Below are positions 1 to 64,000 of a DNA stretch of 64,000 nucleotides, in pieces. The position numbers were made by a program, and so were the translations under genes. Under the pieces are notes generated by a model. That model saw only the letters and a program-made list of their open reading frames with translations. It searched no databases and had not been told where the DNA came from. Location: the sequence record PV745554.1, one strand, 5' to 3'. Within the stretch, counting starts at the first letter, position 1; each line of letters begins with the position of its first letter.

Positions 1-2
1 AG

Positions 3-3000
3 CTGACGGGCCAGCAGAAGTCGGTCGCCGACCTCTTCGACGAGATGCGCAAGGGCACGCTCCAGTCCGCGCCGTTCCTGAAGGCCTGGGCCGATGAAGT
101 CAGCCGCATGTTCGCGCCGCTGCTGCCGGAAGCTGAGAAGCGCCCCGACTTCCAACTGAACAAGGTCAAGACCGCCTTCTCCCTGTGGAAGAAGGAAGTG
201 GGCCAGTCGCAGTTCATCGGCGCCCTCACCACGCAGTTCAAGCGCCTGTCGGACATGCTCATCGTGGTCAAGGGCGACCACTACGTCCTGACCGATCGCG
301 GCAAGAAGCTGGCTGACTCGTTCGGCAAGGGTCTGGCCCAGGCCGTCAACATCCTGGGCAACGCCCTGGCGTGGCTGGCGGACAACATGGACAAGGTCGT
401 GTCGGTGATCAAGGTCATCGGCGCCCTGGCGATCGGCAATGAGTTCGCCAAGTGGGGCTCCCAGGTCGCCAAGTTCGCCGACAACATGCTGGGCGTGAAG
501 AAGGCGATCGAGGAAGTCTCGGCCGCTGAGTCGACCGCCCAGGCCAAGCGCGCCGTCGTCAACAAGTCCGGCGCGGTCAACACCGCCGCGTCGCTGGCGA
601 CCGATCGCATGGCGATGGCGACCAACCGCAGCCGTGACGCCGTCATGGGCGGCACCTTCGTGGGCTCGGCCGCCGCGCCGGCCGTGCGTCAGGCTCCGGC
701 CTTCTCGCAACTGTCCTACCTGACCGGCGCTCCGACGGAGGCTGCGCGCGGACGCGCGACCTTCGGCCAGCGCCAGCCCTTCACCGGCAACTCCACCTTC
801 GACGCGCGCCCGGCCGCGCGCGGTAACATGCTGGGCGGCCTGATGGGCGCGGCAAGCGCCGGCGCTGCCACGGCGGCGACCACCGCGTTCAGCGGCCTGC
901 GTAAGGTCATCAACCTCCTGCCCGGCGTTGCGCTGACGGCGGCCGTTGCCCTGGCGATCTTCGGCAACAGCATGACCAAGCTGAACGACAAGGCCGTCTC
1001 CTACAACAACATCGCCGCCGGCGCCCTGGGCACGGCAGGCGATCAGGTTGGCATGGGCCTGACCGGGCTGTTCAACGGCATCCGGGGCCTGCTGGGCGCC
1101 CAGCAGAAGGCCGCCGGCACCGGCGACTGGCTGGTCGACATCTCCGCCTCGCTGATCGTCTTCGGCAAGACCATCTTCACCCTGGCCTCGACCCTGGGCA
1201 AAATCCTCGGCACGATGATGTCCAACATCATCATCCCCTGGATCGACCTGGGTCAGAAGCTGTCCTCGGGCGACCTGAAGGGCGCTGCGGCGGCCTCGGG
1301 TGAAATCCTGCTGGGTCAGTTCGGCAAGGAGAGCCGCAAGCGCTGGGGTGACCTGGGCAAGGAACTGGGTCAGGACTGGGGCAAGGCCCTGGACTACGCG
1401 GGCACGCGCAAGTCGATCGTCGACGGCGCCCTGAAGTCGGCCGCCGGCGACACGGCCGCCACGCAAGGCGCCAACGCCGCCCAGAAGATGACGGAAGCGG
1501 CCCTCGCCCAGATGAAGGCCGCCGACGATCAGGCCCTGGCTGCGGCTGACCTGAAGGACGCCACGGCGAACTTCAAGAAGGACCTCGCGCCGCTCAACTT
1601 CAACGACCTCTTCAAGCGCGCCCAGGCCCTGGCCGACGGCACCTTCCAGCGCACGGCCGCCGCCTCCAAGCCGGGCAGCGCGCTGATGGCTCCGTCGCCG
1701 GCGCAGACCCAGGCCAATGCCGCTGCCGTCAAGGCGACCATCGCCTCGATGGGCGATCGCGTGTACGCGACGGCTGGCCAGCACATGGGGCAGACCGCCG
1801 CCAAGGACGGCGCCTCGCTGCAAGCCTACTTCAAGGCCAACGGCGTCACCATCGACCCCAAGAAGTTGTCCTGGTGCGCGGCCTTCGTCAACGCGGTCCT
1901 GGCTCAAAACGGTCTCTCGGGCACGGGCTCGCTCGCGGCGTCGTCGTTCAAGGACTACGGCTCGGAAGTCAGCCGCGCCGACGCCAAGAAGGGCGACATC
2001 GTCGTCCTCAAGCCGCAGGACAAGCTCAAGCGCACGACGGGTCACGTCGGCTTCCTGGACGGCTTCAACAGCGACGGCAGCGTCCGCCTGCTGGGCGGTA
2101 ACCAGGGCGGCGGCGTCAAGGTCTCGAACTTCAAGGCCGATCAGGTCGTCTCCTTCCGCCGCACCGGCACGGGCGGTGCTTCGGGCGCTGATCCCAGCTT
2201 CCTGGGCGGCGCGATCAAGGACGGCCAGGGCGAAGAGGGAGGCTCGCGCTACGAGCGCCGCATGAACGCCTTCAAGGCCCTGGGCACCATCACCGGCCAG
2301 TCTTCGCCGGCCGCCGACGCCTTGTCCGACTACCAGGGCAACCTCGAAAAGCTGCGCGACATCATCGTCTCGGAAGAGAAGTTGATGACCGACGTCGGCT
2401 CCGACGGGCAGTCGTTCTTTAACAAGACCAACCTCGAAGCCCTGGCGGCCACCCAGAAGAAGTGGAACCGCTCGATCGTCGAGGCGCTGAACCCGATCGC
2501 CAAGGAAGCGCGTCTGCTGTCGGAAGGCAATGACGTGCTGGAACTGCGCGCCAAGGGCCTGTCGCAGGAGGCCGACTGGCAAGAGCGCCTGACCAACATG
2601 CGCAACGACGGCCTGAACGTCGACCTGATGCAGGACGAGGCCAAGTGGACCCAGTACCTGAACGAGTTGAAGAAGCAGGGCCTGGAGATCGACGTCAAGG
2701 CGCTGATGATGAAGCCGGACGAACTGCGCTACCAGCAGGGCCGTCAGGAAGCGCTCCAGGCTGAACTCGACCTGACCAAGGCGCTGAACGACGCCAAGCA
2801 GGCGCAGATCGCGCGCACCGGCTCCAGCTACGACCGCACCCTGTCGGGCCTGATCGCGGGCAAGGGCAAGGAAGGCGAGAGCCTGACCCAGACCCAAGAC
2901 CGTCTCGCCGGCTCGGTGGGTCCCAACGGCCGCAACGCCCTGGAGGCTCTGCAAGAGACCGCCGGGGTGATGGAAAGCTCGCGCTTGGCCGACGCCAAGG

Positions 3001-5141
3001 CCAGCATGCAGTCCCAGCTTCAGATCATGCGCGAGAGCGCACGCCTGAACAACAGCCAGCGCGGCGTCTACGAGGACTACCGCAACATCCTGGGCGAACT
3101 GCTCAACAAGCAGGGCGCCTCGCTGAAGGAACTGCTCGACTCGGCTGACGAGCAGACCAAGCAGCTTGCCCAGTCGTTCGTCAAGGCCAAGCAGGACTTC
3201 GAGAACCCGCCGGGCTTCCAGAAGTGGGCTGACGCCCTGGAGCCGCTGGACAAGCGCCTCCAGGACATCAAGTCGCAGTTCATGGATGACCTGGGCGGCG
3301 GCATCACCGACGCGCTGCTCGGCGAAGACGTCGACTGGCGTGAGATGCTGCACAACACCTTCAAGAAGCAGCTTCGCGCCCAGGTCGACGAAGGGCTCAA
3401 GAACGTCACCTACTGGCTGACCGGTCAGGACCCCAACGCCCAGGCCGCCGCCAAGACGCCGGAAGCCCAGGCCCTGGTCTCGGCCGCCGACGTCCAGAAG
3501 CAGGCTGGCGACACCCTCCAGCAGGCCGCCAACAGCCTGCTCCAGGTCGCTCAAGGCGGAACGCCCGGCGCGCCGGGCATGATGCCGGGCGCTCCGGGAA
3601 CCTTGCCCAACAGCGCGACCTCGGCCGTCCAGCCGGGCATGACCCCGCTGCAAGGCCTCGCCGCCCAGGGCATCAACAGCGCCGTCCAGGGCGTCGGTTC
3701 GCTCATCGGCGGCGATCCCACCCAGCACACCGGCGCGCGCAGCTTCGGACAACGCGTGGGCGGCATCCTGTCGAGCGTCGGCAGCATGTTCGGCTTCGGC
3801 GGCGGGCGCCCCACGGCGATCGCGCCGGGCGGCCTGGGCGCGATCGGCGAGACCAAGACCTCGGGTGGCCTGTTTGGCGCCCTGGCGGCCATGAACGGCG
3901 TCACGGGCTTCCAGAAGACCTCGACCATGGTCGGGGGCACGTCCTCGGCCGGCGGCTCGACCGCGATCTCCGACGCCCTGACCATGGGCGGTGATCTGTC
4001 GCGCAACGCCGGCATGACCAACGCCATGCAGATCGGTAGCGCCACCATCTCGATCGGCAGCGCCACGATCAACGGCGGCGGCATGGGCGGCGGGGGTGGT
4101 GGAGCCCCCGGTGGCGCGCCGGGCGCTGGCGGCATGGGGGCCATGGGTGGCGGCGGCCTGGGTGGTCTGCTCGGCAACCTCAACACCAACACCGTGGGCG
4201 TCGGCGACAACATGCTGAGCCCGTTCACCATGGACGGCTCGGGTGGTCCCGGCTTCATGCCGGCTGGCTCGGGCCTGATGAACCTGTTTGGTGGTGGGGG
4301 CGGCGGCTTCGGTGGTGGCGCTGACCTCTCGGGCCTGACCAACAACGCCGTCGGCCTGCCCGACATGCTGAGCGCGTTCACCATGGACGGCTCGGGCGGT
4401 CCGGGCTTCCAGGCGGCGGGCTCGGCCCTGCAAGGCCTCAACATCACCCCGTTTGGCGGTGGCGGCGGGCTGGCCGGAATGTTCTCGTCGTTCGGCCCGA
4501 TGCTGCAAGGCGCCATGTCGTTCGCCGGTCCGCTGATCGGCGCGCTGATGACGGGCAAGAAGGGCGGCCCCAAGCCGCCGCCGACCTATCGCACGCCCAA
4601 CGGCGTCTTCGGTCAGGCCAGCCAGAACACCGTCACCGGCCGCCTGCTCGGTCCGCGCAAGAACGTCTTCGGCGAGATCGCCAACCTCGCCATGCAGTTC
4701 TTCACCGGCGGCATGGGCGGCGGCGGTCCGATGAACATGATGAGCATGTTCGGCGGTGGCGGCGGTCCGATGAGCATGATGGGCTTCAAGGAGGGTGGTC
4801 TGACCGGCGCGCCGGTCAACAGCTACGCCGTCTCCTCGCTCGGCTCGATGTTCGCCAACGCCCCGCACTACGCCGAGGGCACGCAGAACACCAAGCTGGC
4901 CAACGGCGGCATGCCGGCCATCGTCCATCCGGACGAAGCCGTGATCCCGCTGTCGCGTGGCCGGAACATCCCGGTCGAACTGAACGGCAACGGCGGCGGT
5001 CATTCGACCACGGTCGTCTCGCCGATCACCGTCTACGCCAACGACGTCGACAGCTTCCGCCCGGCCCAGAACCAGATCGCCCGCAAGCAGAACCGCACCC
5101 TGCGCCGCGCGGCGCTCCGGAACGCCCAGGGCGTCGGCTAA
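3..5141 (+). CDS. Tail tape measure protein (5'-truncated) with internal peptidoglycan-hydrolase-like domain and Gly/Met-rich C-terminal region
   Basis: Frame open from nt 3; >1700 aa Ala/Gly-rich helical protein directly upstream of baseplate genes; internal LSWCAAFVN...GHVGF...LGGNQ (TIGR02594-like); C-terminal FKEGG...HYAEG...AIVHPDEAVIPL typical of TMP ends. Confidence 0.9.
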   Translation: MTGQQKSVADLFDEMRKGTLQSAPFLKAWADEVSRMFAPLLPEAEKRPDFQLNKVKTAFSLWKKEVGQSQFIGALTTQFKRLSDMLIVVKGDHYVLTDRGKKLADSFGKGLAQAVNILGNALAWLADNMDKVVSVIKVIGALAIGNEFAKWGSQVAKFADNMLGVKKAIEEVSAAESTAQAKRAVVNKSGAVNTAASLATDRMAMATNRSRDAVMGGTFVGSAAAPAVRQAPAFSQLSYLTGAPTEAARGRATFGQRQPFTGNSTFDARPAARGNMLGGLMGAASAGAATAATTAFSGLRKVINLLPGVALTAAVALAIFGNSMTKLNDKAVSYNNIAAGALGTAGDQVGMGLTGLFNGIRGLLGAQQKAAGTGDWLVDISASLIVFGKTIFTLASTLGKILGTMMSNIIIPWIDLGQKLSSGDLKGAAAASGEILLGQFGKESRKRWGDLGKELGQDWGKALDYAGTRKSIVDGALKSAAGDTAATQGANAAQKMTEAALAQMKAADDQALAAADLKDATANFKKDLAPLNFNDLFKRAQALADGTFQRTAAASKPGSALMAPSPAQTQANAAAVKATIASMGDRVYATAGQHMGQTAAKDGASLQAYFKANGVTIDPKKLSWCAAFVNAVLAQNGLSGTGSLAASSFKDYGSEVSRADAKKGDIVVLKPQDKLKRTTGHVGFLDGFNSDGSVRLLGGNQGGGVKVSNFKADQVVSFRRTGTGGASGADPSFLGGAIKDGQGEEGGSRYERRMNAFKALGTITGQSSPAADALSDYQGNLEKLRDIIVSEEKLMTDVGSDGQSFFNKTNLEALAATQKKWNRSIVEALNPIAKEARLLSEGNDVLELRAKGLSQEADWQERLTNMRNDGLNVDLMQDEAKWTQYLNELKKQGLEIDVKALMMKPDELRYQQGRQEALQAELDLTKALNDAKQAQIARTGSSYDRTLSGLIAGKGKEGESLTQTQDRLAGSVGPNGRNALEALQETAGVMESSRLADAKASMQSQLQIMRESARLNNSQRGVYEDYRNILGELLNKQGASLKELLDSADEQTKQLAQSFVKAKQDFENPPGFQKWADALEPLDKRLQDIKSQFMDDLGGGITDALLGEDVDWREMLHNTFKKQLRAQVDEGLKNVTYWLTGQDPNAQAAAKTPEAQALVSAADVQKQAGDTLQQAANSLLQVAQGGTPGAPGMMPGAPGTLPNSATSAVQPGMTPLQGLAAQGINSAVQGVGSLIGGDPTQHTGARSFGQRVGGILSSVGSMFGFGGGRPTAIAPGGLGAIGETKTSGGLFGALAAMNGVTGFQKTSTMVGGTSSAGGSTAISDALTMGGDLSRNAGMTNAMQIGSATISIGSATINGGGMGGGGGGAPGGAPGAGGMGAMGGGGLGGLLGNLNTNTVGVGDNMLSPFTMDGSGGPGFMPAGSGLMNLFGGGGGGFGGGADLSGLTNNAVGLPDMLSAFTMDGSGGPGFQAAGSALQGLNITPFGGGGGLAGMFSSFGPMLQGAMSFAGPLIGALMTGKKGGPKPPPTYRTPNGVFGQASQNTVTGRLLGPRKNVFGEIANLAMQFFTGGMGGGGPMNMMSMFGGGGGPMSMMGFKEGGLTGAPVNSYAVSSLGSMFANAPHYAEGTQNTKLANGGMPAIVHPDEAVIPLSRGRNIPVELNGNGGGHSTTVVSPITVYANDVDSFRPAQNQIARKQNRTLRRAALRNAQGVG

Positions 5142-5156
5142 GTCACCACGCACGAC

Positions 5157-5172
5157 TGTCGTGAATCTTGAC
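5157..5172 (+). promoter_or_regulatory. Conserved promoter/operator motif TGTCGTGAATCTTGAC
   Basis: Ends in a sigma70 -35 hexamer; one of ~12 copies; intergenic before baseplate genes. Confidence 0.75.
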
Positions 5173-5225
5173 GTCCCTGGATGAACGTGGCATCCAGGGA
5201 CACTCCCATTCATGGTTAATCCCCG

Positions 5226-5882
5226 ATGCCGAGCTATCCGTTCCACGACGTCCTGTTCCCCGAGACCATCAGCTACGGCTCCTCGGGCGGCCCGAAGTTC
5301 AAGACCACGATCTTCCAGGCCGATAGCGGCTTCGAGCAGCGCAACAAGGACTGGAGCGACGTGCGGCACGAGTACGACGTCGCCCAGTCGATCCGCTCGA
5401 CCGAGGACATGGCCGAGCTTCGCGCCTTCTTCATGGCCCGCAACGGCCGCGCCCACGGCTTCCGCTACAAGGACTGGGGCGACTTCCAACTCAAGAACCA
5501 GTTGATCGGTGTCGGCGACGGCCTGACCAAGGCCTTCCAGATCGTCAAGACCTACACCAGCATCGGTCAGGGCGGGACCGAGTTCACCTACACCCGTAAT
5601 ATCCGCAAGCCCAAGTGGGACTCGATCGCGGGTGTCAAGGTCGGTCCCGTGGTCCAGGTCGCCCCGACCAACTACGAGGTCGACTACGCCACCGGCATCA
5701 TGACCTTCGTGGTCGCCCCGCCGGCCGACGCCCCGGTCACCATCGGCCTGGGCGAGTTCCACGTCCCCGTCCGCTTCGACACCGACTTCATGGATGTCAC
5801 CCAGGAATTCTGGATGCGCGAGACGTGGCCCAACATCCCGATCATCGAAATCCGTGACTGGCAAGAGGTCACCACGCCGTGA
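5226..5882 (+). CDS. Distal tail protein, DUF2460/TIGR02217 (GTA gp12-like)
   Basis: FHDVLFP..ISYGSSGGPKFKT..SGFEQRN..W, GFRYKDWGD and VPVRFDTD motifs; position after TMP. Confidence 0.9.
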   Translation: MPSYPFHDVLFPETISYGSSGGPKFKTTIFQADSGFEQRNKDWSDVRHEYDVAQSIRSTEDMAELRAFFMARNGRAHGFRYKDWGDFQLKNQLIGVGDGLTKAFQIVKTYTSIGQGGTEFTYTRNIRKPKWDSIAGVKVGPVVQVAPTNYEVDYATGIMTFVVAPPADAPVTIGLGEFHVPVRFDTDFMDVTQEFWMRETWPNIPIIEIRDWQEVTTP

Positions 5883-7504
5883 AGGACGTTCCTGAGCAAC
5901 TGATGCAGCACCTCCAGCAGGAGGTGACGACGCTGGCGACGGTGATCACGGTCGTGCGTCAGGACGGCAAGGCCTTCTTCATGACCGATCATGACCGGCC
6001 GATCAAGTTCGAGAACCAGACCTTCGTCCCCTACGACTCCTACCAGCGCACCGCGATCCTGATGTCGTCGGAACTGGAAGTCGACACCGCCGACATCACC
6101 GCCTTCCTGACCTCGGACGGCGTGACGCGCGATGACGTGGCCTCGGGCCTGTTCGACTACGCCGCCATCAAGGTCCAGTTGATCAACTACGAAAACCCCG
6201 AGTACGGCGCGATCCTGTTGCGCAAGGGCACCTTCGGCGAAGTGGTCATGAATCAGGACGAGACCTTCTCGGCCGAAATCCGGGGCATGACCCAGGTCCT
6301 GACCTATCGCGTCGGCGAGTCCTACGCGCCCGAGTGCCGGGCCGACCTGGGCGACAAGCGCTGCAAGATCGGCCTTATGCCGCAGGAGTGGCAGGGCAAC
6401 AAGTATTATCCGACCAGCACCTGCGTGCTGGGCGAGGTTGACCCGGCCAACTCCTTCGTCAATCTCGACGTCATCAACTGGAGCTTTGAGGCCGGCGACC
6501 TCAACACCGTCGTCACCGCGCCGGCCGGCTGGGTGGCCTACGGCGATCCGACCAGCCGCTGGGTCTACAAGCACGACTGGTACAACCTCTCCCGGCCGCA
6601 ACTGGGCGACAAGTTCATCGCCGCGACCCGCACGTCGATCGACGACAAGCAGGAGATCGCCGGCATCTTCCAGGACATCAGCCTCGTGTCGGCCGGCGTC
6701 TCCGAAGCCGACCTCGACACCGGCCTCTGCCGCGTGCGCTACAAGTCGTTCGTCGCCTGCCTCAATAACCGCGCCCAGTCGCGCGAGCGCCTGACCTGCA
6801 TCAAGGCCGACGGCTCGGTCGAAACGATCTGGGACACCGGAGAGAAGAAGTACCCCGAGGATCGCTGGGTCGCGGTCAATGCCGACGACGTCCTGATCCC
6901 GTCCGGCACCCGCGTCCTGCGCATCGACCTGTGGTCCAAGAAGCGCAACGTCCACGAGGAGGGCGTGGCCTACGACGGCATCAAGGCCTCGATCAACCTC
7001 CCGGACGGCACGGCCGGCAACGCCGACGTCTACGGCGGGGTGATGTTCAAGTGCATCCAGGCCGGCGTGAGCGGCGATACCCCGCCGGTGTGGACCAACG
7101 AGATCGGAGCCACCTTCAACGACGGCACCGTGATCTGGCAGTGCGTCACCAACTACAAGCGGGTGGGCACGGTTGACACCGTCGACTCCAACAAGTCGTT
7201 CACCCCCGACGGGGTTGGCGAGCAGGGCGGCTTCTACGACGGCGGCGTCCTCTACTGGGAGACGGGCCGCAACGCCGGCCGCGCTCAGGAGATCAAGTTC
7301 TGGTCGAGTGGGGTGTTCACCCTGTTCCAGCGGACCTACTACCCGATCGAGCCGGGTGACCGCTTCGTCTGCTACCCAGGCTGCGACAAGCGCCGCACCA
7401 CCTGCGCCGACAAGTTCAACAACATCCTCAACTTCCGCGCCGAGCCCGACGTGCCTGGCCAGGACATCTACTACCGCACGCCCAACGCGCCGGAGCAGGA
7501 ATGA
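5879..7504 (+). CDS. Baseplate hub protein, DUF2163/BR0599 (GTA gp13-like) with large internal insertion
   Basis: TDHDRPI N-terminus, CRADLGDKRC, C-terminal GCDKRRTTCADKFNNILNFRAEP; 4-nt overlap with upstream gene. Confidence 0.88.
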   Translation: MKDVPEQLMQHLQQEVTTLATVITVVRQDGKAFFMTDHDRPIKFENQTFVPYDSYQRTAILMSSELEVDTADITAFLTSDGVTRDDVASGLFDYAAIKVQLINYENPEYGAILLRKGTFGEVVMNQDETFSAEIRGMTQVLTYRVGESYAPECRADLGDKRCKIGLMPQEWQGNKYYPTSTCVLGEVDPANSFVNLDVINWSFEAGDLNTVVTAPAGWVAYGDPTSRWVYKHDWYNLSRPQLGDKFIAATRTSIDDKQEIAGIFQDISLVSAGVSEADLDTGLCRVRYKSFVACLNNRAQSRERLTCIKADGSVETIWDTGEKKYPEDRWVAVNADDVLIPSGTRVLRIDLWSKKRNVHEEGVAYDGIKASINLPDGTAGNADVYGGVMFKCIQAGVSGDTPPVWTNEIGATFNDGTVIWQCVTNYKRVGTVDTVDSNKSFTPDGVGEQGGFYDGGVLYWETGRNAGRAQEIKFWSSGVFTLFQRTYYPIEPGDRFVCYPGCDKRRTTCADKFNNILNFRAEPDVPGQDIYYRTPNAPEQE

Positions 7505-7926
7505 CCCGCGACGACATCGTGACCGAAGCGCGCCGCTATGTCGCGCTCCAGACCCCCTGGCGCCACCGGGGCCGCACCGAGCGCGGCCTCGACTGCATCG
7601 GGCTGGCCGTGATGATCTTCGAGAAGTTCAACCTGGAGTACATGGACCAGGACGGCTATGCCCGCTCGCCCGACGGCGAGAAGTTCGTCGACGTCATCAA
7701 GCAGCACATGACGATCGCCAACCCCACCGACCTCAAGCCCGGCATGCTGCTGCTGTTCAACGACGACACCCGACCCTGCCATGTCGGCATCCTGGCGCTC
7801 CAGCACGGACGCCTGTCCCTGATCCACGCGACCGCCGACAAGAAGCGGACGGTCGAAGAACCCTATGATCGTCGGTATTCCGCCCGCTTCCGGATGGCGT
7901 TCGATTTCCCCGGCGTTGAGGACTAA
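7501..7926 (+). CDS. NlpC/P60 cell-wall peptidase (GTA gp14-like)
   Basis: TPWRHRGR..GLDCIGL catalytic Cys, HVGI..LIHA His pair. Confidence 0.92.
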   Translation: MTRDDIVTEARRYVALQTPWRHRGRTERGLDCIGLAVMIFEKFNLEYMDQDGYARSPDGEKFVDVIKQHMTIANPTDLKPGMLLLFNDDTRPCHVGILALQHGRLSLIHATADKKRTVEEPYDRRYSARFRMAFDFPGVED

Positions 7927-7928
7927 GC

Positions 7929-10900
7929 ATGGGCGCAGCGATTGCTCTTCCGATTATCTCGGCTATCGTCAGCACGGCGATCAGCTACGTGTTCCCCGAC
8001 GAGGGGCCGCGCCTGCGCGACGCCAAGGTCTCGGCCTCGACCTACGGCAACGTGATCCCGGAGATTTATGGTACCGCCCGCGTGGGCGGCAACATGATCT
8101 GGTCCAAGCCCTTCACCGAGAAGAAGAAGAAAAAGCGCGCCGGCAAAGGCGGCTCCTACTACAACCAGTACACGTATTTCTGCGACTTCGCCATGGGGTT
8201 CTGTAAGGGGCCGGTGAAGGAAATTCGCCGCATCTGGGCCGACGGCAAGGTGATCTACGACACCACCGGCGGCTCGGAGGTGGTCGACAACAACAAGTAC
8301 CGCTTCCGCTTCTACCCCGGCGACGAAGAGCAGCTTCCTGACAGCATCGTCTCGGAGGACAAGGGTCTCGACTACGCCCCGGCCTACCGGGGCCTCTGCT
8401 ATGTCGTGTTCGACGACTTCGCCCTGGCCGACTTCGGCAACCGCATCCCCCAGATCATGGCCGAGGTCTATGCCGGCGACGAAGGCGGTGCGGCGATCAC
8501 CGACGTCACGCCGCTCTCGGGCGACGTCTCGCCCTCGCCGCCGTCCGGCAGCTATCAACTCGATCAGGCGATCATCGACACCGACCGGGGCTACTTCTAC
8601 CTCGTCGACGGCTTGGCTGACCCGCGCGGCGGCGTGCTGCGCCGCTTCAAGCTGTCCGACGGCTTCGAAGATCGCCGCGAGGTGGTGCTCGTGCCACCGA
8701 CCACGCCGCCGTCGGTCTATGACAGCGCCGGCCTGACCTCCGTTCGCGGCCTGACCTCGAAGGGTGAACTCCTCTGCGTGTTCGGCGGGGTCAACAACTA
8801 CATGCGGATCGAGAAGCTCGATCCCTATTCCTGGGCCTCGCTCGGCACGCTGGGTCGCAGCTTCCCGTTCGAGAACGAAAGCCGCCCCGACTGGAGTCTG
8901 GAGTTCTCCAACACCAACTTCAAGACCGGCCGCGACGACAAGGGCAACTACTATACCCTGACCCTGGGCGTGTTCGGTGAGTACAACATCTTCGACCCGA
9001 CCTCGATGTCGTACCTGTCCAAGGGGCACATGGCGGGCTGGAACGGCCCCGGCACGCCGATGCAGATCACCGCTCGCCAGGGCGGCCCCGCGAGCGCCCG
9101 GCGCTTCTACCACGTCACCTACAATGGCGGCCCGACCCTGTCGGTGTGCAGTCTGGGCGAGACGCTCTACAACCACCCCATGCCGCATCCGGGCGCGGCC
9201 GGCGCGACCGGCTGGTGCTTCTGGGACGAGGGCGACCCCGGCGTCGTCTTCTTCTTCACGGACGGCAACCAGGACCGCTATCTCGCCAAGTGGTCGGAAA
9301 CCACCGGCGCCCTGGTCTGGCAGACCAAGCTCTCCGACACGCCCTACTGCGGCTACCCGGTCTGGGGCATGGAAGCGCGGATCAAGGACAACGAGCTTCA
9401 CTGGGTCTACGATCAGCGCCTGTTCTCGATCAACACCGCGACGGGCAAGTGGATCGACCGGACCTTCGACCAGGACTTCTACAAGACCGACAACGACAAG
9501 ACGGCCGATCAGGTCAACGACGGCGAGAAGGGCCTGGAGCTTCCGCGCGAGATTAACGACGACTACGTCATCTATGACCCGCGCCGCAACATCGTCATCG
9601 GCCTGGGATCGCCGCAGGTCCAGAACGGCATCGTCCACGTCGGGGCCTATACCGGCCAGCGGACCAATGTCGGGCGCATCGTCGAGCAGCTTCTGACCAC
9701 CACCGGTCAGATGACCTCGAACGACTTCGACCTGACGCCGCTCTACGAAATCCCGGTGCGCGGCTACGGCTACGCGACCTCGACCGACGTCAAGTCGATC
9801 ATCTCTGAGTTGCGTAACCTCTTCATGTTCGACCTCGTGGAGAGCGACGGCAAGCTCTTCGCCCGCGTGCGCGGCGACCAGACGGCCGACGTCGAAATCC
9901 CCTGGCAGATGCTGGGCTCCCAGAGCGGTCCCAGCGACGACAAGGCCGACTACTGGAAGGAGACGCGGATGTCGGAGTCCGATCTCCCCTCGGCGATCGA
10001 CCTGACTTACATGAACATCGACGACGACTATAACCCGTCGACGGCCAAGTCCAAGCGCATCTCGGCCCCGGTCGCCACCATGCTGTCGCGCCAGCAGGTC
10101 AAGACCGAGTGCAACCTCGTCATGGACGCGACCGAGGCGAAGAACCGCGTCAACGTCATGCTCTACACCCAGTGGGACGAGCGCACCCAGCACAACACGG
10201 CCCTGCCCTGGCGCTATGCCTACCTCGACGCCTCGGACCTGATCTCGGTAACGATGGAGGACGGCCGCAACTACTTCGACCGGATCGGCTCGATCGAGTT
10301 CGGCGCTGACTTCTCCTCGCGCCTGGAGACCTACGGGACCGACAGCGGGGCCTATCTCTCCGACAAGGTCGGTGAGGGCGGTGGCGCCGGGCGTCCGACC
10401 GTGGTCAACGCGCCCAAGCCCGTCGTGGGCTTCATCATGAACACCCCGCTCCTGCGCGACACCCACGACAGCGGCGGCAACTACTCCAACTGGTACAGCG
10501 CCATCGGCGCCGGCGCGCCCGGCAAGTTCTTTGGCGGCACGATGTACAAGTCCGCCAACAGCCAGGACTACGTCGACCTCTACCAGGAGACCGAGAGCGC
10601 TGAATGGGGCACGGTGGTGGGTGTCGTGCCGCCGGCGTCGCACGGCTGGTTCGCGCTCGACTGGGAGACCAAGATCACCATCATCCCGGCGGTCGAGTTC
10701 TTCGAATTGGAATCGATCACCGACGACGAACTCTGGGAAGGCCAGAACGCCGTCATCGTCGGCGACGAAATCATGCAGTTCCGGGACGCGGTCGAGAACG
10801 CCGATGGCTCCTGGACGATCTGGAACCTGCTGCGCGGCCGGCGCGGAACGCAATACGCTTGCGACAAGCACGTCAAGGGCGAGAAGTTCATCTTCCTCGA

Positions 10901-11414
10901 CGAGCGGTCGATCGAGTTCCAGGCCGAGAACCTGGACACCGCCGGCCTCAACCGCTGGTACAAGGCGGTCGGTTCGGGCATGTCCCTGTTCGAGGCCGAT
11001 CCGATCCAACTGAACTACCAACCCCGCGACCTCATGCCCTATCGCCCGGCCGACATCCGCCGGGCGGTCGCGGGTGGCGACGTCACGGTGACCTGGAAGC
11101 GTCGCACGCGGTTCACCGCCACCATGAAGGACGGGACGGGCGTGGTGCCCCTCAACGAGGGCTCCGAAGCCTACGAGGCCTACGTACTGGCCGCGCCTTT
11201 CTCGGGCGACGAATCCCGTCAAGACCCGCCCGCTGCGTACCTGCGGAAATACGACCTGACGAGCCCGACTTTCACCTACACGGCGGCCGAGCAAACGGCG
11301 GACGGGTATGACGTGAATCTTGACACTCTCCACGTCGTGCTCTATCAGTTGAGTTCGGTTGTCGGCCGGGGTTTCCCCGCCGCGCGCTCGATTGAGTCCT
11401 GGCAGGACTTCTAA
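7929..11414 (+). CDS. Central tail / host-specificity protein (GTA gp15 megatron-like)
   Basis: STYGNVIPEIYGTARVGGNMIW, PAYRGLCYVVF..LADFGNRIPQ, C-terminal LLRGRRGT and WKRRTR. Confidence 0.88.
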   Translation: MGAAIALPIISAIVSTAISYVFPDEGPRLRDAKVSASTYGNVIPEIYGTARVGGNMIWSKPFTEKKKKKRAGKGGSYYNQYTYFCDFAMGFCKGPVKEIRRIWADGKVIYDTTGGSEVVDNNKYRFRFYPGDEEQLPDSIVSEDKGLDYAPAYRGLCYVVFDDFALADFGNRIPQIMAEVYAGDEGGAAITDVTPLSGDVSPSPPSGSYQLDQAIIDTDRGYFYLVDGLADPRGGVLRRFKLSDGFEDRREVVLVPPTTPPSVYDSAGLTSVRGLTSKGELLCVFGGVNNYMRIEKLDPYSWASLGTLGRSFPFENESRPDWSLEFSNTNFKTGRDDKGNYYTLTLGVFGEYNIFDPTSMSYLSKGHMAGWNGPGTPMQITARQGGPASARRFYHVTYNGGPTLSVCSLGETLYNHPMPHPGAAGATGWCFWDEGDPGVVFFFTDGNQDRYLAKWSETTGALVWQTKLSDTPYCGYPVWGMEARIKDNELHWVYDQRLFSINTATGKWIDRTFDQDFYKTDNDKTADQVNDGEKGLELPREINDDYVIYDPRRNIVIGLGSPQVQNGIVHVGAYTGQRTNVGRIVEQLLTTTGQMTSNDFDLTPLYEIPVRGYGYATSTDVKSIISELRNLFMFDLVESDGKLFARVRGDQTADVEIPWQMLGSQSGPSDDKADYWKETRMSESDLPSAIDLTYMNIDDDYNPSTAKSKRISAPVATMLSRQQVKTECNLVMDATEAKNRVNVMLYTQWDERTQHNTALPWRYAYLDASDLISVTMEDGRNYFDRIGSIEFGADFSSRLETYGTDSGAYLSDKVGEGGGAGRPTVVNAPKPVVGFIMNTPLLRDTHDSGGNYSNWYSAIGAGAPGKFFGGTMYKSANSQDYVDLYQETESAEWGTVVGVVPPASHGWFALDWETKITIIPAVEFFELESITDDELWEGQNAVIVGDEIMQFRDAVENADGSWTIWNLLRGRRGTQYACDKHVKGEKFIFLDERSIEFQAENLDTAGLNRWYKAVGSGMSLFEADPIQLNYQPRDLMPYRPADIRRAVAGGDVTVTWKRRTRFTATMKDGTGVVPLNEGSEAYEAYVLAAPFSGDESRQDPPAAYLRKYDLTSPTFTYTAAEQTADGYDVNLDTLHVVLYQLSSVVGRGFPAARSIESWQDF
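11312..11349 (+). promoter_or_regulatory. Internal promoter: CGTGAATC-TTGACA-N17-TATCAG
   Basis: Motif copy inside the 3' end of the megatron CDS, oriented to drive the fibre genes. Confidence 0.6.
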
Positions 11415-11485
11415 GCACCCCTTCCACAAATCCGTGACCCCAGCCTCGGCCGGGGTTGCCCTCTTGTCATAAAAGCCGTGGAACG

Positions 11486-12325
11486 ATGAGCAACACGCCG
11501 ATCCTGAACATCCCCCAGGTCGCCCCCAACCAGAACCAAAAAGAAGACACGATCAACACGGGCTTCGCGATCCTGGAAGCGGCGCAGAACGACGACGTCC
11601 AGATCACGGTGACGGCGGGCAACTACAGCGTCACCGCCGACCAGTTCACCAAGGCCTTCGTGCATCGCTATTCGGGGCACACCGACGCCACCGTGGTCGC
11701 GGTGATCCCGACCACGGCCCGCTGGTTCGCCCTGTCGAACGAGGGCGGTTTCGCCATGGGGCTGAAAGTCTTTGGACAGGTGCCGGTCGTTACCATTCAG
11801 CCGGGCAAGATCGTCCTCTTCCAATCCGACGGCACGACCCTGCGCGCGGTGTCCGAGGGCGTCAGCCGCATCTTCGACCTCTCCGACGTCGACGGTTCCG
11901 ACACCCCGTCCAACGGCCAGACCCTGGTCTGGAATTCGACGGCCAGCCAGTTCGAGCCGGCCGATCTGCCGGCCGACGTCGACTTCTGGACCAACGGTAC
12001 GACGGGCAGCAACGGCGTGGTCCTGCGCAAGCTCTTCCTGCGCCCGGTCCGCTTCCTGGCCGACTACCTGGGTTCGATCGCCAAGGCCGGCGTGGCGGCG
12101 ACGGGCTCGGCGGTGTTCACGGTCAAGAAGACCACCGGCGTCACCACGACCTCGGTCGGCACCATCACCTTCACGGGCACCACCGCCACCTTCTCGTCCG
12201 ACGTCGGGGCCGGCTCGGTGACCGTCAACTTTGGGGCCGGCGACATCATGACCATCACCGGCCCGGCCACGTCCAACTCCGTCGCTGACATCGTCGCTTC
12301 CCTCAAGGGCGTCATCCTGCAATGA
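11486..12325 (+). CDS. Short tail fibre / adaptor protein
   Basis: ATG 11486 preferred over TTG 11456; N-terminus TPILNIPQVAPNQNQKEDTIN paralogous to the next gene. Confidence 0.7.
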   Translation: MSNTPILNIPQVAPNQNQKEDTINTGFAILEAAQNDDVQITVTAGNYSVTADQFTKAFVHRYSGHTDATVVAVIPTTARWFALSNEGGFAMGLKVFGQVPVVTIQPGKIVLFQSDGTTLRAVSEGVSRIFDLSDVDGSDTPSNGQTLVWNSTASQFEPADLPADVDFWTNGTTGSNGVVLRKLFLRPVRFLADYLGSIAKAGVAATGSAVFTVKKTTGVTTTSVGTITFTGTTATFSSDVGAGSVTVNFGAGDIMTITGPATSNSVADIVASLKGVILQ

Positions 12326-15300
12326 CCGATTACACGCCGATCCTGAAGCTGCCTGAGGTCGCGCCCAACCAAAACCAGAAGGAAGACACGATCAACACCG
12401 CGCTCGCCATCTTGGAGAGCGCGATGAACAACGTGAAGCCCTACACCCTGACGGGTGCAGGACCTCTCGCCCTGAACGACGACGACTTCACCCGCTACTT
12501 CCTGCACCGCTTCTCGGGGCAGACCGCCGCCTACGAGATCACCGTCCCCGCCGTCCAGCCGCGCTGGTTCGCCGTGGAGAACGCCGGCTCGTTCGCCATC
12601 ACCCTGCGCTGCTTTGGCGTTTCCGGTGGTCTGCCGTTCGAGGTTCCGCCCGGCAAGATCGGTCTGGTGGTCTCCGACGGCGCGGACCTGCGCACCATCG
12701 TGCCGCAGTCGGGCATGGGCCTGCTCCAGGACCTCTCCGATGTCTCGGGCGTGCCGACCGACAAGCAGGTCCTGCGCTATGACGCGGCCACGAGCCTGTG
12801 GAAGCCCTCGACCTTCCTGATCTCGTTCGGCGAACTGACCGACACCCCCAACAACTACCTCGGTGCCAACGGCAAGATCGTCGCGGTGAACGCTGCGGGC
12901 GATGGCCTGGAGTTCGTCTCCTCGGCCGCCAACGTCAACTCCTTCGTCGACCTCGACGACACGCCCAGCAGCTACTCGGGCGCTGCGGGCCTGACCGTCA
13001 AGGTCTCGTCCGGCGGTACGGGCCTGATCTTCGCCGCCCCGACCTTCCTGGAAGCCTCCGACACGCCCAACAGCTATAGCGGGCAGGCCAAGAAGTTCGC
13101 CCGCGTCAAGACCGACATGTCGGGCCTGGAGTTCGACAGCGTCCGCCTGACGGACCTGTCGGATGGGCCGGGGACCTATGCGGGCTTCGGCGGCATGTTC
13201 GTGCGCGTCAAGAACGACGGCACGGGGTTCGAATTCAACACCGGCTCGGGCGGCCCCGACAACTTCCTGGACCTGACCGACACGCCTGACGCGTACACGG
13301 GTCAGGGGAACAAGGCCGTGCGCGTCAAGACCGACGTCTCCGGCCTGGAGTTCTACACCCCGACCCTGGTGGGCCTGGGCGACACGCCGGCCAACTACAC
13401 CGGCGCGGCCAACAAAATCCTGCGCGTCAACGGCTCGGGCAATGCGGTCGTCTTCAGCACCCTGGCCTTTGGGGAGCTTTCCAACGTCGCCAGCGGCGAG
13501 GCCAACAAGTGGCTGCGCTGGAACCCGGCCGGCAACGGCATCATCAACGACACCCCGACCTTCCTGGGGCTGGCCGACACCCCCAACGCCTATACGGGCA
13601 ACGAGGGCAAGTTCGTTTACGTCAAGGGCGACGGCTCGGGCCTGGGCTTCTCGGCCTCGTCGGTCAACCTGTCGTATCTTGAGTTGAACGATACGAACGA
13701 CACGACCTACTCGGGTAAGACCGACATGGTCCCGATCGTCACGATCGTGGGCTCCACGCCGGTCCTCCAACTGGGCTTCCACAAGTTCAGCAAGCTCTCG
13801 GGCATCAGCCTGTCCTCGCCCACCGAGGGTCAAATCCTCGGCTACGACGCCGACCTGGGCCTGTGGACCAACATCGACGCGCCCGAGGGCGGTGGGGGCG
13901 GCTCCATCGGCGTGCCCTCCTATGGGCCGCACGCGTACTGGCGCCTGCTGCTGCACACCACCGACGGCAGCACCAGCCAGTACGGCATCCAGGAAATCCA
14001 GTTCAAGCACTCCAAGACCGGCGCGGACTTGGCCAATGGCGGCACGCCCTCGGCCAGCAGCGACCAGTTCGGCACGGTCGCCGGAGCGTTCGACAACGTC
14101 ATCTCCGGCGCGTGGTTCTCCAACACGCCCAACGACGGCGAGTGGATCGCCTACCACTTCACCACGCCGGCCGATGTCCGCTACGTGACCCTCCAGGGCT
14201 CGCAGTCCCAGCCGGACACCTCCCCGCGCTCGTTCTCGGTCCAGTACAGCGACGACGGCGTCGCCTACACCACCGCCTGGGAAGTCACCGGGCAGAACGG
14301 CTGGGCGCCGGGCCAGACCCGCGAATTCCACGCCCCGATCGACCTCTTCTTCACCGATCTGGCCGACGCTCCGCCCAGCTACATCGGTCAGGCGCTGAAG
14401 GTCCTGCGGGTCAACGCCGGCGAGACCGCGCTCGAACTCTTCACCCTGCCGTCCATCCCGACCAAGCTCGACGACCTGACCGACGTCCAGGTCACGGGCA
14501 CCCCGACCGACGGGCAGGTGCTGGCCTGGGACGACGCGACGGGGGTCTTCAAGCCCACCTCGGTGCCGGGCATCACCCCGACCGCGTTCACCGACCTGAC
14601 CGACGCGCCCACCTCCTATGCGGGCGAGGGCGGCAACGCCGTGCGCGTCAAGATGACTGAGGACGGTCTGGAATTCTACACCCCCGGCACGGGTGGTGGC
14701 GGCGGGGGTGGCAGCTATCGCGGGGCCTGGGCCTCGGGTTCCGAGCAGGTCATTCTCAACTTCGAGAACGGCAGTCTCAATCCGGCCTTCACCTATGATG
14801 CGGCCGGCTTCAACGTCGTCATCCAGCCGGACACGGTCTCGGGCACCACCCTGGCCCTGAAGTTCCGTCCGATCGGCAATGGAGCGACCTGCTATTGCGA
14901 CCTGCCGGTCGAGGACGTGGTTGGGATCGCCAACTTCAAGGTCCGCTACAAGGTCTCCTCCGAAGGTCCGGACTTCTTCCGGGTCATCCAGGACGGTACG
15001 ACCACGCTGCTGACCGACAGCGGCAACACCGGGCTGTACGAGGAAGGGTCTTTCCCGGTCACCGGCGACCACACCCTGCGGTTCCAGTACAGCAAGGACG
15101 GCTCGCTGGCGGTCGGCGACGACACCGTCTACATCTCGCAGATCACCTACTTCAAGACGCTGACCAACCCCTACGTCTACGGGGACACGATCACCTATGC
15201 TGGGTCCTATTGGCTCTGCCGCGTCGGTGGAACCTCCGAAGAGCCGGGCGTTGGCGACGACTGGATCAAGCTGCCTGATACCCTGGCGCAACTGGATGAC

Positions 15301-17061
15301 GTCGACCTGACCTCGTCGCCGCCCTCGAACGGTCAAGCCCTGGTCTTTGATGGCGCGACCAACAAGTTCAAGCCGGGAACCGTGGCCGGCGGCTCGGGTG
15401 GTGGCAACAAGTACAACATCGGCGTGACGCCGCGCACGCGTCTGCACCGCGCGGCTATCCAGTCGATCCCGACTTCGACCTGGACGGCGGTCCAGTGGGA
15501 CACCGAGGCCGAAGACGCCGCCAACGCCTTCACCAGCGGTGCCAACACGCGGGTCACCATTCCGGCGGGCGTCAAGGCCGCGCGCGTGACGGCCTATGCC
15601 AACTGGGTGACGCCGGTCACCACCTCGATCGTGGGCTTGGCCCTGCGTCGCAATGGCGTCGAGATCGGCTCTACCGGCGGCTCGCCCGTCGCGGCCTCGC
15701 GCGCGGGCCTCTACCAGTCGCATCTCAATTTCACGTCTGAGTGGTTCCCGGTCACGCAAGGGGACTACTACGAGTTGTTCGTCTATCACGACTCGGGCTC
15801 CAACCGGGACCTGAACGGTCCGGTCACCAACTTCGGCGAGAACACCTACCTCCAGTTCGAGTGGGATGAAGGCATCTCGCCCTCGGCGGTCGAGGCCGGA
15901 GACTTCCACGGCCCCCACCAGGGCTGGCGGATGCTGACCATCGACAGCCAGACGGGAACCTATGCCACGTTTGGGGAACTGAAGTTCTTCGACCGTAGCG
16001 GCGTCCAGATCGCCACCACCGGCGGGAAGCTCTTCGACACCTACTCCCACCCCTCTTACCCTGTCCAGCAGGCCTTCGACGGCAACAACACGACCTACTG
16101 GTCCTCGCTCCAACAGACCTCGACCGGTCAGCTTGCCGGCCCCGGCTACATCTTCGCCGCGCCCGTCGATGTCGGCTCGATCAAGCTGACCTCGACGTCG
16201 ACCGACTTCAACAGCACCAACTCGCCCAAGAACTTCGCGATCCAGTACACCGATGACGGTGGCGCGTCGTGGTTCACCTACGTCACCTTCAGCAACCAGA
16301 CCGGCTGGGGCGACCGGGAGGAGCGCACGTTCGTCCTGCCGACGAGCGGCATCGCCCGCGTCGGGGGCGCCCGCGCGCTCGACGAACTCAAGGACGTCAC
16401 GATCGGCACGCCCAAGAACGGCGACCTGCTGACCTATGACGCGACGACCTCGACCTGGAAGCAGAAGTCCCGCTGGGGCTATGCGCCGCCCGTGGCGGCC
16501 GATTTCCCCACGGCCGTGGGCACCGTGCCCCTGACCCTGACCTATGACGACGAGGTCGGGCTGATGATCGACTGCGGGGCCAGCGCCTCAGGGGACGTGC
16601 AGCGCGCCGTCCTCAAGGCGCTGCCGACGGGGGACTGGAACCTGACGGTGAAGATCACCGACCATCTGGCGCCGGTCTACTATAACGCCGTCGGGATCAT
16701 GCTGCGTGAAGCGGCGACCGGCAAGATCGTCCTGTTCGGGTGCGAGGTCGCGGGATCGAGCTTCTCCGTCCCCGTGCGGCAAGTGCGTTTCTCGCGGCTG
16801 GCGGGCCTGTCGGGCTTCACGGCCAACGACTATGCCCGCCCGTCGCCGTCGCTGCCGCAATGGTATCGCATCTCCCTGACCGGCAGCACGCTCAAGGCCG
16901 AGGTGTCGGCTGACGGCAAGTTCTGGCGCACCGTGGTGTCGCAGGCCGTGACCACCGGGTTCACGACCAAGCCCGACCAAATCGGGCTCGGCTGTTCGCT
17001 CAACTACACCGACTCCCAGTCGGCGATGTTCTCGGTCCCCTACTGGAGTCAGTCCTGGTAG
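12322..17061 (+). CDS. Long tail fibre / receptor-binding protein with repeats and discoidin(F5/8)-like lectin domains
   Basis: ~10 copies of F-x-D-L-x-D-T-P-x-x-Y-x-G; two paralogous beta domains (HAYWRLL..., HQGWRML...) with AFD(N/G) and FSVQYSDDG/FAIQYTDDG. Confidence 0.8.
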   Translation: MTDYTPILKLPEVAPNQNQKEDTINTALAILESAMNNVKPYTLTGAGPLALNDDDFTRYFLHRFSGQTAAYEITVPAVQPRWFAVENAGSFAITLRCFGVSGGLPFEVPPGKIGLVVSDGADLRTIVPQSGMGLLQDLSDVSGVPTDKQVLRYDAATSLWKPSTFLISFGELTDTPNNYLGANGKIVAVNAAGDGLEFVSSAANVNSFVDLDDTPSSYSGAAGLTVKVSSGGTGLIFAAPTFLEASDTPNSYSGQAKKFARVKTDMSGLEFDSVRLTDLSDGPGTYAGFGGMFVRVKNDGTGFEFNTGSGGPDNFLDLTDTPDAYTGQGNKAVRVKTDVSGLEFYTPTLVGLGDTPANYTGAANKILRVNGSGNAVVFSTLAFGELSNVASGEANKWLRWNPAGNGIINDTPTFLGLADTPNAYTGNEGKFVYVKGDGSGLGFSASSVNLSYLELNDTNDTTYSGKTDMVPIVTIVGSTPVLQLGFHKFSKLSGISLSSPTEGQILGYDADLGLWTNIDAPEGGGGGSIGVPSYGPHAYWRLLLHTTDGSTSQYGIQEIQFKHSKTGADLANGGTPSASSDQFGTVAGAFDNVISGAWFSNTPNDGEWIAYHFTTPADVRYVTLQGSQSQPDTSPRSFSVQYSDDGVAYTTAWEVTGQNGWAPGQTREFHAPIDLFFTDLADAPPSYIGQALKVLRVNAGETALELFTLPSIPTKLDDLTDVQVTGTPTDGQVLAWDDATGVFKPTSVPGITPTAFTDLTDAPTSYAGEGGNAVRVKMTEDGLEFYTPGTGGGGGGGSYRGAWASGSEQVILNFENGSLNPAFTYDAAGFNVVIQPDTVSGTTLALKFRPIGNGATCYCDLPVEDVVGIANFKVRYKVSSEGPDFFRVIQDGTTTLLTDSGNTGLYEEGSFPVTGDHTLRFQYSKDGSLAVGDDTVYISQITYFKTLTNPYVYGDTITYAGSYWLCRVGGTSEEPGVGDDWIKLPDTLAQLDDVDLTSSPPSNGQALVFDGATNKFKPGTVAGGSGGGNKYNIGVTPRTRLHRAAIQSIPTSTWTAVQWDTEAEDAANAFTSGANTRVTIPAGVKAARVTAYANWVTPVTTSIVGLALRRNGVEIGSTGGSPVAASRAGLYQSHLNFTSEWFPVTQGDYYELFVYHDSGSNRDLNGPVTNFGENTYLQFEWDEGISPSAVEAGDFHGPHQGWRMLTIDSQTGTYATFGELKFFDRSGVQIATTGGKLFDTYSHPSYPVQQAFDGNNTTYWSSLQQTSTGQLAGPGYIFAAPVDVGSIKLTSTSTDFNSTNSPKNFAIQYTDDGGASWFTYVTFSNQTGWGDREERTFVLPTSGIARVGGARALDELKDVTIGTPKNGDLLTYDATTSTWKQKSRWGYAPPVAADFPTAVGTVPLTLTYDDEVGLMIDCGASASGDVQRAVLKALPTGDWNLTVKITDHLAPVYYNAVGIMLREAATGKIVLFGCEVAGSSFSVPVRQVRFSRLAGLSGFTANDYARPSPSLPQWYRISLTGSTLKAEVSADGKFWRTVVSQAVTTGFTTKPDQIGLGCSLNYTDSQSAMFSVPYWSQSW

Positions 17062-17077
17062 GGCCTATACGCTTCGC

Positions 17078-17129
17078 CGCATATCCCGGATTTATACGCG
17101 AAAGCGCATAAATCCGGGCTATGCGTTTT
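17078..17129 (+). terminator. Long GAAA-capped hairpin followed by T-run after the fibre gene
   Basis: CGCATATCCCGGATTTATACGC-GAAA-GCGCATAAATCCGGGCTATGCG-TTTT. Confidence 0.7.
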
Positions 17130-17138
17130 CGGGCATAA

Positions 17139-17155
17139 TGTCGTGAATCTTGACA
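17139..17155 (+). promoter_or_regulatory. Motif TGTCGTGAATCTTGACA upstream of lysis genes
   Basis: Perfect copy; the TTG start called at 17143-frame lies within this promoter, so ATG 17215 is preferred. Confidence 0.75.
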
Positions 17156-17214
17156 TCGGCACAAATCCAGGCCATGGTCAAGACCTGATTTTCAGCACTC
17201 CCGGAATTCCCCAC

Positions 17215-17853
17215 ATGCGTGTCTCTGACGCTGGCCTGAAGCTTATCCAGGCCTGGGAAGGTCTCGGCGACGGTAACCCCGCCACCGTGGACCTCGAACC
17301 CTACATCTGCCCGGCCAAGGTTTGGACCGTCGGCTGGGGGCACGCCCTGAAGACGCCGACCGGTCAGATCATCGACGTCGACGTCTTCGGCGCGGCCAGG
17401 GCCAAGGCCCTGGCCGCCGAATCCATGCAGCGCAAGTTCGGCAAGGGCGCCATCACCAAGGCCCAGGCCGTGGACCTCGTGCGCGAGGACGTGACCTATT
17501 TCGAGCGGCAGGTCGAGAAGCTGGTGGCAGGCAATGCGGCCCAGTGCGAGTTCGACGCCCTGGTGTCGTTCGCCTTCAACTGCGGCGTCGCCAACCTCCA
17601 GTCCTCGACCCTGCTGCGGATGCACAACGCCGGCAAGCGCAAGGTCGGCGACGTCTCGCTGTCGGACCTCTGCCAGAAGAGCAAGCTCTCCACGCCGATC
17701 GACAACGTCGCCGTGGCCTTCGTCCGCTGGAACAAGTTCAACGGCAAGTGGGCGCTGGGTCTGTTCCGCCGGCGCCTGTCCGAGGCCCTGGTCTACGGCG
17801 GCCACAATCCCGACGAGGCGGTCAAGGCCGCCCAAGCCTTCAAGGGCTGCTGA
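17215..17853 (+). CDS. Endolysin, phage lysozyme (GH24)
   Basis: LIQAWEG...YICPAKVWTVGWGH, FDALVSFAFNCG, RWNK..GLFRRRLSE. Confidence 0.9.
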   Translation: MRVSDAGLKLIQAWEGLGDGNPATVDLEPYICPAKVWTVGWGHALKTPTGQIIDVDVFGAARAKALAAESMQRKFGKGAITKAQAVDLVREDVTYFERQVEKLVAGNAAQCEFDALVSFAFNCGVANLQSSTLLRMHNAGKRKVGDVSLSDLCQKSKLSTPIDNVAVAFVRWNKFNGKWALGLFRRRLSEALVYGGHNPDEAVKAAQAFKGC

Positions 17854-17854
17854 C

Positions 17855-18343
17855 ATGGGCCTCTTCGCGATCATCGCCCTGGCCGTGAAGTTCCTGATGA
17901 ACCCGGCCGTCATGGGCGTGCTGTTCATCACCATCGCCGCCCTGACGGGACTGTGGTTCCTGGGCGGCCCGGCGCTGTTCTGGAAGGTCCTGCGCGACGC
18001 GCGTCTCTGGCTGCTGGTCGCCGTGGCGGCCGTGGTCTTCGGCTATGCCCACCTCCAGGCCAAGCTCGAAAAAACCGAGCAGCGCCTGGAGCAGGTCGAG
18101 CAGCAGAAGCAGGCCCACGACGACGGCCAGGAGGTCGTCAAGAACAACATCAAAAAGCAGGTCAAGCGCGCCCAGCAGGGGGCCAAGTACCAAGAGGTTA
18201 TCCACAATGCCCCGACTGGCGAAAAGCTCGACGCCCTCCTCGACGAGTTCGCGCGCGATCAAGGCGTTCCTGATCCCCGCCCTTCTGCTGCTCAGCCTGT
18301 CCCTGACGGCGTGTCAAAGTCTCCCGGTCGGATTCTCCCCTGA
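17855..18343 (+). CDS. Inner-membrane spanin (Rz-like)
   Basis: N-terminal hydrophobic segments then coiled-coil (KLEKTEQRLEQVEQQKQ); follows endolysin. Confidence 0.7.
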   Translation: MGLFAIIALAVKFLMNPAVMGVLFITIAALTGLWFLGGPALFWKVLRDARLWLLVAVAAVVFGYAHLQAKLEKTEQRLEQVEQQKQAHDDGQEVVKNNIKKQVKRAQQGAKYQEVIHNAPTGEKLDALLDEFARDQGVPDPRPSAAQPVPDGVSKSPGRILP

Positions 18344-18593
18344 CGACCTCTATCCGAAGGAACTGCGCACCTGCGCGCCGTCTCCTGCGGTCCCGCCGCG
18401 CCCCGCGCCCGGCGCGCCGCGCTCCGAGGACGCCCAGGCCGGCTACGTCAAGGATGACCACCTCGCCGGCGCCGACTGCCGCGACAAGGTCGAGTCCTGG
18501 AACGAGCGCGCCGTCAAGTACGAGGCCCAGTACAAGGCCATGAACGCCGGGCCGGCGGGCAAGCTGCTCGCCAAGTTCAAGGGGAAGAAGTGA
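18207..18593 (+). CDS. Outer-membrane spanin lipoprotein (Rz1-like), overlapping Rz in another frame
   Basis: Signal FLIPALLLLSLSLTA-C lipobox, Pro-rich segment; start codon uncertain. Confidence 0.72.
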   Translation: MPRLAKSSTPSSTSSRAIKAFLIPALLLLSLSLTACQSLPVGFSPDDLYPKELRTCAPSPAVPPRPAPGAPRSEDAQAGYVKDDHLAGADCRDKVESWNERAVKYEAQYKAMNAGPAGKLLAKFKGKK

Positions 18594-19078
18594 TGCCGCC
18601 CTGGGCCGCCGCGCCGCTGCGGGTCTGCGGCAACTTCTTCCGCTGGGTGCGCCTGACGCTGGACAATCTCTGCGATCGTCCGGACCACCTTCAGCGCCTG
18701 TCGATCATCGGCTCGGGCATGGCGGCCTTCCCGCTGATCCTGCTGATCATCCACATCCTCGTCTATTTCGGGCTGCACGGTCCCGACACGGCCGCCGCCC
18801 TGGCGGTCATCCCGATCATCGGCAACATGGGCTATGGGGCCTTGGCGCTCTACGCGCTGTCCCAGGTGGCGCTCCTGGGGATCATCAAGGGCATCCGGAT
18901 CGCCGCGCCCGGTGGCGTCAACGTCGCCATCGAGACCACGGCGGGCACGGGCGACGGCCTGTCCGACGACAACGACGACCATGACCATGGACACGGCCGC
19001 TGGCGCGGCCGGGACCGCGATCAAGGTTGCGAACCCAATCCCCCTGCCGGCTCTGGAGCCGGCGCTATCACGGAGTAG
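18590..19078 (+). CDS. Putative holin / membrane protein
   Basis: Two hydrophobic segments, last gene of lysis cassette, charged C-terminal tail. Confidence 0.5.
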   Translation: MMPPWAAAPLRVCGNFFRWVRLTLDNLCDRPDHLQRLSIIGSGMAAFPLILLIIHILVYFGLHGPDTAAALAVIPIIGNMGYGALALYALSQVALLGIIKGIRIAAPGGVNVAIETTAGTGDGLSDDNDDHDHGHGRWRGRDRDQGCEPNPPAGSGAGAITE

Positions 19079-19083
19079 GGATC

Positions 19084-19230
19084 ATGCGCGAAGGCTATGG
19101 CGGTCTGAAGATCATCGACGGGCTGGTCGGCGGCATCCTTCCGATCAAGGATGACATCATCCCGGTCAAGGACGACGTCAGCACCGGCTTCCCGGACGGC
19201 GACGCGCTCGCCCCGCTCGACTACGGATAG
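19084..19230 (+). CDS. Small hypothetical protein (48 aa)
   Basis: GGAG RBS before ATG 19084; MREGYGGLKIIDGLVGG... Confidence 0.45.
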   Translation: MREGYGGLKIIDGLVGGILPIKDDIIPVKDDVSTGFPDGDALAPLDYG

Positions 19231-19250
19231 ACCTGCGACATCCGGTCGCA

Positions 19251-19290
19251 TGTCGTGATCCTTGACATATCGACGTTCTTGCACTATGGT
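19251..19290 (+). promoter_or_regulatory. Promoter TGTCGTGATCC-TTGACA-N17-TATGGT
   Basis: Variant motif with canonical spacing; drives a non-coding region. Confidence 0.7.
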
Positions 19291-19296
19291 CGCGCT

Positions 19297-19594
19297 TCTT
19301 CGACGGCATCCCACCGTCCCACATGGCTCGCGACCCACCGTTCGCAGGGACACGATCGCGACCAAGGCGGTAGCCGGAACGATGCTAGACCGCAAGGTCA
19401 AGCCTCCGGAACACGCAGCAGCCGGCTGGAACGCTAGGCTCCTACGTCCAAACGGGGTAGAGGCTTCCTGAGCCTTCGGGCGAGAGACCCCACCACCTCG
19501 AAAGAGGTTCACGCGTGATGCGGAGAAGGGCTGAAAAGCCCAAGTGTCTGGAAGTGCAGAAGACCCCGCCGGAGCAATCCGGCGGGGTCTTTTT
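19297..19594 (+). ncRNA. Candidate ~300-nt structured ncRNA
   Basis: Own promoter and terminator; GCAA, UUCG, GAAA, GAAA tetraloop hairpins; no convincing ORF. Confidence 0.6.
19561..19594 (+). terminator. Intrinsic terminator
   Basis: AGACCCCGCCGGA-GCAA-TCCGGCGGGGTCT-TTTT. Confidence 0.9.
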
Positions 19595-19617
19595 CTGTCT
19601 GGAGCGGAGGAGCCCGA

Positions 19618-20409
19618 CTAGGCGCGCGCGCGGGCCTTGGAGGCGACCGGCATCGCCGGCGCCAGGGCGCCCACCTTGCCGACCACCTTGCCCAGGATCA
19701 CGATCTTGCTGGCCTCGACGTCGATGTGGTCCTTCAGGTCCGCGTCGTAGATGCGATAGGGGCCGGTCTTGCTCGGGCGCGTGACGTGCGCCACCTGCAT
19801 GGTCTTGTTGAGCCCGTAGACGAACTCGCCGCCGGCCGCGTTGGGCTCGACCTCGCGGCGGACCACCGCCATGTCACCCGGATTGAGGCCGGGGGCGAAG
19901 TCGTGGATCGCCGCCAGGGCCAGATCGGTGGGCTCGGCTTCGAAGCGCTCGCGCAGCCAGTCCGGATCGAGGTTCCAGGTCCGCAGGCGCTGGAACTCGC
20001 CGGTGCGCGGCTTGAAGGTCAGTTCCTCGACCGGGTTGGGCGAGCCGACCCCGAAGGTGATGTACTCGGGGGTGGTCTTCAAGACGTGAGCGATCTGCTC
20101 CAGCACATCGATGTGTGGCTTGACGCTGTCGGACTCGTACATGATGTAGGCGGTGCGCGCCAGGGGCCGACGCTCGCCAGCCTGCTTCGGCTCCCAGCCG
20201 GGTTTGGTGCTGACGTCCTTGCGCGAATTGCTCTGCTGGGTCAGGTAGACCCGCGACGCGACTTGTTCCTGGGTCAGGCCCAGGCCCATGCGGCAGGCGG
20301 TAATGCGCTGGCCGATGGTGCGAGGATGCGCGAGATCGGCATCCTTGTGGATCAGGGAACGAGACCGGTGCGCAGCAACGCCCGGCTTCATCTCGATCAC
20401 GGTTTGCAT
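19618..20409 (-). CDS. XRE-family HTH regulator with C-terminal S24-like domain (CI/LexA-like)
   Basis: IGQRITACRMGLGLTQEQVA HTH; IAHVLKTTPEYITFG; PGLNPGDMAVV beta domain. Confidence 0.75.
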   Translation of the reverse strand: MQTVIEMKPGVAAHRSRSLIHKDADLAHPRTIGQRITACRMGLGLTQEQVASRVYLTQQSNSRKDVSTKPGWEPKQAGERRPLARTAYIMYESDSVKPHIDVLEQIAHVLKTTPEYITFGVGSPNPVEELTFKPRTGEFQRLRTWNLDPDWLRERFEAEPTDLALAAIHDFAPGLNPGDMAVVRREVEPNAAGGEFVYGLNKTMQVAHVTRPSKTGPYRIYDADLKDHIDVEASKIVILGKVVGKVGALAPAMPVASKARARA

Positions 20410-20595
20410 ATCGTTCTCCTCCGTCCGTTGAGAACCGCGTCATTGGGTGTCGTGGTAACCCATGACATTCGCGATGGTTCCCAGACGCAACGTCTGTTTG
20501 CCAATGTTGACAAAGAGGGATTTACACCCTCTTTGGCAACACATCAAGGCCAGAGAAGAAAAAAGTTGACAGGTCGACTTAAGGGTGCGGCTGCA

Positions 20596-21279
20596 CTAAT
20601 TCCCGGTGGAGCCGAAACCGCCGGCGCCGCGCGCGGTCGAGGCGAGGTCATCGACCTCGACGACGGGCACGATCAGGCACTGCTCAAGGATGATCTGGGC
20701 GATCCGGTCGCCCGGATTGATCACCACGTTCTCGCCGTAGAACGGCGCGCCGAAGACGTCGGCCTGCTTGCCGTGGTGGGTCAGGATGACCTTGACCTCG
20801 CCGGTGTAGTCCTCGTCCACCACGCCGGCCAGGACGCCCAGGCCCTTGACGCCCAGACCCGAGCGGGGCGCGACGCGGGCGTAGGTGCCTTCGGGCGCGG
20901 TCATCGCCAGCCCCGTCGACAGGAGCGCGCGCTCCCCAGGCCGCAGGGTCACCTTCTCGGTCCCGTCATAGTAGACGTCCAGGCCGGCGGCTTTGGGCGA
21001 GCCGCGCGTCGGCAGCTTGGCGGTCGGCGTCAGGCGCTTGACCTTCAGGACGGGCTCATTGCTGTTCATGCGCGTCATCTCCAGCGCCTCCGACCAGGAG
21101 ACGAACTTCACGTCGCGCGTGAACCGGCCGTAGAGTTCGACGTCCTGGCCGCCCCCGACCTTGACCTCCGCCTCGATGCCGGACGCCGCCAGGGTGTCAG
21201 CCAGGGCGTAGGCCTGCTCGGCTTGCGCGGTCCGTTGGTAGAAGACGACAGCTTTGCTGTAAAGGCGGGTCGGGGACAT
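20596..21279 (-). CDS. dut: dUTPase with ~70-aa N-terminal extension
   Basis: AAGLDV, APRSG, GVVDEDYTGEVKVIL, GDRIAQ, RGAGGFGSTG motifs. Confidence 0.95.
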   Translation of the reverse strand: MSPTRLYSKAVVFYQRTAQAEQAYALADTLAASGIEAEVKVGGGQDVELYGRFTRDVKFVSWSEALEMTRMNSNEPVLKVKRLTPTAKLPTRGSPKAAGLDVYYDGTEKVTLRPGERALLSTGLAMTAPEGTYARVAPRSGLGVKGLGVLAGVVDEDYTGEVKVILTHHGKQADVFGAPFYGENVVINPGDRIAQIILEQCLIVPVVEVDDLASTARGAGGFGSTGN

Positions 21280-21296
21280 TATTTTCGGGCCTCTGG

Positions 21297-22661
21297 TTAA
21301 CGGGGAATGTCGAGATGGTCGGCCAGATCATCGGCGCCGCCGATGAAGGCTTCTTCGGAGCCGTCGTCCGCGTCGAGCAGGAAGACCATCGGCGAGGAGT
21401 TCCAGGCCGGATGGCCCCAGTGGTTGCGCACCTCCTCGAACTTGGCGCGGCGACCGACATCGCTCGGCTGGACCGCCTCGTAGGGGATGCCCAGGTCGTC
21501 GAGATAGGCCTTGGCCCGGTCGCAGTGCGGGCAGTCCTTCTTGGTGTAGACGCGGTACACCGTCACGTCCGGATCGTAGGTCTTGACGGGCGACACCGCC
21601 GGGCGCGTGACGCTCCAGTAGCGCAGCGGCTCGGGCAGTTCGCAAACCCCCTCGTCGGTGCAGCCGCCGGCGGCGTAGGGCGTCCACATCGGACGCTGGA
21701 GGAAGGCGAACGCGGTCGGCCAGCCGGCGACTTCGCCCTTGCCGTACTCGGTCGAGCGCTGCTCGAAGAAGTTGGCGTGGGTCGGGGCGTTCATGATCCA
21801 GTCGAGCCAGTCGAAGGGGTTCTCCTTCTGGCCGTAGTTGGGCTTCATGCCCAGTTGCAGCCACCGGCGGTCGGCGATGTAGCGGATGTACTTCTTGGTG
21901 TCCTCGGGCGTGACGCCGTCGACCTCGCCCAGGGCGAAGGCTTGGTCGATGAAGGCGTCTTCCAGGTCGACCATCCGGCGACCGGCGTCGTAGATGCGCT
22001 TCTTGGTCTCGTCGTTCCAGGCGCGCGGGTGCTCCTTGATCAACTCGTGCAGGAGCTTGATCATGCTCTCGACGTGGTGGGTCTCGTCGCGGATCGACCA
22101 CTCCACGATCGTGGTCATGCCCTTCATCAGGCCGCGCCGCTGGTAGTTCATCAGCAGGGCGAACGAGGAGAAAAGCTGCATGCCTTCGCCGAAGGCCGAG
22201 AACACGGCGATGTCGACGATCAGGTCGGCGATCGACGTGCCGCTCTCGCGCTCGAACATGTACTCGTGCTTCTCGCGCATCGCCTGATAGTCCAGGAAGG
22301 CGCGGAACTCGACCTCGGGCAGGCCCAGGGTGTCGATCAGGGTGGCGTAGGCGTCGATGTGGTTGGCCTCGGCCGCCATGAACGAGGCCAGCATCATCCG
22401 CACCTCCGGGTGCGGGAAGCGCGGGCCGTACTTCTCGAAGTAGCCGCGCGCCACGTCGACGTCGGCCTGGGTGAAGAAGCGGAAGAGTTGCGTAAGCTGG
22501 TTCTTCTCGCTCGGCTTGAGCTTCTCGTTCCAGTCCTGGATGTCGGTGTCCATCGGCGCCTCGTGGGGGAGCCAGTGGAGCGATTGCATGATCCGGTAGG
22601 CGTCGTAGGCCCAGGGGTAGGCGAAGGGCTTGTAGTAGTCGCGCGGCTTGAGCAGGGACAT
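21297..22661 (-). CDS. nrdB: Ribonucleotide reductase class Ia beta subunit with C-terminal glutaredoxin domain
   Basis: FFTQAD, EANHIDAY, FGEG, WSIRDETHH iron ligands, ANFFE; then VYTKKDCPHCDRAK...SPMVF..IGGADDL. Confidence 0.93.
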   Translation of the reverse strand: MSLLKPRDYYKPFAYPWAYDAYRIMQSLHWLPHEAPMDTDIQDWNEKLKPSEKNQLTQLFRFFTQADVDVARGYFEKYGPRFPHPEVRMMLASFMAAEANHIDAYATLIDTLGLPEVEFRAFLDYQAMREKHEYMFERESGTSIADLIVDIAVFSAFGEGMQLFSSFALLMNYQRRGLMKGMTTIVEWSIRDETHHVESMIKLLHELIKEHPRAWNDETKKRIYDAGRRMVDLEDAFIDQAFALGEVDGVTPEDTKKYIRYIADRRWLQLGMKPNYGQKENPFDWLDWIMNAPTHANFFEQRSTEYGKGEVAGWPTAFAFLQRPMWTPYAAGGCTDEGVCELPEPLRYWSVTRPAVSPVKTYDPDVTVYRVYTKKDCPHCDRAKAYLDDLGIPYEAVQPSDVGRRAKFEEVRNHWGHPAWNSSPMVFLLDADDGSEEAFIGGADDLADHLDIPR

Positions 22662-22714
22662 GTGTGGGAGGTCTCGAAAGGAGGGATGGGGAGGTGAAGG
22701 GCGCCGGCGGCGCC

Positions 22715-25528
22715 CTAGCCCTCGCAGGCCACGCAGGTGGAGTCGGACGTCGGGTTCAGCGCCAGCAGCGCGGCCTCTTCGGCGGACCCCGTGGTCGGGA
22801 CCTCCTCGGCGACGTCGATCTGCTTGCGCTCGACCTTGGTGTTGGTGTTCTCGGCCCGCTTGGGCGTCGTCGACCGCAGGTAGTACATCGACTTGACGCC
22901 GTACCCCTCGTTCCAGGCCAGGAAGGTGACTTCCGACAGCGTCTCGGCCGTGGCGTCGTGCGGGTGGAAGACGTTCAGGGACTGGCCCTGGCAGATGTCC
23001 TCCGTCCGCCCGACGGCCAGCCGCACGACCCAGCGCTGGTCGAGTTCCATCGCCGTCTTGTAGACGCGCTTCTTGTGGTCCAGGACCGCCGGGTCGACTT
23101 CGATGCCCAGGGCCTCGAAGAACTCGACCGAGAAGTGCTGGATCGAGCCCTCGTTGGCGACGATGGTCTTCCAGACCTCATCGGTGTCGGCGCCCAGGCT
23201 CGCCAGCCACGCGCGCAGCCAGCGGTTCTTGACCTGGAACGAACCCGAGAGGGTCTTGTGCAGGAAGGTGTTGGCGCGGTTGGGCTCGATCGACGGCGAA
23301 GCGCCGCCGCAGAGGATCGACGAGGAGGCGTTGGGGGCCACCGCCAGCTTGTGGGCGAAGCGCTCGCCCGAGCCTTCCATGTCCGGAGCTTCGCCGCGCT
23401 CGGCGCCCAGGATCAGCGACGCCGCGTCGGCCTTGCGGCGCATGTGGCGGAAGATGGTCTTATTGAGCGTCTCGGCCGCCATGCTCTCGAACGGGATGTC
23501 GAGCGACTGGAGCAGCGAGTGGAAGCCCAGCAGGCCCAGGCCCACCGAGCGCTCGCGCACGGCGCTGTAGGAGGCCCGGTGCATCTCGTCCGGCGCGTTG
23601 TCGATGAACACCTGGAGGCAGTTGTCCAGCATGCGCATCAGGTCTTCGATGAAGGTCGGGTGATCCTTCCACTCGACCCACTTTTCGGCGTTGACGCTCG
23701 ACAGGCAGCAGACGGCCGTGCGCATCTTGCCGAACACGTCGCGACCGGTGCCCAGCATGATCTCCGAGCAGTTGCCCGTCAGGTAGCCATTGAAGACCAG
23801 CCGGTTGCGCTTGGGCTCGGTGGCGCAGAAGACGTCAGCCTTGTGGGCGAGCGGATGCACGCTGGCGACCGTAGCGGCCAGCTTGGGCGCGACCTCGATC
23901 TGGTGGGCCGCGTCGATCTGCTCGGCGGTCTTGGACAGCACCGCGCCGATCTTCGACAGGTACGCCACGTCCCAGGCCGACAGCGAGAAAGCGCTGACCG
24001 TGTCGGTCAGGCGGATGCGCGGATGCAGGCCCGTCTCGACGGCCATCAGGCGCATCTCGCGGATCAGGTCCGCGTCGGTCGAGCCGACCGTCAGCCAGCG
24101 CACGCCGTCGATCTCGATCCATTCGCCGGCCGCGTCCAGCGCCCCGCCCAGCCACGCCAAACGGCGGCTCGGGGTGTGATGGAACGGCACGACGCCGGTG
24201 GCCAGCGTCAGCGGGTCATAGCGCAGGGTGGTGCCTGCCTCGTCACCTTCCAGGTTCAGCGACAGCGCCGACAGGGTCTTGAGCACCGCGTCGGGCAGGC
24301 CCGCCGGCACGAAGGCCGACAGACGGTTCTTGTCGCTGAAGCCAGCGAAGGTCGTCCAGCCGGCCGTGTAGGCGACTTCCAGCGGCGGGCTGGCGTCGCT
24401 GACGCCCTCGGTGATCGGCACATTGGCCTTGGCCAGCACCGTGCCGTCCTTCAGTTCGCCCGCGCGCACCTCGACGCCCGCTTCGGTGTAGAACTTGTGG
24501 TAGGGGGTGCAGTCGATGAAGTCGCCGTCCTCGAACCAGACGCGGACCAGTTCGGCCTTCTCGTCGGTGGCGTTGGTCTGGTGGATCAGGACGTTGCTGA
24601 ACTCGACACCGTTCCAGACGTCATGGAAGCCGCCGGCCAGCGAGGCGATCGGCAGGTGACCGTTGCGGGTCAGGATTTCGGTCTCGCCAGCCACGCAGAG
24701 GTTCGACTGGCGAACGCTCAGGCCAAGCTTCTTCTGCCGGTCCGGGAAGTGGCGGTTGGAGGTGTCGATGAAGTGGATGTAGGGCTCGCCCGTCTGCACG
24801 CGCGTCTCGATCAGCAGGCGCCACAGGTCGCGCGCCCGCTCCATGCGGATCACCTCGCCCGTCTTGGGCGAGCGCAGGGCGAAGTCGGTGTCGTCGCGCA
24901 CCGCGATCATGAACTCGTCGGTGACGTTGACCGCGTTGTGCAGGTTGGTGATCTTGCGGTTGTGGTCCCCGCCCGTCGGCTTACGCGCGGTGATGAACTC
25001 GCGGATTTCCGGGTGGTGGATGTCCAGGTAGACGGCGTTGGAGCCCCGGCGCGTGCCGCCCTGGCTGACGGCCAGGATCAGGCGGTCGTCCACCGCCATG
25101 AACGGGATGACGCCGGTCGACTGCGAACCCTTGGAGGTCTTCTCGCCCAGGCCGCGCAGGGCGCCGTAATAGGAGCCGATGCCGCCGCCCATCGACGACA
25201 GCCAGATGACCTCGTCATAGTGCTCGGAGATCGACTCGCGGCTGTCCTCGATCGCGGTGAGGAAGCAGGAGATCGGCAGGCCACGGGCCGAGCCGCCGTT
25301 CGACAGCAGCGGGGTGGCGTACATGAACCAGAGGTTCGAGACGTATTCGTACAGACGCTGGCCGTGCTCGGCATCATCCGCAAAGGCCGCACTCGCGCGC
25401 GCGAAGGCCTCCTGGGGGGACGTTTCCCCAGGCAGCAGATAGCGTTCACGGAGGGTCTGAAGGGTGAAGTCGTCGAGCAGGGCGTCGCGGGTGAGATCGA
25501 TCTTGATTTCGTGCGTTGCGACAGCCAT
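22715..25528 (-). CDS. nrdA: Ribonucleotide reductase class Ia alpha subunit, intein-containing
   Basis: ATPLLSN, PISCFL, QGGTRRG, SNL/CSE, AVAPNASSSI, KSMYYLR, C-terminal CVACEG; ATG 25528 preferred. Confidence 0.95.
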   Translation of the reverse strand: MAVATHEIKIDLTRDALLDDFTLQTLRERYLLPGETSPQEAFARASAAFADDAEHGQRLYEYVSNLWFMYATPLLSNGGSARGLPISCFLTAIEDSRESISEHYDEVIWLSSMGGGIGSYYGALRGLGEKTSKGSQSTGVIPFMAVDDRLILAVSQGGTRRGSNAVYLDIHHPEIREFITARKPTGGDHNRKITNLHNAVNVTDEFMIAVRDDTDFALRSPKTGEVIRMERARDLWRLLIETRVQTGEPYIHFIDTSNRHFPDRQKKLGLSVRQSNLCVAGETEILTRNGHLPIASLAGGFHDVWNGVEFSNVLIHQTNATDEKAELVRVWFEDGDFIDCTPYHKFYTEAGVEVRAGELKDGTVLAKANVPITEGVSDASPPLEVAYTAGWTTFAGFSDKNRLSAFVPAGLPDAVLKTLSALSLNLEGDEAGTTLRYDPLTLATGVVPFHHTPSRRLAWLGGALDAAGEWIEIDGVRWLTVGSTDADLIREMRLMAVETGLHPRIRLTDTVSAFSLSAWDVAYLSKIGAVLSKTAEQIDAAHQIEVAPKLAATVASVHPLAHKADVFCATEPKRNRLVFNGYLTGNCSEIMLGTGRDVFGKMRTAVCCLSSVNAEKWVEWKDHPTFIEDLMRMLDNCLQVFIDNAPDEMHRASYSAVRERSVGLGLLGFHSLLQSLDIPFESMAAETLNKTIFRHMRRKADAASLILGAERGEAPDMEGSGERFAHKLAVAPNASSSILCGGASPSIEPNRANTFLHKTLSGSFQVKNRWLRAWLASLGADTDEVWKTIVANEGSIQHFSVEFFEALGIEVDPAVLDHKKRVYKTAMELDQRWVVRLAVGRTEDICQGQSLNVFHPHDATAETLSEVTFLAWNEGYGVKSMYYLRSTTPKRAENTNTKVERKQIDVAEEVPTTGSAEEAALLALNPTSDSTCVACEG
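23771..24697 (-). mobile_element. Intein (309 aa) in NrdA with degenerate LAGLIDADG-like region
   Basis: QSNL|CVAGETEILTRNG ... NRLVFNGYLTGN|CSEI; internal WLGGALDAAG. Confidence 0.92.
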
Positions 25529-25634
25529 GGGGTCTCGTTCTCGCGACAAGGCGCGATGCGTTAAAAAGCCCTGAGAAATCAGGGCCTTAAGATGAAAGCA
25601 AAGGATGGTTAAGATAGCCTGAGGGGTCCCGAAA

Positions 25635-25650
25635 GTCAAGATTCACGACA
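25635..25650 (-). promoter_or_regulatory. Motif copy (TGTCGTGAATCTTGAC on -) upstream of nrdA
   Basis: GTCAAGATTCACGACA on +; TTAACCAT on - at 25605-25612. Confidence 0.75.
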
Positions 25651-25690
25651 GTCGCGAACCCCTCAAAGATTCCTTGACAGACCCTGGGAT

Positions 25691-25927
25691 TTACTCGTCG
25701 GCGAACTTCATCCCGGCCGCCTTCAGGATGTCCTTGGTATTGCAAGGCTTTCCGTCCAGCAGGAAGCAGGTTTTGGTTTCGCGGACCCGGTCGCCCAGCG
25801 CCGCCATCGCCCGCTCCAGGATGGTTAGCCCATCGCCGAGCGGCGCGATCAGGGCGCCAGTTTCGCGGGGAAGGCGAGGACCGCTGGTGCTCGCCTTCTC
25901 GGGTTTCTTGGCGCGCTTAGCGGACAA
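25691..25927 (-). CDS. Hypothetical protein (78 aa)
   Basis: Co-oriented, overlaps neighbour by 11 nt. Confidence 0.6.
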   Translation of the reverse strand: MSAKRAKKPEKASTSGPRLPRETGALIAPLGDGLTILERAMAALGDRVRETKTCFLLDGKPCNTKDILKAAGMKFADE

Positions 25928-26267
25928 CGCCCTGGACCCCGACGATGCTGCGGAACTTGTCGAGGGCGGCGTCGACGTCTTGACCGCTGGCGATCTGGGC
26001 CGACAGGTCCGAGACGGCGGTGTTGATCTTGTCGACTTCGGCCTTGAACACGTCGGGCGTGTCCTTCAGGATGTTGACCAGGGCCAGGATCACGATGTCG
26101 ACCACCGGGATGCGGATGGTCTCGCCGTCGGCTTCGTTGAACGAGGCCAGCGACAGGCCGATGGTGAAGCCGCCGGGGTTGGTGGGGCTCTCGGTCAGGG
26201 CGAGCACCGACTGGGCGGTGATCACCTCTTCGCGGACCGGGATGAAATCTTCAGTGGGGGAGGTCAT
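25917..26267 (-). CDS. Hypothetical protein (116 aa)
   Basis: Co-oriented, AGGA RBS, compact packing. Confidence 0.65.
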   Translation of the reverse strand: MTSPTEDFIPVREEVITAQSVLALTESPTNPGGFTIGLSLASFNEADGETIRIPVVDIVILALVNILKDTPDVFKAEVDKINTAVSDLSAQIASGQDVDAALDKFRSIVGVQGVVR

Positions 26268-26550
26268 GGGATTCCTGCTGCATGAGGAGAGCGATGCGGT
26301 TGGCGGCGTCGACTTCGTTGATCGGGCCGGCGGCGAGCAGGGCGTCGATCGTGTCGGCGATCACCCCCTGCTGGTCGAGGGTCATGATCGCGAGGCCGTA
26401 GAGGAGCGCCTGGGAGGCGTGCCGGCGGATGCTCGGCACCGTCTGGTGGATGATGAGGTCGACCTCGCCGCGATCGCCATCGGCCGGCACGTAGGCCGCG
26501 AGGGAGAACTGCGGCTCCAGGTCTTCGGGGATGGCGAGCGGGGCGGTCAT
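26251..26550 (-). CDS. Hypothetical protein (99 aa)
   Basis: MTAPLAIPEDLEP...; downstream of motif copy 26589-26605. Confidence 0.6.
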   Translation of the reverse strand: MTAPLAIPEDLEPQFSLAAYVPADGDRGEVDLIIHQTVPSIRRHASQALLYGLAIMTLDQQGVIADTIDALLAAGPINEVDAANRIALLMQQESHDLPH

Positions 26551-26588
26551 GGGCGGTTCCGGGGGATGTCGTGTCTCCCGACAAGACA

Positions 26589-26605
26589 TGTCAGGATTCA
26601 CGACA
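26589..26605 (-). promoter_or_regulatory. Variant motif TGTCGTGAATCCTGACA
   Basis: TGTCAGGATTCACGACA on +, intergenic. Confidence 0.65.
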
Positions 26606-26642
26606 TCGGTCAACGTGGTTAATGGGCGGGTGCGCGCTTTTG

Positions 26643-27593
26643 TCAGGCGTCCCAGACCGCCTCGCCCGGCACGAACTTGCGGAACTGTTCAAAGCCCCGG
26701 AAATTGCCGCAGCGGTTCTTCGGCAGGATGCCGCTGGGGCGGTAGGCGCGCGCTTGGTGCTCCAGGGGCGAGGCGTGGACGGGCTGAGAGCCGGCCAGCT
26801 TCATGAAGGTGCCCACGTCGCGCACGAGGTTGGCCTTGGAGCCGTCGAAGTCGCGGTAGCTGGCGCGCGCGCTGCGGGCCGCCGACGAAACGATGAGCAG
26901 GCGGCTCACGTCGGGTTCGCCTTGCAGGTAGGGCGCGAACGCGAAGTCGACCATGTCCAGGAGGTAGTGCCCCTGGACTTCTTCATCGCGCAGGAACTTC
27001 TTGATCTCGTCGGTGTCGGCCTCCAGGTCGACGAACGGCAGGTGCCATTCGTTCGGCCCCAGAAGGCGCGGCGTCTGGTCCTCCAGGAGATTGCGCACCT
27101 GCCGGGCCAGGACCTGGATTTCGTCCTGGGCGCCGGCGTCGTCGCGCAGGGTCAGGAAGTTGATCCAATCGGTGGCCGAGACCACCACCGAGATGTAGCC
27201 GAAGAACTCGGTGGCGCGGTTCACCCACTGCTTGTGGATGTTGAGCCCGCCCTCGGCGCGCGGCAGGCCCAGCTTGGCGACGCCGGTGCGCACGGCGTCG
27301 GCCATCTCCATCCAGATCGCCTCGGCCGCTTCCTGGTCGGCGTTGGAGAGGTACTCGCCCGGCTGCATGCCCGGCTGGTTCTCGCGGAAGAGCGGGATGT
27401 AGGGCGCGTCCAGCAGCATCTTCTTGAGCGGGATGGCCCGGCTCGACGAGGCGTTGCGGCTGAACACCCGGTGGGTCATGAAGTCGGCGTGGACCATGCG
27501 CGGGTAGCGCAGCAGCAGGCTGTCCAGGCGCTTGCCGTCATGGGTGATCGACGACGCCAGGGGCGTCGTCTGCACGAAATCGAGAGTGGGCAT
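26643..27593 (-). CDS. thyX: FAD-dependent thymidylate synthase
   Basis: THRVFSRNASSSRAIP signature; HASPLEHQA and GNFRGFEQFRK of phage Thy1. Confidence 0.9.
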   Translation of the reverse strand: MPTLDFVQTTPLASSITHDGKRLDSLLLRYPRMVHADFMTHRVFSRNASSSRAIPLKKMLLDAPYIPLFRENQPGMQPGEYLSNADQEAAEAIWMEMADAVRTGVAKLGLPRAEGGLNIHKQWVNRATEFFGYISVVVSATDWINFLTLRDDAGAQDEIQVLARQVRNLLEDQTPRLLGPNEWHLPFVDLEADTDEIKKFLRDEEVQGHYLLDMVDFAFAPYLQGEPDVSRLLIVSSAARSARASYRDFDGSKANLVRDVGTFMKLAGSQPVHASPLEHQARAYRPSGILPKNRCGNFRGFEQFRKFVPGEAVWDA

Positions 27594-27594
27594 G

Positions 27595-28170
27595 TCAGTC
27601 CTTGTCGAAGACGATCATTTCGATCGCGGCGTGGAGGTCGGCGATCTCGCGATCGTTGGTGATCGTCCAGTCCGGGACGATCTTGGCCATCTCGGTCTCG
27701 GAGGCGTGCTGGGAGGCCGCATCCGTGACATGCTTGCGCGGGTCCTGGACCCGGATGATCACGCCCTTCAGGCGCCGGACCATCTCGGCCTCGTTAAGGA
27801 ACCGGCAGTCCGAGCAGACCACGCCGGCGACTTCCCGAACGCCGCCGAAGCCGTTGGTCACCTTGCCGTCAAGATAGGCCCTGGCCTTGTTCGCCCAGGC
27901 CTGGACCCAGGTGTCGTCGACATAGTGACGGAACATGTCCGTCCCGATGTGCTGGAGGATTTCGCGCGGGCTCTTGAACGGCCAGCGATCGAGCTTGGTC
28001 TCCTTCAGAACCGGGTCCAGCATCTCCTCCATCGTCACGCCGTAGGCGATCTTGGCGATCTCCCGCAGCGGGTCGGCGAAGTTGATGTGGACATAGCCCC
28101 TGGCTTCCAGGGCGGCGGCGGCCGTGGACTTGCCATGTCCACGGGGGCCGGTGATGGCGACGATGTTCAT
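27595..28170 (-). CDS. Deoxynucleoside monophosphate kinase
   Basis: ITGPRGHGKST P-loop, FADPLRE, PREILQHIGTD, SDCRFLNE, HASE. Confidence 0.9.
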   Translation of the reverse strand: MNIVAITGPRGHGKSTAAAALEARGYVHINFADPLREIAKIAYGVTMEEMLDPVLKETKLDRWPFKSPREILQHIGTDMFRHYVDDTWVQAWANKARAYLDGKVTNGFGGVREVAGVVCSDCRFLNEAEMVRRLKGVIIRVQDPRKHVTDAASQHASETEMAKIVPDWTITNDREIADLHAAIEMIVFDKD

Positions 28171-28179
28171 CGGGGTCTC

Positions 28180-29514
28180 CTAGCGAAGGACGGTGAGGGT
28201 TTCGGCCGCGCGCGTGACGGCCGTGTAGAGCCACTTGTCTTCGTCGGCGCGGAAGCAGCCGGACTCGTCGATCACGACGACGTCCTTCCACTGCGAGCCC
28301 TGCGAGGCGTGGCAGGTGATGGCGTAGGCCCAGTCGGCGACGATCGAGTTCTTCAGCGCCCGCCACGCCTTCTGCTCAGGCGCGGTGTAGCCCTTGGGCG
28401 TGCGCGAGAAGTGCTCCTCGAACATGCCCTGGAACATCATCTTGTCGTGGTGCTCGACCCCGTTTTCTTCCTGGAACGAGCCCATGAAGGTGGCGTCGCC
28501 CTTGGTGAAGCTGACGTCCTTGATCGAGGTGACCTCGGTGCCGTTGGTCAGGTCGGGGTTGTCGCGGACGTTCTTGCGGATCATCAGCGGCTCGCCCTTC
28601 TGGGGGCCGACGCGCTCGCCGGGGTACTCGACGAAGCCGAACTCCGAACGCAGTTGCTGGTTGGTGTTCCAGCGCGTCTTGTTGCGGCCGACGATGAACT
28701 GCGGGCGGTCCTCGAAATCGAAGACCTCCTCGTATTCCTGGCGCCGCATGACCTTCACGCCGCTGCCGTAGTCGCGGTACGGCAGGTCCTTGCCTTCGCG
28801 CGCCAGGGTCGACAGGTGGATGATCGGATTGTCCTTGGCCTGACGGTGGATTTCCGACAGGAAGAAGTCGGGGTCGTCCGCCAGCAGGCCGGCGGCGTCC
28901 TCGACCGGCGGAAGCTGACCAGGATCGCCCATGGCGAAGATCGGCACGCCGAATTCCATCAGGTCGTCGGTCATGCGCCGGCCGACCATGGAGGCTTCGT
29001 CGACCACGATCAGGCTGGCCAGTTGGATGGCGCTGTCGGGGTTGAGTTGGAAGTTGATCTTGTCCTCGCGGTACGCGGCGCTGAGTTCGGCCTCCAGGCG
29101 CGTGATCAGCTTGCGTTGCGTGAAGATGTGCTGATCCTTGTCGGGATCGCCGCCGTCCATGGCGCACAGGTACATCGCCTCCGAGAGCGCTTCCCGGTGG
29201 TTTTCCAGGTCGGTTTCCAGTTGCGAGATCGGCGCCGGCTTGGCGCGATAGATCGACGAGTGGATCGTGCCGGCGTTGGTGTTGGGGTAGCCCTGGGCCT
29301 TGAGCTTGGTGCGCATGACCTTGGCGGCCTTGCCCGTCGGGGCGACGAAGGCCACCGTCTCGGGCGCGATGCCGAGGGTGTCGAGGATGAAGGGCAGGAT
29401 GGTCGACTTGCCCGAGCCGGCGAAGCCGGTCATGGTCGTCAGAGGCTGGCCGTCCTTGATCTTCTCAACGACGACCTTGCGGCACTTGTCCTGTTGATCG
29501 CTGAGAGTCGTCAT
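28180..29514 (-). CDS. SF1 RecD/Dda-like DNA helicase
   Basis: GFAGSGKS, APTGKAA, VDEASMV, GDPGQLPPV, AYAITCHASQGSQW, YTAVTRA. Confidence 0.92.
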   Translation of the reverse strand: MTTLSDQQDKCRKVVVEKIKDGQPLTTMTGFAGSGKSTILPFILDTLGIAPETVAFVAPTGKAAKVMRTKLKAQGYPNTNAGTIHSSIYRAKPAPISQLETDLENHREALSEAMYLCAMDGGDPDKDQHIFTQRKLITRLEAELSAAYREDKINFQLNPDSAIQLASLIVVDEASMVGRRMTDDLMEFGVPIFAMGDPGQLPPVEDAAGLLADDPDFFLSEIHRQAKDNPIIHLSTLAREGKDLPYRDYGSGVKVMRRQEYEEVFDFEDRPQFIVGRNKTRWNTNQQLRSEFGFVEYPGERVGPQKGEPLMIRKNVRDNPDLTNGTEVTSIKDVSFTKGDATFMGSFQEENGVEHHDKMMFQGMFEEHFSRTPKGYTAPEQKAWRALKNSIVADWAYAITCHASQGSQWKDVVVIDESGCFRADEDKWLYTAVTRAAETLTVLR

Positions 29515-29586
29515 CGGGGTCTTTCGGGCGCGAGCAAGGGAACCCGCCCGGACAAGCCGGGCGGGTTGGTCGAAGCAGGGAGGTGC

Positions 29587-30729
29587 TTAGAAGCGACCGC
29601 GCGCGCGCGGCTTTTCCTCGTCCTTGCCCTTGTCGTCCTCGTCGTCGCGGCTCGAACGACGGCTCGAACGCTCTTCACGTTCGTCGCGGTCGTCACGATC
29701 GTCGTCGCGCGAACGGCGGGCCGGACGCTCGTCCTCGTCGTCGCGGCTCGAACGACGCGCCGGGCGCTCTTCGTCCTCGTCACGCGAGCGGCGGGCCGGG
29801 CGTTCCTCGCGGTCGTCCTTGGCCTTGTCGTCCTCGTCGTCACGGCTCGAACGACGGCTCGAACGCTCTTCGCGCTCGTCTTCCTTGTCGTCGCGGGCCG
29901 AGCGGCGGGTCGAGCGCTCTTCACGATCGTCCTCGTCGTCGCGGCTCGACCGGCGGCTCGAACGCTCTTCGCGCTCGCTGCGGTCGTCACGATCGTCGTC
30001 GCGCGAACGGCGGGCCGGACGCTCGTCTTCGTCCTCGCGACCACGGCGCGAGCCGCGCTTGTCTTCGAGGGCCTTGCCCTTGCCGGCGTCGTAGTCTTCC
30101 TGCGAGCCCTCGACCAGGGAGGCGAGGTCCTTCTCCGACATCCAGTCGACGATCTTGAACTTGGGCGCGTACTTGGTGACCTTACGGCCGCCCTTGGTCT
30201 TGCCCTCGAACTCGTTGGAGTCCAGTTCGATGATCGGCAGTTCGCCGGGGTGATTGCGGAAGCTGTTGCCGAAGTCCTTCAGGAACGCGGCCAGCGCGCG
30301 GCGCTTGGACACGTTGTTGGCCTGGAAGACCATCTCGACGTAGGGCTCGTCGATCAGACGGAAGTCGATCGTGTACTGCTCGACCGGGCCGTCTTCTTCG
30401 CCGTAGGGGCCGTGGTCGGGCAGGCTACCCTTGGTCGGCTGCGGGCCGTCCGCCAGGGCGACCATTTCTTCGTAGACGACCTTGCCGTCCACCCAGATCA
30501 CCCAGCCGCGCTTGTAGGAGCGCAGGTTCGCGGCCATCCGCGTCTTGTTCTTCAGCGGCTCGTCTTCGGCGCCGTAGGAGAACGAGCCGTCGTTGCCGTC
30601 GAACTTCATGAAGGCCTTGCCGTCGCCGCCGCCCTTGAGGTTGTTGGCCTCGGTGGCGATCATGGCGTAGAAATCGTCGTTCGACGTCAGGTAGCCGCCG
30701 TTCGAACGGGTGGTCACTTCGTTACCCAT
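29587..30729 (-). CDS. Putative ssDNA-binding/recombination protein with R/D/E/S-rich repetitive tail
   Basis: FMKFDGNDG...PIIELDSNEF...YAPKFKIVDW core in a replication module; ~160-aa low-complexity tail; function inferred. Confidence 0.55.
   Translation of the reverse strand: MGNEVTTRSNGGYLTSNDDFYAMIATEANNLKGGGDGKAFMKFDGNDGSFSYGAEDEPLKNKTRMAANLRSYKRGWVIWVDGKVVYEEMVALADGPQPTKGSLPDHGPYGEEDGPVEQYTIDFRLIDEPYVEMVFQANNVSKRRALAAFLKDFGNSFRNHPGELPIIELDSNEFEGKTKGGRKVTKYAPKFKIVDWMSEKDLASLVEGSQEDYDAGKGKALEDKRGSRRGREDEDERPARRSRDDDRDDRSEREERSSRRSSRDDEDDREERSTRRSARDDKEDEREERSSRRSSRDDEDDKAKDDREERPARRSRDEDEERPARRSSRDDEDERPARRSRDDDRDDRDEREERSSRRSSRDDEDDKGKDEEKPRARGRF
29590..30060 (-). repeat. Imperfect tandem repeats encoding RRSSRDDEDD / ERPARRSRD
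   Basis: e.g. TCGTCGTCGCGGCTCGAACGACGGCTCGAACGCTCTTC recurring on +. Confidence 0.85.
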
Positions 30730-30840
30730 AGTGCTGATGCCTATTTTCTGGGAGTTCCCCGGAAGCGAGATTGCCTCCGGGGCTGTTTCTAGGACTAGAC
30801 TGAGACTAGCTAGGACTGAGGGAAGACAACCGAAGTAGAG

Positions 30841-31977
30841 CTATTCCTCGTCCGCCTTCTGAGCACCCTTTTCAGAGATGTTCAGGCGGCCGTGGCCTTC
30901 GCCTTCCTTCATGTAGTCTTCGATATTGAGACCATGTTCAGCCAGCGCTTCGCGAACCGCGCCGGTGTCGAGGGTCTTGCGACCCTTGATCCAGGAGATG
31001 GAGCCCTTGATCTTGCCGTCCGCAGACTTCGCGACCCGGACCCCGGTATTCGTGAACCACTGCTTCAGAGCCTCCGAAGCAGCTTTGTGGCCCACTTCGG
31101 CCGCCTTTTTCGCAGCCGAGGCGCACCGCTCCTCGACCACAAGGCGTTCGAACTCAGCCAGGATGGGCAGCGGCGTCTCCTTGGAGTTCGCTTCGCCCTT
31201 CGTGGGGGTTGACTTTTTGATGGTCTGCGCGCAGGCGACCTTGTAGGGGCAGTACGTGCAGGAACTGTCGATCTTGCCCTCGGCCATGATCACCGAGGGG
31301 TCTTCGATCTCGAAGACGTCGCGCGCCCGCTGCATGGCGACGTCGAACGCCTTCTGGTCGTAAGGCACGACGAAGATTTCGATGTCGTCGAAGAAGCTGG
31401 CGTCGACGTAGATGATCACCGCGTAGTTCGGCCGCCACGACGAAAGCTGGCGCGTAAGGCCCATCTGGACGATCGTCTGGCCACGGTGAATCGCCTTCTC
31501 CTCCTTGAGGTTCACGCGCGGGTCGACCGACTTGATCTCCAGGTTGAAGCAGTTGGAGGGATGCTCGACGTCCTTGCGCGAGCCGCCCAGCGAGGCGATC
31601 CCGTACTGGGCCAGGGCGTCGTCATCGGCGTAGATCACCAGACCGTCGGGCGTGGCCGACAGCGGCGCCTCGGGCGAGATGAGGGTCTTCTGGTTGGCGC
31701 CGCCCCAGATCAGTTGGGCGTCACGCGTCATGTTCTCCATGATCCACTTGACGCCGGGCTCGACGAAGTGGTTTTCCATCATGTCGCCGCGCTGGAGCGC
31801 GCCCCACGATTGCTCGTAGTCGGGGTCCTTGTCGGCGCCGTGCTTGGCGTACCAGACCTTGCGCAGGCACCCGAAGGCCTCGGACGCGCCCACGGACTTG
31901 GTCCGGTCGTGCTTCCAGACCTTCTGGCGGGAGTTCACCCACTTGTCGAAGCCGTCTTTGAAATCGATCGCAGCCAT
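30841..31977 (-). CDS. PD-(D/E)XK exonuclease (Cas4-like, standalone)
   Basis: SEAFGCLRKVWY, ATPDG, LEIKS, QTIVQMG, CTYCPYKVAC. Confidence 0.8.
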   Translation of the reverse strand: MAAIDFKDGFDKWVNSRQKVWKHDRTKSVGASEAFGCLRKVWYAKHGADKDPDYEQSWGALQRGDMMENHFVEPGVKWIMENMTRDAQLIWGGANQKTLISPEAPLSATPDGLVIYADDDALAQYGIASLGGSRKDVEHPSNCFNLEIKSVDPRVNLKEEKAIHRGQTIVQMGLTRQLSSWRPNYAVIIYVDASFFDDIEIFVVPYDQKAFDVAMQRARDVFEIEDPSVIMAEGKIDSSCTYCPYKVACAQTIKKSTPTKGEANSKETPLPILAEFERLVVEERCASAAKKAAEVGHKAASEALKQWFTNTGVRVAKSADGKIKGSISWIKGRKTLDTGAVREALAEHGLNIEDYMKEGEGHGRLNISEKGAQKADEE

Positions 31978-32052
31978 CTAGCGCACCGCCGTCATAAATT
32001 CCTGGTTTCGTGACTAGGGTTCATCCAGGGTCACGGGCCTGGGACGCGGGAA

Positions 32053-32136
32053 CTAGGTCCGGTCGAGCCGGTTGCGCAGCCAGATCAGGCCGCAGATCGC
32101 GGCGGCGACCAGGAGGGTCAGGATGATGTCGTTCAC
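32053..32136 (-). CDS. Small membrane peptide (27 aa)
   Basis: GTG overlaps the stop of the upstream gene (GTGA); MNDIILTLLVAAAICGLIWLRNRLDRT; not in the ORF track. Confidence 0.5.
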   Translation of the reverse strand: MNDIILTLLVAAAICGLIWLRNRLDRT

Positions 32137-32762
32137 GCCGCCTTCTCCTGGCGCTTGGCCTCCACCATGTCCTGCATGGCGTAGTAGCAGCGGCGCGTGG
32201 CCTGGACGTCGGCGATCGCGGTGTGGGCGTCTTCGAAGCCTTCGCCGGTCAGGTGCTTGTGCAGGTCGATCAGCTTGGGCTTGCGATAGCCGCCCTGACG
32301 CGAGGGCAGCTTCATCAGCGGCGTGCCCGCCACGATGGTGTCGAACATCGACTTGCCTTCGAACGGATCGGCGTCGGGCCGGCCCAGGACGCGGCGCACC
32401 ACGTTGGTCACGATCTTGTTGTCGAAGGAGATGTGGTTATGCCCGACGATCACGTCGGCGACGGCGACCATGTCCATGAAGGCTTCGATCGCGATCGCCT
32501 CGGTCATGCCGATCTTCTCGGAGATGTCGGGCGAGACGCCGTGGATGGCGGCGGCGCCGCCCTTGCCGTCGCGGCCGATCGTCCAATCGCTCAGGACGCT
32601 GGTCGGGACCGTGCCCAGGCTCAGGATCGTGTCGAGGCGGGCGGCCTCGCGCCGGTCCGGATAAGCCAGGATCGCACCCAGTTGGACGATGCGGGGCTGC
32701 TCATCCAGGGGCTTCTTGCTGTCCGGAAAACCGGTGGTCTCGGTGTCGTAAAAAAGGATCAT
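32133..32762 (-). CDS. DEDDh 3'-5' exonuclease (DnaQ-like)
   Basis: YDTETTG, GHNHISFD, AHTAIADV; ATG 32762 preferred since TTG 32816 lies in the -35 box. Confidence 0.9.
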   Translation of the reverse strand: MILFYDTETTGFPDSKKPLDEQPRIVQLGAILAYPDRREAARLDTILSLGTVPTSVLSDWTIGRDGKGGAAAIHGVSPDISEKIGMTEAIAIEAFMDMVAVADVIVGHNHISFDNKIVTNVVRRVLGRPDADPFEGKSMFDTIVAGTPLMKLPSRQGGYRKPKLIDLHKHLTGEGFEDAHTAIADVQATRRCYYAMQDMVEAKRQEKAA

Positions 32763-32810
32763 CGGGGCGATCTCGTTCGGGAGTGTCTTGTTAACCAAGT
32801 TCCGGATGGG

Positions 32811-32827
32811 TGTCAAGATTCACGACA
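32811..32827 (-). promoter_or_regulatory. Motif TGTCGTGAATCTTGACA (on -)
   Basis: Perfect copy; TTAACCAA at 32791-32798. Confidence 0.75.
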
Positions 32828-32834
32828 TCGAAAG

Positions 32835-33497
32835 TCACGAAGGATGACGCACGGCCTTGATGATCTCGTAGATGCGCTGCACCGACAGGCCCAGGTCCGC
32901 CGCGATCGACGACACCGGCTCGCCGTCGGCGTAGCGCTTCTCGGTCCAGGCGTAGTGCGCCTTCTTGGTCTCCTCGCGCTTGGCCTTGGCCTCGGGCGCG
33001 TGGCGGTCGATGAAGCGGTAGATCGCGATCCGCGAGACGCCGTACTGCTGGGCGATGAACGGCACGGGGGCGAAGCTGGTGAATTGCAGGACGATGTCGT
33101 CGGCGTGGTCGGCGAGGGCCATGTTGTGCTCCAGGGTGTCGAGGGCGCGGTCGATCACCACCGCCGCGCGCTTGGAAGGCTGTTTGGTCAGGAAGCCGCA
33201 GAGGCGGCCGGCGGCGTAGGGCGGCTCGCACCCTTCGATGAGGTATTGCTCGGCGGTCGGGTCCAGCCGCTCGCCGGCCTTGTTCGCCAGCCACCAGTGG
33301 GTGCCGCCGTCAGGGTCCGGCGCGACCATGGGCCGCCAGGGGCCGTCGAGACCGCCGGACAGATGCCAGAGTGCCTCGGAGGCGACATAGCAGTGCCCGG
33401 CGGTCGGGTTCGAAGCCGTGTACGCGGAACGATAGGGCTCGCGCAGAAGCTCGGGTGTGAGGGCGCCCTGCACCGCTCTGAGGGTCTCGATGTCCAT
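32835..33497 (-). CDS. Hypothetical protein with C-terminal HTH-like motifs
   Basis: TGATG overlap with polA stop; GHCYVASEALWH; VSSIAADLGLSVQRIYEII. Confidence 0.65.
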   Translation of the reverse strand: MDIETLRAVQGALTPELLREPYRSAYTASNPTAGHCYVASEALWHLSGGLDGPWRPMVAPDPDGGTHWWLANKAGERLDPTAEQYLIEGCEPPYAAGRLCGFLTKQPSKRAAVVIDRALDTLEHNMALADHADDIVLQFTSFAPVPFIAQQYGVSRIAIYRFIDRHAPEAKAKREETKKAHYAWTEKRYADGEPVSSIAADLGLSVQRIYEIIKAVRHPS

Positions 33498-35743
33498 CAA
33501 TGGGTTTCCGCCCACGTGCGGCCCCACTTGACGTCGACATCGACGGGCAGGCGGAAGTCGAACCGGTGCCCGGCTTCCTTCGCCGCGTCGACGATGTTGC
33601 GGCGGCAGATTTCCTTGACCGCCGGATCGTCGCGCACGGCGACCTGCATTTCGTCGTGAACCCAGGCCAGCACCGCGTAGTCGCCGTCCCAGCCGTGGAC
33701 GAGGCCGTCGTCTTCGTTGAAGGTCTCGAAGTTGACGCACCAGCCCTTGGCGATGGTCGCGCCGGCGCCCTGGAGCTTGGTGTTGAGCGCCGAGTGCTTG
33801 GCCCGCACGTAGAGCAGGCGCCCGTCGAGCGCGTCGACATAGCCGCGCTTGGCCTCGCGCTGAACGGCCTTGACGACCTGTTGCAGCGCCGGGATGCGCG
33901 TCATAATGCGGCGGCGCATTTCCGAGCCCAGGGCCTTGGCCTTGGCGACGTTCATCGTCAGGGTCGGATCGACGGTGCAGCCCAGCTTGTAGTCCTGGGC
34001 GCCGTAGATCATGGCGTAGATGAAGGTCTTGGCGGTGTCGCGAGACTCCATTTCCATGGCGGCTTGGTGGACGCCGTGGACGTCGCCATCCAGGACGATC
34101 TTGCCGTACTGGCCGTTGTCGAACTCCGCCATGAAGTGCGCCAGACAGCGCAGTTCGATACCCGCTTGGTCGGCGCCCATGAGGACCCAGCCCTCGGGCA
34201 CGTAGAAGAGGTCGCGGCTATCCCAGCCGTGGTCGCCCTCGCGGCCCTTCATCAGGACCTTCTTGGTGACCACCTCGCCCTTCTCGTTGAGCGTGAACTC
34301 GCCCTCGGGCGTCAGCACCGGCCGGCCACGGATTTGCTTGCCGTCCGGGCCGAGCAGCGGGACCTTCTTGGCCTCGTCCTTCCACTGCGGCGGCGACTTG
34401 AAGACGACGCGCGGGACCTGGGCGATGTTGGGGTTGGAGTGCGAGGCGCGGTTGGTCACCGTGCCGCCCACGTTGACGCGGCCGTGAATCTTGCCGTCGC
34501 CGTTCCATTCCTCGCACTTCGCCAGCCAGCCGTTCTTGCCGTCGACCAGTTGCCCCAGGCGCTTCTTGTAGTAGAAGATTTCCGCCAGGGTCTCGCAGAT
34601 CGGAATGACCAGCTTCTTGGTGTTTTCGTCCTCGGCCTTGGCCAGATCGCGCAGCACCTCATCGTCGACGACGGGGGCGTTGTTCTCAGTGAACTCCTGG
34701 GGCTCCCAGCCGTAGACCTTGGTCAGGCGGTCAACGATCTGCTGGCGCGAGTTCGGGTTGAACGGGGTGATCTTGACCGGGCAGAACGGCGCGCCGGCGG
34801 TGCGGTCGCCCTTCATCGGGTCCTTGTACTTGACGTCGCGCGAGGGCACCGTGACCTCGGCCCAGTGGTCGCGCGAGTCGTCCTCGCCAAACTCCGGGCG
34901 CGGGCGATAGGAGACCTGATCCTTCTCGGGCTTGCCGGTCTCGGGCGAGCAGTAGGTGGTCGACTTGTTCTTCCGCAGCCACTTGCCCGGCACCCACCAC
35001 GAGCCGAAGTGCTCGATGGCCTCGTCCGACATCTTGGTGTGGGCCGTGCGCAGTTCGTCTTCGAGCCGGCGCGCGCGCTCGCGGTGGAACGGGAAGCCGT
35101 TGCGCTGCACCCGCTCCATCATGTCGTGGACCATGTGTTCGAGCGTGATCGCGGTCTTGGACCACGGCCGGCTCTCGATCTTGCGCCACAGGGCCTCGGT
35201 GACCTCGACGTCCTGGATGGCGTAGTCTTCCATGTCCTGGTTCCAGGAGCCCCAGACGTAGCGGCTGATCTCCGCCTTGTCCGTGATGCCCTTGGCCTTG
35301 GCCTCTTCCTCGGCGACGTCGGCATAGTCGCCCTTGGGGAAGCCCAGGCGCTGGCCCCAGGCCCCCAGTTCGTGCGAGCCGATGTAGCCGCCGTAGAGGT
35401 CGCCGCGCTTCCACATGCGGAAGTCGTCGTCCTTGAGGTCGGCGAACAGCATCCGCGTCATCACCAGGGTGTCGCGCAGGATGCCTTGCGGATTGAACTT
35501 GTTGCCGTAGACCTTCTTCAGGGCCTCGCAGTCGAAGCCCACGATGTTGTGGCCGATCAACATCTCGGCCTCGTTCAGCATCTTGACGCCTTCGAGGATG
35601 TTGTCCTCGCGCTTGTTGCGGTGGAAGACCCACCGCTGGCGCGTGTCAGCGTCCTTGATCACCAGGATGTGGATGCGCGTCAGTTGCAGCAGCAGCCCAT
35701 CGGTTTCCAAGTCGAAGAGGAGGCGGCGCTTACGCAGCTTCAT
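33497..35743 (-). CDS. polA: DNA polymerase family A (T7-like) with 3'-5' exonuclease
   Basis: FDLETDG, GHNIVGFD, DQAGIELR (A), AKTFIYAMIYG (B), WVHDE (C). Confidence 0.96.
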   Translation of the reverse strand: MKLRKRRLLFDLETDGLLLQLTRIHILVIKDADTRQRWVFHRNKREDNILEGVKMLNEAEMLIGHNIVGFDCEALKKVYGNKFNPQGILRDTLVMTRMLFADLKDDDFRMWKRGDLYGGYIGSHELGAWGQRLGFPKGDYADVAEEEAKAKGITDKAEISRYVWGSWNQDMEDYAIQDVEVTEALWRKIESRPWSKTAITLEHMVHDMMERVQRNGFPFHRERARRLEDELRTAHTKMSDEAIEHFGSWWVPGKWLRKNKSTTYCSPETGKPEKDQVSYRPRPEFGEDDSRDHWAEVTVPSRDVKYKDPMKGDRTAGAPFCPVKITPFNPNSRQQIVDRLTKVYGWEPQEFTENNAPVVDDEVLRDLAKAEDENTKKLVIPICETLAEIFYYKKRLGQLVDGKNGWLAKCEEWNGDGKIHGRVNVGGTVTNRASHSNPNIAQVPRVVFKSPPQWKDEAKKVPLLGPDGKQIRGRPVLTPEGEFTLNEKGEVVTKKVLMKGREGDHGWDSRDLFYVPEGWVLMGADQAGIELRCLAHFMAEFDNGQYGKIVLDGDVHGVHQAAMEMESRDTAKTFIYAMIYGAQDYKLGCTVDPTLTMNVAKAKALGSEMRRRIMTRIPALQQVVKAVQREAKRGYVDALDGRLLYVRAKHSALNTKLQGAGATIAKGWCVNFETFNEDDGLVHGWDGDYAVLAWVHDEMQVAVRDDPAVKEICRRNIVDAAKEAGHRFDFRLPVDVDVKWGRTWAETH

Positions 35744-36803
35744 GGAGCACCTTGAGAATCTGGTCGCCGATCCAGTCCACCATCGGGACGATCAGGCTGT
35801 TGCCGATGATGGTGCGGCGTTCGGTGTCGGAGAGGCCCGGCACGTCGGTGTGGGTCCCCGACATCCCCATCAGGCGTTCGCACTCGGCCACGGTGTGGTT
35901 GCGGATGCGCCAGTCGCCGCGCTCGTGGACCAGGAGCATGCCGATGCTGGAACCGCCCGAGGCGGTGCGCAGGCAGTTGGCGATCTGGCCGCCTTCTTCG
36001 ATCTGCTGGCCGTCGAAACCGTTGATCACCCGGCCCCGGACGGCGACGGTGCGAGCCCGAAAGACAGGGCGGCCGTCAATTCCGGGGACAACGTCCGTCC
36101 CGCTTTCGTAGCGTTGTCCAAGAGCGTCGCACGGCGGGACGGGCTCATGTACAATGCGGCGGGGATCGATTCCGGAGCGTCGAGTACACGCGACAAGGAC
36201 AAGCCGCCGACGGGACTGGGGGACGCCGAACTCGGGGCCGTCGAAGACCCGCCACGCGATGGCGCGACGGGGTCCCAGCACATAACCACAGTCCGGCCAC
36301 CGACGCCCTGCCTGGATGTCGACACCGTCGGGCTTTCCGTAGGGGTGGAGGGCGTCGCGCTCGCCGGCGAGGCGGCCGAGGAACTTTCCAAAGGCGTTTT
36401 CCTTGTTGTTGAGGAGCTTGACGACGTTCTCGAAGCAGAAGATCGGCGGGTCGATCTCGTCGATCACCCTCACGCCCGAGAGCGTCAGCCGGCCGCGAGG
36501 ATCGCTCAGACCCAGGCCCAGGCCCGCGTCGCTCCACGGCTGGCAGGGGAACGAGGCCCACAGGACGTCGACCTTGCCCTCGTGGGCCGTGCCGTCGATC
36601 TGCTCCAGGTCGCCCAGGTTGGGGACCTCGGCCCAGTGGTGCGCAAGGAGCTTGATCGGCGCGGACGCGATTTCGCTGAAGAAGCGAGCCTTGCCGCCCT
36701 TCTTCTCCCAGGCGTAGGACGGGATGTCCGCGCCGGAGCAAAGGGTCGCAAAGGCCCACGGCTGGACGTCGGAGGCGTCCGCCTGGAGAGGGATCGGGGG
36801 CAT
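35730..36803 (-). CDS. C5 cytosine DNA methyltransferase
   Basis: SFPCQPWS, FENV, GVPQSRRR, ECERLMG, IGNS. Confidence 0.92.
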   Translation of the reverse strand: MPPIPLQADASDVQPWAFATLCSGADIPSYAWEKKGGKARFFSEIASAPIKLLAHHWAEVPNLGDLEQIDGTAHEGKVDVLWASFPCQPWSDAGLGLGLSDPRGRLTLSGVRVIDEIDPPIFCFENVVKLLNNKENAFGKFLGRLAGERDALHPYGKPDGVDIQAGRRWPDCGYVLGPRRAIAWRVFDGPEFGVPQSRRRLVLVACTRRSGIDPRRIVHEPVPPCDALGQRYESGTDVVPGIDGRPVFRARTVAVRGRVINGFDGQQIEEGGQIANCLRTASGGSSIGMLLVHERGDWRIRNHTVAECERLMGMSGTHTDVPGLSDTERRTIIGNSLIVPMVDWIGDQILKVLHEAA

Positions 36804-36857
36804 GAGGTATGGTTAACCGATGTCGTGAATCACGTCAAGAAATGTCGTCGGGGACGA

Positions 36858-37616
36858 CTACTTCTGACCGTTGGCGGCGGCGATCTCGGCGTCGGTGAGG
36901 AGCCGGCGACCGGTGGTCTTGACCTCGCCGCGCCAGACGCGGTCGGCCATCTTCAGGAAGGCCTTGGCGACCTTCTGCTTGTTCTCGTGGCCGATGTGGC
37001 GCGCCATCGACAGCGGCCAGCGCGGGGGCAGGGCGTAGAAGAACATCACCCCCGGCTTGGTGTAGGCGTCGACGACGAAGTCGCCGGCCATCCGCTGGTT
37101 GACCGAGAACGACTGGTCGCCCAGGATCGCGGTGTTGGTGTCGTCATAGTAGCCGATGCCGAGCCTGATCTTGTCGATCGCGCTGTCGTAGGCCAGCCAG
37201 ATGAGGCGCCCGTCACCCAGGCTGACCTCGTCGACCTTCCAGTCCTCGGGGTGGCCCCAGACGGCGTCGTGCGCCATCCGGATGGCCTCGGCCAGCAGCG
37301 AGGCGACCGACTTCATCTCGCCGCCGGCCACGAACATGTCGTCGGTCGTGAGGTCGAGGGTCTTGTCGACGCCAAACAGCGGGGCCAGCTTGCCGGCCTT
37401 GAACGAGAAGCCCTCGCGCTCGATCTTGTCGGCGACCTCGTAGGCAAAGCCCGGCTTGAGGTTGAACGTCATCACGTGGGTGATGTTCAGCCCCGAGGCG
37501 GACTCGTGCCCGAGCCCAATCTGGATCGACTGGGTCTCATCGGTGACCAGGGCGTAGAGGAAGCCGCCTTTCGGGCGCGTCGGGAACGGCACGCGGCGGG
37601 AGACGAGAAGGGTCAT
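36858..37616 (-). CDS. Hypothetical protein (252 aa)
   Basis: Co-oriented, GAGG RBS, phage-like codon pattern. Confidence 0.7.
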   Translation of the reverse strand: MTLLVSRRVPFPTRPKGGFLYALVTDETQSIQIGLGHESASGLNITHVMTFNLKPGFAYEVADKIEREGFSFKAGKLAPLFGVDKTLDLTTDDMFVAGGEMKSVASLLAEAIRMAHDAVWGHPEDWKVDEVSLGDGRLIWLAYDSAIDKIRLGIGYYDDTNTAILGDQSFSVNQRMAGDFVVDAYTKPGVMFFYALPPRWPLSMARHIGHENKQKVAKAFLKMADRVWRGEVKTTGRRLLTDAEIAAANGQK

Positions 37617-37626
37617 CGGGGCCTCG

Positions 37627-39327
37627 TTACAGGTGCCAGCGCGAGCCGGAGAAGGTGATCAGCGCGCGCTTGCCGTTCGGGTATTGCACGCAGTGGGTGT
37701 GCGCCCAGGACGAGGGACCCTTGTTGTAGCCCATGTCGAGCAGGGAGGTGGTCCCGGTGTTGTAGGCGCTCTCGTAGATGCCCGGCGAATGGGTATGCCC
37801 AAACGTCACCCGAGGCCCCAGTTCGGCGAACTGCTTGATGTTGCCGCGCGAGCCGTTGGTCCCGTTGTGGCCGTGGACCGAGTGCTCGACCTTGCCCTTC
37901 ATGTGGGATTGGTCCTGGAAGAGGAACTTGACCCCCTCGCAGGCCCAGGCCGTGAACTTGTTCTGCATGACCCAGGAGAAGATCGAGAACCCGCTCTCGC
38001 GCTCGCGGATCGAGCGGTACTTGCGCGCCTGACATTCCAGGAAGAACTCGGCGTTGACCGGGTCCTGGCGGTAGTCAGCCGTCTTCAGCCACTTCTCCAG
38101 CGCCAGATCGTGGTTGCTCTCGACCACCGCGATCTCGGTGTCGGGGTGCTCGGCCGCCAGGACCGACATGAACATCGCCACCTCGCGAAGCTCTTCCTCG
38201 ACGCTCTCGGTCCCGTTGATGTAGAGCCAGTAGCGGTCGTGGGGGTCGGAGATGTTGTGGTGGTTGCGCGCCCGGAAGTCCGAGACGTCGTGCAGGAACA
38301 CGTTCTCGGGCCGCAGGACGTCGATCATGCTGGGCGTCGCCTGCTTGACCCAGACGCGGCCGTTCGCCGTGCGCTGCTCGGTGGGGAAGAACCCGAACGT
38401 CCCGGCCGAGACCTGGGGGTCGATCTGGGCGACGTGGATGTCGCCCGGCGTCAGGGCGGTGACCCGATGGGCCTCGGTGACCTTGCCATCCTGGACGAAG
38501 CGGTCCAGGTCGTAGAACGAGCCGTCCTTGTCGCCCAGCAGGTGGCGGCAGAAGAACGTGCCGTCCTCGTCGATCTCGACCAGGACAGCCCCGAGTTGGT
38601 GGTGGTGCTGGGCCTTCTGGCCCGCCAGCTTGGGAATGTAGTTCGGCTTGGTGACGGCGCCGGTCGTCATGTTCTGCTTGGACGGCTGGTCCTTCATCGT
38701 CGCGATGCTGGCCAGTTGGACCTTGGCGTGCGGGAAGATGCCCCAGCGCTCACCCGAGTAGGTCTTCAGCCCCGAGATCGGGTTGACGTTGGTCGGCAGG
38801 GCGTTGATGTTGCCGAGGAACTCGACGCGATCGCCCAGTTGCACGCGGTCGACGATCAGGTAGTCCATGACGCGCTCGTGGTAGACCGAGGCGTGCTTGG
38901 CGTGATCTTCGAACAGGCGCTTGGAGTAGGTGAAGCCGGCGATCATGATGTCGCACGGCGCGTCCTGGCGCAGGTACTCGGCGTAGGCCTCCAGGTTGTC
39001 CACGAACTCGTCATGGACGTAGGTGGCGTCCTGGGCCGACGACAGGATGAAGCGCCGGCGCCCGGTGTCGGGGCCGACCGGGATGACCCGCGCTTCCGGG
39101 ATCGGGCGGTGCGAGAACGGGTCCTTGCGCATCGCGTAGAGGCGATTTTGCAGGGTCGTGCGCTTGACGCTGTACTTGCGGGAGAACGCCCGCTGGCCGC
39201 CGGCCTTCTTGACCATCGCCAGCAGTTCGATCGGCTCGACCGAGTAGATGTCGAAGGGGCCGTCCTTGGGCAGGGTCACCTTCATCCGCTTGGCGGCCTT
39301 GGAGGCGTGTTCGAACTCAGCCGGCAT
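37627..39327 (-). CDS. Calcineurin-like metallophosphoesterase-related protein with N-terminal HTH-like region
   Basis: GDIH, HDVSD, ESNHD, HGH, GHTHS metal motifs. Confidence 0.7.
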   Translation of the reverse strand: MPAEFEHASKAAKRMKVTLPKDGPFDIYSVEPIELLAMVKKAGGQRAFSRKYSVKRTTLQNRLYAMRKDPFSHRPIPEARVIPVGPDTGRRRFILSSAQDATYVHDEFVDNLEAYAEYLRQDAPCDIMIAGFTYSKRLFEDHAKHASVYHERVMDYLIVDRVQLGDRVEFLGNINALPTNVNPISGLKTYSGERWGIFPHAKVQLASIATMKDQPSKQNMTTGAVTKPNYIPKLAGQKAQHHHQLGAVLVEIDEDGTFFCRHLLGDKDGSFYDLDRFVQDGKVTEAHRVTALTPGDIHVAQIDPQVSAGTFGFFPTEQRTANGRVWVKQATPSMIDVLRPENVFLHDVSDFRARNHHNISDPHDRYWLYINGTESVEEELREVAMFMSVLAAEHPDTEIAVVESNHDLALEKWLKTADYRQDPVNAEFFLECQARKYRSIRERESGFSIFSWVMQNKFTAWACEGVKFLFQDQSHMKGKVEHSVHGHNGTNGSRGNIKQFAELGPRVTFGHTHSPGIYESAYNTGTTSLLDMGYNKGPSSWAHTHCVQYPNGKRALITFSGSRWHL

Positions 39328-40018
39328 AGAGAAGCTCCGGTTTGGCGCTGACGGGCTTGGACCAGTCCCAGACGAACCACGCGTAGGCGAAGCGCGGTGC
39401 GCCCTTGGTCCCCTCGATCCAGCGGGGGCGATGGCGAAGGGTGACCTTCGCGGCGAAGGCGGGGTGATCGAAGAGGTCGGCGCGCGAGCGCGCGGCGTCC
39501 CATTCGTGGCGGCAGAGGAAGGCGACGAAGCCCTTGTCGGCTTCCATCAGCTTCAGGGCATGACGGGCGGCGCGCTCGGCGTCCTTGCCGTAAGGCGGAT
39601 TGGAGATGATGGCGTCCGGGCGCGCCGGCAGCGGGGTGACCTTGCGCTCCTTGCCCTCGTCGTCGAGGACCACCGCCGGCCGGGCCTTCAGCGCGCCCAG
39701 GCGATCCAGGTCGTCCGGGGTGAGCTTGAAGAAGTCCTCGACCGCGTCCACGTCGAAGCCTTCGTAGCGACGGATGTCCGTGGAAAGGACCTCCTGCACG
39801 TAGGGCCGCAGCGGGTTGGCGATCGCGCCGTTGCCCGCGAAGGGCTCCCAGGCATAGAAGCCGGCGAACTCGTCGCCCATGGCCTCGATCAGCGCGTCGA
39901 ACGCGGGACGAGGCGTCGGATAGAAATCCAAGGGGTTCCTGGCATAGCCCGAGGCGCCCAGCATGGAGGGGTCTTTGCGACCGGCATCGGAGAGAGACAT
40001 GGCCAGGAGGGATGTCAT
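39317..40018 (-). CDS. Amino (likely N6-adenine) DNA methyltransferase
   Basis: DFYPTP, WEPFAGNG (motif I), ISNPPY (motif IV). Confidence 0.85.
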   Translation of the reverse strand: MTSLLAMSLSDAGRKDPSMLGASGYARNPLDFYPTPRPAFDALIEAMGDEFAGFYAWEPFAGNGAIANPLRPYVQEVLSTDIRRYEGFDVDAVEDFFKLTPDDLDRLGALKARPAVVLDDEGKERKVTPLPARPDAIISNPPYGKDAERAARHALKLMEADKGFVAFLCRHEWDAARSRADLFDHPAFAAKVTLRHRPRWIEGTKGAPRFAYAWFVWDWSKPVSAKPELLYAG

Positions 40019-40031
40019 GGTTAACGAAGGG

Positions 40032-40077
40032 TGTCAAGATTCACGACATTGACTGTCGTGACGCACCACGCTACACA
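40032..40077. promoter_or_regulatory. Divergent promoters: motif on - (40032-40048) and TTGACT-N17-TACACA on + (40049-40077)
   Basis: Back-to-back CACGACA/TGTCGTG half-sites; + promoter faces a non-coding region. Confidence 0.7.
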
Positions 40078-40083
40078 CCCTCG

Positions 40084-40767
40084 ACGAGGCGGTCTCCTGC
40101 TCCTAGCGCGCGCTCTCCAGCCTTTCCGAGGGCGATGCGCCGGACCTGCTGAGCAAGGGAATCCAGAGCGAGGCAGCGCTCTGCTCCCCAAAGAGTGGGC
40201 CAAGCGGTGCGGGCGGAAAGGCTCGGGGTCCGTGGCTCCATGCAATGCGCAGGAGAGACCGTGCTCCTTCTGACGCAGCGGGCGCCCGACGTTGCGGGTC
40301 GTGAGGCGAGGCCGGCCGAGATGATCAACGGCCTGGGGCGGGAGGGGCTTGACCTCTCCCGCATCCGCCTCTAGCGTCACCATCAATCAGGCGCAGCACT
40401 GCCTCACGATCGGACCATGTTCGGCTCCCGGTCCTGGAGCTTGGAAGCCTCACTCTGGAGCAGGACTGCCGCTGCGCCGGGGACGGTTTGGACGACGCAC
40501 CCGTCCATGAGGCGAACGCCGGCCAAGACATGGCACGAGGCGTGACGGGGACCAGAGGTCCCACTCCATTCGCCGCGCCGGCGGCAGCAAAGCTCATTGA
40601 GCGGATGGTGGCACGGGCGCGAGCCCGATTTTGAGAGCCAGCGGAGAGCCACCTTCCTCCCTGGCCCGGCGACGACGAAAGCTGGGTGGCTGTAACCGCT
40701 CGTCTGAGGGATGCGTCCCCAAGATCATCAAGACGCAAAAGGCCCCGATCTCGCGATCGGGGCCTTT
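40084..40767 (+). ncRNA. Candidate large (~680 nt) structured ncRNA
   Basis: Promoter, terminator, no credible ORF, many long-range helices including a crossing pair. Confidence 0.65.
40737..40767. terminator. Bidirectional intrinsic terminator
   Basis: AAAA-GGCCCCGATC-TCGC-GATCGGGGCC-TTT. Confidence 0.88.
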
Positions 40768-40774
40768 CAAATTC

Positions 40775-40863
40775 TGGAGCTACGGGAGGGACTCGAACCC
40801 TCATAGGTGTCGCCACCAGCAGAGATTTGCAGTCCCGCGCCTAACCTCTCGGACCACCGTAGC
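40775..40863 (-). tRNA. tRNA-Cys(GCA) with long variable arm, encoded CCA
   Basis: GCUACGG/CCGUAGC acceptor, U73, CU-GCA-AA loop, GGUG-GCGA-CACC arm, GAGGG-UUCGAGU-CCCUC. Confidence 0.9.
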
Positions 40864-41110
40864 AAAACGGGACTGACGCCCGAAGGCCCAGCCCCGTTCC
40901 CGACGACCCAAGGGAGTGCCGTAGCTGTCCCAAGGAGCACCGTGACGGCGTGGCAGGCGACTGAAGCCGTCAAGTCGAAGGGCTTCCGGCGCCGGTCACC
41001 CTAACCTCCGGGCTCTTGCGAGCGCGAGTGAGGTCCTCCTACGCCGATCCTTATAGCCGAGCCTTCACGCGTCCGCAACGAAAAATGTGTCGTGAGCGAT
41101 GACTTTTTCC

Positions 41111-41140
41111 TTGACACCTTCGATTAGGCTCTGGTAGAGA
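41111..41140 (+). promoter_or_regulatory. tmRNA operon promoter (TTGACA ... TAGAGA)
   Basis: -35 at 41111-41116; partial motif TGTCGTGAG just upstream. Confidence 0.6.
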
Positions 41141-41144
41141 ACAG

Positions 41145-41530
41145 GCATCGTTGTAATTCGGACAACGGAAACGGCGGCAAGACGGGGGTGCGATTCCCCC
41201 CGCCTCCACCACCACGAGCCCCTGGCGCTGGGAGTACGCGACTCCTGGGCAGGGAGTGTTACCCTGACGGACCATTGCTGGCCCGAGCCAAAGGTAGCCG
41301 GGGGTTCTTGATGCTGGGGGCGATCAGCTTCGATTGGCGCATGTGACTGGAAGACGCAACGGTGGGTGACCTCCAGGCCAGCTTGCTGGTGATCGGGTCG
41401 AAGCAACAGAAATGTCGCTGCAAATGACAACGCTCCGTTCGCGGTGCGTGAAGCCATCGCCGCCTAATAAGCGGTAGAGGCGTGTCCCGGCGGACGCGCG
41501 TGTCACAAAAAGGCCCTGCATCTACGGACC
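41145..41530 (+). ncRNA. ssrA: Two-piece (circularly permuted) tmRNA; tag ANDNAPFAVREAIAA; outer ends approximate
   Basis: Acceptor piece ending CGCCUCC-A-CCA (41201-41211) precedes 5' GGGGGCG (41316); G3.U70; tag ORF 41420-41470 ending TAA TAA. Confidence 0.92.
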
Positions 41531-41649
41531 GGGGCCAGTCCGCCACCCACCTTTCGCAGGCGGGGACCTAACTTCGGATGTCTGTCGGGCGATGGATGTT
41601 CACCTTGGGTCCCCGTCTTCGAAAGGTGGTCGAAAGACCGTCTAAAAGA

Positions 41650-41728
41650 CGCGGGGTAGAGGAGTCCGGTTGTCCTCGTCTGGCTCATAACCAGAAGATC
41701 AGGGGTTCAAATCCCCTTCCCGCTCCCA
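41650..41728 (+). tRNA. tRNA-Met(CAU), initiator-like
   Basis: C1 unpaired (C1/U72), UCUGG-CU-CAU-AA-CCAGA, AGGGG-UUCAAAU-CCCCU, CCA encoded. Confidence 0.88.
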
Positions 41729-41986
41729 GGACCTGAACGCCGAGGGACTCCCAAAGAACGACGGCGTGACACGCTCGGAGAGAACGAGCACTGCAATCCG
41801 GGCTATGAGACCGTGATGTAGCGGACGCCGAAGCGAGAGCAGGCGTGACACCTGGAGAGACGGGACCAGTTTTCCAGGCCGCATGCCCGGCGCACAAGAC
41901 CGCAGGCTTCGGCCGTAGGGCAGTGTCAGGGGATGAGGCTAGTCCCCGGCCCAAGGGCTAGGGCATGCGGCTTGGAAAGCTGGTTT

Positions 41987-42073
41987 GGTACGGTGGCTCG
42001 ACAGGTAAGGCATCGGCCTCATAAGCCGAGGGACTAGCTCCCGATCCTGGTTCAAATCCAGGTCGTACCTCCA
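41987..42073 (+). tRNA. tRNA(CAU) (Met or Ile2) with long variable arm and U73
   Basis: GGUACGG/UCGUACC, UCGGC-CU-CAU-AA-GCCGA, GGGA-CUAGC-UCCC arm, CCUGG-UUCAAAU-CCAGG, CCA. Confidence 0.88.
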
Positions 42074-42081
42074 AAAAGCAG

Positions 42082-42112
42082 GCGGCCGTCGGGGCGACCC
42101 GGCGGCCGTTTT
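42082..42112 (+). terminator. Terminator after RNA operon
   Basis: GCGGCCGTCGGG-GCGA-CCCGGCGGCCGT-TTT. Confidence 0.75.
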
Positions 42113-42114
42113 GC

Positions 42115-42131
42115 TGTCGTGAATCTTGACA
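42115..42131 (+). promoter_or_regulatory. Motif TGTCGTGAATCTTGACA
   Basis: Perfect copy upstream of cadherin-repeat gene. Confidence 0.75.
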
Positions 42132-42182
42132 CTCCGGGTTGAGCTAGGCATTATGCCGCTTGACTTTCAGGAGATTTGTGTC

Positions 42183-42530
42183 GTGGCTCGATCCACCCGT
42201 TCCGTCGCGTTGGCGCGCGTCGTCACGCCCGCGCAACTGAAGCGCGACATCCGTATTCGCCGTGCTGACGAACTGGCTGGGCCGAGCGGCCCCAATGGCG
42301 TGGTCCTGATCGGGATCACCAACGACCGCGTCATGGAAAACAGCGCACCCGGCACGCCCGTGGGCGACATCTTCACGATCCCGGCCGGCGCCGACATCGA
42401 ACTGGTCACCACCGGCGGCAATCGCTTCGACCTCGTCGGCTCGACCCTGGTCGTGGGCTCCACGCCCCTGGACCACGAGGCCACGCTGACGAACTGGCTG
42501 GGCCGAGCGGCCCCAATGGCGTGGTCCTGA
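42183..42530 (+). pseudogene. N-terminal fragment of the cadherin-repeat protein, truncated by the duplication frameshift
   Basis: AGGAG RBS before GTG 42183; frame broken at the repeat junction. Confidence 0.7.
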
Positions 42531-42707
42531 TCGGGATCACCAACGACCGCGTCATGGAAAACAGCGCACCCGGCACGCCCGTGGGCGACATCTTCACGAT
42601 CCCGGCCGGCGCCGACATCGAACTGGTCACCACCGGCGGCAATCGCTTCGACCTCGTCGGCTCGACCCTGGTCGTGGGCTCCACGCCCCTGGACCACGAG
42701 GCCACGC
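42264..42707 (+). repeat. Perfect 221-bp direct tandem duplication
   Basis: GCTGACGAACTGG... starts at 42264 and 42485; identity to 42707; 221 is not a multiple of 3. Confidence 0.95.
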
Positions 42708-45097
42708 CCGTCGTCAACGTCCTGGTCCATGCCGAGTACGCGGGATCGACGCTGGAGACCACGCTGCCGATCACGATCCTCAACGAGACCGAGGTGATCG
42801 GCGTCACCCTCTCGGCCAACACCGTGCTGGAGAACTCGGCCGCCGGCGTGACGATCGGGACCCTGACGCCCAACCCTGCGGACGCCACGCTCCAGGTCGT
42901 CGGCCCCTATGCCGGCTACTTCACGGTCGCGGCCGGCAACATCCTGAAGACCGGGTCGACGCCGACCGACTACGAGACCGCGCCCAACCTGACCGATCAC
43001 TCCTACCCGGTGACGATCGCCGCCACCCGCCAGGGTGAGACGGCCAATTTCACCATCCCGGTCTTCGTGCTGAACCAAGTCGAGATCACCAACATCACGC
43101 TCTCGGCCAACCACATCGCCGAGGGCTCGGGCAGCGGGACGGTGGTGGGCGGCCTGACCTCCACGCCGTCGGGCGCGACCTTCTCGCTGGTCGACAACGC
43201 CGGCTCGCGCTTCGCCCTGGCCGGCAACAACGTCGTCGCCGGCAGCGTCGCCACCAACTACGACACCGCCACCCAGCACGACATCACCGTGCGCGGCACG
43301 ATCGGCAACGAGAGCCTCAACAAGACCTTCACGATCCTGGTCGACAACGTCAACTCGATCAGCGACATCACCCTGACGGGCGCGTCGGTCAACGAGAACA
43401 CCGCCCCCGGCGTCACCGTCGGGACCTTCGCGACCGTGCCGCCCGGCCTGCCGCTGACCCTCACCGACACCGCCGGCAACCGGTTCGCCTTGTCGGGCAA
43501 CACCCTCCAGACGGGCGCAACGGCGACCAACTACGAGGTTGCCCAGAGCCATCAGGTCACCGCCCAGGCGACGTTTGGCAGCGACACCCTGTCGAAGAAC
43601 TTCACGATCAACGTGGTCGACATCGACGAGATCAACGACATCACGCTCTCGGGCAACACGGTGACCGAGAACACGGCCGCCGGCGTCACCGTCGGGACCC
43701 TGGCGTCGGTCCCCACCGGGGCGACCTTCTCGATCATCTCGCAGTCCCCGGCGGGCTCCTATTTCGTCATCAACGGCAACGCGCTCCAGACGGGGGCGAC
43801 GCCGACGGACTACGAGAACGCGATCTCCCACACCGTCAACATCCGAGGCACGCGCCAGAGCGAGACCTACGATGAGGCGTTCACGATCAACGTGACCAAC
43901 ATCACCGAGATCAGCAGCGTCTCGCTCGACAACCTGTCGATCAACGAGAACTCGCCGCAGGGTACGACCGTCGGTAACTTGACGTCGTCGCCGGCCGGGG
44001 CCAGCTTCTCGCTCACCGACAATGCGGGCGGGCGGTTCCAGATCAGCGGCGGCGTGCTTCAGGCCGGATCGGTGGCGACCAACTACGAGGCCGCGACCAG
44101 CCATTCGGTCACGGTGCGCGGCACGCGCCTGGGCGAGACCAAGGATCAGCAGTTCACGATCTCCGTCAACGATCTCGTCGAACTGAGCACCATCAGCCTC
44201 TCGGGCTCGTCGATCGACGAGAACTCGGGACCGGGGACTGGCGTCGGAACGCTCTCCTCGTCGCCGGCCGGCGCGAGCTTCAGCCTCACCAACAGCGCGG
44301 GCAACCGTTTTGCGCTGTCGGGCAACACGATTGTCGCCGGTTCGGTCGCCACCGACTACGAAACCGCGACCAGCCACCAGATCACCGTCCAAGGCACGCG
44401 CCTGGGCGAGACCAAGAGCCAAAACTTCACGATCAGCGTCAACGACGTGAACGAAGCCCCGCCCGCGCCTGATCTGGACAGCTTCGGCCTGTCGGGCTCG
44501 TCGATCGACGAGAACTCGGGAGCGGGCACCTTTGTGGGCACCTTCTCCTCGTCGCCGTCGGGCGCCAGCTATGTCCTGACCAACAGCGCGGGCGGCCGGT
44601 TCGCGATCTCTGGTTCCTCCCTGGTCGCTGGCTCGACGCCGACGGACTACGAGACCGCGACCAGCCATTCGATCTCGGTCCAGGCGACGCGCGGCGCGAC
44701 GACGCTCTCCGACAGCTTCACGATCACCGTCAACAACTTGGCCGAAGGCGGTGGCGGAAGCCCGACCCTGACCCCTGGGGTGAGCAACGGCAGCTTGACG
44801 GTGTTCGCGTCCAATCCTGGGGAGCAGGCGGTCTCGGGTTACGTGACTGTTTCGATCAGCCAAGGCACCGGGCCTTATTCGTTCGATTGGGAGCAGGTCA
44901 GCGGCTATGCCAACATGTACGTGGCCTACGGCACCGTGAACGGCAAGCCCAACGATTCTGGCTACTTCTACCTGGACCAGGGCGATCGTCCGTCCGACCG
45001 CACCACCATCTGGCGCTGTAAGGTCACCGACTCCGTCGGCAACTACGGGTACACGAACAACGTCACGATCCGCCTCGTCCAGTCCAGCCCGACCTAA
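42521..45097 (+). CDS. Cadherin-like repeat protein (8 repeats plus C-terminal domain); ~897 aa from 42183 if one repeat copy is removed
   Basis: Repeats of I-x-L-S-x-x-x-(V/I)-x-EN..G..VG..(T)DYE..H..FTI.V.D.xE. Confidence 0.85.
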   Translation: MVLIGITNDRVMENSAPGTPVGDIFTIPAGADIELVTTGGNRFDLVGSTLVVGSTPLDHEATPVVNVLVHAEYAGSTLETTLPITILNETEVIGVTLSANTVLENSAAGVTIGTLTPNPADATLQVVGPYAGYFTVAAGNILKTGSTPTDYETAPNLTDHSYPVTIAATRQGETANFTIPVFVLNQVEITNITLSANHIAEGSGSGTVVGGLTSTPSGATFSLVDNAGSRFALAGNNVVAGSVATNYDTATQHDITVRGTIGNESLNKTFTILVDNVNSISDITLTGASVNENTAPGVTVGTFATVPPGLPLTLTDTAGNRFALSGNTLQTGATATNYEVAQSHQVTAQATFGSDTLSKNFTINVVDIDEINDITLSGNTVTENTAAGVTVGTLASVPTGATFSIISQSPAGSYFVINGNALQTGATPTDYENAISHTVNIRGTRQSETYDEAFTINVTNITEISSVSLDNLSINENSPQGTTVGNLTSSPAGASFSLTDNAGGRFQISGGVLQAGSVATNYEAATSHSVTVRGTRLGETKDQQFTISVNDLVELSTISLSGSSIDENSGPGTGVGTLSSSPAGASFSLTNSAGNRFALSGNTIVAGSVATDYETATSHQITVQGTRLGETKSQNFTISVNDVNEAPPAPDLDSFGLSGSSIDENSGAGTFVGTFSSSPSGASYVLTNSAGGRFAISGSSLVAGSTPTDYETATSHSISVQATRGATTLSDSFTITVNNLAEGGGGSPTLTPGVSNGSLTVFASNPGEQAVSGYVTVSISQGTGPYSFDWEQVSGYANMYVAYGTVNGKPNDSGYFYLDQGDRPSDRTTIWRCKVTDSVGNYGYTNNVTIRLVQSSPT

Positions 45098-45170
45098 CGG
45101 CTTGACCACCGCGACCGATCTGCTACCTTCGCCGTGGTAGCGACGCGTCCTTCCTGACAGCAGTCAAACC

Positions 45171-45201
45171 AAAGCCGCCGGAGCCTAGCTTCGGCGGCTT
45201 T
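45171..45201. terminator. Bidirectional terminator
   Basis: AAAGCCGCCGGAGC-CTA-GCTTCGGCGGCTTT between convergent genes. Confidence 0.85.
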
Positions 45202-45202
45202 C

Positions 45203-45565
45203 CTATTCCACGACCCGCAGCTTCCGCGCGGCCTGGGAGCGCTCCATCGCCGCGTAGCGCGACACGTCCTGGAGGTGGGCCTTGGCGATGAGGTCGGGCG
45301 CGCCCACGGCCCGGAACGGTACGGCGGGGGAGAGTTCGACGTAGCGCCGCAGCAGCGGCTCGAACTCCAGGTCCCGCGCCTTGGCCAGCCGGGAGAGGGC
45401 GCCGGCGACGATCGCCACCACAAGGACGGTGGCGGGGGTCTCCTTGGTCAGGTTCCAGACGCCCGGCAAGGTCTGGCCTGGATGGAGCGGCTGGCGCGCG
45501 ACATCGTCGGCGGCAGCGCGAAAGATGTTCTCGTAGGGGACGCCATCAATCATGGGTTGGGACAC
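45203..45565 (-). CDS. Hypothetical protein (~120 aa)
   Basis: Ends at terminator; start GTG 45565 or ATG 45553. Confidence 0.6.
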   Translation of the reverse strand: MSQPMIDGVPYENIFRAAADDVARQPLHPGQTLPGVWNLTKETPATVLVVAIVAGALSRLAKARDLEFEPLLRRYVELSPAVPFRAVGAPDLIAKAHLQDVSRYAAMERSQAARKLRVVE

Positions 45566-45635
45566 TTACTCAAACCGAGCAGGCTGTCTACCATCTACCC
45601 TTGCTAGTAGAAATGTCGGTTTTACAACACAGACG

Positions 45636-46031
45636 CTAAATCCGCCCACCGTAGTAATCGCGCCACATCCCTTCCCAGTAGGCCTCATGCTCCTCGGTGC
45701 AGTGCGGACAGTAGCGGCGATCGCGGTTTGGGTCCTCGCCCTTGCCGTCCCAGTGGTAGCAGGTCATCGAGCCGACCATGGCCAGCCGCCAGAACGTGCC
45801 GCAATGCTCGCACCCGCCCAGGGCGATGTTCTGCATCAGCCGGTGGCCGTTCCACCATGCCTGGGGCCGGCGCCAGAGTTCATAGACCAGCGCCGAGCGG
45901 ATGCTGGGGTACTGGTGGAGCCCGACCTGGACGACCTTGCGCCGGCCCTGGGGCTCGACCTTGCCTCCGGCCCAGCGGTAGGTCGGCTCGTGGTAGACCT
46001 TGATCTTCGGGAGCCAGCGGCGCTTCTTCAC
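45636..46031 (-). CDS. Hypothetical Zn-binding protein (131 aa)
   Basis: GTGA overlap with helicase stop; CEHC...CPHC; hidden as the tail of shadow ORF 45636..47501. Confidence 0.65.
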   Translation of the reverse strand: MKKRRWLPKIKVYHEPTYRWAGGKVEPQGRRKVVQVGLHQYPSIRSALVYELWRRPQAWWNGHRLMQNIALGGCEHCGTFWRLAMVGSMTCYHWDGKGEDPNRDRRYCPHCTEEHEAYWEGMWRDYYGGRI

Positions 46032-47974
46032 GTGTCCATGACCTTCGCGATGTTGTCCTCCTTCTCCTTGGCGGCCTGGGCGATGCGCGCGTCGAGCGAA
46101 CCGTTGGCCACCAGGAAGAAGCACATGATTTTCTCGGCCGTCTGACCAATCCGGCAGGCGCGGTCCTCGGCCTGCTCGATCAGGGTCGGCGTCCAGTCCC
46201 CCTCGGCGAACGCCACGTCGTGCGCCCGCGTCATGGTGAAGCCTACACCGGCGGCCTGGAGGTTGCAAACGATGACCCGGCAGGTCTCGTCCTCCTGGAA
46301 CTTGTCGACCTGAAGCTGGCGCTTGTTGACGGGGGTCCCGCCGTAGATCATCGCCGGATTGTAGTCGGCCAGGGCCTCGGCGAGCGCCTTGACGACGTCG
46401 GAGTGGTAGGCGAACAGGATCAGCTTGTCGCCGCCGTCCAGGAAGTTCTTGACCCACGGGATGATCGCCGGGAGCTTGGCCATCCCCAGTTCGCGGCGGA
46501 CGGCGGCGATCTCCTCGAACAGCACCGCCACGGCCGGCGGGGCAAGGCCCAGCACGGCGGCGGCGTAGTCGAGGTTGAGCGCCCGCGAGTTGGGCTTGTC
46601 GGGATCGCCGTCGACGCCCACGGCCTTGTCGAAACCGTAGGCCTGGGCCGTCTCCAGGGCCGCCAGCCCCAGCCGGATGTCGCGCTGATCCTCGGTCTCG
46701 TTGTCGCCGGCCAGGACCGAGGACTCGTAGAGCTTCAGGGCCTGGGTAAGCTCGTCCTCGCGCGCCACCACCTCGCGGATTTCCGGGCTGTCGAGGAGCA
46801 CGACTTGCCGGAACTTCGGGGGAAGCTCGGGCAGCACCTCGCGCTTGTTGCGCCGGACCATGAAGGTCGAGCGCAGGCGATAGCCTAGCTCCTCCAGGTT
46901 CGAGGCGCCGGTGAAGTTGTAGGCCCCGTTCTTGCCGCGCGTGTTGTCGAACCAGCCCTCGCAGTAGCGATAGCCGTAGTCGTTGTAGCTCTTGCCCAGG
47001 CCGTCGGGATCGAAGGCCTTGACGATCGACCACATCTCGATCGGGCGGTTCATCATCGGCGTGCCCGACAGGAAGACCCGCCGCTTGGCGTCGACCGGGT
47101 TGAACCAGATGTCGGCCAGCACCGGCTCGCGGTTCTCGGCCTCGGCCTTCTTGATCTCGGCGGCGTTGGCCTCCTTGCGCTTCTTGCGCACGGCCGCTTT
47201 GGAGCGGGCGTCCATCTGCTCGCCGCCCAGGATGAAGATCGTCCGACCACTGTCGGGGGTCTTGATCGCGTGGCACTCGTCGCAGACCAGCAGGTCCCAG
47301 GGAGCGTCGTGGATTTCCTTGGAGAAGCGCTCCAGGATGTCGTAGTTGATGATCACCACGTCGGTCTTGGGCCACCAGCGCGGGTGGACGACCTTCTTGA
47401 AGCGCGGCTTGCCGTTCTTGTAGAAGCCGTCGCGCACGGTCTCGCGGTAGCGGGTCTCGGCGATCCCCACCGTCAGGCCCTTGCTGCACCAGAGCTTCCA
47501 CTCGCGGCGCCAGTTCTCCTTCAGCGACGCCGGCACCACCACCAGCACGCGGCGGATTTTCTTCATCGCGTTGGAGACGCCGACCGCCTGGATCGTCTTG
47601 CCCAGGCCGGGCGGATCGGCGATGAGCGTGTCGCGCCGGCCCGGCAGGGTGGCGAAGTCGATCCCCGCGCGCTGGAATGGCTTGAAGTCCCAGCCCTTGG
47701 CCTCGACCGCCTTGGAGATCGGCGGCCAGAAATCGCAGTCGGCCTTGTAGGAAAGCTCGCGGCTGATGTTGGCCAGATGCTCGCGCCGCCCGAGTTCGTC
47801 GAGCGCGTTGGCCTTCCAGACCACGCCCGCCACCTTGAGGGCGACGGCGGGATTGTGGGTGATCAGCGCCTTGCGCGGCGGGCTCCAGCTAAAGCCGGCC
47901 TCCTGGAACCGCTTGCGGTCTTCCCATTCGGTGACGGCCCAGAAGTAGCCGTCTCGGTAGTCGATAAATGCCAT
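46028..47974 (-). CDS. SNF2-family (SF2) helicase/annealase
   Basis: ADPPGLGKTIQ, CDECH, LSGTPMMNRP, AAGVGFTM, QAEDRACRIGQ. Confidence 0.93.
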   Translation of the reverse strand: MAFIDYRDGYFWAVTEWEDRKRFQEAGFSWSPPRKALITHNPAVALKVAGVVWKANALDELGRREHLANISRELSYKADCDFWPPISKAVEAKGWDFKPFQRAGIDFATLPGRRDTLIADPPGLGKTIQAVGVSNAMKKIRRVLVVVPASLKENWRREWKLWCSKGLTVGIAETRYRETVRDGFYKNGKPRFKKVVHPRWWPKTDVVIINYDILERFSKEIHDAPWDLLVCDECHAIKTPDSGRTIFILGGEQMDARSKAAVRKKRKEANAAEIKKAEAENREPVLADIWFNPVDAKRRVFLSGTPMMNRPIEMWSIVKAFDPDGLGKSYNDYGYRYCEGWFDNTRGKNGAYNFTGASNLEELGYRLRSTFMVRRNKREVLPELPPKFRQVVLLDSPEIREVVAREDELTQALKLYESSVLAGDNETEDQRDIRLGLAALETAQAYGFDKAVGVDGDPDKPNSRALNLDYAAAVLGLAPPAVAVLFEEIAAVRRELGMAKLPAIIPWVKNFLDGGDKLILFAYHSDVVKALAEALADYNPAMIYGGTPVNKRQLQVDKFQEDETCRVIVCNLQAAGVGFTMTRAHDVAFAEGDWTPTLIEQAEDRACRIGQTAEKIMCFFLVANGSLDARIAQAAKEKEDNIAKVMDT

Positions 47975-48024
47975 GGGTCCGCACGTGGTTAACGCGCGGC
48001 AATGTCGCCCATGACGACGTCACA

Positions 48025-48061
48025 TGTCAAGATTCATGACTTGACCCAAGGCGTTAACCAT
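48025..48061. promoter_or_regulatory. Divergent control region: motif variant on - (48025-48040), TTGACC on +, TTAACCAT
   Basis: TGTCAAGATTCATGAC-TTGACC...GTTAACCAT. Confidence 0.65.
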
Positions 48062-48112
48062 GGCACGGTCGGGGCACGGCTGAGAGATCAGCCGGTCACA
48101 AGGAGAACTACC

Positions 48113-48412
48113 ATGACCCTGATCGTCAAGATCATGTCGGACGAGAACCTGCCCGACACCGACCCCTCCAAGCGCTTCTCGCTTTATGCCGGGGTGAAGT
48201 CCTTCCATCCGATCGTCCAGGAGCCCGAGGTGGCGGGTGGCAAGCCCTACTGCTACCTGCGGCTCTACATCGCCGATCCCGTCAAGACCGCGACCGTGCC
48301 CGGCTTCGTCGAGCATGAGACCCACGTCGACGTCGGCGGCAACGTCTACGTGATGAACGAGGCCGGCAAGACCATCGCCACCTGGACCCCGCCCTGCGGC
48401 GCGCCCAACTAG
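48113..48412 (+). CDS. Hypothetical protein (99 aa)
   Basis: AGGAG RBS; MTLIVKIMSDEN...GNVYVMNEAGKTIA. Confidence 0.75.
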   Translation: MTLIVKIMSDENLPDTDPSKRFSLYAGVKSFHPIVQEPEVAGGKPYCYLRLYIADPVKTATVPGFVEHETHVDVGGNVYVMNEAGKTIATWTPPCGAPN

Positions 48413-48648
48413 GTCTTCTGCGCTTCCAGACCCGGATCGCCTTCCCAGGCGGCCGGGTCTTTCTGCCAGCCCATCCGCTCCATGACCGCGTGGCAGTCGA
48501 GCGGCGCGCTGCCGTCCTTGGGCTCCTCGCCCAGGCAGAGGAACACGAACCGCTTGCCGGTGTTGGCCTTGTAGCGGATGCGCAGGTTGCCGTCCTCCGA
48601 GACGATCTCGCACGACGTCATGTTCACGACTTCACCAGGGCGCATCAC
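48409..48648 (-). CDS. Hypothetical protein (79 aa)
   Basis: GGAGG RBS, coupled to upstream gene. Confidence 0.6.
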   Translation of the reverse strand: MMRPGEVVNMTSCEIVSEDGNLRIRYKANTGKRFVFLCLGEEPKDGSAPLDCHAVMERMGWQKDPAAWEGDPGLEAQKT

Positions 48649-49217
48649 GCCGCCTCCTTAATTTCCCGAGCGCGCTCGGTCCAGATCATCAGGTCGTAGT
48701 CGGCCGGGCTCATCCCGGCGGCGTCGGCAAGGCCCAGGAAGGCCTCTTCCAGGCGACGATAGACCTTCGGGTTGCCCGGCGTCACCTTGGGCGCTTCCAC
48801 CCCGTTCTGGGCCAGATGCGCGAGGATGTGGGTGTCCAGGGCCGACAGGCGCTGATCGGCGCGCGAGTGCAGCAGGAAGAACCGGGCCGTCTTGGGGCCG
48901 ACCCCGTGGATGGCCTCGAACTTCTCGACCGGATCGTGGCGCAGGTCCAGCCCCCAGGCGCTCTGGGCAAAGCAGGCCTCCAGCCGGGCGTACTGCCCGA
49001 TGCCGAACATCTCCATATAGGGCCGCAGCTTGTTCTCGAAGATCGCGCAGCGCAGCTTGTCGAACGGCGTGGTCCCGACCATGGCGTGGAGCATCTGGTC
49101 GAGCTTGCGGGCCTGGATGTCGGCGGTCTTGCCCGCGACGATGCAGCAGAACAGCCACCACTCTTCCAGTTCCGCGTCGGTGCGGTCGAACTTGGTCACG
49201 TCACGCGGGTCGATCAT
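48645..49217 (-). CDS. Helix-hairpin-helix DNA glycosylase-like protein
   Basis: IHGVGPKTARFFL HhH with Lys and downstream ALDTHI. Confidence 0.75.
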   Translation of the reverse strand: MIDPRDVTKFDRTDAELEEWWLFCCIVAGKTADIQARKLDQMLHAMVGTTPFDKLRCAIFENKLRPYMEMFGIGQYARLEACFAQSAWGLDLRHDPVEKFEAIHGVGPKTARFFLLHSRADQRLSALDTHILAHLAQNGVEAPKVTPGNPKVYRRLEEAFLGLADAAGMSPADYDLMIWTERAREIKEAA

Positions 49218-49221
49218 TGGC

Positions 49222-49677
49222 TCACTTCTTGTACTTCTTGGCGTGCTGGCGGCCCTTCCAGGAGGCCTTGTAGCCACCGAGCTTGGTGAAGCCCGAACAG
49301 CAGGGCGATCCACAGGAGCAGCGGTCGTAAGCGTCCTCGACCAGCCCGCGCTTGTAGAGGGTGTGCATGTGCGAGCCCTTGAACGGCTCGGGCGGGCGGC
49401 GCACCTGCTCGTCGGCGACCATCTCGATCAAGAGCCACTTGGGGCCGTCGATCTCGCACGCGCGGCAGGTGTGTTCGTCCTCGGCGGCGAACATCGCCTC
49501 GGTCTCGGCCTGCGAGCGCACCATGGCGGCGAACTCGTCGTCCGTGTACGCGCCAGTGATGTAGCGCTCGACGGTGACCGCCCTCTTCAGCGTCCGCCCG
49601 CAGGTCTTGCAGGCGCAGGTGTAGCCCACCGTGGCGCTGAAGAGGTCGACGTTGTCGGAGACAGCGTAGCCGGCCAT
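49222..49677 (-). CDS. Hypothetical Cys-rich protein (151 aa)
   Basis: CACKTCG, CRAC, CSCGSPCC. Confidence 0.65.
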   Translation of the reverse strand: MAGYAVSDNVDLFSATVGYTCACKTCGRTLKRAVTVERYITGAYTDDEFAAMVRSQAETEAMFAAEDEHTCRACEIDGPKWLLIEMVADEQVRRPPEPFKGSHMHTLYKRGLVEDAYDRCSCGSPCCSGFTKLGGYKASWKGRQHAKKYKK

Positions 49678-49679
49678 GA

Positions 49680-50129
49680 CTAGAGGTGCGGCGCCAGTTC
49701 GCGTTCCAGGCGGTCGAGTTCGCCGCGCTTGTGGAGTTCGGAGACGCGGTGCAGGGCGATGATCTTCTGCTCGATGTAGGTCATGGTCGCCGGCGCCCGC
49801 GTGGGCAGTTCCGACAGGCCCGTGCCGATCCCGTCGGACGGGTAGACCACGATGCCGCCCTTCTTGACGTGCTCGAACAGCGGGCGGAAATCTTCGTCGA
49901 TCGTCCGGCACTGGGCGTCGGTGGCGATCGGATCATCACCGAAGAAGTCGGTGGCGTGCATGCCCGGCGTGCGCTTGGTCGCCACACCGATGGCGTTGGG
50001 CTCGCCGCGCATGTGGCCGGCCTGCCCGCCCATCCCCTGGCGGATCATGTTGTCGCCGAAGACGTAGAGGACGTCGGGATTGCGGCGCAGGTCCTCGCGG
50101 AAAATGCGGTGCTGGTAGATGACGGGCAT
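49680..50129 (-). CDS. Conserved-type phage hypothetical protein (149 aa)
   Basis: YVFGDN..GMGGQA..RGEPNAIGVATK..P.DGIGTG. Confidence 0.75.
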   Translation of the reverse strand: MPVIYQHRIFREDLRRNPDVLYVFGDNMIRQGMGGQAGHMRGEPNAIGVATKRTPGMHATDFFGDDPIATDAQCRTIDEDFRPLFEHVKKGGIVVYPSDGIGTGLSELPTRAPATMTYIEQKIIALHRVSELHKRGELDRLERELAPHL

Positions 50130-50189
50130 GGGGCGATCCTTCTGAAGTGGGAGAGGGGCCGGCGAACCGGCCCCTCGGGGTGGGAGCGA

Positions 50190-51812
50190 TTACTTGTTGG
50201 CGAACGCCGCGACGTAGGCCTTGGCGTAGGCTTCCTTGTAGAGCGGGCCGACGTCGTCGTTGTTCTCGTCTTCGAGGTCGGTGAAGTTCGAGTAGTGCTC
50301 GCCCTTCTCGGCGTCGAGGTCGAACGTCTCGGCGTACTCGCCCTCCAGGCGCCCGTCGCGGTCGCCCGCCAGCTTGGCCCAGGCCGCGTAGTGGTGGACG
50401 AGGACCTCCTCGAACGCTTCCTCATAGAGGTACGAGTAGGTGCCCACGCCCTTGTCGGCGCTGGCGCTGTTGTCGAGCGCCGATTCAGCCACCACGTCCA
50501 GGCGCTCGCCTTCGGGGCCTTCGCCCTCGACGAGGTCGACCAGGGCCTGGAGGCGCACGCCTTCGTCGGTCTGGCTCATCGCCTGGGCGATCAGCTTCTC
50601 GGCGTCCTCGCGGCCCCAGGACTTGGCCATGGTCGTGGCCAGATCGTGGTCGACGGCGGCAAAGCCGTTGGCGTCGTAGGCGGGGGTCTCGTCGGTCGAG
50701 GCGGTCTCTTCGACCTTCTCGTCCGAGGCGTCGTCAGTGGCGGCGGCCGAGAAGCCGACGCCATAGCCCTTGACATAGCCCTCCGAGTACGCCTGCCGGG
50801 CCGAGTCGGGGCCGTCGGTGAGTTCGCCCGGCAGATCGAAAGACGCGTCGTACTCGTAGCCGTTGTCCTGGTCGGCCGCACCCGCCTTCAGGCCAGCGTC
50901 GTGGCCGATCTTGGCCCAGTCGGTCGCCTCGGCTTCGACCACCGCTTCGGGGGCCTCGGTGGTGATCACGCCGTCGGCGGCCGTGGCGTCGGTCTCGATC
51001 TCGGGATCGACCTGGGCCTGGGCGTCAGCCTGGGCGGCCTTCTCCTCGGCGTAGCGGCGCTCGACGGCGGCGGTGAAGTAGTTGACCGCGTCGGCCTCGG
51101 GGATTTCGCCCAGGACCTTCATCTCGCAGCAGCGCAGCTTGGTGAGGTTGTAGTCGGTCGGGATCGCCGTGACGTCCTTGGGGTTGATCTCGACGATGAT
51201 GATCTTGCCCCGGCCGCCGTGGAACGAGCGCAGGTAGTCGAACGAGCAGGCGTGCAGGCCGCGCGAACAGGTCTGGTTGCGGTTCGGGTCACAGAGGTCG
51301 CGATCCATCGAGACCGTGCTGCCGATCTTGTACTCGACGGTGTGTGAGTGCAGGTCGAAGTAGTCCTCGCCCACGCGCTTGAAGGCATGGAACATGCCGT
51401 CCGGCGTCAGCGGGTTGCGACCCTTCTCCAGGAAGGCGTAGAGATCGGCGGCGATCGACTTGTCGGGGTTCTGGTCGACATTGGCGATGAAGTTGGTCAG
51501 CGGCTCCATGTCGAAGCCTTCCGCCAGCACGCGCTTGAAGGTGCCGGCCGCCACGTAGTCGACGACCTTGCCGTCCAGGCGCAGGCGGTCGCGATCGTCC
51601 AGGATGACGCGGCCGAACGAGTGGGCCGCCACATAGGCCGCCACGTCGGCGATCAGCCGGATTTCGTCGATGTCCTGCGGGACCTTCTTGACGGCCTCTT
51701 CCAGCTTCTTGCCCTGCGACGAGCCGCGAGGGAAGGAGCGGTAGCGCCCGTCCAGGGTGATCGAGATCGCGTCGACGGTGATCGTCACGGCGACCTTCGC
51801 TTGGGTAGTCAT
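50190..51812 (-). CDS. rIIB: rIIB-like protein with acidic C-terminal extension
   Basis: LYAFLE..PLTPDG.F.AFK.V..D..D.HS, CSRGLH, VTAIP.DY..KLRCC. Confidence 0.85.
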   Translation of the reverse strand: MTTQAKVAVTITVDAISITLDGRYRSFPRGSSQGKKLEEAVKKVPQDIDEIRLIADVAAYVAAHSFGRVILDDRDRLRLDGKVVDYVAAGTFKRVLAEGFDMEPLTNFIANVDQNPDKSIAADLYAFLEKGRNPLTPDGMFHAFKRVGEDYFDLHSHTVEYKIGSTVSMDRDLCDPNRNQTCSRGLHACSFDYLRSFHGGRGKIIIVEINPKDVTAIPTDYNLTKLRCCEMKVLGEIPEADAVNYFTAAVERRYAEEKAAQADAQAQVDPEIETDATAADGVITTEAPEAVVEAEATDWAKIGHDAGLKAGAADQDNGYEYDASFDLPGELTDGPDSARQAYSEGYVKGYGVGFSAAATDDASDEKVEETASTDETPAYDANGFAAVDHDLATTMAKSWGREDAEKLIAQAMSQTDEGVRLQALVDLVEGEGPEGERLDVVAESALDNSASADKGVGTYSYLYEEAFEEVLVHHYAAWAKLAGDRDGRLEGEYAETFDLDAEKGEHYSNFTDLEDENNDDVGPLYKEAYAKAYVAAFANK

Positions 51813-51833
51813 GGGAGACTCCTTGCTCGCGGC

Positions 51834-53957
51834 CTAGTAGCTGCCGAACTTCAGGGTGAGAGGGATGGTGCGAATCAGCGCTTCCAGGGCCTTGGTGCAG
51901 GCGGTGACCTGCTCGGTCGAGGTCGCGTGGTTCGTGTTGTCGAGGAACTTGCGGATCGGGTGGTTGGACGTGGCGTTCAGCTTGGTATGACCCTCCTCGA
52001 ACGTCTTGGTCAGTTCCGAGCGCGGCGGCGCCTTGAACTGCCCGTCCACCTCGTAGAGCGCCTTGATGAAGGAGCGCTCGCGCTCGGTCCACTCGACGAG
52101 GCCGGCGGCCAGCAGCGGCTTGACCGCGCCGAAGTAGGCCGCGACCGACGACTTCATCCGCGTCAGGCGGTCGAAATCGGCCGGGCACTTCTCGATCGCC
52201 CGGTTGTAGAAGCCGTAGGCCGTCGACGAGGTCGACAGCTTCTGCACCGCCACCACGCAGTCATCCAGGCTGACCTTGTGCTTGGCCTGGATCGCCGCGT
52301 CGATCGCCTCGCGCATGGTCGGGACCTTGGCGTCCTCGACGTGCTTCTGGGCGGTGGGCGAGGCGATGTAGATGTGCTTGATGCCGTACTTGTTGGCGAC
52401 GACGAAGACGTCCTCGGCCTTCTTGCGGTACTGGTCCGACGACACCCAGGCCACGGTCCCGGCAGGGAAGGTCTCCACGCCGGTCACCGCCATCTGCTCG
52501 CCCGCGCGCTTGGCCAGGGCCAGACCCCGGATCGGCGGCACATAGGCGGGCGCGTCCTTGCTGACCTTGTCGCGGCGCGGGACCTCGCCCTTGAGCGTGG
52601 CCACGTCGATGTCCTCGAACTTGGCGGTCGGCAGGGCGCAGTTCCAGAAGGCCTTGTCCCGGTCGTAGCCGAGCATGAAGACCCCGTCCTTCAGGTTCTT
52701 GCTCTCCAGGTAGAGGCGCAGGATGCGCGCAAGGCGGCGCGTCTCGCTCTGGGAGAACTCGCGCTTGGTCGAGTCGTCGCGCGACGGGTCGAGCAGGTCG
52801 GAGATGTCGCGCAGGACCAGGAAGTGGGTTTCGGCCTTCTGGCTCAGGTCGAGCGTGTTCTCGATCCGGTAGCCCCAGCGCTCGCGGTGCTGGTCGAACG
52901 AGGCCTTGTAGAGGCAGGCCACGCCAGGGAAGGAGATCGTCGTGCTTTCCAGGCCCGTGGCCGGGTGCTTGGGCTTGCTGCTGATGAACGGCGGGCGCAG
53001 CTTGTTGTGGGTCGCGAAGAACTCGGTGACCGACTGGATGTCCTTGATCTTGACCCAGATCGCCGCCTCGACGTCTTGGCTGATCGTGCCGATGATGTCT
53101 TGCAGGGCCTTGACCGCTTCGGGCTTGTACTGGATTTCTTCCCGCGACGGGATGGGCTCGACCGTGCCCATCGGCACCGTGATCAGCCACTTGCGGCCGT
53201 TGTCGTGGGGCAGGCTCAGACCGCCCTTGGCGGCCAGCGGGTAGATGGCGCAGCCCTGGCGCACGTTCCACGTCGCCGGCAGGGCCGAGTTCTCGTAGGC
53301 GGCCCAGGTGCCGTCGGCGGCTTCGAACTGCGGCATGCCCAGCGGCTGGCCCAGGTCGATGTTGCTGTCGTACATGGGGATGAAGCCCATGGCGACGTTC
53401 TTGACGGCGCGCTCGAAGGAGGCGAAGTCGGTGGGGTTGACCGCGACGGTGACGCGCACGCCGGCCGGCTCGGAGCAGTCCTCGGTGCCCTGGAGCATGA
53501 CGCGCGGCACGCCGCCCTTGCCGATCGCGGCGGTGTAGTGGCGCACGACGTCGCCGTCGTAGCAGGACAGGGCGAATTGGGAGGTGTAGGCGAACGGGCT
53601 CTTGGAGCCCAGGCCGAAGGCGCCGGTGAGATCGTCGGTCTCGTCCTTGTCCGACTCGAACAGGGTCGAGTAGAGGTGCATGACCTTGGCGTGGTCCATG
53701 CCGGGGCCGTAGTCGCGCACGTAGAATTCGGGGCGCATTTCGCTGGGGACGTGGACGAAGAAGCTGCCGGGGTAGCCGGCGACGATATGGGCGTCCTGGG
53801 CGTTCGAGCAGATTTCCCGCACCAGCGAGCCGATCTTGTCCGAGTAGAGCCCGTCGATCAGCATCCGGAACGCTTTGCCAGACGCCTTGATCTTGAACTC
53901 TTGCTCCTCCTGAACGCCGATGGTTTCGAGGAAGACCGGTTCGGTTGCAAGCCGCAT
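51834..53957 (-). CDS. rIIA: rIIA-like protein (GHKL ATPase-like N-terminus)
   Basis: LYSDKIGSLVREICSNAQDAH, VRDYGPGM, GAFGLGSKSPFAYT; adjacent to rIIB. Confidence 0.88.
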   Translation of the reverse strand: MRLATEPVFLETIGVQEEQEFKIKASGKAFRMLIDGLYSDKIGSLVREICSNAQDAHIVAGYPGSFFVHVPSEMRPEFYVRDYGPGMDHAKVMHLYSTLFESDKDETDDLTGAFGLGSKSPFAYTSQFALSCYDGDVVRHYTAAIGKGGVPRVMLQGTEDCSEPAGVRVTVAVNPTDFASFERAVKNVAMGFIPMYDSNIDLGQPLGMPQFEAADGTWAAYENSALPATWNVRQGCAIYPLAAKGGLSLPHDNGRKWLITVPMGTVEPIPSREEIQYKPEAVKALQDIIGTISQDVEAAIWVKIKDIQSVTEFFATHNKLRPPFISSKPKHPATGLESTTISFPGVACLYKASFDQHRERWGYRIENTLDLSQKAETHFLVLRDISDLLDPSRDDSTKREFSQSETRRLARILRLYLESKNLKDGVFMLGYDRDKAFWNCALPTAKFEDIDVATLKGEVPRRDKVSKDAPAYVPPIRGLALAKRAGEQMAVTGVETFPAGTVAWVSSDQYRKKAEDVFVVANKYGIKHIYIASPTAQKHVEDAKVPTMREAIDAAIQAKHKVSLDDCVVAVQKLSTSSTAYGFYNRAIEKCPADFDRLTRMKSSVAAYFGAVKPLLAAGLVEWTERERSFIKALYEVDGQFKAPPRSELTKTFEEGHTKLNATSNHPIRKFLDNTNHATSTEQVTACTKALEALIRTIPLTLKFGSY

Positions 53958-54049
53958 TATCAACTCCAGAGGAGAGTGGTTAGGTGGATGTCGACGATCC
54001 TTCTATCCAGGGCATCCGGTTCTGTCAACACACTCGCTCCGGCTTTTTG

Positions 54050-54089
54050 GTCGTGAATCTTGACGTTCTCGCACGGGTCAGGCACAATT
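54050..54089 (+). promoter_or_regulatory. Promoter GTCGTGAATC-TTGACG-N17-CACAAT
   Basis: Motif copy; divergent TTGACA-N17-TAGAAG on - just upstream drives rIIA. Confidence 0.7.
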
Positions 54090-54094
54090 TTCTC

Positions 54095-54343
54095 ATGTGG
54101 TCAATCCGCAACATCACGACCGAAGCCTCCCACTCGATTCGCACCTGCACCGCCAAGGACTACCCGTGGCCTGAGCGGGGGTCGGAGGGCTGCATTTGTC
54201 GCGACCCTGGCGCGCGCCGTGACCGGGATTTCATGCTGCTGATCGACCGCCATGGCGAGATTCAATGGTACGCGAGGACGACATGCCCGATCCACGGCCC
54301 GAAGATCACGACGGTGGACGTCGAAACAAAATCCACGACCTGA
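54095..54343 (+). CDS. Small Cys/His-containing hypothetical protein (82 aa), possibly leaderless
   Basis: ATG just after the -10 box; CIC...CPIHG. Confidence 0.55.
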   Translation: MWSIRNITTEASHSIRTCTAKDYPWPERGSEGCICRDPGARRDRDFMLLIDRHGEIQWYARTTCPIHGPKITTVDVETKSTT

Positions 54344-54690
54344 TCGTCGGCGACCCGCGCGAGGACCCGCGCTACAATCGCAAGCTCAGCAACCGCGACA
54401 AGACCGCCTTCCTCTGCGGCGTCCTGCGCCACCCGGCCCAGGCGTTCGACCTGGACCTGCCGTTCCCGGTCGAGGACTGGGTCGCCTCGGACGACAACTC
54501 CCTGATCGTCGCGGGCCTCTACCTGTCGGACCTGCGGCTCCAGTTCTATGACGCCCTGGAGGTCAAGCCCGACGACGAGCACGGCTTCGTGCGCCAGGGC
54601 GAGGCCGAGTTCTGGCACCACGCCTTCAACGTCATGGTCGAGCGCCGCAGCCACGGCGTGCTGGTCTCCGACGGGCGCGTGCTCAATTGA
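54283..54690 (+). CDS. Hypothetical protein (135 aa)
   Basis: GAGG RBS; overlaps upstream ORF. Confidence 0.65.
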   Translation: MPDPRPEDHDGGRRNKIHDLIVGDPREDPRYNRKLSNRDKTAFLCGVLRHPAQAFDLDLPFPVEDWVASDDNSLIVAGLYLSDLRLQFYDALEVKPDDEHGFVRQGEAEFWHHAFNVMVERRSHGVLVSDGRVLN

Positions 54691-55058
54691 CCCTGCTCTA
54701 TGACGGCGCCCTGGAAGGCAACTGCGTCGGCCGCTTCGTGCGCGCCGGCCAGACCTTCGACGTCATCCGCCCCGGCTACGACGCCCAAGGGGTCAAGCGC
54801 CAGACCTGGACCCAGATCATCCACGACGGCGTGCCGGTCTTCGAGGTCAAGGTCCGCACCGACCTCGACAACGTGATCGACCGCTTCGACGCGCTCTGGG
54901 AACGCCACATCGGCGATGACGACGACCTGCTGGCCCGCGCCCTGACCTCGGTCAAGCGCGAGCGGGCCTCCAAGTTCCGCGATGGCAAGGCCGGCGTCGC
55001 GCCCGCCCCGACCCTGGCCCATGACGAGCATCCCTACCCGCCGCATTATGTCGCATAA
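54687..55058 (+). CDS. Hypothetical protein (123 aa)
   Basis: TTGA start/stop overlap. Confidence 0.6.
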   Translation: MTLLYDGALEGNCVGRFVRAGQTFDVIRPGYDAQGVKRQTWTQIIHDGVPVFEVKVRTDLDNVIDRFDALWERHIGDDDDLLARALTSVKRERASKFRDGKAGVAPAPTLAHDEHPYPPHYVA

Positions 55059-55132
55059 TGTTGGCGTGAGACTGTTGACATCTCTGATTTTGTGACATAG
55101 AAGCCTCCTCGACGACAACGAAGGAGGCTTTC

Positions 55133-55759
55133 ATGCCCAAGCGGATCAAAGGCAAGCGTATCGCCCTGCACCAAGCCAAGGTGCTGGACGCCCAAGAGTT
55201 CCAGATGGTTCTCGACCGCGCCGAGCAGGGTGACAACCCGCTGCGTGACCGCGTGCTCTTCAAGCTCTCCTTCTACTGCGGCATGCGTGTCGCCGAGATC
55301 GCCGGCCTGGAGTGGCGCAAGCACCTCCTGGACGCCAGCGGCCGGCTGCGCCCCGCCATCCACATCACCCACGACATCGGCAAGAACGCCGTCGCCCGCC
55401 ACGTCCCGATCGAGGCGTCGCTGGCGGCTGACCTGCGCGCCCTGCGCAAGGAACGCGGCGGCGATCGCTTCGTTGTCTACCCGCTGCGCGCCTCGATGCG
55501 CGGTGGTCCCGAGAAGACCGACGCCAACACCCTGGCTCAATACATGCGCCGCATGTACCGCGAGATCGGGCTGGACGGCGCCTCGTCGCACTCGGGCCGC
55601 CGCACCTTCATCACCGATCTGGCGCGCAAGGCGAACATGTTCGACTGCTCGCTCCGGGACATCCAGGAGATGGTCGGGCACCGGCGGATCGAAACGACCG
55701 GGACCTATATCGAGACGAGCCCCCGCCAGGACCGGCTCGTCAACATGGTCCTGCGATAG
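55133..55759 (+). CDS. Tyrosine recombinase (catalytic domain only)
   Basis: GMRVAEI (R), GK, HSGRR (HxxR), GH, TGTY; promoter TTGACA-N17-TAGAAG at 55075-55103. Confidence 0.92.
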
Positions 55760-55768
55760 GGGGCGGCG

Positions 55769-56179
55769 ATGACCTTCATCTGCACCGAACTGGACAACGC
55801 CACCCCCGTCGACCTGGACGCGGCCGAGGCCCTCCTCGCCACGACCCCGCGCAAGCGCGCCAACTTCGCCAAGGCCAAGGGTGTCTGCCGCGAGTGCGGC
55901 GCGCCCAAGCACGAGCGCCGCCTGGGCGCGGACTTCTGCTCGGCCCGCTGCCGCTCGGACTTCCACAACCGGGCCAAGATGGAAGGCGCCTCGATCGTCC
56001 ACATCATCAAGCGCTGGCGCCGTTACCGCCGCCCCGGCGATTTCGCCCTGATGACCAAGATGGCTGATGACCTGATCCGCATGGACAAGGCCCTGAAGCG
56101 CGACTTCTACCCCGATCCGCCGGCCACCGCCCACGCCAAGGTCGTCGCCACCAATATCGCCGGCCGCCGCCGCGCCTGA
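55769..56179 (+). CDS. Zn-ribbon hypothetical protein
   Basis: CRECG...FCSARC. Confidence 0.7.
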   Translation: MTFICTELDNATPVDLDAAEALLATTPRKRANFAKAKGVCRECGAPKHERRLGADFCSARCRSDFHNRAKMEGASIVHIIKRWRRYRRPGDFALMTKMADDLIRMDKALKRDFYPDPPATAHAKVVATNIAGRRRA

Positions 56180-56194
56180 AGTAAGGAGTACAGC

Positions 56195-56449
56195 TTGAAC
56201 CAACCCACCGAGAAGCCCGTGTTCGCCACCGAGAGCGGCGGTTACCTTTTCCAGGTCTACGCCGCACCGGCTGACCACGGCCGCGCCTACCTGGGCTTCT
56301 GCGACGGCGTCCTGAGCGTCAGCGGCGACACCGTCGATGTCACCCTGCGCGCCCTGGCCCGCAAGCACGCCGAGCCCAAGCGCACGGCCCAGGTCATCGA
56401 CTTCACCGCCGAAAAGCTCAAGCGCCTGGGCGCGGTGGTCGCGGCCTGA
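56195..56449 (+). CDS. Hypothetical protein (84 aa)
   Basis: AAGGAG RBS, TTG start. Confidence 0.65.
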   Translation: MNQPTEKPVFATESGGYLFQVYAAPADHGRAYLGFCDGVLSVSGDTVDVTLRALARKHAEPKRTAQVIDFTAEKLKRLGAVVAA

Positions 56450-56838
56450 TGGCGTCTCCTGTCGAAGAGCGCCTGGACCCGACGATCCTGGCCCCGCTCA
56501 TCTACCGCCACTTCTACAACGGTCCCGTCGGCGGCGCGGCCTTCCGCCTCGCGCGGATCATCCGCAACCACGCCATGGGCCTGCCGATCCTGTCGTTCGC
56601 CGAGGTGCTCGACGAGTACCTGAACGCCAAGCTCGGACTCAATGACAGCGCCGACCCCGAGATCAGGGCGGAGAACGAGCGCACCCTCAAGACCGCCCGC
56701 GCGGCGTTCTGGAAGGCGCTCAACGGCATAGGCGATCCCGAGCACGTCGACGGACTGGTCCGCTATGCCCAGGCCAAGAGCCTGAGCGAGTGCATCGCCG
56801 AGACCCTTGAAAAACGTCGTCCGCAACAACTGTCATGA
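56449..56838 (+). CDS. Hypothetical protein (129 aa)
   Basis: TGATG coupling. Confidence 0.65.
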   Translation: MASPVEERLDPTILAPLIYRHFYNGPVGGAAFRLARIIRNHAMGLPILSFAEVLDEYLNAKLGLNDSADPEIRAENERTLKTARAAFWKALNGIGDPEHVDGLVRYAQAKSLSECIAETLEKRRPQQLS

Positions 56839-56847
56839 ATCTTGACA
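56831..56847 (+). promoter_or_regulatory. Motif variant TGTCATGAATCTTGACA
   Basis: Perfect dyad TGTCA-N7-TGACA upstream of the primase gene. Confidence 0.7.
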
Positions 56848-56905
56848 CCTGTCGGGAAAGGGGGCTAGATGACCCCCGCCTTTCACCCCCGTCCCGACAG
56901 GCTTC

Positions 56906-59900
56906 ATGTCCGATCCCTTTGATTTCCTCGCCGCGCTGTTCGCGGCGCATGAAGGCCCGATCGCCTTCGAACACGACAACAAGACCGTCAAGACCCGCGA
57001 ACCTGAGTTCGTCGAGGATCATGCCGGCGCCCTTTACGTCTCGCCGTCCACGCCGGACGGCCGCGTCGCCTTCGTGTTTGGTTCCGACCAGGACGTCGAC
57101 CGCGACGCCTGGGAGTCGTTCCGCCTCAAGCCGACCGTGGTCCTCTACAAGGAGAAGACCGGCGACATGATCGTCGCCTGGGCCTTCGAGGAGACCCAGG
57201 AGCCCGACGACGTCCGCCGGCTGGCCGACGCCCTGGGCATGGCTGATCTGGAAGAGCCGATCCCGCTGCCGGGCACCAACGGCTGGACCTTGGTCCACGC
57301 CGAGGAGAGCGACTACTACAAGCTCGACGAGGTCGAACGCGTGTACGCGCCTGACCGCAAGGTCGGCTACCCCGACCCGCCCAAGAACCGGCAAAAAGAT
57401 CGGCAATTTTCTGACACGGCTTCCTCGCAAGCCTCGGAAAAGGCTGGGAAAAAGGCTGCTTCGAAGACCGGCAAGAAAACCGGCGCCGACGACCCGCCGT
57501 GGGACGAGGACCTCGGCGTTTATGCCGACGCCCAAATCAAGACCCGCTACGACGAGAGCGACCCGGCCCTGAGCCGCGAGATCATCGTCTCGGTCGGCGG
57601 CAACAGCAAGTCGATGAACTGGCAACCCAAGGCCATGCCCCTGGGCGCGTTCGTCGCGCAGTTCTGCCAGCACCGCGAGGGCGCCAAGGATGGCGTCTCC
57701 TTCGTCATGGGCGACATGGTGCCCGGCCAGCGCAAGAAGACGGCGGTCAAGGCCCTCTACGCGGTGGGCCTGGACGTCGACGTCGGCATGGCCTCCTCGG
57801 CGATCGACGCGGCGCTGAAGAAGTTCGGCCGCATGGCCGTGCGCTACACCACCCACTCGCACCTGAAGTCGGTCACGGACGTCAAGAAGGACGTGCTGAT
57901 CAAGTGGTGCGAGCAGGAAGCCGACGGCGCCGACTACGAAGAGGACGAGGTCCTCCAGCGCTACTTCCTGGCCAAGGACCTGATGACGCCGGAGATCGCC
58001 AAGACGGTCGAGTTCAACGGCACCGAGCACAAGGATGGCGGCATCATGGTGAGCGTCAAGCACGCTCCCATCGCCAAGCACCGGATCATCGTGCCGCTCG
58101 CCGAGGCGTTCGACATCTCCAAGGTCGCCCCGACCCAGAAGGAGGCGATGGAAAAGTGGGCCAAGGTCCCGACCGCCCTGGCGGCGGAACTGGGCGTGCC
58201 GCTCGACAAGTCGTGCCTGGACCCCTCGCGCCTGTTCTATCTGCCGCGCCACGCCAAGGGCAAGCCGTTCGAGGTCAGCCTGTTCGGCGGCGACCTGTTC
58301 GACTGGAAGAGCCTGACGCTCGACGATCCGTTCGAGGCCGAGATCGCCAAGCTCTCCAAGGGCACCAGCAAGTCCAAGACCGCCGCCGGCCGTGACCTCG
58401 GCCGCTGGTCGATGAAGGCCGCCCACGGCTTCCAGGTCGTGCAGGTGATGGAGGAGCACTGCCCCGACAAGCTGCGCCATCAGGTCTCGGCCGGCTACGA
58501 GATCGAGTGCCCGTTCGACGACCTGCACTCCAACGCCGGCGACACCGAGGACCGCGCCTGTCTGGCGGTCAATGCCGGCGACGGCCCTAGCGAGTGGTTC
58601 ACCGTCCGCTGCCAGCACGAGTCCTGCCGCGAGTTCACCAACCTCGACATGCTGGGCAAGATGGTCGAGGACGGTTGGTTCGATCGCGCCTGCCTGGACG
58701 ACGAGGACTACAACATCGTCGAGGCCGAGAACGCTCCCAACCCGGTGGCGGCCAAGCGCATCGAGACCGAGGACAAGGCCAAGGAAGCCTACATGCAGGC
58801 GATCTTCGACCTGCCCGAGGTGGACTTCACCGACGACGACGTCGACAAGGTGGTGCGGACCTGCTGCGAGGCCGCCCTGGGGACCCTGGCCGAGAACAAG
58901 GCCAAGGACGCCCTCAAGGCGCGCCTGGGCGTCAACGGCACGGTCATCAACAAGATGTTCAAGGACATGAAGGCGGCCATCGCCCGTGACCAGAACACCG
59001 AGGGCAACATCAAGGACCCGCTGGGCCGCAGCGTCTTCTCCTACGCTGGCGAGTTCAACTTCGACGAGGCGTTCTCCTGCTGCTTCCGGGCGCTGCTGAA
59101 CACCAACCGCGAGAAGGACCAGCCGATCTTCTCCTGCTTGCAGGACAAGCCGGTCCGGATGGCGACGGACGTCGATGGGCGCCTGAAGTTCACCGAGATC
59201 GGGGCCTCGGCCGCGATGAACGCCGAACTGAACGAGCTTGTCACCTTCGTGCGCAAGAACGACCAGGGCACGGGTGTGCGCGGCCGGGTGCCTGACGACG
59301 TCGCCCGCCACGTCTACGAGAAGTGCTACACCCGTCTGCCCCGGACGCCCGAGATCATGTACACCCCGATCTATACGGCCGACGGTGACCTGATCCGCAA
59401 GCCGGGCTGGTATCAGAACCTGGACATCATGATGGCCGACATCGGCTTCCAGGTGCCCAAGGTCTTCAGCGACCCCACGCCCGAGGAGGTCCAGGAGGCC
59501 GTGCGCCTGCTGACCGACGACGTGCTGATCGACTTCCCGTTCCTGGACTACGACACCCAGGGCAACGAGCGTCGCGAGCCGTCGCTGGCCAACGCCATGG
59601 CGATGTTGATCACCCCGTTCATGCGCCGCATGATCGATAGCTGCACCCCGGTGTTCTTCGTCTCCAAGCCCACGCCGGGCACGGGCGGCACGTTCCTGGG
59701 CATGGTGCCGATCATCCTCTTCGACGGGGAAGAGCCGGCCCCGATCCGCTATACCCAGAACGAGGAGGAGATGCAGAAGGCCCTCCTGGCGTCGCTGATG
59801 AATTCGAAGGCCTACCTGTTCTTCGATGACGTGAAGGAGTTTAACAACCGGGTGTTGCTGATGGCGATCACCTCGCGTTATATTGGTGGCCGCGTCCTGG

Positions 59901-60562
59901 GCTCCTCGAAGAACATCGAGATGCCCAACAACTCGATCTGGATCGCCACGGGCAACAACCCGCTGATCTCCTCGGAAATGGCCCGCCGGGTGGTCGACAT
60001 CCGCCTCAACGCCAAGACCTCGGACATCCAGAAGCGCACCTATCGCCACCCCGACTACGTCCAGTGGCTGAAGGCCAACCGGGGCGAGATCGTCCACGCG
60101 ATCCTGACCCTGATCGCCCACTGGATCAACTGCGGCATGCCCAAGTTCACGGCGCGCAAGCGTGCCTCGTTCGAGGACTGGTCCGAGAAGGTCGGCGGCG
60201 TGCTGATGTGCGCCAACATCGACGGCTTCCTGGACAACCGCCGCTCGGTGGCCGCCGACATGGACGAGGCCGCGATCAAGCAGTTCGTCCGCGACTGGCT
60301 GCTGAAGTGGGGCGAGAAGGCTCCGGTCAAGATCGCCGACCTGTGGAGCTACGCTTTCGACATGGAACTCGACATCGTGTCGGGCGCCAACGACGACCAG
60401 AAGAAGGCCCGCTTCATGCGCATCCTTCCGACCCTGGACGGCCGGACGTTCAAGATGCCGCGCGGCGACTGCATGGTCCGCGCAGGCGCCGACGTCGACG
60501 GCAACGTCACCTATCATCTGGAGCGCTTGAGCGCGCCGGAGGAGGTCCTGGAGACTGCCTGA
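56906..60562 (+). CDS. Multidomain primase-helicase-like replication protein
   Basis: GLDVD..YTTHSH..HRIIVPL..DPSRLFYLP (AEP/primpol-like), CPFDDLH..CQHESC Zn motif, C-terminal P-loop-like (PGTGGT, FFDD, TGNN). Confidence 0.7.
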   Translation: MSDPFDFLAALFAAHEGPIAFEHDNKTVKTREPEFVEDHAGALYVSPSTPDGRVAFVFGSDQDVDRDAWESFRLKPTVVLYKEKTGDMIVAWAFEETQEPDDVRRLADALGMADLEEPIPLPGTNGWTLVHAEESDYYKLDEVERVYAPDRKVGYPDPPKNRQKDRQFSDTASSQASEKAGKKAASKTGKKTGADDPPWDEDLGVYADAQIKTRYDESDPALSREIIVSVGGNSKSMNWQPKAMPLGAFVAQFCQHREGAKDGVSFVMGDMVPGQRKKTAVKALYAVGLDVDVGMASSAIDAALKKFGRMAVRYTTHSHLKSVTDVKKDVLIKWCEQEADGADYEEDEVLQRYFLAKDLMTPEIAKTVEFNGTEHKDGGIMVSVKHAPIAKHRIIVPLAEAFDISKVAPTQKEAMEKWAKVPTALAAELGVPLDKSCLDPSRLFYLPRHAKGKPFEVSLFGGDLFDWKSLTLDDPFEAEIAKLSKGTSKSKTAAGRDLGRWSMKAAHGFQVVQVMEEHCPDKLRHQVSAGYEIECPFDDLHSNAGDTEDRACLAVNAGDGPSEWFTVRCQHESCREFTNLDMLGKMVEDGWFDRACLDDEDYNIVEAENAPNPVAAKRIETEDKAKEAYMQAIFDLPEVDFTDDDVDKVVRTCCEAALGTLAENKAKDALKARLGVNGTVINKMFKDMKAAIARDQNTEGNIKDPLGRSVFSYAGEFNFDEAFSCCFRALLNTNREKDQPIFSCLQDKPVRMATDVDGRLKFTEIGASAAMNAELNELVTFVRKNDQGTGVRGRVPDDVARHVYEKCYTRLPRTPEIMYTPIYTADGDLIRKPGWYQNLDIMMADIGFQVPKVFSDPTPEEVQEAVRLLTDDVLIDFPFLDYDTQGNERREPSLANAMAMLITPFMRRMIDSCTPVFFVSKPTPGTGGTFLGMVPIILFDGEEPAPIRYTQNEEEMQKALLASLMNSKAYLFFDDVKEFNNRVLLMAITSRYIGGRVLGSSKNIEMPNNSIWIATGNNPLISSEMARRVVDIRLNAKTSDIQKRTYRHPDYVQWLKANRGEIVHAILTLIAHWINCGMPKFTARKRASFEDWSEKVGGVLMCANIDGFLDNRRSVAADMDEAAIKQFVRDWLLKWGEKAPVKIADLWSYAFDMELDIVSGANDDQKKARFMRILPTLDGRTFKMPRGDCMVRAGADVDGNVTYHLERLSAPEEVLETA

Positions 60563-60589
60563 CGGGGGTGAGTGCTCCAGGACTACGAG

Positions 60590-60620
60590 AAAGGCCCCAG
60601 GAGCGATCCTGGGGCCTTTT
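60590..60620. terminator. Bidirectional terminator
   Basis: AAAGGCCCCAGGA-GCGA-TCCTGGGGCCTTTT. Confidence 0.9.
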
Positions 60621-60631
60621 GAGTTGTAGCC

Positions 60632-61021
60632 TTAGAGCCAGACGACCCGAGGCGGTTTGCTCCGCTCACGCACGATCCTGACGTCGCCGCTCGCGACGAG
60701 CTTGGCGAACATCTTGTCGAGCGAGGAGGTCTTGGTCTTGCCCTTCTGGGCGGCCTGGGCGCGCCGGCGCTGGCGGCGGTTCATCTGCCCTTCATCGGCG
60801 ACGGCGTAATTGGTGCTGTCGGGCTCGGAGCCCCGGCCGTAGCTCATCTCGAACGAGGCCGACTGGAGTTCCTGGCGGGTGAGCTTGCCGCTGGTGATCG
60901 CTTGGTCCAGGACGGCGATCGCATCGGGCGGGTACTTGTCGCGGACGGCCTCCAGATAGGCCGCCTTCTCCTCGGGGGAGAGGGCCTCGGCCGGGTCGAG
61001 AGTGGAGGGGTGAGGCGTCAT
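60632..61021 (-). CDS. Hypothetical protein (129 aa)
   Basis: GGAG RBS, ends at terminator. Confidence 0.65.
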   Translation of the reverse strand: MTPHPSTLDPAEALSPEEKAAYLEAVRDKYPPDAIAVLDQAITSGKLTRQELQSASFEMSYGRGSEPDSTNYAVADEGQMNRRQRRRAQAAQKGKTKTSSLDKMFAKLVASGDVRIVRERSKPPRVVWL

Positions 61022-61136
61022 GAAAATCTCCAGAGGCGGGAATGTCGCCCTTCATGACACGCCCGGCAGTAGACGTAAAGTGTTGACAGACGACACTCGA
61101 TCCCGGTATGTGATCCTTGTACGGTAAGGGAAACCG

Positions 61137-61736
61137 ATGAACGACGACGATTTGGACTGGCAGGACGGCGAGCTTTCGCCGGCCCGCGCTCCGGTCACGA
61201 CCAAGGACATCGCCGATGTCGCCCAGGCTCCGGCCGGCGGGCGGATGGCGGCGATGCGTGAAGCGGGTGATGCGCATCGGCGCGACTTCCTGCTCCTGCG
61301 CGGTCCGCTGGGCGTGGTCCGTCTGTCGCTCGCGCACGTTCCGGCGCTGCACGCTCTTTGGCGAGTCTGGTCGCGCAAGCGCACGGCCCAGACCGCCGAT
61401 CCTGGCGCCAGTCTTGCAGAGATCGGCGAGGAGATGAATTTGCCGGCGGCCTCGGTGCGTCCGATGGTCGTCAGCCTGCTCAAGAACCGACTCATCCGGA
61501 CGCGGCGCAGCCACCACGGATGGCAAGGGGTGCGGGCGACCTACTACCCGTCGGCGATCGCCGTCCAGGCCCTGGCCTTGGCGGAGGTCCTCGGTCCGGG
61601 GCATGCGGTTCAGGTGGGGCGCAACGCCTCGGCCTGGGCCAATCGCAGCCTGACCGAACCCGGCAACCTGTTCCAACACGCCGCCTTGTTGCGCGGCGGG
61701 GCTCCCCTCGGGGCCTCCGAGACGGAGTATTCATGA
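61137..61736 (+). CDS. Putative winged-helix DNA-binding protein
   Basis: SLAEIGEEMNLPAASVRPMVVSLLKNRLI; TTGACA promoter at 61083. Confidence 0.55.
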   Translation: MNDDDLDWQDGELSPARAPVTTKDIADVAQAPAGGRMAAMREAGDAHRRDFLLLRGPLGVVRLSLAHVPALHALWRVWSRKRTAQTADPGASLAEIGEEMNLPAASVRPMVVSLLKNRLIRTRRSHHGWQGVRATYYPSAIAVQALALAEVLGPGHAVQVGRNASAWANRSLTEPGNLFQHAALLRGGAPLGASETEYS

Positions 61737-61737
61737 G

Positions 61738-62154
61738 ATGCCTCAACGCCAAAAAGACGTCCAAGCCCAAGCCGACAAGCCCGCTGGGGCTCAGGGAGGC
61801 GCGCAGCCTGGAAGTTCTCAAGGCGAGGCCGCCCAGGCTGCGCAGCTTCTGAGCCCCGAGGCGATCGGTCAGATCGGCGAAGCGCTCGGCGGCCGGACCC
61901 ATTGGCAGGCCTCGATCGCCCGCCGCGTCGGCGTCTCCAAGTCGCAGATCACCCGCTACCTCAACGGCGATCGCACGCCCAACACCGCGCTGGGCGACAG
62001 CTATCTCGAACTGATGCTCGACAACCTCGCCGAGCTTTCGGACCTGCTCTCGACGCCCGGCCTGCCCCAGGCTGACGGTGCCGACGTCGCCGAAGCCCAG
62101 CGCCACATCCATCACGCCGTGCGCCTCCTGCGCGACAAAGTTCTCTACGCCTGA
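61738..62154 (+). CDS. XRE-like HTH protein
   Basis: WQASIARRVGVSKSQITRYLNGDRTP. Confidence 0.7.
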   Translation: MPQRQKDVQAQADKPAGAQGGAQPGSSQGEAAQAAQLLSPEAIGQIGEALGGRTHWQASIARRVGVSKSQITRYLNGDRTPNTALGDSYLELMLDNLAELSDLLSTPGLPQADGADVAEAQRHIHHAVRLLRDKVLYA

Positions 62155-62162
62155 AGGACCCC

Positions 62163-62624
62163 ATGACGACCCTGATCGAACAACTCCGCAACGACGCCCT
62201 GGCCGCGCGCAAGGCCGCCATCAAGAAGGAAGCCGGCGGTGAGCACGCCGCGCTCCTGGCCTCGGTGGCGTCCGACGCCACCATGATCGGCAAGAACGAC
62301 CGCGCCGCGCCCGGCCGCGAACCGACCGACGACGAGACCGCCAAGGTCGTGAAGAAGTACATCGCCGGCCTGGAGACCTCGATCGAGGCCGCCCGGAGCG
62401 AGGAGGAGCGCTCGCGCTTCATCGTCGAGAAGCGGCGCCTGGAGGGCTTCCTGCCGCAGATGCTCGACGGCGGTCACCTGACCGACGCCATCCACGTGAC
62501 CCTGGCCAAGCTGGGCGTCGATCGCGACGTCAAGAGCACCAAGGCGGTGGTCGCCGATCTGCAAGAGACCTACCCCGGTCAGATTGACCCGGCGGCCGTC
62601 TCGCGCTACCTTCGCAACGTCTGA
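62163..62624 (+). CDS. YqeY/GatB C-terminal-like protein
   Basis: LRNDALAARK..PTDDETAKVVKK..EKRRLEGFLPQML..DPAAVS. Confidence 0.75.
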   Translation: MTTLIEQLRNDALAARKAAIKKEAGGEHAALLASVASDATMIGKNDRAAPGREPTDDETAKVVKKYIAGLETSIEAARSEEERSRFIVEKRRLEGFLPQMLDGGHLTDAIHVTLAKLGVDRDVKSTKAVVADLQETYPGQIDPAAVSRYLRNV

Positions 62625-62651
62625 TCCCAGACGAAATCCCAACCAGAACTC

Positions 62652-62681
62652 AAAAGGCCCCGGAGCGATCCGGGGCCTTTT
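62652..62681. terminator. Bidirectional terminator
   Basis: AAAAGGCCCCGGA-GCGA-TCCGGGGCCTTTT. Confidence 0.9.
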
Positions 62682-62693
62682 CTTCGTCCAGGT

Positions 62694-63014
62694 CTACCGG
62701 CGCTGCGCCGGCGGATCGCCATAGATGACGGGGTAGTGGGCGCGCACGTCAGGCGGCGTGAAGTCGCCCCCGTCCTTGACGCACTCGCGCGCCCGCATGA
62801 CGGTGTGGTCGTAGAGGGTCAGAAGCTCCTCGCGCGTCAGCGCCATCAGGGCGTTGGTGAACCAGACGCGCTGGGAGCCGTGGACCTCGGTCGGCTCGTA
62901 AGGCAGCGGCGCGGTCAAGAACACCTGATGCGCGCGGTTCTCACGCCAGTTGGCGATCTTGAGCGCCCGCTGGAGGAGGCCCATGGGGTTGACGTCTTCG
63001 TTAGGCGGCTTCAT
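62694..63014 (-). CDS. Hypothetical protein (106 aa)
   Basis: MKPPNEDVNPMGLLQRAL...; overlaps ligase 3' end. Confidence 0.6.
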   Translation of the reverse strand: MKPPNEDVNPMGLLQRALKIANWRENRAHQVFLTAPLPYEPTEVHGSQRVWFTNALMALTREELLTLYDHTVMRARECVKDGGDFTPPDVRAHYPVIYGDPPAQRR

Positions 63015-64000
63015 CGTCGGTGTCCTCTTGCTTGGCCAGCCAGTCGGCGTAGAGCGCCTCCAGGACCTTGACGCGGGCGCCGTCCATGTCGGACGGATCA
63101 CGCAGGCCCTCGAACACCCCGTGGCGCGGCAGGTCGTAGTCGCCGGCCAGGGCGTAGCTCATCTTGACGAACTGACCCACCGGCGGGTTGACGAAGTAGT
63201 CGGCCTTGGTCTTGTCGTTGAGGCCCGAGGCGATCCGCGCCACCTTGCCCGGCCATTCGGGGAAGATCACCAGCAGCTTGCCGGCGCGGCCCTTGGCGGC
63301 CTTGTTCGCCTTGTGGGTCGAGCGCTTGGTGTAGCCGCGCTCGTCGAGCGTCGCCTCGTTGTTGTTGGCGAACTCCTCCTCGACGCCGATGCAGACGCCC
63401 TCCAGGTCGGCCTTGTCCTTGGCCTTGACGTTGTAGCCCTCCAGGACCGTCGAGCGGCCGGGCTTGTAGGGGCCGTCGATCGCGCAGAAGATCAGGCCCT
63501 CGTCCTCGTTCTCCAGCGCCTCCAGGTACATGGCCAGCGCCTCCTCGGCGTTGCGAAGCAGGCGCTGCTCCAGGACCACTACCCACGACGGCAGGGACAG
63601 TTCCAGGGCCTTGAGCGCGGCGAGGCGCTCGGCCTTGCCGCCCGGCGCCAGGAAGTGCTCGAAGACATAGTAGCGGATGTCGGGCTCGCCCTCATGGGTC
63701 ATCACCGCCGAGGTCGAGCCCCGGAAGTTCAGCTTGCCATCGGTCAGGATGCCGATCTCGCCGTCCAGGCCGTGCGGCAGCGTCGACAGCAGCTTGCGCA
63801 CGTGCAGGTTCGGGATGTACTTCAGCGACCGGGTGATGCCGTGGCCGATCGTGTCGCGCTCGTTGGTCACCCAGCCGGCCTCGGTGTGGGTGATCGCCGC
63901 CTCGATCCTGTCGGGATGCACCGGCGAGACGCTGGCCCGGACCCCGTCCTTTTTGAAGGACCCGTAGCAGGGGAACGTGATCCGCGTGGCGAACTCGCTG
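63001..64000 (-). CDS. ATP-dependent DNA ligase (5' end beyond window)
   Basis: Frame open to window edge; FKKDGVR (KxDGxR), LDGEI, YVFE, DEGLI, YKPGRS, VKAK, PRHGVF. Confidence 0.92.
   Translation of the reverse strand, partial: SEFATRITFPCYGSFKKDGVRASVSPVHPDRIEAAITHTEAGWVTNERDTIGHGITRSLKYIPNLHVRKLLSTLPHGLDGEIGILTDGKLNFRGSTSAVMTHEGEPDIRYYVFEHFLAPGGKAERLAALKALELSLPSWVVVLEQRLLRNAEEALAMYLEALENEDEGLIFCAIDGPYKPGRSTVLEGYNVKAKDKADLEGVCIGVEEEFANNNEATLDERGYTKRSTHKANKAAKGRAGKLLVIFPEWPGKVARIASGLNDKTKADYFVNPPVGQFVKMSYALAGDYDLPRHGVFEGLRDPSDMDGARVKVLEALYADWLAKQEDTDDEAA

Follow-up and report, generated by a model that had tools for sequence, protein, structure and literature searches.

The tRNA-Cys gene of a phiCbK-like Caulobacter phage is built on a class II body, combining the anticodon GCA and the discriminator U73 with a long variable arm. 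tRNA-Cys is held to be a class I tRNA, and long variable arms are regarded as a feature of Ser, Leu, bacterial Tyr and Sec tRNAs only (PMC7609411, PMC4810241). The gene itself is known, since it is annotated as tRNA-Cys in the GenBank records of BL64, CcrRogue, phiCbK and others; its class II body is what is new within the literature searched, where, at incomplete coverage, we found no description of a 7/5 long-arm tRNA-Cys in phages. We consider this RNA to be probably a true acceptor of cysteine, built on a class II scaffold, which the host cysteinyl-tRNA synthetase (CysRS) would charge.

The gene, its fold and its conservation

The window, that is the whole stretch of 64,000 nucleotides from record PV745554.1 that was analysed, is part of a phiCbK-like Caulobacter phage. 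Its positions 40000-43000 are 100% identical to BL64 and 99.9% identical to CcrRogue. The gene, its parts and the two hairpins beside it are as follows:

40775-40863, minus strand: tRNA-Cys(GCA), 89 nt, class II body, 7/5 acceptor/T branch (ARAGORN, Rfam, covariation, GenBank annotation)
40828-40830, minus strand: anticodon GCA, tRNA positions 34-36 (sequence; invariant across 8 orthologues)
40806-40817, minus strand: variable-arm hairpin GGUG-GCGA-CACC, 4 bp, GNRA loop (sequence, MFE fold, relatives)
40778 and 40775-40777, minus strand: discriminator U73 and encoded CCA, respectively (sequence; invariant in orthologues)
40737-40768, minus strand: strong hairpin and U run directly 3' of the tRNA-Cys, probably its intrinsic terminator as judged from the predicted fold (-27.1 kcal/mol, z -6.0)
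40864-40900, minus strand: very stable hairpin ending in UUUU and abutting the tRNA-Cys 5' end, which could be a terminator, an attenuator or a processing site (fold -24.8 kcal/mol, z -4.4)

ARAGORN called a tRNA-Cys (gca) at exactly the minus-strand interval 40775-40863. Rfam placed the gene among the tRNAs (RF00005) with 35.8 bits, above the gathering score of 29, handling its variable region as a 15-nt insert. Direct reading gave an acceptor stem of 7 bp, a T stem of 5 bp, the anticodon loop CUGCAAA and a D arm of class II type. The variable region comprises 17-18 nt, with 2-3 unpaired nt 5' of the hairpin and 3 nt between hairpin and T stem; a variable region of at least 10 nt with a stem-loop places the tRNA in class II. 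The preliminary description of this DNA had proposed Cys identity elements (GCA, U73) on a class II body with a variable region of about 18 nt. ARAGORN, Rfam, direct reading and covariation all bear this out, and the proposed GGUG-GCGA-CACC hairpin is recovered in the MFE fold and kept in relatives.

Orthologues of the tRNA-Cys were found in 35 phage records at identities of 74-100%, ranging from the phiCbK and Rogue types over CcrColossus and CcrPW up to jumbo Brevundimonas phages. In an alignment of eight orthologues every one of the 160 cloverleaf cells was paired (100%); 7 pairs had changes in both partners, and covariation supported all four stems. Slid-partner controls on the same sequences gave 39-54% pairing. 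Complete pairing of the D stem requires that a variable base at position 11 is bulged from a 3-bp stem, and the value of 100% also needs an extra U to be bulged from the anticodon stem of the Rogue/phiCbK type. This U lies in the 3' strand (as a bulge, or in a C27.U43 mismatch) and is absent from the tRNA-Cys of Colossus and of the Brevundimonas phages (Kabachok among them), which adopt a clean cloverleaf by energy alone. The variable hairpin reads GGUG-GNRA-CACC across relatives or, in distant orthologues, GGC-GAAA-GCC with 3 bp, the GNRA loop being kept throughout. The anticodon loop, U73 and CCA did not vary across the eight orthologues. The orthologues in 35 phage records together with the covariation put the tRNA-Cys beyond chance.

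Covariation also ruled out three other ways of reading the molecule. An 8/4 fold is incompatible with the 7 acceptor and 5 T pairs, all of which are supported, and the base adjoining the acceptor 3' strand belongs to the T stem and is no possible partner for base 8. Readings of the extra segment as an intron and of the variable arm as a chance hairpin were rejected on the same grounds.

A leader peptide with Cys codons upstream of the gene is not supported, the only frames there being a 9-codon ORF (0 Cys) and a TTG frame of 68 codons, which has a single Cys and reads into the tRNA-Cys gene. The hairpin at 40864-40900 is located in the divergent spacer between the tRNA-Cys and a tmRNA. Pfam searches with three neighbour proteins, including those annotated as 'nucleotidyltransferase' and 'DNA methylase', returned no family at E values up to 0.01.

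Long-arm tRNAs in phages and in cellular genomes

The tRNA-Cys is no singular oddity, as which it had initially been taken. The BL64-type phage carries at least four long-arm tRNAs with class I anticodons, the tRNA-Cys being one, and the type occurs in many unrelated phages. Further RNAs of interest in the phage family are:

41149-41467, plus strand: permuted (two-piece) tmRNA (Rfam, 88.5 bits)
41650-41728, plus strand: tRNA-Met(cat), fMet in some records (ARAGORN)
41987-42073, plus strand: tRNA(CAU), 87 nt, class II body, U73, CCA (ARAGORN Met(cat); Rfam, 47.1 bits)
BL64 record 50928-51109 (L009:2429-2515 and L009:2521-2610): tRNA-Lys(CUU), 87 nt, and tRNA-Lys(UUU), 90 nt (ARAGORN)
BL64, L009:2971-3041 and 3047-3117: 71-nt 'His(gtg)' and 'Ala(tgc)' calls (ARAGORN), absent from the BL64 annotation
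CcrColossus, L011:241-326 and L011:10055-10143: long-arm tRNA-Trp(CCA) and tRNA-Asn(GUU), both G73
Kabachok, L012:422-505: long-arm tRNA-Asn(GUU), G73

Like the tRNA-Cys, the tRNA(CAU) at 41987-42073 has a variable hairpin of 4 bp and a 3-bp D stem with a bulge, and across seven orthologues it was 100% paired with 6 compensatory pairs; it may be an elongator Met, an Ile2 or something else. The other tRNA(CAU), at 41650-41728, has an initiator-like C1 x U72 mismatch but an anticodon stem devoid of the three G-C pairs, and seems to have C73. Both Lys tRNAs lie outside the window in the main tRNA cluster of BL64 and carry long variable hairpins, with U73 in place of the usual A73. The second of the pair, Lys(UUU), is without annotation in the BL64 record, and its D arm is one base off that of the host tRNA-Tyr. 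The D arm of the long-arm Asn tRNAs in Colossus and Kabachok resembles that of phage Leu tRNAs. In the 71-nt calls the anticodon stands at position 29-30 and the D arms are tiny; they are possibly akin to the irregular His/Ser tRNAs of alphaproteobacterial phages (Mukai et al.). The hypothetical CDS BL64_127c (41065-41406, minus strand) overlies the tmRNA and is probably no real gene. The phiCbK genome paper lists the tRNAs without remarking on their structure and reports no other RNA (PMC3556154), so that the tmRNA was missed there in 2012.

IMG/VR was scanned with a pattern of CTGCAAA, a gap of 22-30 nt and a T loop, which returned more than 116 stretches, 80 loci being listed. Among these 80 listed matches ARAGORN identified a long (83-93 nt) tRNA-Cys(gca) in at least 49 loci. 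U73 was present in 47 of these 49 (44 of 46 distinct sequences), the 7-bp acceptor stem was intact in nearly all, and 13 of 14 long-arm Cys tRNAs checked passed the Rfam tRNA threshold with 43-64 bits. The loci span a GC content of 26-65%, and many are on contigs of 100-540 kb. Long-arm tRNA-Cys is thus a type spread through many very different phages. At least eight of the listed loci contain a class I and a long-arm tRNA-Cys together, both with U73, which hints that the two body types are not simply redundant. Two of the long-arm Cys tRNAs from IMG/VR were compared by BLAST with 50,697 phage records, a search of low sensitivity with such short queries, and gave no useful match. The public sequencing runs found for the phage were only metagenomes from wastewater, soil and freshwater, at small shares, with contigs that contain relatives of the phage.

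Because the CTGCAAA-gap scan favours long arms, a second sample of 80 IMG/VR loci was drawn with a class I tRNA-Trp pattern. Among its 827 tRNAs were 24 class I and a single long-arm tRNA-Cys (1/25), so the long-arm molecule is a recurrent minority form of phage tRNA-Cys. In these loci (L184-L263) variable regions of at least 11 nt were seen on Ile(UAU) (6/11), and long arms also on Asn (4/36), Met (6/67) and Lys-UUU (2/29).

For cellular genomes a stricter pattern that required U73-CCA was run on 185,579 species assemblies. It matched 43 stretches, and in 17 of these ARAGORN recognised a long-arm tRNA-Cys. Nearly all of the 17 lie within dense arrays, where tRNA genes number 7-28 in 8 kb, carried by Burkholderiales isolates and various MAGs. 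The arrays, together with three tRNA-like ends from Caulobacteraceae, are:

L134, L136, L143, L151, L157, L158, L160, L168: dense arrays with a long-arm tRNA-Cys (Burkholderiales and other assemblies)
L149:3820-3879, L182:287-334, L183:265-386: tRNA-like 3' ends with T arm, acceptor strand and CCA but no complete cloverleaf (Caulobacteraceae)

Some dense cellular arrays also hold long-arm Thr(UGU) and Ile(UAU). All patterns demand C32 and a GGTTCGANTCC T loop, and the census in addition an encoded CCA, so the counts of long-arm tRNA-Cys are lower bounds.

The preliminary description would have been overturned if long-arm tRNA-Cys were common in Alphaproteobacteria, which the genomes examined do not show. 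None of the 17 tRNA-Cys in the census came from this class, and in 61 Caulobacteraceae genomes all tRNA-Cys-like matches had class I spacing except for three longer ones. ARAGORN found no tRNA at any of these three, which were rejected as class II tRNA-Cys; they are the tRNA-like 3' ends listed above and possibly represent attachment-site remnants. Those in L182 and L183 gave weak, sub-threshold tmRNA-like Rfam matches. In agreement with the initial statement that bacterial tRNA-Cys normally has a short loop, the tRNA-Cys genes of the host family are class I, with 74 nt, U73 and a variable loop of 4 nt. The host tRNA-Tyr has 85-86 nt and A73.

Amino acid identity, function and origin

U73 and GCA are the major determinants of CysRS (PMC9976931), and the phage tRNA-Cys has U73, G34, C35 and A36, invariant in eight orthologues. 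The minor bacterial determinants G2-C71 and C3-G70, which host and E. coli tRNA-Cys possess, are replaced by C2-G71 and U3-A70; the tRNA-Cys of the Brevundimonas phages has G2-C71 and G3-C70. We propose that a short transcription unit of its own yields the tRNA, which would be matured to its encoded CCA end, charged by the host CysRS, as this enzyme mainly reads the GCA and U73 that are both present, and would then read UGC/UGU on the ribosome. Host enzymes must do the charging, because searches of four phages of the family turned up no CysRS gene, and the BL64-type phage has no class IIa synthetase. The latter is also absent from phiCbK and Colossus; Kabachok has one candidate:

ON529852.1, 114480-115001, minus strand: open frame of 448 aa with a match to the core of class IIa aminoacyl-tRNA synthetases (PF00587, 128.9 bits)

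Comparison with the other tRNAs of the listed IMG/VR loci supports a cysteine identity. A73 was found in 21 of 22 Tyr and 36 of 37 Leu tRNAs and G73 in 35 of 46 Ser tRNAs, and other long-armed oddities carry the discriminator that their anticodon predicts (G73 in 7/9 Asn and 3/3 Trp). The discriminator follows the anticodon on long-arm bodies, a pattern expected if these tRNAs are selected for anticodon-matched charging. With U73 and C35 the phage tRNA-Cys lacks the A73 and U35 of tRNA-Tyr as well as the A73 of tRNA-Leu. The D-stem bulge and, in the BL64-type phage, the extra U in the anticodon stem count against the cysteine acceptor, as they could impair its function. The deviating acceptor pairs 2:71 and 3:70 and the low Rfam score of the gene weigh in the same direction.

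Evasion of host anticodon nucleases was among the initial suggestions for this tRNA. The arm may be a harmless relic of anticodon switching or bring a benefit such as protection from tRNA-cutting defences. That the arm is an adaptation against tRNA nucleases or toxins of the host or of rivals, leaving the phage copy intact when class I tRNA-Cys is cut, strikes us as unlikely. Resistance of phage tRNAs to PARIS AriB and to retron effectors is on record (PMC11464382, PMC11555353), AriB has been modelled as gripping the anticodon stem and the D loop (PMC12409363), and the coexistence of both Cys body types in some phages would fit. However, known escape from such nucleases comes from point substitutions, located in the D loop or the anticodon stem-loop, and involves no extra arm, and tRNA-Cys is not on the list of AriB targets (PMC12409363). 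The identities on that list (PMC12409363), Lys(UUU), Thr(UGU) and Asn(GUU), all three also occur with long arms in phages, but this overlap could equally stem from the single-base neighbourhood of their anticodons to those of Ser, Leu and Tyr. A broader version is somewhat more doubtful still: phages might repeatedly have transferred identities of class I (Cys, Lys, Asn, Thr-UGU, Met, Ile-UAU) to a class II scaffold whose arm blocks immune nucleases gripping the anticodon stem and core. Synthetases that mainly read anticodon and N73 would be undisturbed, and the extra arm would, if this were true, be a general and so far undescribed counter-defence device.

Mischarging by SerRS had been suggested at the outset. 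This enzyme is anticodon-blind and reads the long arm, so it might serylate the phage tRNA wholly or beside Cys, in which case Cys codons would be partly translated as Ser. For allo-tRNAs a long arm with G73 or U73 is taken as serine identity (PMC5389517), and U73 occurs in 11 of 46 real phage Ser tRNAs among the IMG/VR matches listed and in Ser(CGA) of phiCbK and Kabachok, for which reasons U73 alone does not argue against serylation. By plain identity, moreover, the nearest non-Cys neighbour is a Ser tRNA for 28 of the 46 long-arm Cys tRNAs among these matches. The geometry of the arm points the other way. Phage Ser arms have 5-7 bp with 1 unpaired nt on either side, whereas phage Tyr and long-arm Cys tRNAs of the listed matches share a modal arm of 3-4 bp with 1 nt 5' and 3 nt 3', which the host tRNA-Tyr has too; this Tyr-type arm argues against serylation. 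A tRNA-Ser is expected to combine G73 (or a tolerated U73) with G2-C71, a long stem and a single unpaired 3' base, a combination from which the phage tRNA-Cys departs, having C-G at 2:71. U73 is near-universal on long-arm GCA tRNAs yet a minority among Ser, and GCA and U73 are conserved over very distant phages, as would be expected under selection for recognition by CysRS. Proteome-wide Cys-to-Ser replacement would also be expected to strike catalytic and metal-binding cysteines, for instance those of the phage ribonucleotide reductase. Serylation is improbable on this evidence.

Slightly less probable still is that the gene is in decay or serves outside translation, as a tRNA-like decoy, processing signal or recombination site that merely keeps a cloverleaf: the gene does have the lowest Rfam score among the tRNAs of the BL64-type phage, bulges in two stems and a location away from the main tRNA cluster, adjoining the tmRNA, but compensatory changes keep all stems paired from Caulobacter to Brevundimonas phages, the anticodon loop, U73 and CCA are invariant, and distant orthologues (Colossus, Kabachok) are free of the anticodon-stem bulge.

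A cysteine acceptor of this shape would most simply have arisen from a class II ancestor by later changes of anticodon and discriminator. GUA and GCU are each one base away from GCA. The body is a class II scaffold whose variable hairpin of 3-4 bp, followed by three unpaired bases, has the geometry of bacterial tRNA-Tyr, and the tRNA probably belongs to a loose lineage of class II bodies with class I anticodons (Cys, Lys, Met, Asn, Thr, Trp) and matching discriminators. The phiCbK-like family has normal Leu tRNAs and, in some members, Ser tRNAs; no tRNA-Tyr was found in it. Identities of the phage tRNA-Cys to host Tyr, Ser and Cys tRNAs and to phage Ser, Leu, Lys and Met tRNAs are flat (0.54-0.73), with the phage's own long-arm Met and Lys on top, so that the parent tRNA cannot be named. 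The anticodon switch considered from the beginning therefore fits the data as far as the class II scaffold and the changed anticodon and discriminator are concerned, without pointing to a parent. A quick tree of 183 long-arm phage tRNAs from the listed IMG/VR matches, built on few columns with the anticodon masked, gave 14 label changes for Cys and 15 for Ser (46 sequences each) against a shuffled mean of 41, the clustering of Cys being inflated by the choice of this set through shared loop motifs. One supported split had 42 of the 46 Cys tRNAs on the same side as long-arm Lys, Asn and Thr, and most canonical Ser, Leu and Tyr tRNAs on the other.

If the cysteine acceptor is real, CysRS tolerates a long variable arm, and by extension the Lys, Met, Asn and Trp enzymes may do so too. 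The long-arm tRNAs would then offer a natural series for following moves of tRNA identity between scaffolds, and phiCbK-like phages on Caulobacter CB15 a cultured model for the role of tRNA body shape in phage-host tRNA conflict. For annotation it matters that tools name such genes by their anticodon, leaving the body unflagged.

Comparison with known systems

The canonical tRNA-Cys of Caulobacteraceae and the phage molecule have in common GCA, U73, the 7/5 branch, an encoded CCA and a D arm of the G13.A22 type with G15. They differ in that the phage tRNA has 89 nt instead of 74, a hairpin-bearing variable region of 17-18 nt instead of the 4-nt loop, and a bulged D stem. With bacterial tRNA-Tyr it shares a 3-4 bp hairpin flanked by 1 nt on the 5' and 3 nt on the 3' side, a class II D arm and an anticodon that differs in one base (GUA versus GCA). 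In contrast, A73 and U35, the major TyrRS determinants, are both missing, and its identity to host tRNA-Tyr (0.60-0.68) is no better than to other tRNAs.

Among unusual tRNAs, SelC* tRNA-Cys comes close in that it unites a long variable arm, U73 and GCA and has been proposed to accept cysteine (PMC5389517). However, SelC* has an 8/4 branch with a bulge and longer stems, and is found in anaerobic bacteria with a dedicated SelB*/CysRS* (PMC5389517), whereas the phage tRNA is 7/5 and comes without a phage CysRS. Allo-tRNAs similarly have a long arm, anticodons other than Ser, Leu or Tyr, often U73 or G73, and phage and mobile contexts (PMC5389517). They are set apart by 8/4 or 9/3 branches and a D arm like that of tRNA-Sec, and are thought to be serylated or to go unused in translation (PMC5389517). 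Nematode nev-tRNAs likewise place class I anticodons on class II bodies, but keep leucine identity and are charged with Leu (PMC3333845), while the discriminator of the phage tRNA-Cys has been switched to match its anticodon. The Lys, Thr and Asn tRNAs with which T5 meets PARIS are, like the tRNA-Cys, phage copies with an altered body and a kept identity (PMC11464382, PMC12409363). These PARIS-resistant tRNAs are class I with point substitutions near the cleavage site, have no extra arm and do not include Cys (PMC11464382, PMC12409363), in contrast to the long-arm molecule described here.

What the first reader, a model, noticed from the sequence alone, without database searches (positions are those of the whole stretch)
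41145..41530. Phage-encoded two-piece tmRNA with its own degradation tag
The permuted order, G3.U70 Ala determinant and tag ANDNAPFAVREAIAA are visible. The Caulobacter host tag is ANDNFAEEFAVAA (recalled), so the ANDN start and terminal AA are kept while the middle differs, which could change adaptor (SspB) handling. Host tmRNA affects replication timing in Caulobacter (established), so a phage copy could rescue ribosomes after tRNA/mRNA cleavage defences or perturb the cell cycle (inference). No smpB is in this window.
Basis: partly seen in the sequence, partly recalled or inferred. Interest (0 to 1): 0.75.

Follow-up and report, generated by a model that had tools for sequence, protein, structure and literature searches.

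The report
Phage two-piece tmRNA gene, unannotated
This Caulobacter jumbo phage really does carry its own split "ribosome-rescue" RNA (tmRNA) with a phage-specific degradation tag; such genes are already known in related phages, but this lineage's copy was missed by the usual detector and is absent from the database records.

Summary
The window is Caulobacter phage BL64/CcrRogue, a phiCbK-like jumbo phage. Rfam's permuted-tmRNA model hits 41149-41467 (+) at 88.5 bits (threshold 47, E 1e-15). The order is acceptor piece, a 104-nt intervening segment, then the coding piece. The G3:U70 pair, A73, an encoded CCA, the T-arm, the P2 helix, pseudoknot PK1 and a stop-codon hairpin are all present. They keep pairing through compensatory changes across 14 phages of five lineages. 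The tag reading frame is intact.

One correction: the resume codon is probably GUC (41414), so the encoded tag is VAANDNAPFAVREAIAA, not ANDN....

No phage of this group encodes SmpB, so the RNA must use host factors.

The kind is known. A 2022 ARAGORN survey lists seven relatives, and 107 of 120 IMG/VR loci I sampled carry permuted tmRNAs. The Rogue lineage falls just under ARAGORN's default threshold. It is unannotated in GenBank, where a spurious antisense CDS overlaps it.

Details not found in the papers consulted:
- a Val resume codon in every phage lineage examined;
- a long branched intervening segment (81-118 nt, against 28-33 nt in hosts);
- an identical tag module on three different tmRNA backbones.

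Function is untested. The most likely role is keeping trans-translation going during infection.

The parts
41110..41140 (+). Promoter-like element: CTTGACA (41110-41116), a 16-nt spacer, then GGTAGAGA (41133-41140). It resembles the Caulobacter housekeeping promoter type. The predicted start lies just before 41146-41149.
   Evidence: CTTGACA is invariant at -37/-38 from the RNA start in Poindexter-, Shapiro- and Colossusviruses (Bajun has TTGAC at -51), followed by G(C/G)TA(G/C)A. The generic sigma-70 scan did not call it. Use as a promoter is inferred.
41146..41211 (+). Acceptor piece: 5' strands of helix P2 (41146-41153, 41174-41180), T-arm (41184-41200), 3' acceptor strand (41201-41207), discriminator A73 (41208), encoded CCA (41209-41211).
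   Evidence: Rfam alignment. The T-stem, acceptor stem and inner P2 pairs are 14/14 paired with up to 4 pair types per position. The 5' end is not mapped.
41212..41315 (+). Intervening segment, removed on maturation. It starts with a second CCA (41212-41214) and folds into a closing stem of at least 11 bp enclosing four hairpins.
   Evidence: RNAalifold on 8 phages: 38 pairs, 9 with compensatory double changes. The same closing-stem-plus-hairpins plan is seen in all phage lineages at 81-118 nt. Hosts have a 28-33 nt simple hairpin.
41316..41361 (+). Start of the coding piece: 5' acceptor strand GGGGGCG (G3 = 41318), D-loop-like AUCAGCUUCGA, and the 3' strands of P2 (41334-41340, 41357-41364).
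   Evidence: The G:U pair is kept in 14/14 phages. Acceptor pair 5 switches from G:C to C:G in Bajun and CcrPW. The D-loop-like stretch is nearly identical to the host's (alignment).
41364..41400 (+). Pseudoknot PK1: S1 41364-66 with 41372-74; S2 41367-71 with 41396-41400. An extra hairpin (41377-41390) sits in the loop.
   Evidence: S2 is paired in 13-14 of 14 phages at four of its five positions (10 of 14 at the terminal pair) with AU<->GC and CG<->UG changes. The loop hairpin has up to 4 pair types. Rfam's own PK1 alignment was poor here.
41414..41470 (+). Tag reading frame: probable resume codon GUC 41414-41416; VAANDNAPFAVREAIAA to 41464; tandem stops TAA TAA 41465-41470.
Evidence: AAAU|GUC is invariant in 14 phages. 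Colossus/CcrPW read AAAU GUC AAC GAC AAC, colinear with host AAAU GCG AAC GAU AAC.
41459..41515 (+). 3' domain of the coding piece: stop-codon hairpin (41459-63 with 41471-75, stops in the loop), an 8-bp hairpin 41480-41499, and the tail GUGUCACAAAAAGGCC. The 3' end is approximate.
   Evidence: The hairpin shows a compensatory U:A to G:C change in IMG/VR locus L142. Shapiro- and Colossusviruses instead keep a host-like pseudoknot (GGCAACAGAAUCCC...).
41650..41728 (+). Initiator-like tRNA-Met(CAU) with a C1/U72 mismatch. It lies immediately downstream in every relative and is possibly co-transcribed.
   Evidence: No terminator-like site was found on the + strand between the two genes.

Best explanation
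This is a functional, phage-encoded, circularly permuted ssrA gene.

Expression and processing (inferred). It is probably transcribed from a host-type promoter at about 41110-41140, possibly together with the two downstream tRNA-Met genes. By analogy with the host gene, tRNA-processing enzymes (RNase P at G1, 3' trimming after CCA) would cut out the structured 104-nt intervening segment. That leaves an acceptor piece of about 65 nt and a coding piece of about 200 nt, held together by the acceptor stem and helix P2.

Action (inferred). The tRNA-like domain is nearly host-like: G3:U70, A73, CCA, the same T-loop and the same D-loop-like stretch. Host AlaRS, SmpB and EF-Tu should therefore accept it. 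The phage has no smpB of its own. On stalled ribosomes it would resume translation at GUC and append (A)VAANDNAPFAVREAIAA. This tag keeps the NDN motif and an aliphatic-Ala-Ala end but differs from the host tag in its middle and its length.

Most likely benefit (inferred). The gene keeps ribosome rescue and clearance of truncated proteins running through a long, translation-heavy infection, when host ssrA transcription may be shut off. In Caulobacter, host tmRNA is itself cell-cycle regulated by transcription and degradation (paper titles seen).

What is shown: gene identity, structure, conservation, an intact in-frame tag, and absence of smpB. What is inferred: expression, processing, charging, tagging and the benefit.
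For: - RF04321 scores 88.5 bits here and 69-90 bits in all 13 relatives tested.
- The T-stem, acceptor stem, inner P2 pairs and four of the five PK1 S2 pairs stay paired in 13-14 of 14 phages through compensatory changes.
- G3:U70 and ACCA are invariant.
- The tag frame is open in every lineage. Length differences are all multiples of three (15, 17, 20 or 21 codons), with NDN near the start and [ILV]AA-stop at the end.
- The stops sit in a conserved hairpin loop.
- CTTGACA is conserved upstream.
- The gene always sits next to an initiator-like tRNA-Met.
- The T-loop GGGUGCGAUUCCC is the same as in 54 of 54 host genomes.
- No SmpB homologue is found in these phages.
Against: - There are no expression, processing or tagging data for any phage tmRNA of this group.
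- The RNA is divergent. It fails the alpha-tmRNA model RF01849 (hosts score 209-245 bits) and falls below ARAGORN's default score.
- The middle P2 helix of the Rfam model is mostly unpaired.
- In this lineage a plain hairpin replaces the 3' pseudoknot.
- The host already has tmRNA, so the benefit could be small or conditional.
- SmpB supply could limit any gain.
Confidence: 0.6

Rival explanations
1. Specialised degron. The point of the gene is the different tag, not rescue capacity. The longer phage tag would change how tagged proteins are handed to ClpXP. For example, it could alter SspB-alpha binding or spacing, load or spare the protease, or be read by a phage factor. That could shift proteolysis-dependent host programmes, including the cell cycle, or recycle amino acids.
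For: - Every phage lineage has a tag unlike the invariant host tag ANDNFAEEFAVAA, and longer by 2-8 residues.
- The same tag module is 57/57 identical between BL64 and the Brevundimonas phage Bajun, although the rest of the gene is 33-61% identical. It differs by one synonymous base on a third backbone (L142). This suggests the module is exchanged or strongly selected.
- The closest genus-mate, CcrBL10, has a different tag (68% identity in that segment).
Against: - Tags still keep NDN and an aliphatic-AA end, which is what ordinary adaptor and ClpX recognition would need (this rests on my recollection of the E. coli and Caulobacter tag work; the papers were not available).
- Identity at synonymous sites could also reflect RNA-level constraint.
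- No biochemical data exist.
Confidence: 0.15
2. Counter-defence. The gene pays off mainly when host defences or toxins cleave mRNAs or tRNAs and leave ribosomes stalled. Extra tmRNA then frees ribosomes for phage translation.
For: The idea is consistent with the neighbouring phage tRNAs and with a complete, chargeable tmRNA. Huge phages are reported to carry tmRNA and other translation factors (PMC7162821).
Against: Nothing in the locus links it to a defence system. The flanking genes are a T5 A1-like/DNA transfer protein, a methylase and a cadherin-like protein. This is a special case of the main explanation rather than a distinct mechanism.
Confidence: 0.12
3. Inhibitor or decoy. The RNA titrates host SmpB (or AlaRS/EF-Tu) and dampens host trans-translation, as reported for the tRNA-like-domain-only molecule of mycobacteriophage DS6A.
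For: The phage brings no SmpB of its own. A DS6A-type fragment inhibits tmRNA when expressed in E. coli (PMC4131195; PMC11915505).
Against: A decoy needs only the tRNA-like domain. Here PK1, the resume context, an in-frame tag with conserved ends and the stop-codon hairpin are all maintained across lineages.
Confidence: 0.08
4. Inert relic. The region is a captured host ssrA fragment or attachment-site remnant that is drifting.
For: tmRNA 3' ends are common integration sites. One weak BLAST hit was to such a site in a Moorella phage. ARAGORN flags the gene as sub-threshold.
Against: The gene is complete, with both pieces. It is only distantly related to the host gene, is conserved in position and structure in five phage lineages with compensatory changes, and has no neighbouring integrase.
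Confidence: 0.03

Closest known systems
Caulobacter crescentus (vibrioides) two-piece tmRNA, the host ssrA (Keiler, Shapiro & Williams 2000; Rfam RF01849/RF04321)
   Same: - Same permuted gene order.
- Same T-loop (GGGUGCGAUUCCC), G3:U70, A73 and encoded CCA.
- Near-identical D-loop-like stretch.
- P2 helix and PK1 ahead of the tag.
- AAAU context before the resume codon.
- NDN near the tag start, aliphatic-Ala-Ala at its end, and the stop in a hairpin loop.
   Different: - Scores 88.5 against about 125 bits on RF04321 and fails RF01849 (hosts 209-245 bits).
- Resume codon GUC (Val) instead of GCG (Ala).
- Tag of 17 rather than 13 codons, with a different middle.
- Intervening segment of 104 nt, branched, against 28-33 nt.
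- Extra hairpin inside PK1.
- 3' pseudoknot replaced by a hairpin.
- Acceptor pair 5 is G:C, not C:G.
- Different promoter and leader.
Permuted tmRNAs of other phiCbK-like phages (phiCbK, Karma, Magneto, Swift, CcrPW, CcrBL9, CcrSC; listed in Table S1 of Buchholz et al. 2022, PMC9004378) and of Brevundimonas phage Bajun (annotated in GenBank ON529858)
   Same: Same genomic position next to tRNA-Met genes, same overall architecture, the invariant AAAU|GUC, a long structured intervening segment, and the ...REAIAA** tag end shared with Shapirovirus and Bajun.
   Different: - The Rogue/BL64/RBC8 copy carries the short APFAV tag module, identical to Bajun's and unlike its genus-mate CcrBL10.
- It has a tandem CCA-CCA.
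- It falls below ARAGORN's default threshold, so it is absent from that survey and unannotated in its GenBank records.
Two-piece tmRNA of marine phage Melnitz and of pelagiphages (PMC9004378); tmRNAs of huge phages (PMC7162821); one-piece tmRNAs of mycobacteriophage Bxz1-like phages and Bacillus phage G (PMC4131195)
   Same: Phage-borne tmRNA genes in large genomes that also carry tRNAs. The role is proposed but untested: maintaining the hijacked translation machinery or tagging proteins for degradation.
   Different: Melnitz's gene is reported to sit behind a glutamine riboswitch; Rfam reported no riboswitch family in this window. Some huge phages also encode SmpB, which this phage does not. 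The mycobacteriophage and phage G genes are one-piece.

Membership tests
Two-piece (circularly permuted) tmRNA | Significant match to a curated covariance model of the family | tested here: met
   RF04321 tmRNA_permuted scores 88.5 bits against a gathering score of 47, full length. All 13 relatives score 69-90 bits.
Two-piece (circularly permuted) tmRNA | Permuted order: the T-arm, 3' acceptor strand and CCA lie upstream of the 5' acceptor strand and tag, separated by an intervening segment | tested here: met
   CCA ends at 41211 and G1 is at 41316, giving a 104-nt segment.
Two-piece (circularly permuted) tmRNA | tRNA-Ala-like acceptor: 7-bp stem with G3:U70, discriminator A73, CCA | tested here: met
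   GGGGGCG pairs with CGCCUCC, followed by ACCA. The G:U pair is kept in 14/14 phages and pair 5 covaries.
Two-piece (circularly permuted) tmRNA | T-arm and D-loop-like element (the SmpB-binding elbow) | tested here: met
   A 5-bp T-stem with 4 pair types at its first position. The T-loop is identical to that of 54/54 hosts. AUCAGCUUCGA compares with host AUCAGCAUCGA.
Two-piece (circularly permuted) tmRNA | Long helix P2 joining the two pieces | tested here: met
   Outer and inner P2 pairs are kept with compensatory changes (for example CGUUG/CAACG against CGUCG/CGACG). The middle 4-bp helix of the Rfam model is mostly unpaired.
Two-piece (circularly permuted) tmRNA | Pseudoknot PK1 upstream of the resume codon | tested here: met
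   Assigned by hand and then counted. S2 is paired in 13-14 of 14 phages at four of five positions (10 of 14 at the terminal pair) with covariation; S1 in 11-14 of 14. Rfam's own PK1 columns aligned poorly.
Two-piece (circularly permuted) tmRNA | Short tag reading frame with a G-starting resume codon, ending in hydrophobic-Ala-Ala and a stop inside a hairpin | tested here: met
   GUC...AIAA TAA TAA. Indels among lineages are all in frame. The stop lies in the hairpin loop. The resume codon is inferred, not mapped.
Two-piece (circularly permuted) tmRNA | 3' pseudoknot (PK2) in the coding piece | tested here: not met
   Shapiro- and Colossusviruses keep a host-like GGCAACAGAAUCCC pseudoknot. The Rogue/BL10/Bajun/L142 type has an 8-bp hairpin with a 4-nt loop instead. 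This is not a strictly defining feature: from memory, the downstream pseudoknots of E. coli tmRNA are replaceable.
Two-piece (circularly permuted) tmRNA | Processing into two base-paired RNAs, charging with alanine, SmpB-dependent tagging | not testable with these tools
   Needs Northern blot or RNA-seq, an aminoacylation assay and mass spectrometry. No smpB is found in the phage, so host SmpB would be required.
Alphaproteobacterial tmRNA (Rfam RF01849) | Score at or above the family's gathering threshold (50 bits) | tested here: not met
   Not reported for the window at the gathering threshold or at E<=0.01. Hosts score 209-245 bits. Only three of the 13 relatives pass: CcrPW 66.8, Bajun 57.4, Colossus 53.5.

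The most novel reading that the evidence does not exclude
The phiCbK-group phage tmRNAs may be a distinct, phage-adapted branch of two-piece tmRNA whose peculiarities are functional:
- a Val resume codon and longer, exchangeable tag modules that give phage-tagged proteins a different fate from host-tagged ones (different SspB/ClpXP handling, or recognition by a phage factor);
- and/or a conserved, branched intervening segment of about 100 nt that survives excision as a separate small RNA or controls maturation timing.
Probability: 0.12. Interest if true: 0.7.

Novelty: new member of a known kind. Interest (0 to 1): 0.38.

Why it matters
Phage-borne tmRNAs are catalogued, but I found no functional test of a complete one in the papers I could search.

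Caulobacter is a favourable place to test one:
- The host two-piece tmRNA, SmpB, SspB-alpha and ClpXP are well studied.
- Host tmRNA is cell-cycle regulated and affects replication timing.
- phiCbK-type phages are standard laboratory phages.

Practical points:
- The gene should be added to the CcrRogue, BL64, RBC8/11/63, CcrBL10 and CcrColossus records.
- The antisense CDS BL64_127c should be removed.
- ARAGORN-only surveys undercount phage tmRNAs, whereas Rfam RF04321 finds them.

The Val resume codon, the long structured intervening segment and the shared tag module give concrete hypotheses to test.

Tried and rejected
- ARAGORN at default settings found no tmRNA in the window. This is a threshold effect: with -ps it is found, with the tag VAANDNAPFAVREAIAA.
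- The Rfam alpha-tmRNA model (RF01849) gave no reportable hit. A weak beta-tmRNA alignment (38 bits, below threshold) was used only to locate the leader and the 3' hairpin.
- The generic sigma-70 and terminator scan found nothing useful at the gene. The promoter proposal rests on conservation instead.
- A single-sequence MFE fold recovers the T-arm, acceptor stem and intervening-segment fold but misfolds P2. Its z-score is only -1.6, so it carries little weight.
- I could not obtain the primary papers on the Caulobacter tag and SspB-alpha, on host tmRNA processing, or the Wilson & Ely phage paper. Statements about SspB determinants are therefore from memory and marked as such.
- My first hand assignment of the PK1 loop hairpin used wrong coordinates. 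It was corrected.
- The minus-strand ORF annotated in BL64 was considered as an alternative reading. It was rejected because its frame is not kept even in the 95%-identical RBC8.
- A host-derived relic or att-site origin was rejected (see rivals).

Full report
**What the window is.** The 1.2 kb around the finding is 100% identical to Caulobacter phage BL64 (PV745554) and 99.8% identical to CcrRogue (JX100814). Both are Poindextervirus rogue, a phiCbK-like jumbo siphophage of Caulobacter vibrioides. Neither record annotates an RNA here. CcrRogue shows an empty gap between tRNA-Cys and tRNA-Met. BL64 places a 'hypothetical protein' (BL64_127c) on the opposite strand.

- Rfam's permuted-tmRNA model RF04321 matches 41149-41467 (+) end to end at 88.5 bits (threshold 47, E 1.2e-15).
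- Read off the sequence: T-arm 41184-41200; 3' acceptor strand CGCCUCC 41201-41207; A73; CCA 41209-41211.
- A 104-nt intervening segment follows. The 5' acceptor strand GGGGGCG then sits at 41316-41322, giving G3:U70.
- Further on is a reading frame ending ...REAIAA TAA TAA at 41470.
ARAGORN gives ANDNFAEEFAVAA for five of six host genomes scanned, and 55 Caulobacterales genomes carry that coding sequence.
- ARAGORN at default settings is silent on the window. With its threshold lowered by 5% it calls a permuted tmRNA with the tag VAANDNAPFAVREAIAA.

**Is it a maintained gene rather than a relic?**
- I collected the homologous region from 13 other phages: RBC8, CcrBL10, BL57, phiCbK, Karma, Magneto, Swift, Colossus, CcrPW, RB23, CcrBL9, CcrSC and the Brevundimonas phage Bajun. 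RF04321 hits all of them at 69-90 bits.
- On a 14-sequence alignment, the acceptor stem, T-stem and inner P2 pairs are paired in 14 of 14 sequences. The first T-stem pair appears as G:C, A:U, U:A and C:G. Acceptor pair 5 flips from G:C to C:G in Bajun and CcrPW. P2 pairs switch between A:U, C:G, U:A and G:C.
- G3:U70 and ACCA never vary.
- I assigned PK1 by hand (S1 GGG/UCC, S2 UGACC/GGUCG). S2 is paired in 13-14 of 14 at four of its five positions (10 of 14 at the terminal pair), with A:U to G:C and C:G to U:G changes. Most lineages have an extra hairpin inside the PK1 loop.
- The stops lie in the loop of a small hairpin.
- The tag frame is open everywhere, and its length varies only in whole codons.
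- This pattern is what selection on a working tmRNA produces. It rules out an inert fragment.

- All 14 phages have an invariant AAAU GUC just upstream.
- In 55 host genomes the experimentally known resume codon GCG is preceded by CUAAAU, CUAACU or CUACCU. That means A at -4 and U at -1.
- Colossus and CcrPW read AAAU GUC AAC GAC AAC, exactly colinear with the host's AAAU GCG AAC GAU AAC.
The codon before it varies only at its third base (GCU/GCA/GCC), as a translated Ala codon would.
- So resumption at GUC (41414) is the best reading, and the encoded tag is VAANDNAPFAVREAIAA.
- Other lineages: Shapirovirus VA(A/D)NDNDVVAFASAREAIAA; CcrBL10 VASNDNDVVAYASAREAIAA; Colossus/CcrPW VNDNDAPVMEQ(L/R)LAA; Bertelyvirus VNA(A/S)NDNDVVVSTMTSVKLAA.
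- All keep NDN and an aliphatic-Ala-Ala end. None matches the host tag.

**How it differs from the host gene.**
- Host tmRNAs score 209-245 bits on the alpha-tmRNA model and 116-131 bits on RF04321. The phage RNA fails the alpha model.
- The intervening segment is 81-118 nt in every phage lineage but 28-33 nt in 54 host genomes.
- The phage segment is not a loose spacer. It folds into a closing stem of at least 11 bp that continues from the acceptor stem and encloses three or four hairpins. Of 38 predicted pairs, 9 show compensatory double changes among eight phages. The more distant lineages have the same plan with different sequence.
- In the Rogue/BL10/Bajun type, an 8-bp hairpin replaces the 3' pseudoknot. 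That hairpin shows a compensatory change in an IMG/VR relative.
- A conserved CTTGACA, a 16-nt spacer and G(C/G)TA(G/C)A lie 37-38 nt ahead of the RNA, in place of the host's leader.

**A mosaic tag module.**
- Segment by segment, BL64 and Bajun are 33-61% identical over the promoter, acceptor piece, intervening segment and PK1. They are 57/57 identical over the tag frame and 80% identical over the 3' domain.
- BL64 and its genus-mate CcrBL10 are 77-100% identical everywhere except the tag frame, at 68%.
- An uncultivated viral contig (L142) with a third kind of tRNA-like domain carries the same tag with a single synonymous difference.
- Either the tag module moves between phage tmRNAs by recombination across the invariant flanks, or it is constrained at the RNA level as well. 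I cannot separate these two possibilities here.

**Partner protein.** A tblastn search with E. coli SmpB finds 68 phage records, none from Caulobacter or Brevundimonas phages. SmpB is conserved enough that a copy should have been seen, so the RNA must rely on host SmpB. The tRNA-like domain is close to the host's in the T-loop and the D-loop-like stretch, which fits that dependence.

**What is already known.**
- The 2012 genome paper stated that Rfam found no RNA other than tRNAs in these phages (PMC3556154).
- A 2022 ARAGORN survey of phage genomes lists permuted tmRNAs for CcrSC, CcrBL9, CcrPW, Swift, Karma, Magneto and phiCbK, but not for Rogue, CcrBL10 or Colossus (PMC9004378). Those three, with BL64 and RBC8, are the ones ARAGORN misses in my hands.
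- A 2026 announcement counts zero and one tmRNA for two new phages of this group (PMC13459779).
- Only Bajun has the gene annotated among the records I looked at.
- Phage tmRNAs in general are well documented, with proposed but untested roles (PMC4131195, PMC7162821, PMC9004378).
- A capped scan of IMG/VR with the 3' motif of the tRNA-like domain returned 120 loci. Of these, 107 have the permuted arrangement, most with an ARAGORN-called tag, and intervening segments of 24-176 nt.
- So the kind is common. This is a new, previously overlooked member with some lineage-specific traits.

**Most likely mechanism.** Shown: a complete, structurally conserved, chargeable-looking two-piece tmRNA gene with an intact tag, and no phage SmpB. 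Inferred:
- transcription from a host-type promoter, perhaps as one transcript with the two tRNA-Met genes (no + strand terminator was found);
- excision of the intervening segment by tRNA-processing enzymes;
- charging by host AlaRS;
- SmpB-dependent entry into stalled ribosomes;
- tagging with the phage-specific degron.

The benefit I think most likely is keeping ribosome rescue going during infection. This fits the gene's place among phage tRNA genes. It also fits the fact that Caulobacter regulates its own tmRNA through the cell cycle by transcription and degradation (titles cited in PMC3985003). Rivals are a specialised-degron role, a counter-defence role, an SmpB decoy and an inert relic. 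The last two are disfavoured because the whole mRNA-like part is conserved.

**Verdict.** The finding is real and correctly interpreted, but it is not a new kind of thing. Interest is moderate. It offers a tractable system for the first functional test of a complete phage tmRNA, plus an annotation and detection gap and three descriptive details worth following: the Val resume codon, the structured intervening segment and the shared tag module.

Noticed in passing
window 40775-40863 (-) and 41987-42073 (+): tRNA-Cys(GCA), 89 nt, and the second tRNA-Met(CAU), 87 nt, both have long variable arms and 3-bp D stems. This is a class-II-like shape, unusual for Cys and Met tRNAs. Both occur at similar lengths in related phages where the gene is present. 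Whether they are charged as their anticodons suggest is open.
   Followed up: partly
window 41065-41406 (-): The CDS BL64_127c ('hypothetical protein') annotated in the BL64 record lies antisense to the tmRNA gene. Its reading frame is not kept even in the 95%-identical phage RBC8, so it is almost certainly a false gene call in GC-rich DNA.
   Followed up: yes
window 41208-41214: BL64/Rogue encodes ACCACCA (a tandem CCA) at the end of the acceptor piece, where RBC8, CcrBL10 and the Shapiroviruses have a single CCA. The Bertelyviruses also have the tandem form. The significance is unknown and it may be chance.
   Followed up: partly
window 41516-41649: The spacer between the tmRNA and the initiator-like tRNA-Met contains blocks conserved across genera. 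41547-41556 (CCACCTTTCG) is perfectly complementary to 41620-41629 (CGAAAGGTGG). This could be a processing structure or another small RNA.
   Followed up: no
window 41650-41728: The tRNA-Met directly after the tmRNA has a C1/U72 mismatch at the top of the acceptor stem (initiator-like) and follows the tmRNA in every relative examined. No + strand terminator separates them, which suggests one transcription unit.
   Followed up: partly
L142 (IMGVR_UViG_3300037350_000058), L106, L121, L174: Uncultivated viral contigs carry permuted tmRNAs with Val-starting tags. L142 has the same tag as this window on a different tRNA-like backbone with a 51-nt intervening segment. L106 comes from a 333-kb contig.
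   Followed up: partly
L038 (Brevundimonas lutea) 2264-2628: ARAGORN at default settings also misses this bona fide host two-piece tmRNA (Rfam RF01849 209 bits). Its sensitivity gap for permuted tmRNAs is therefore not limited to phages.
   Followed up: no
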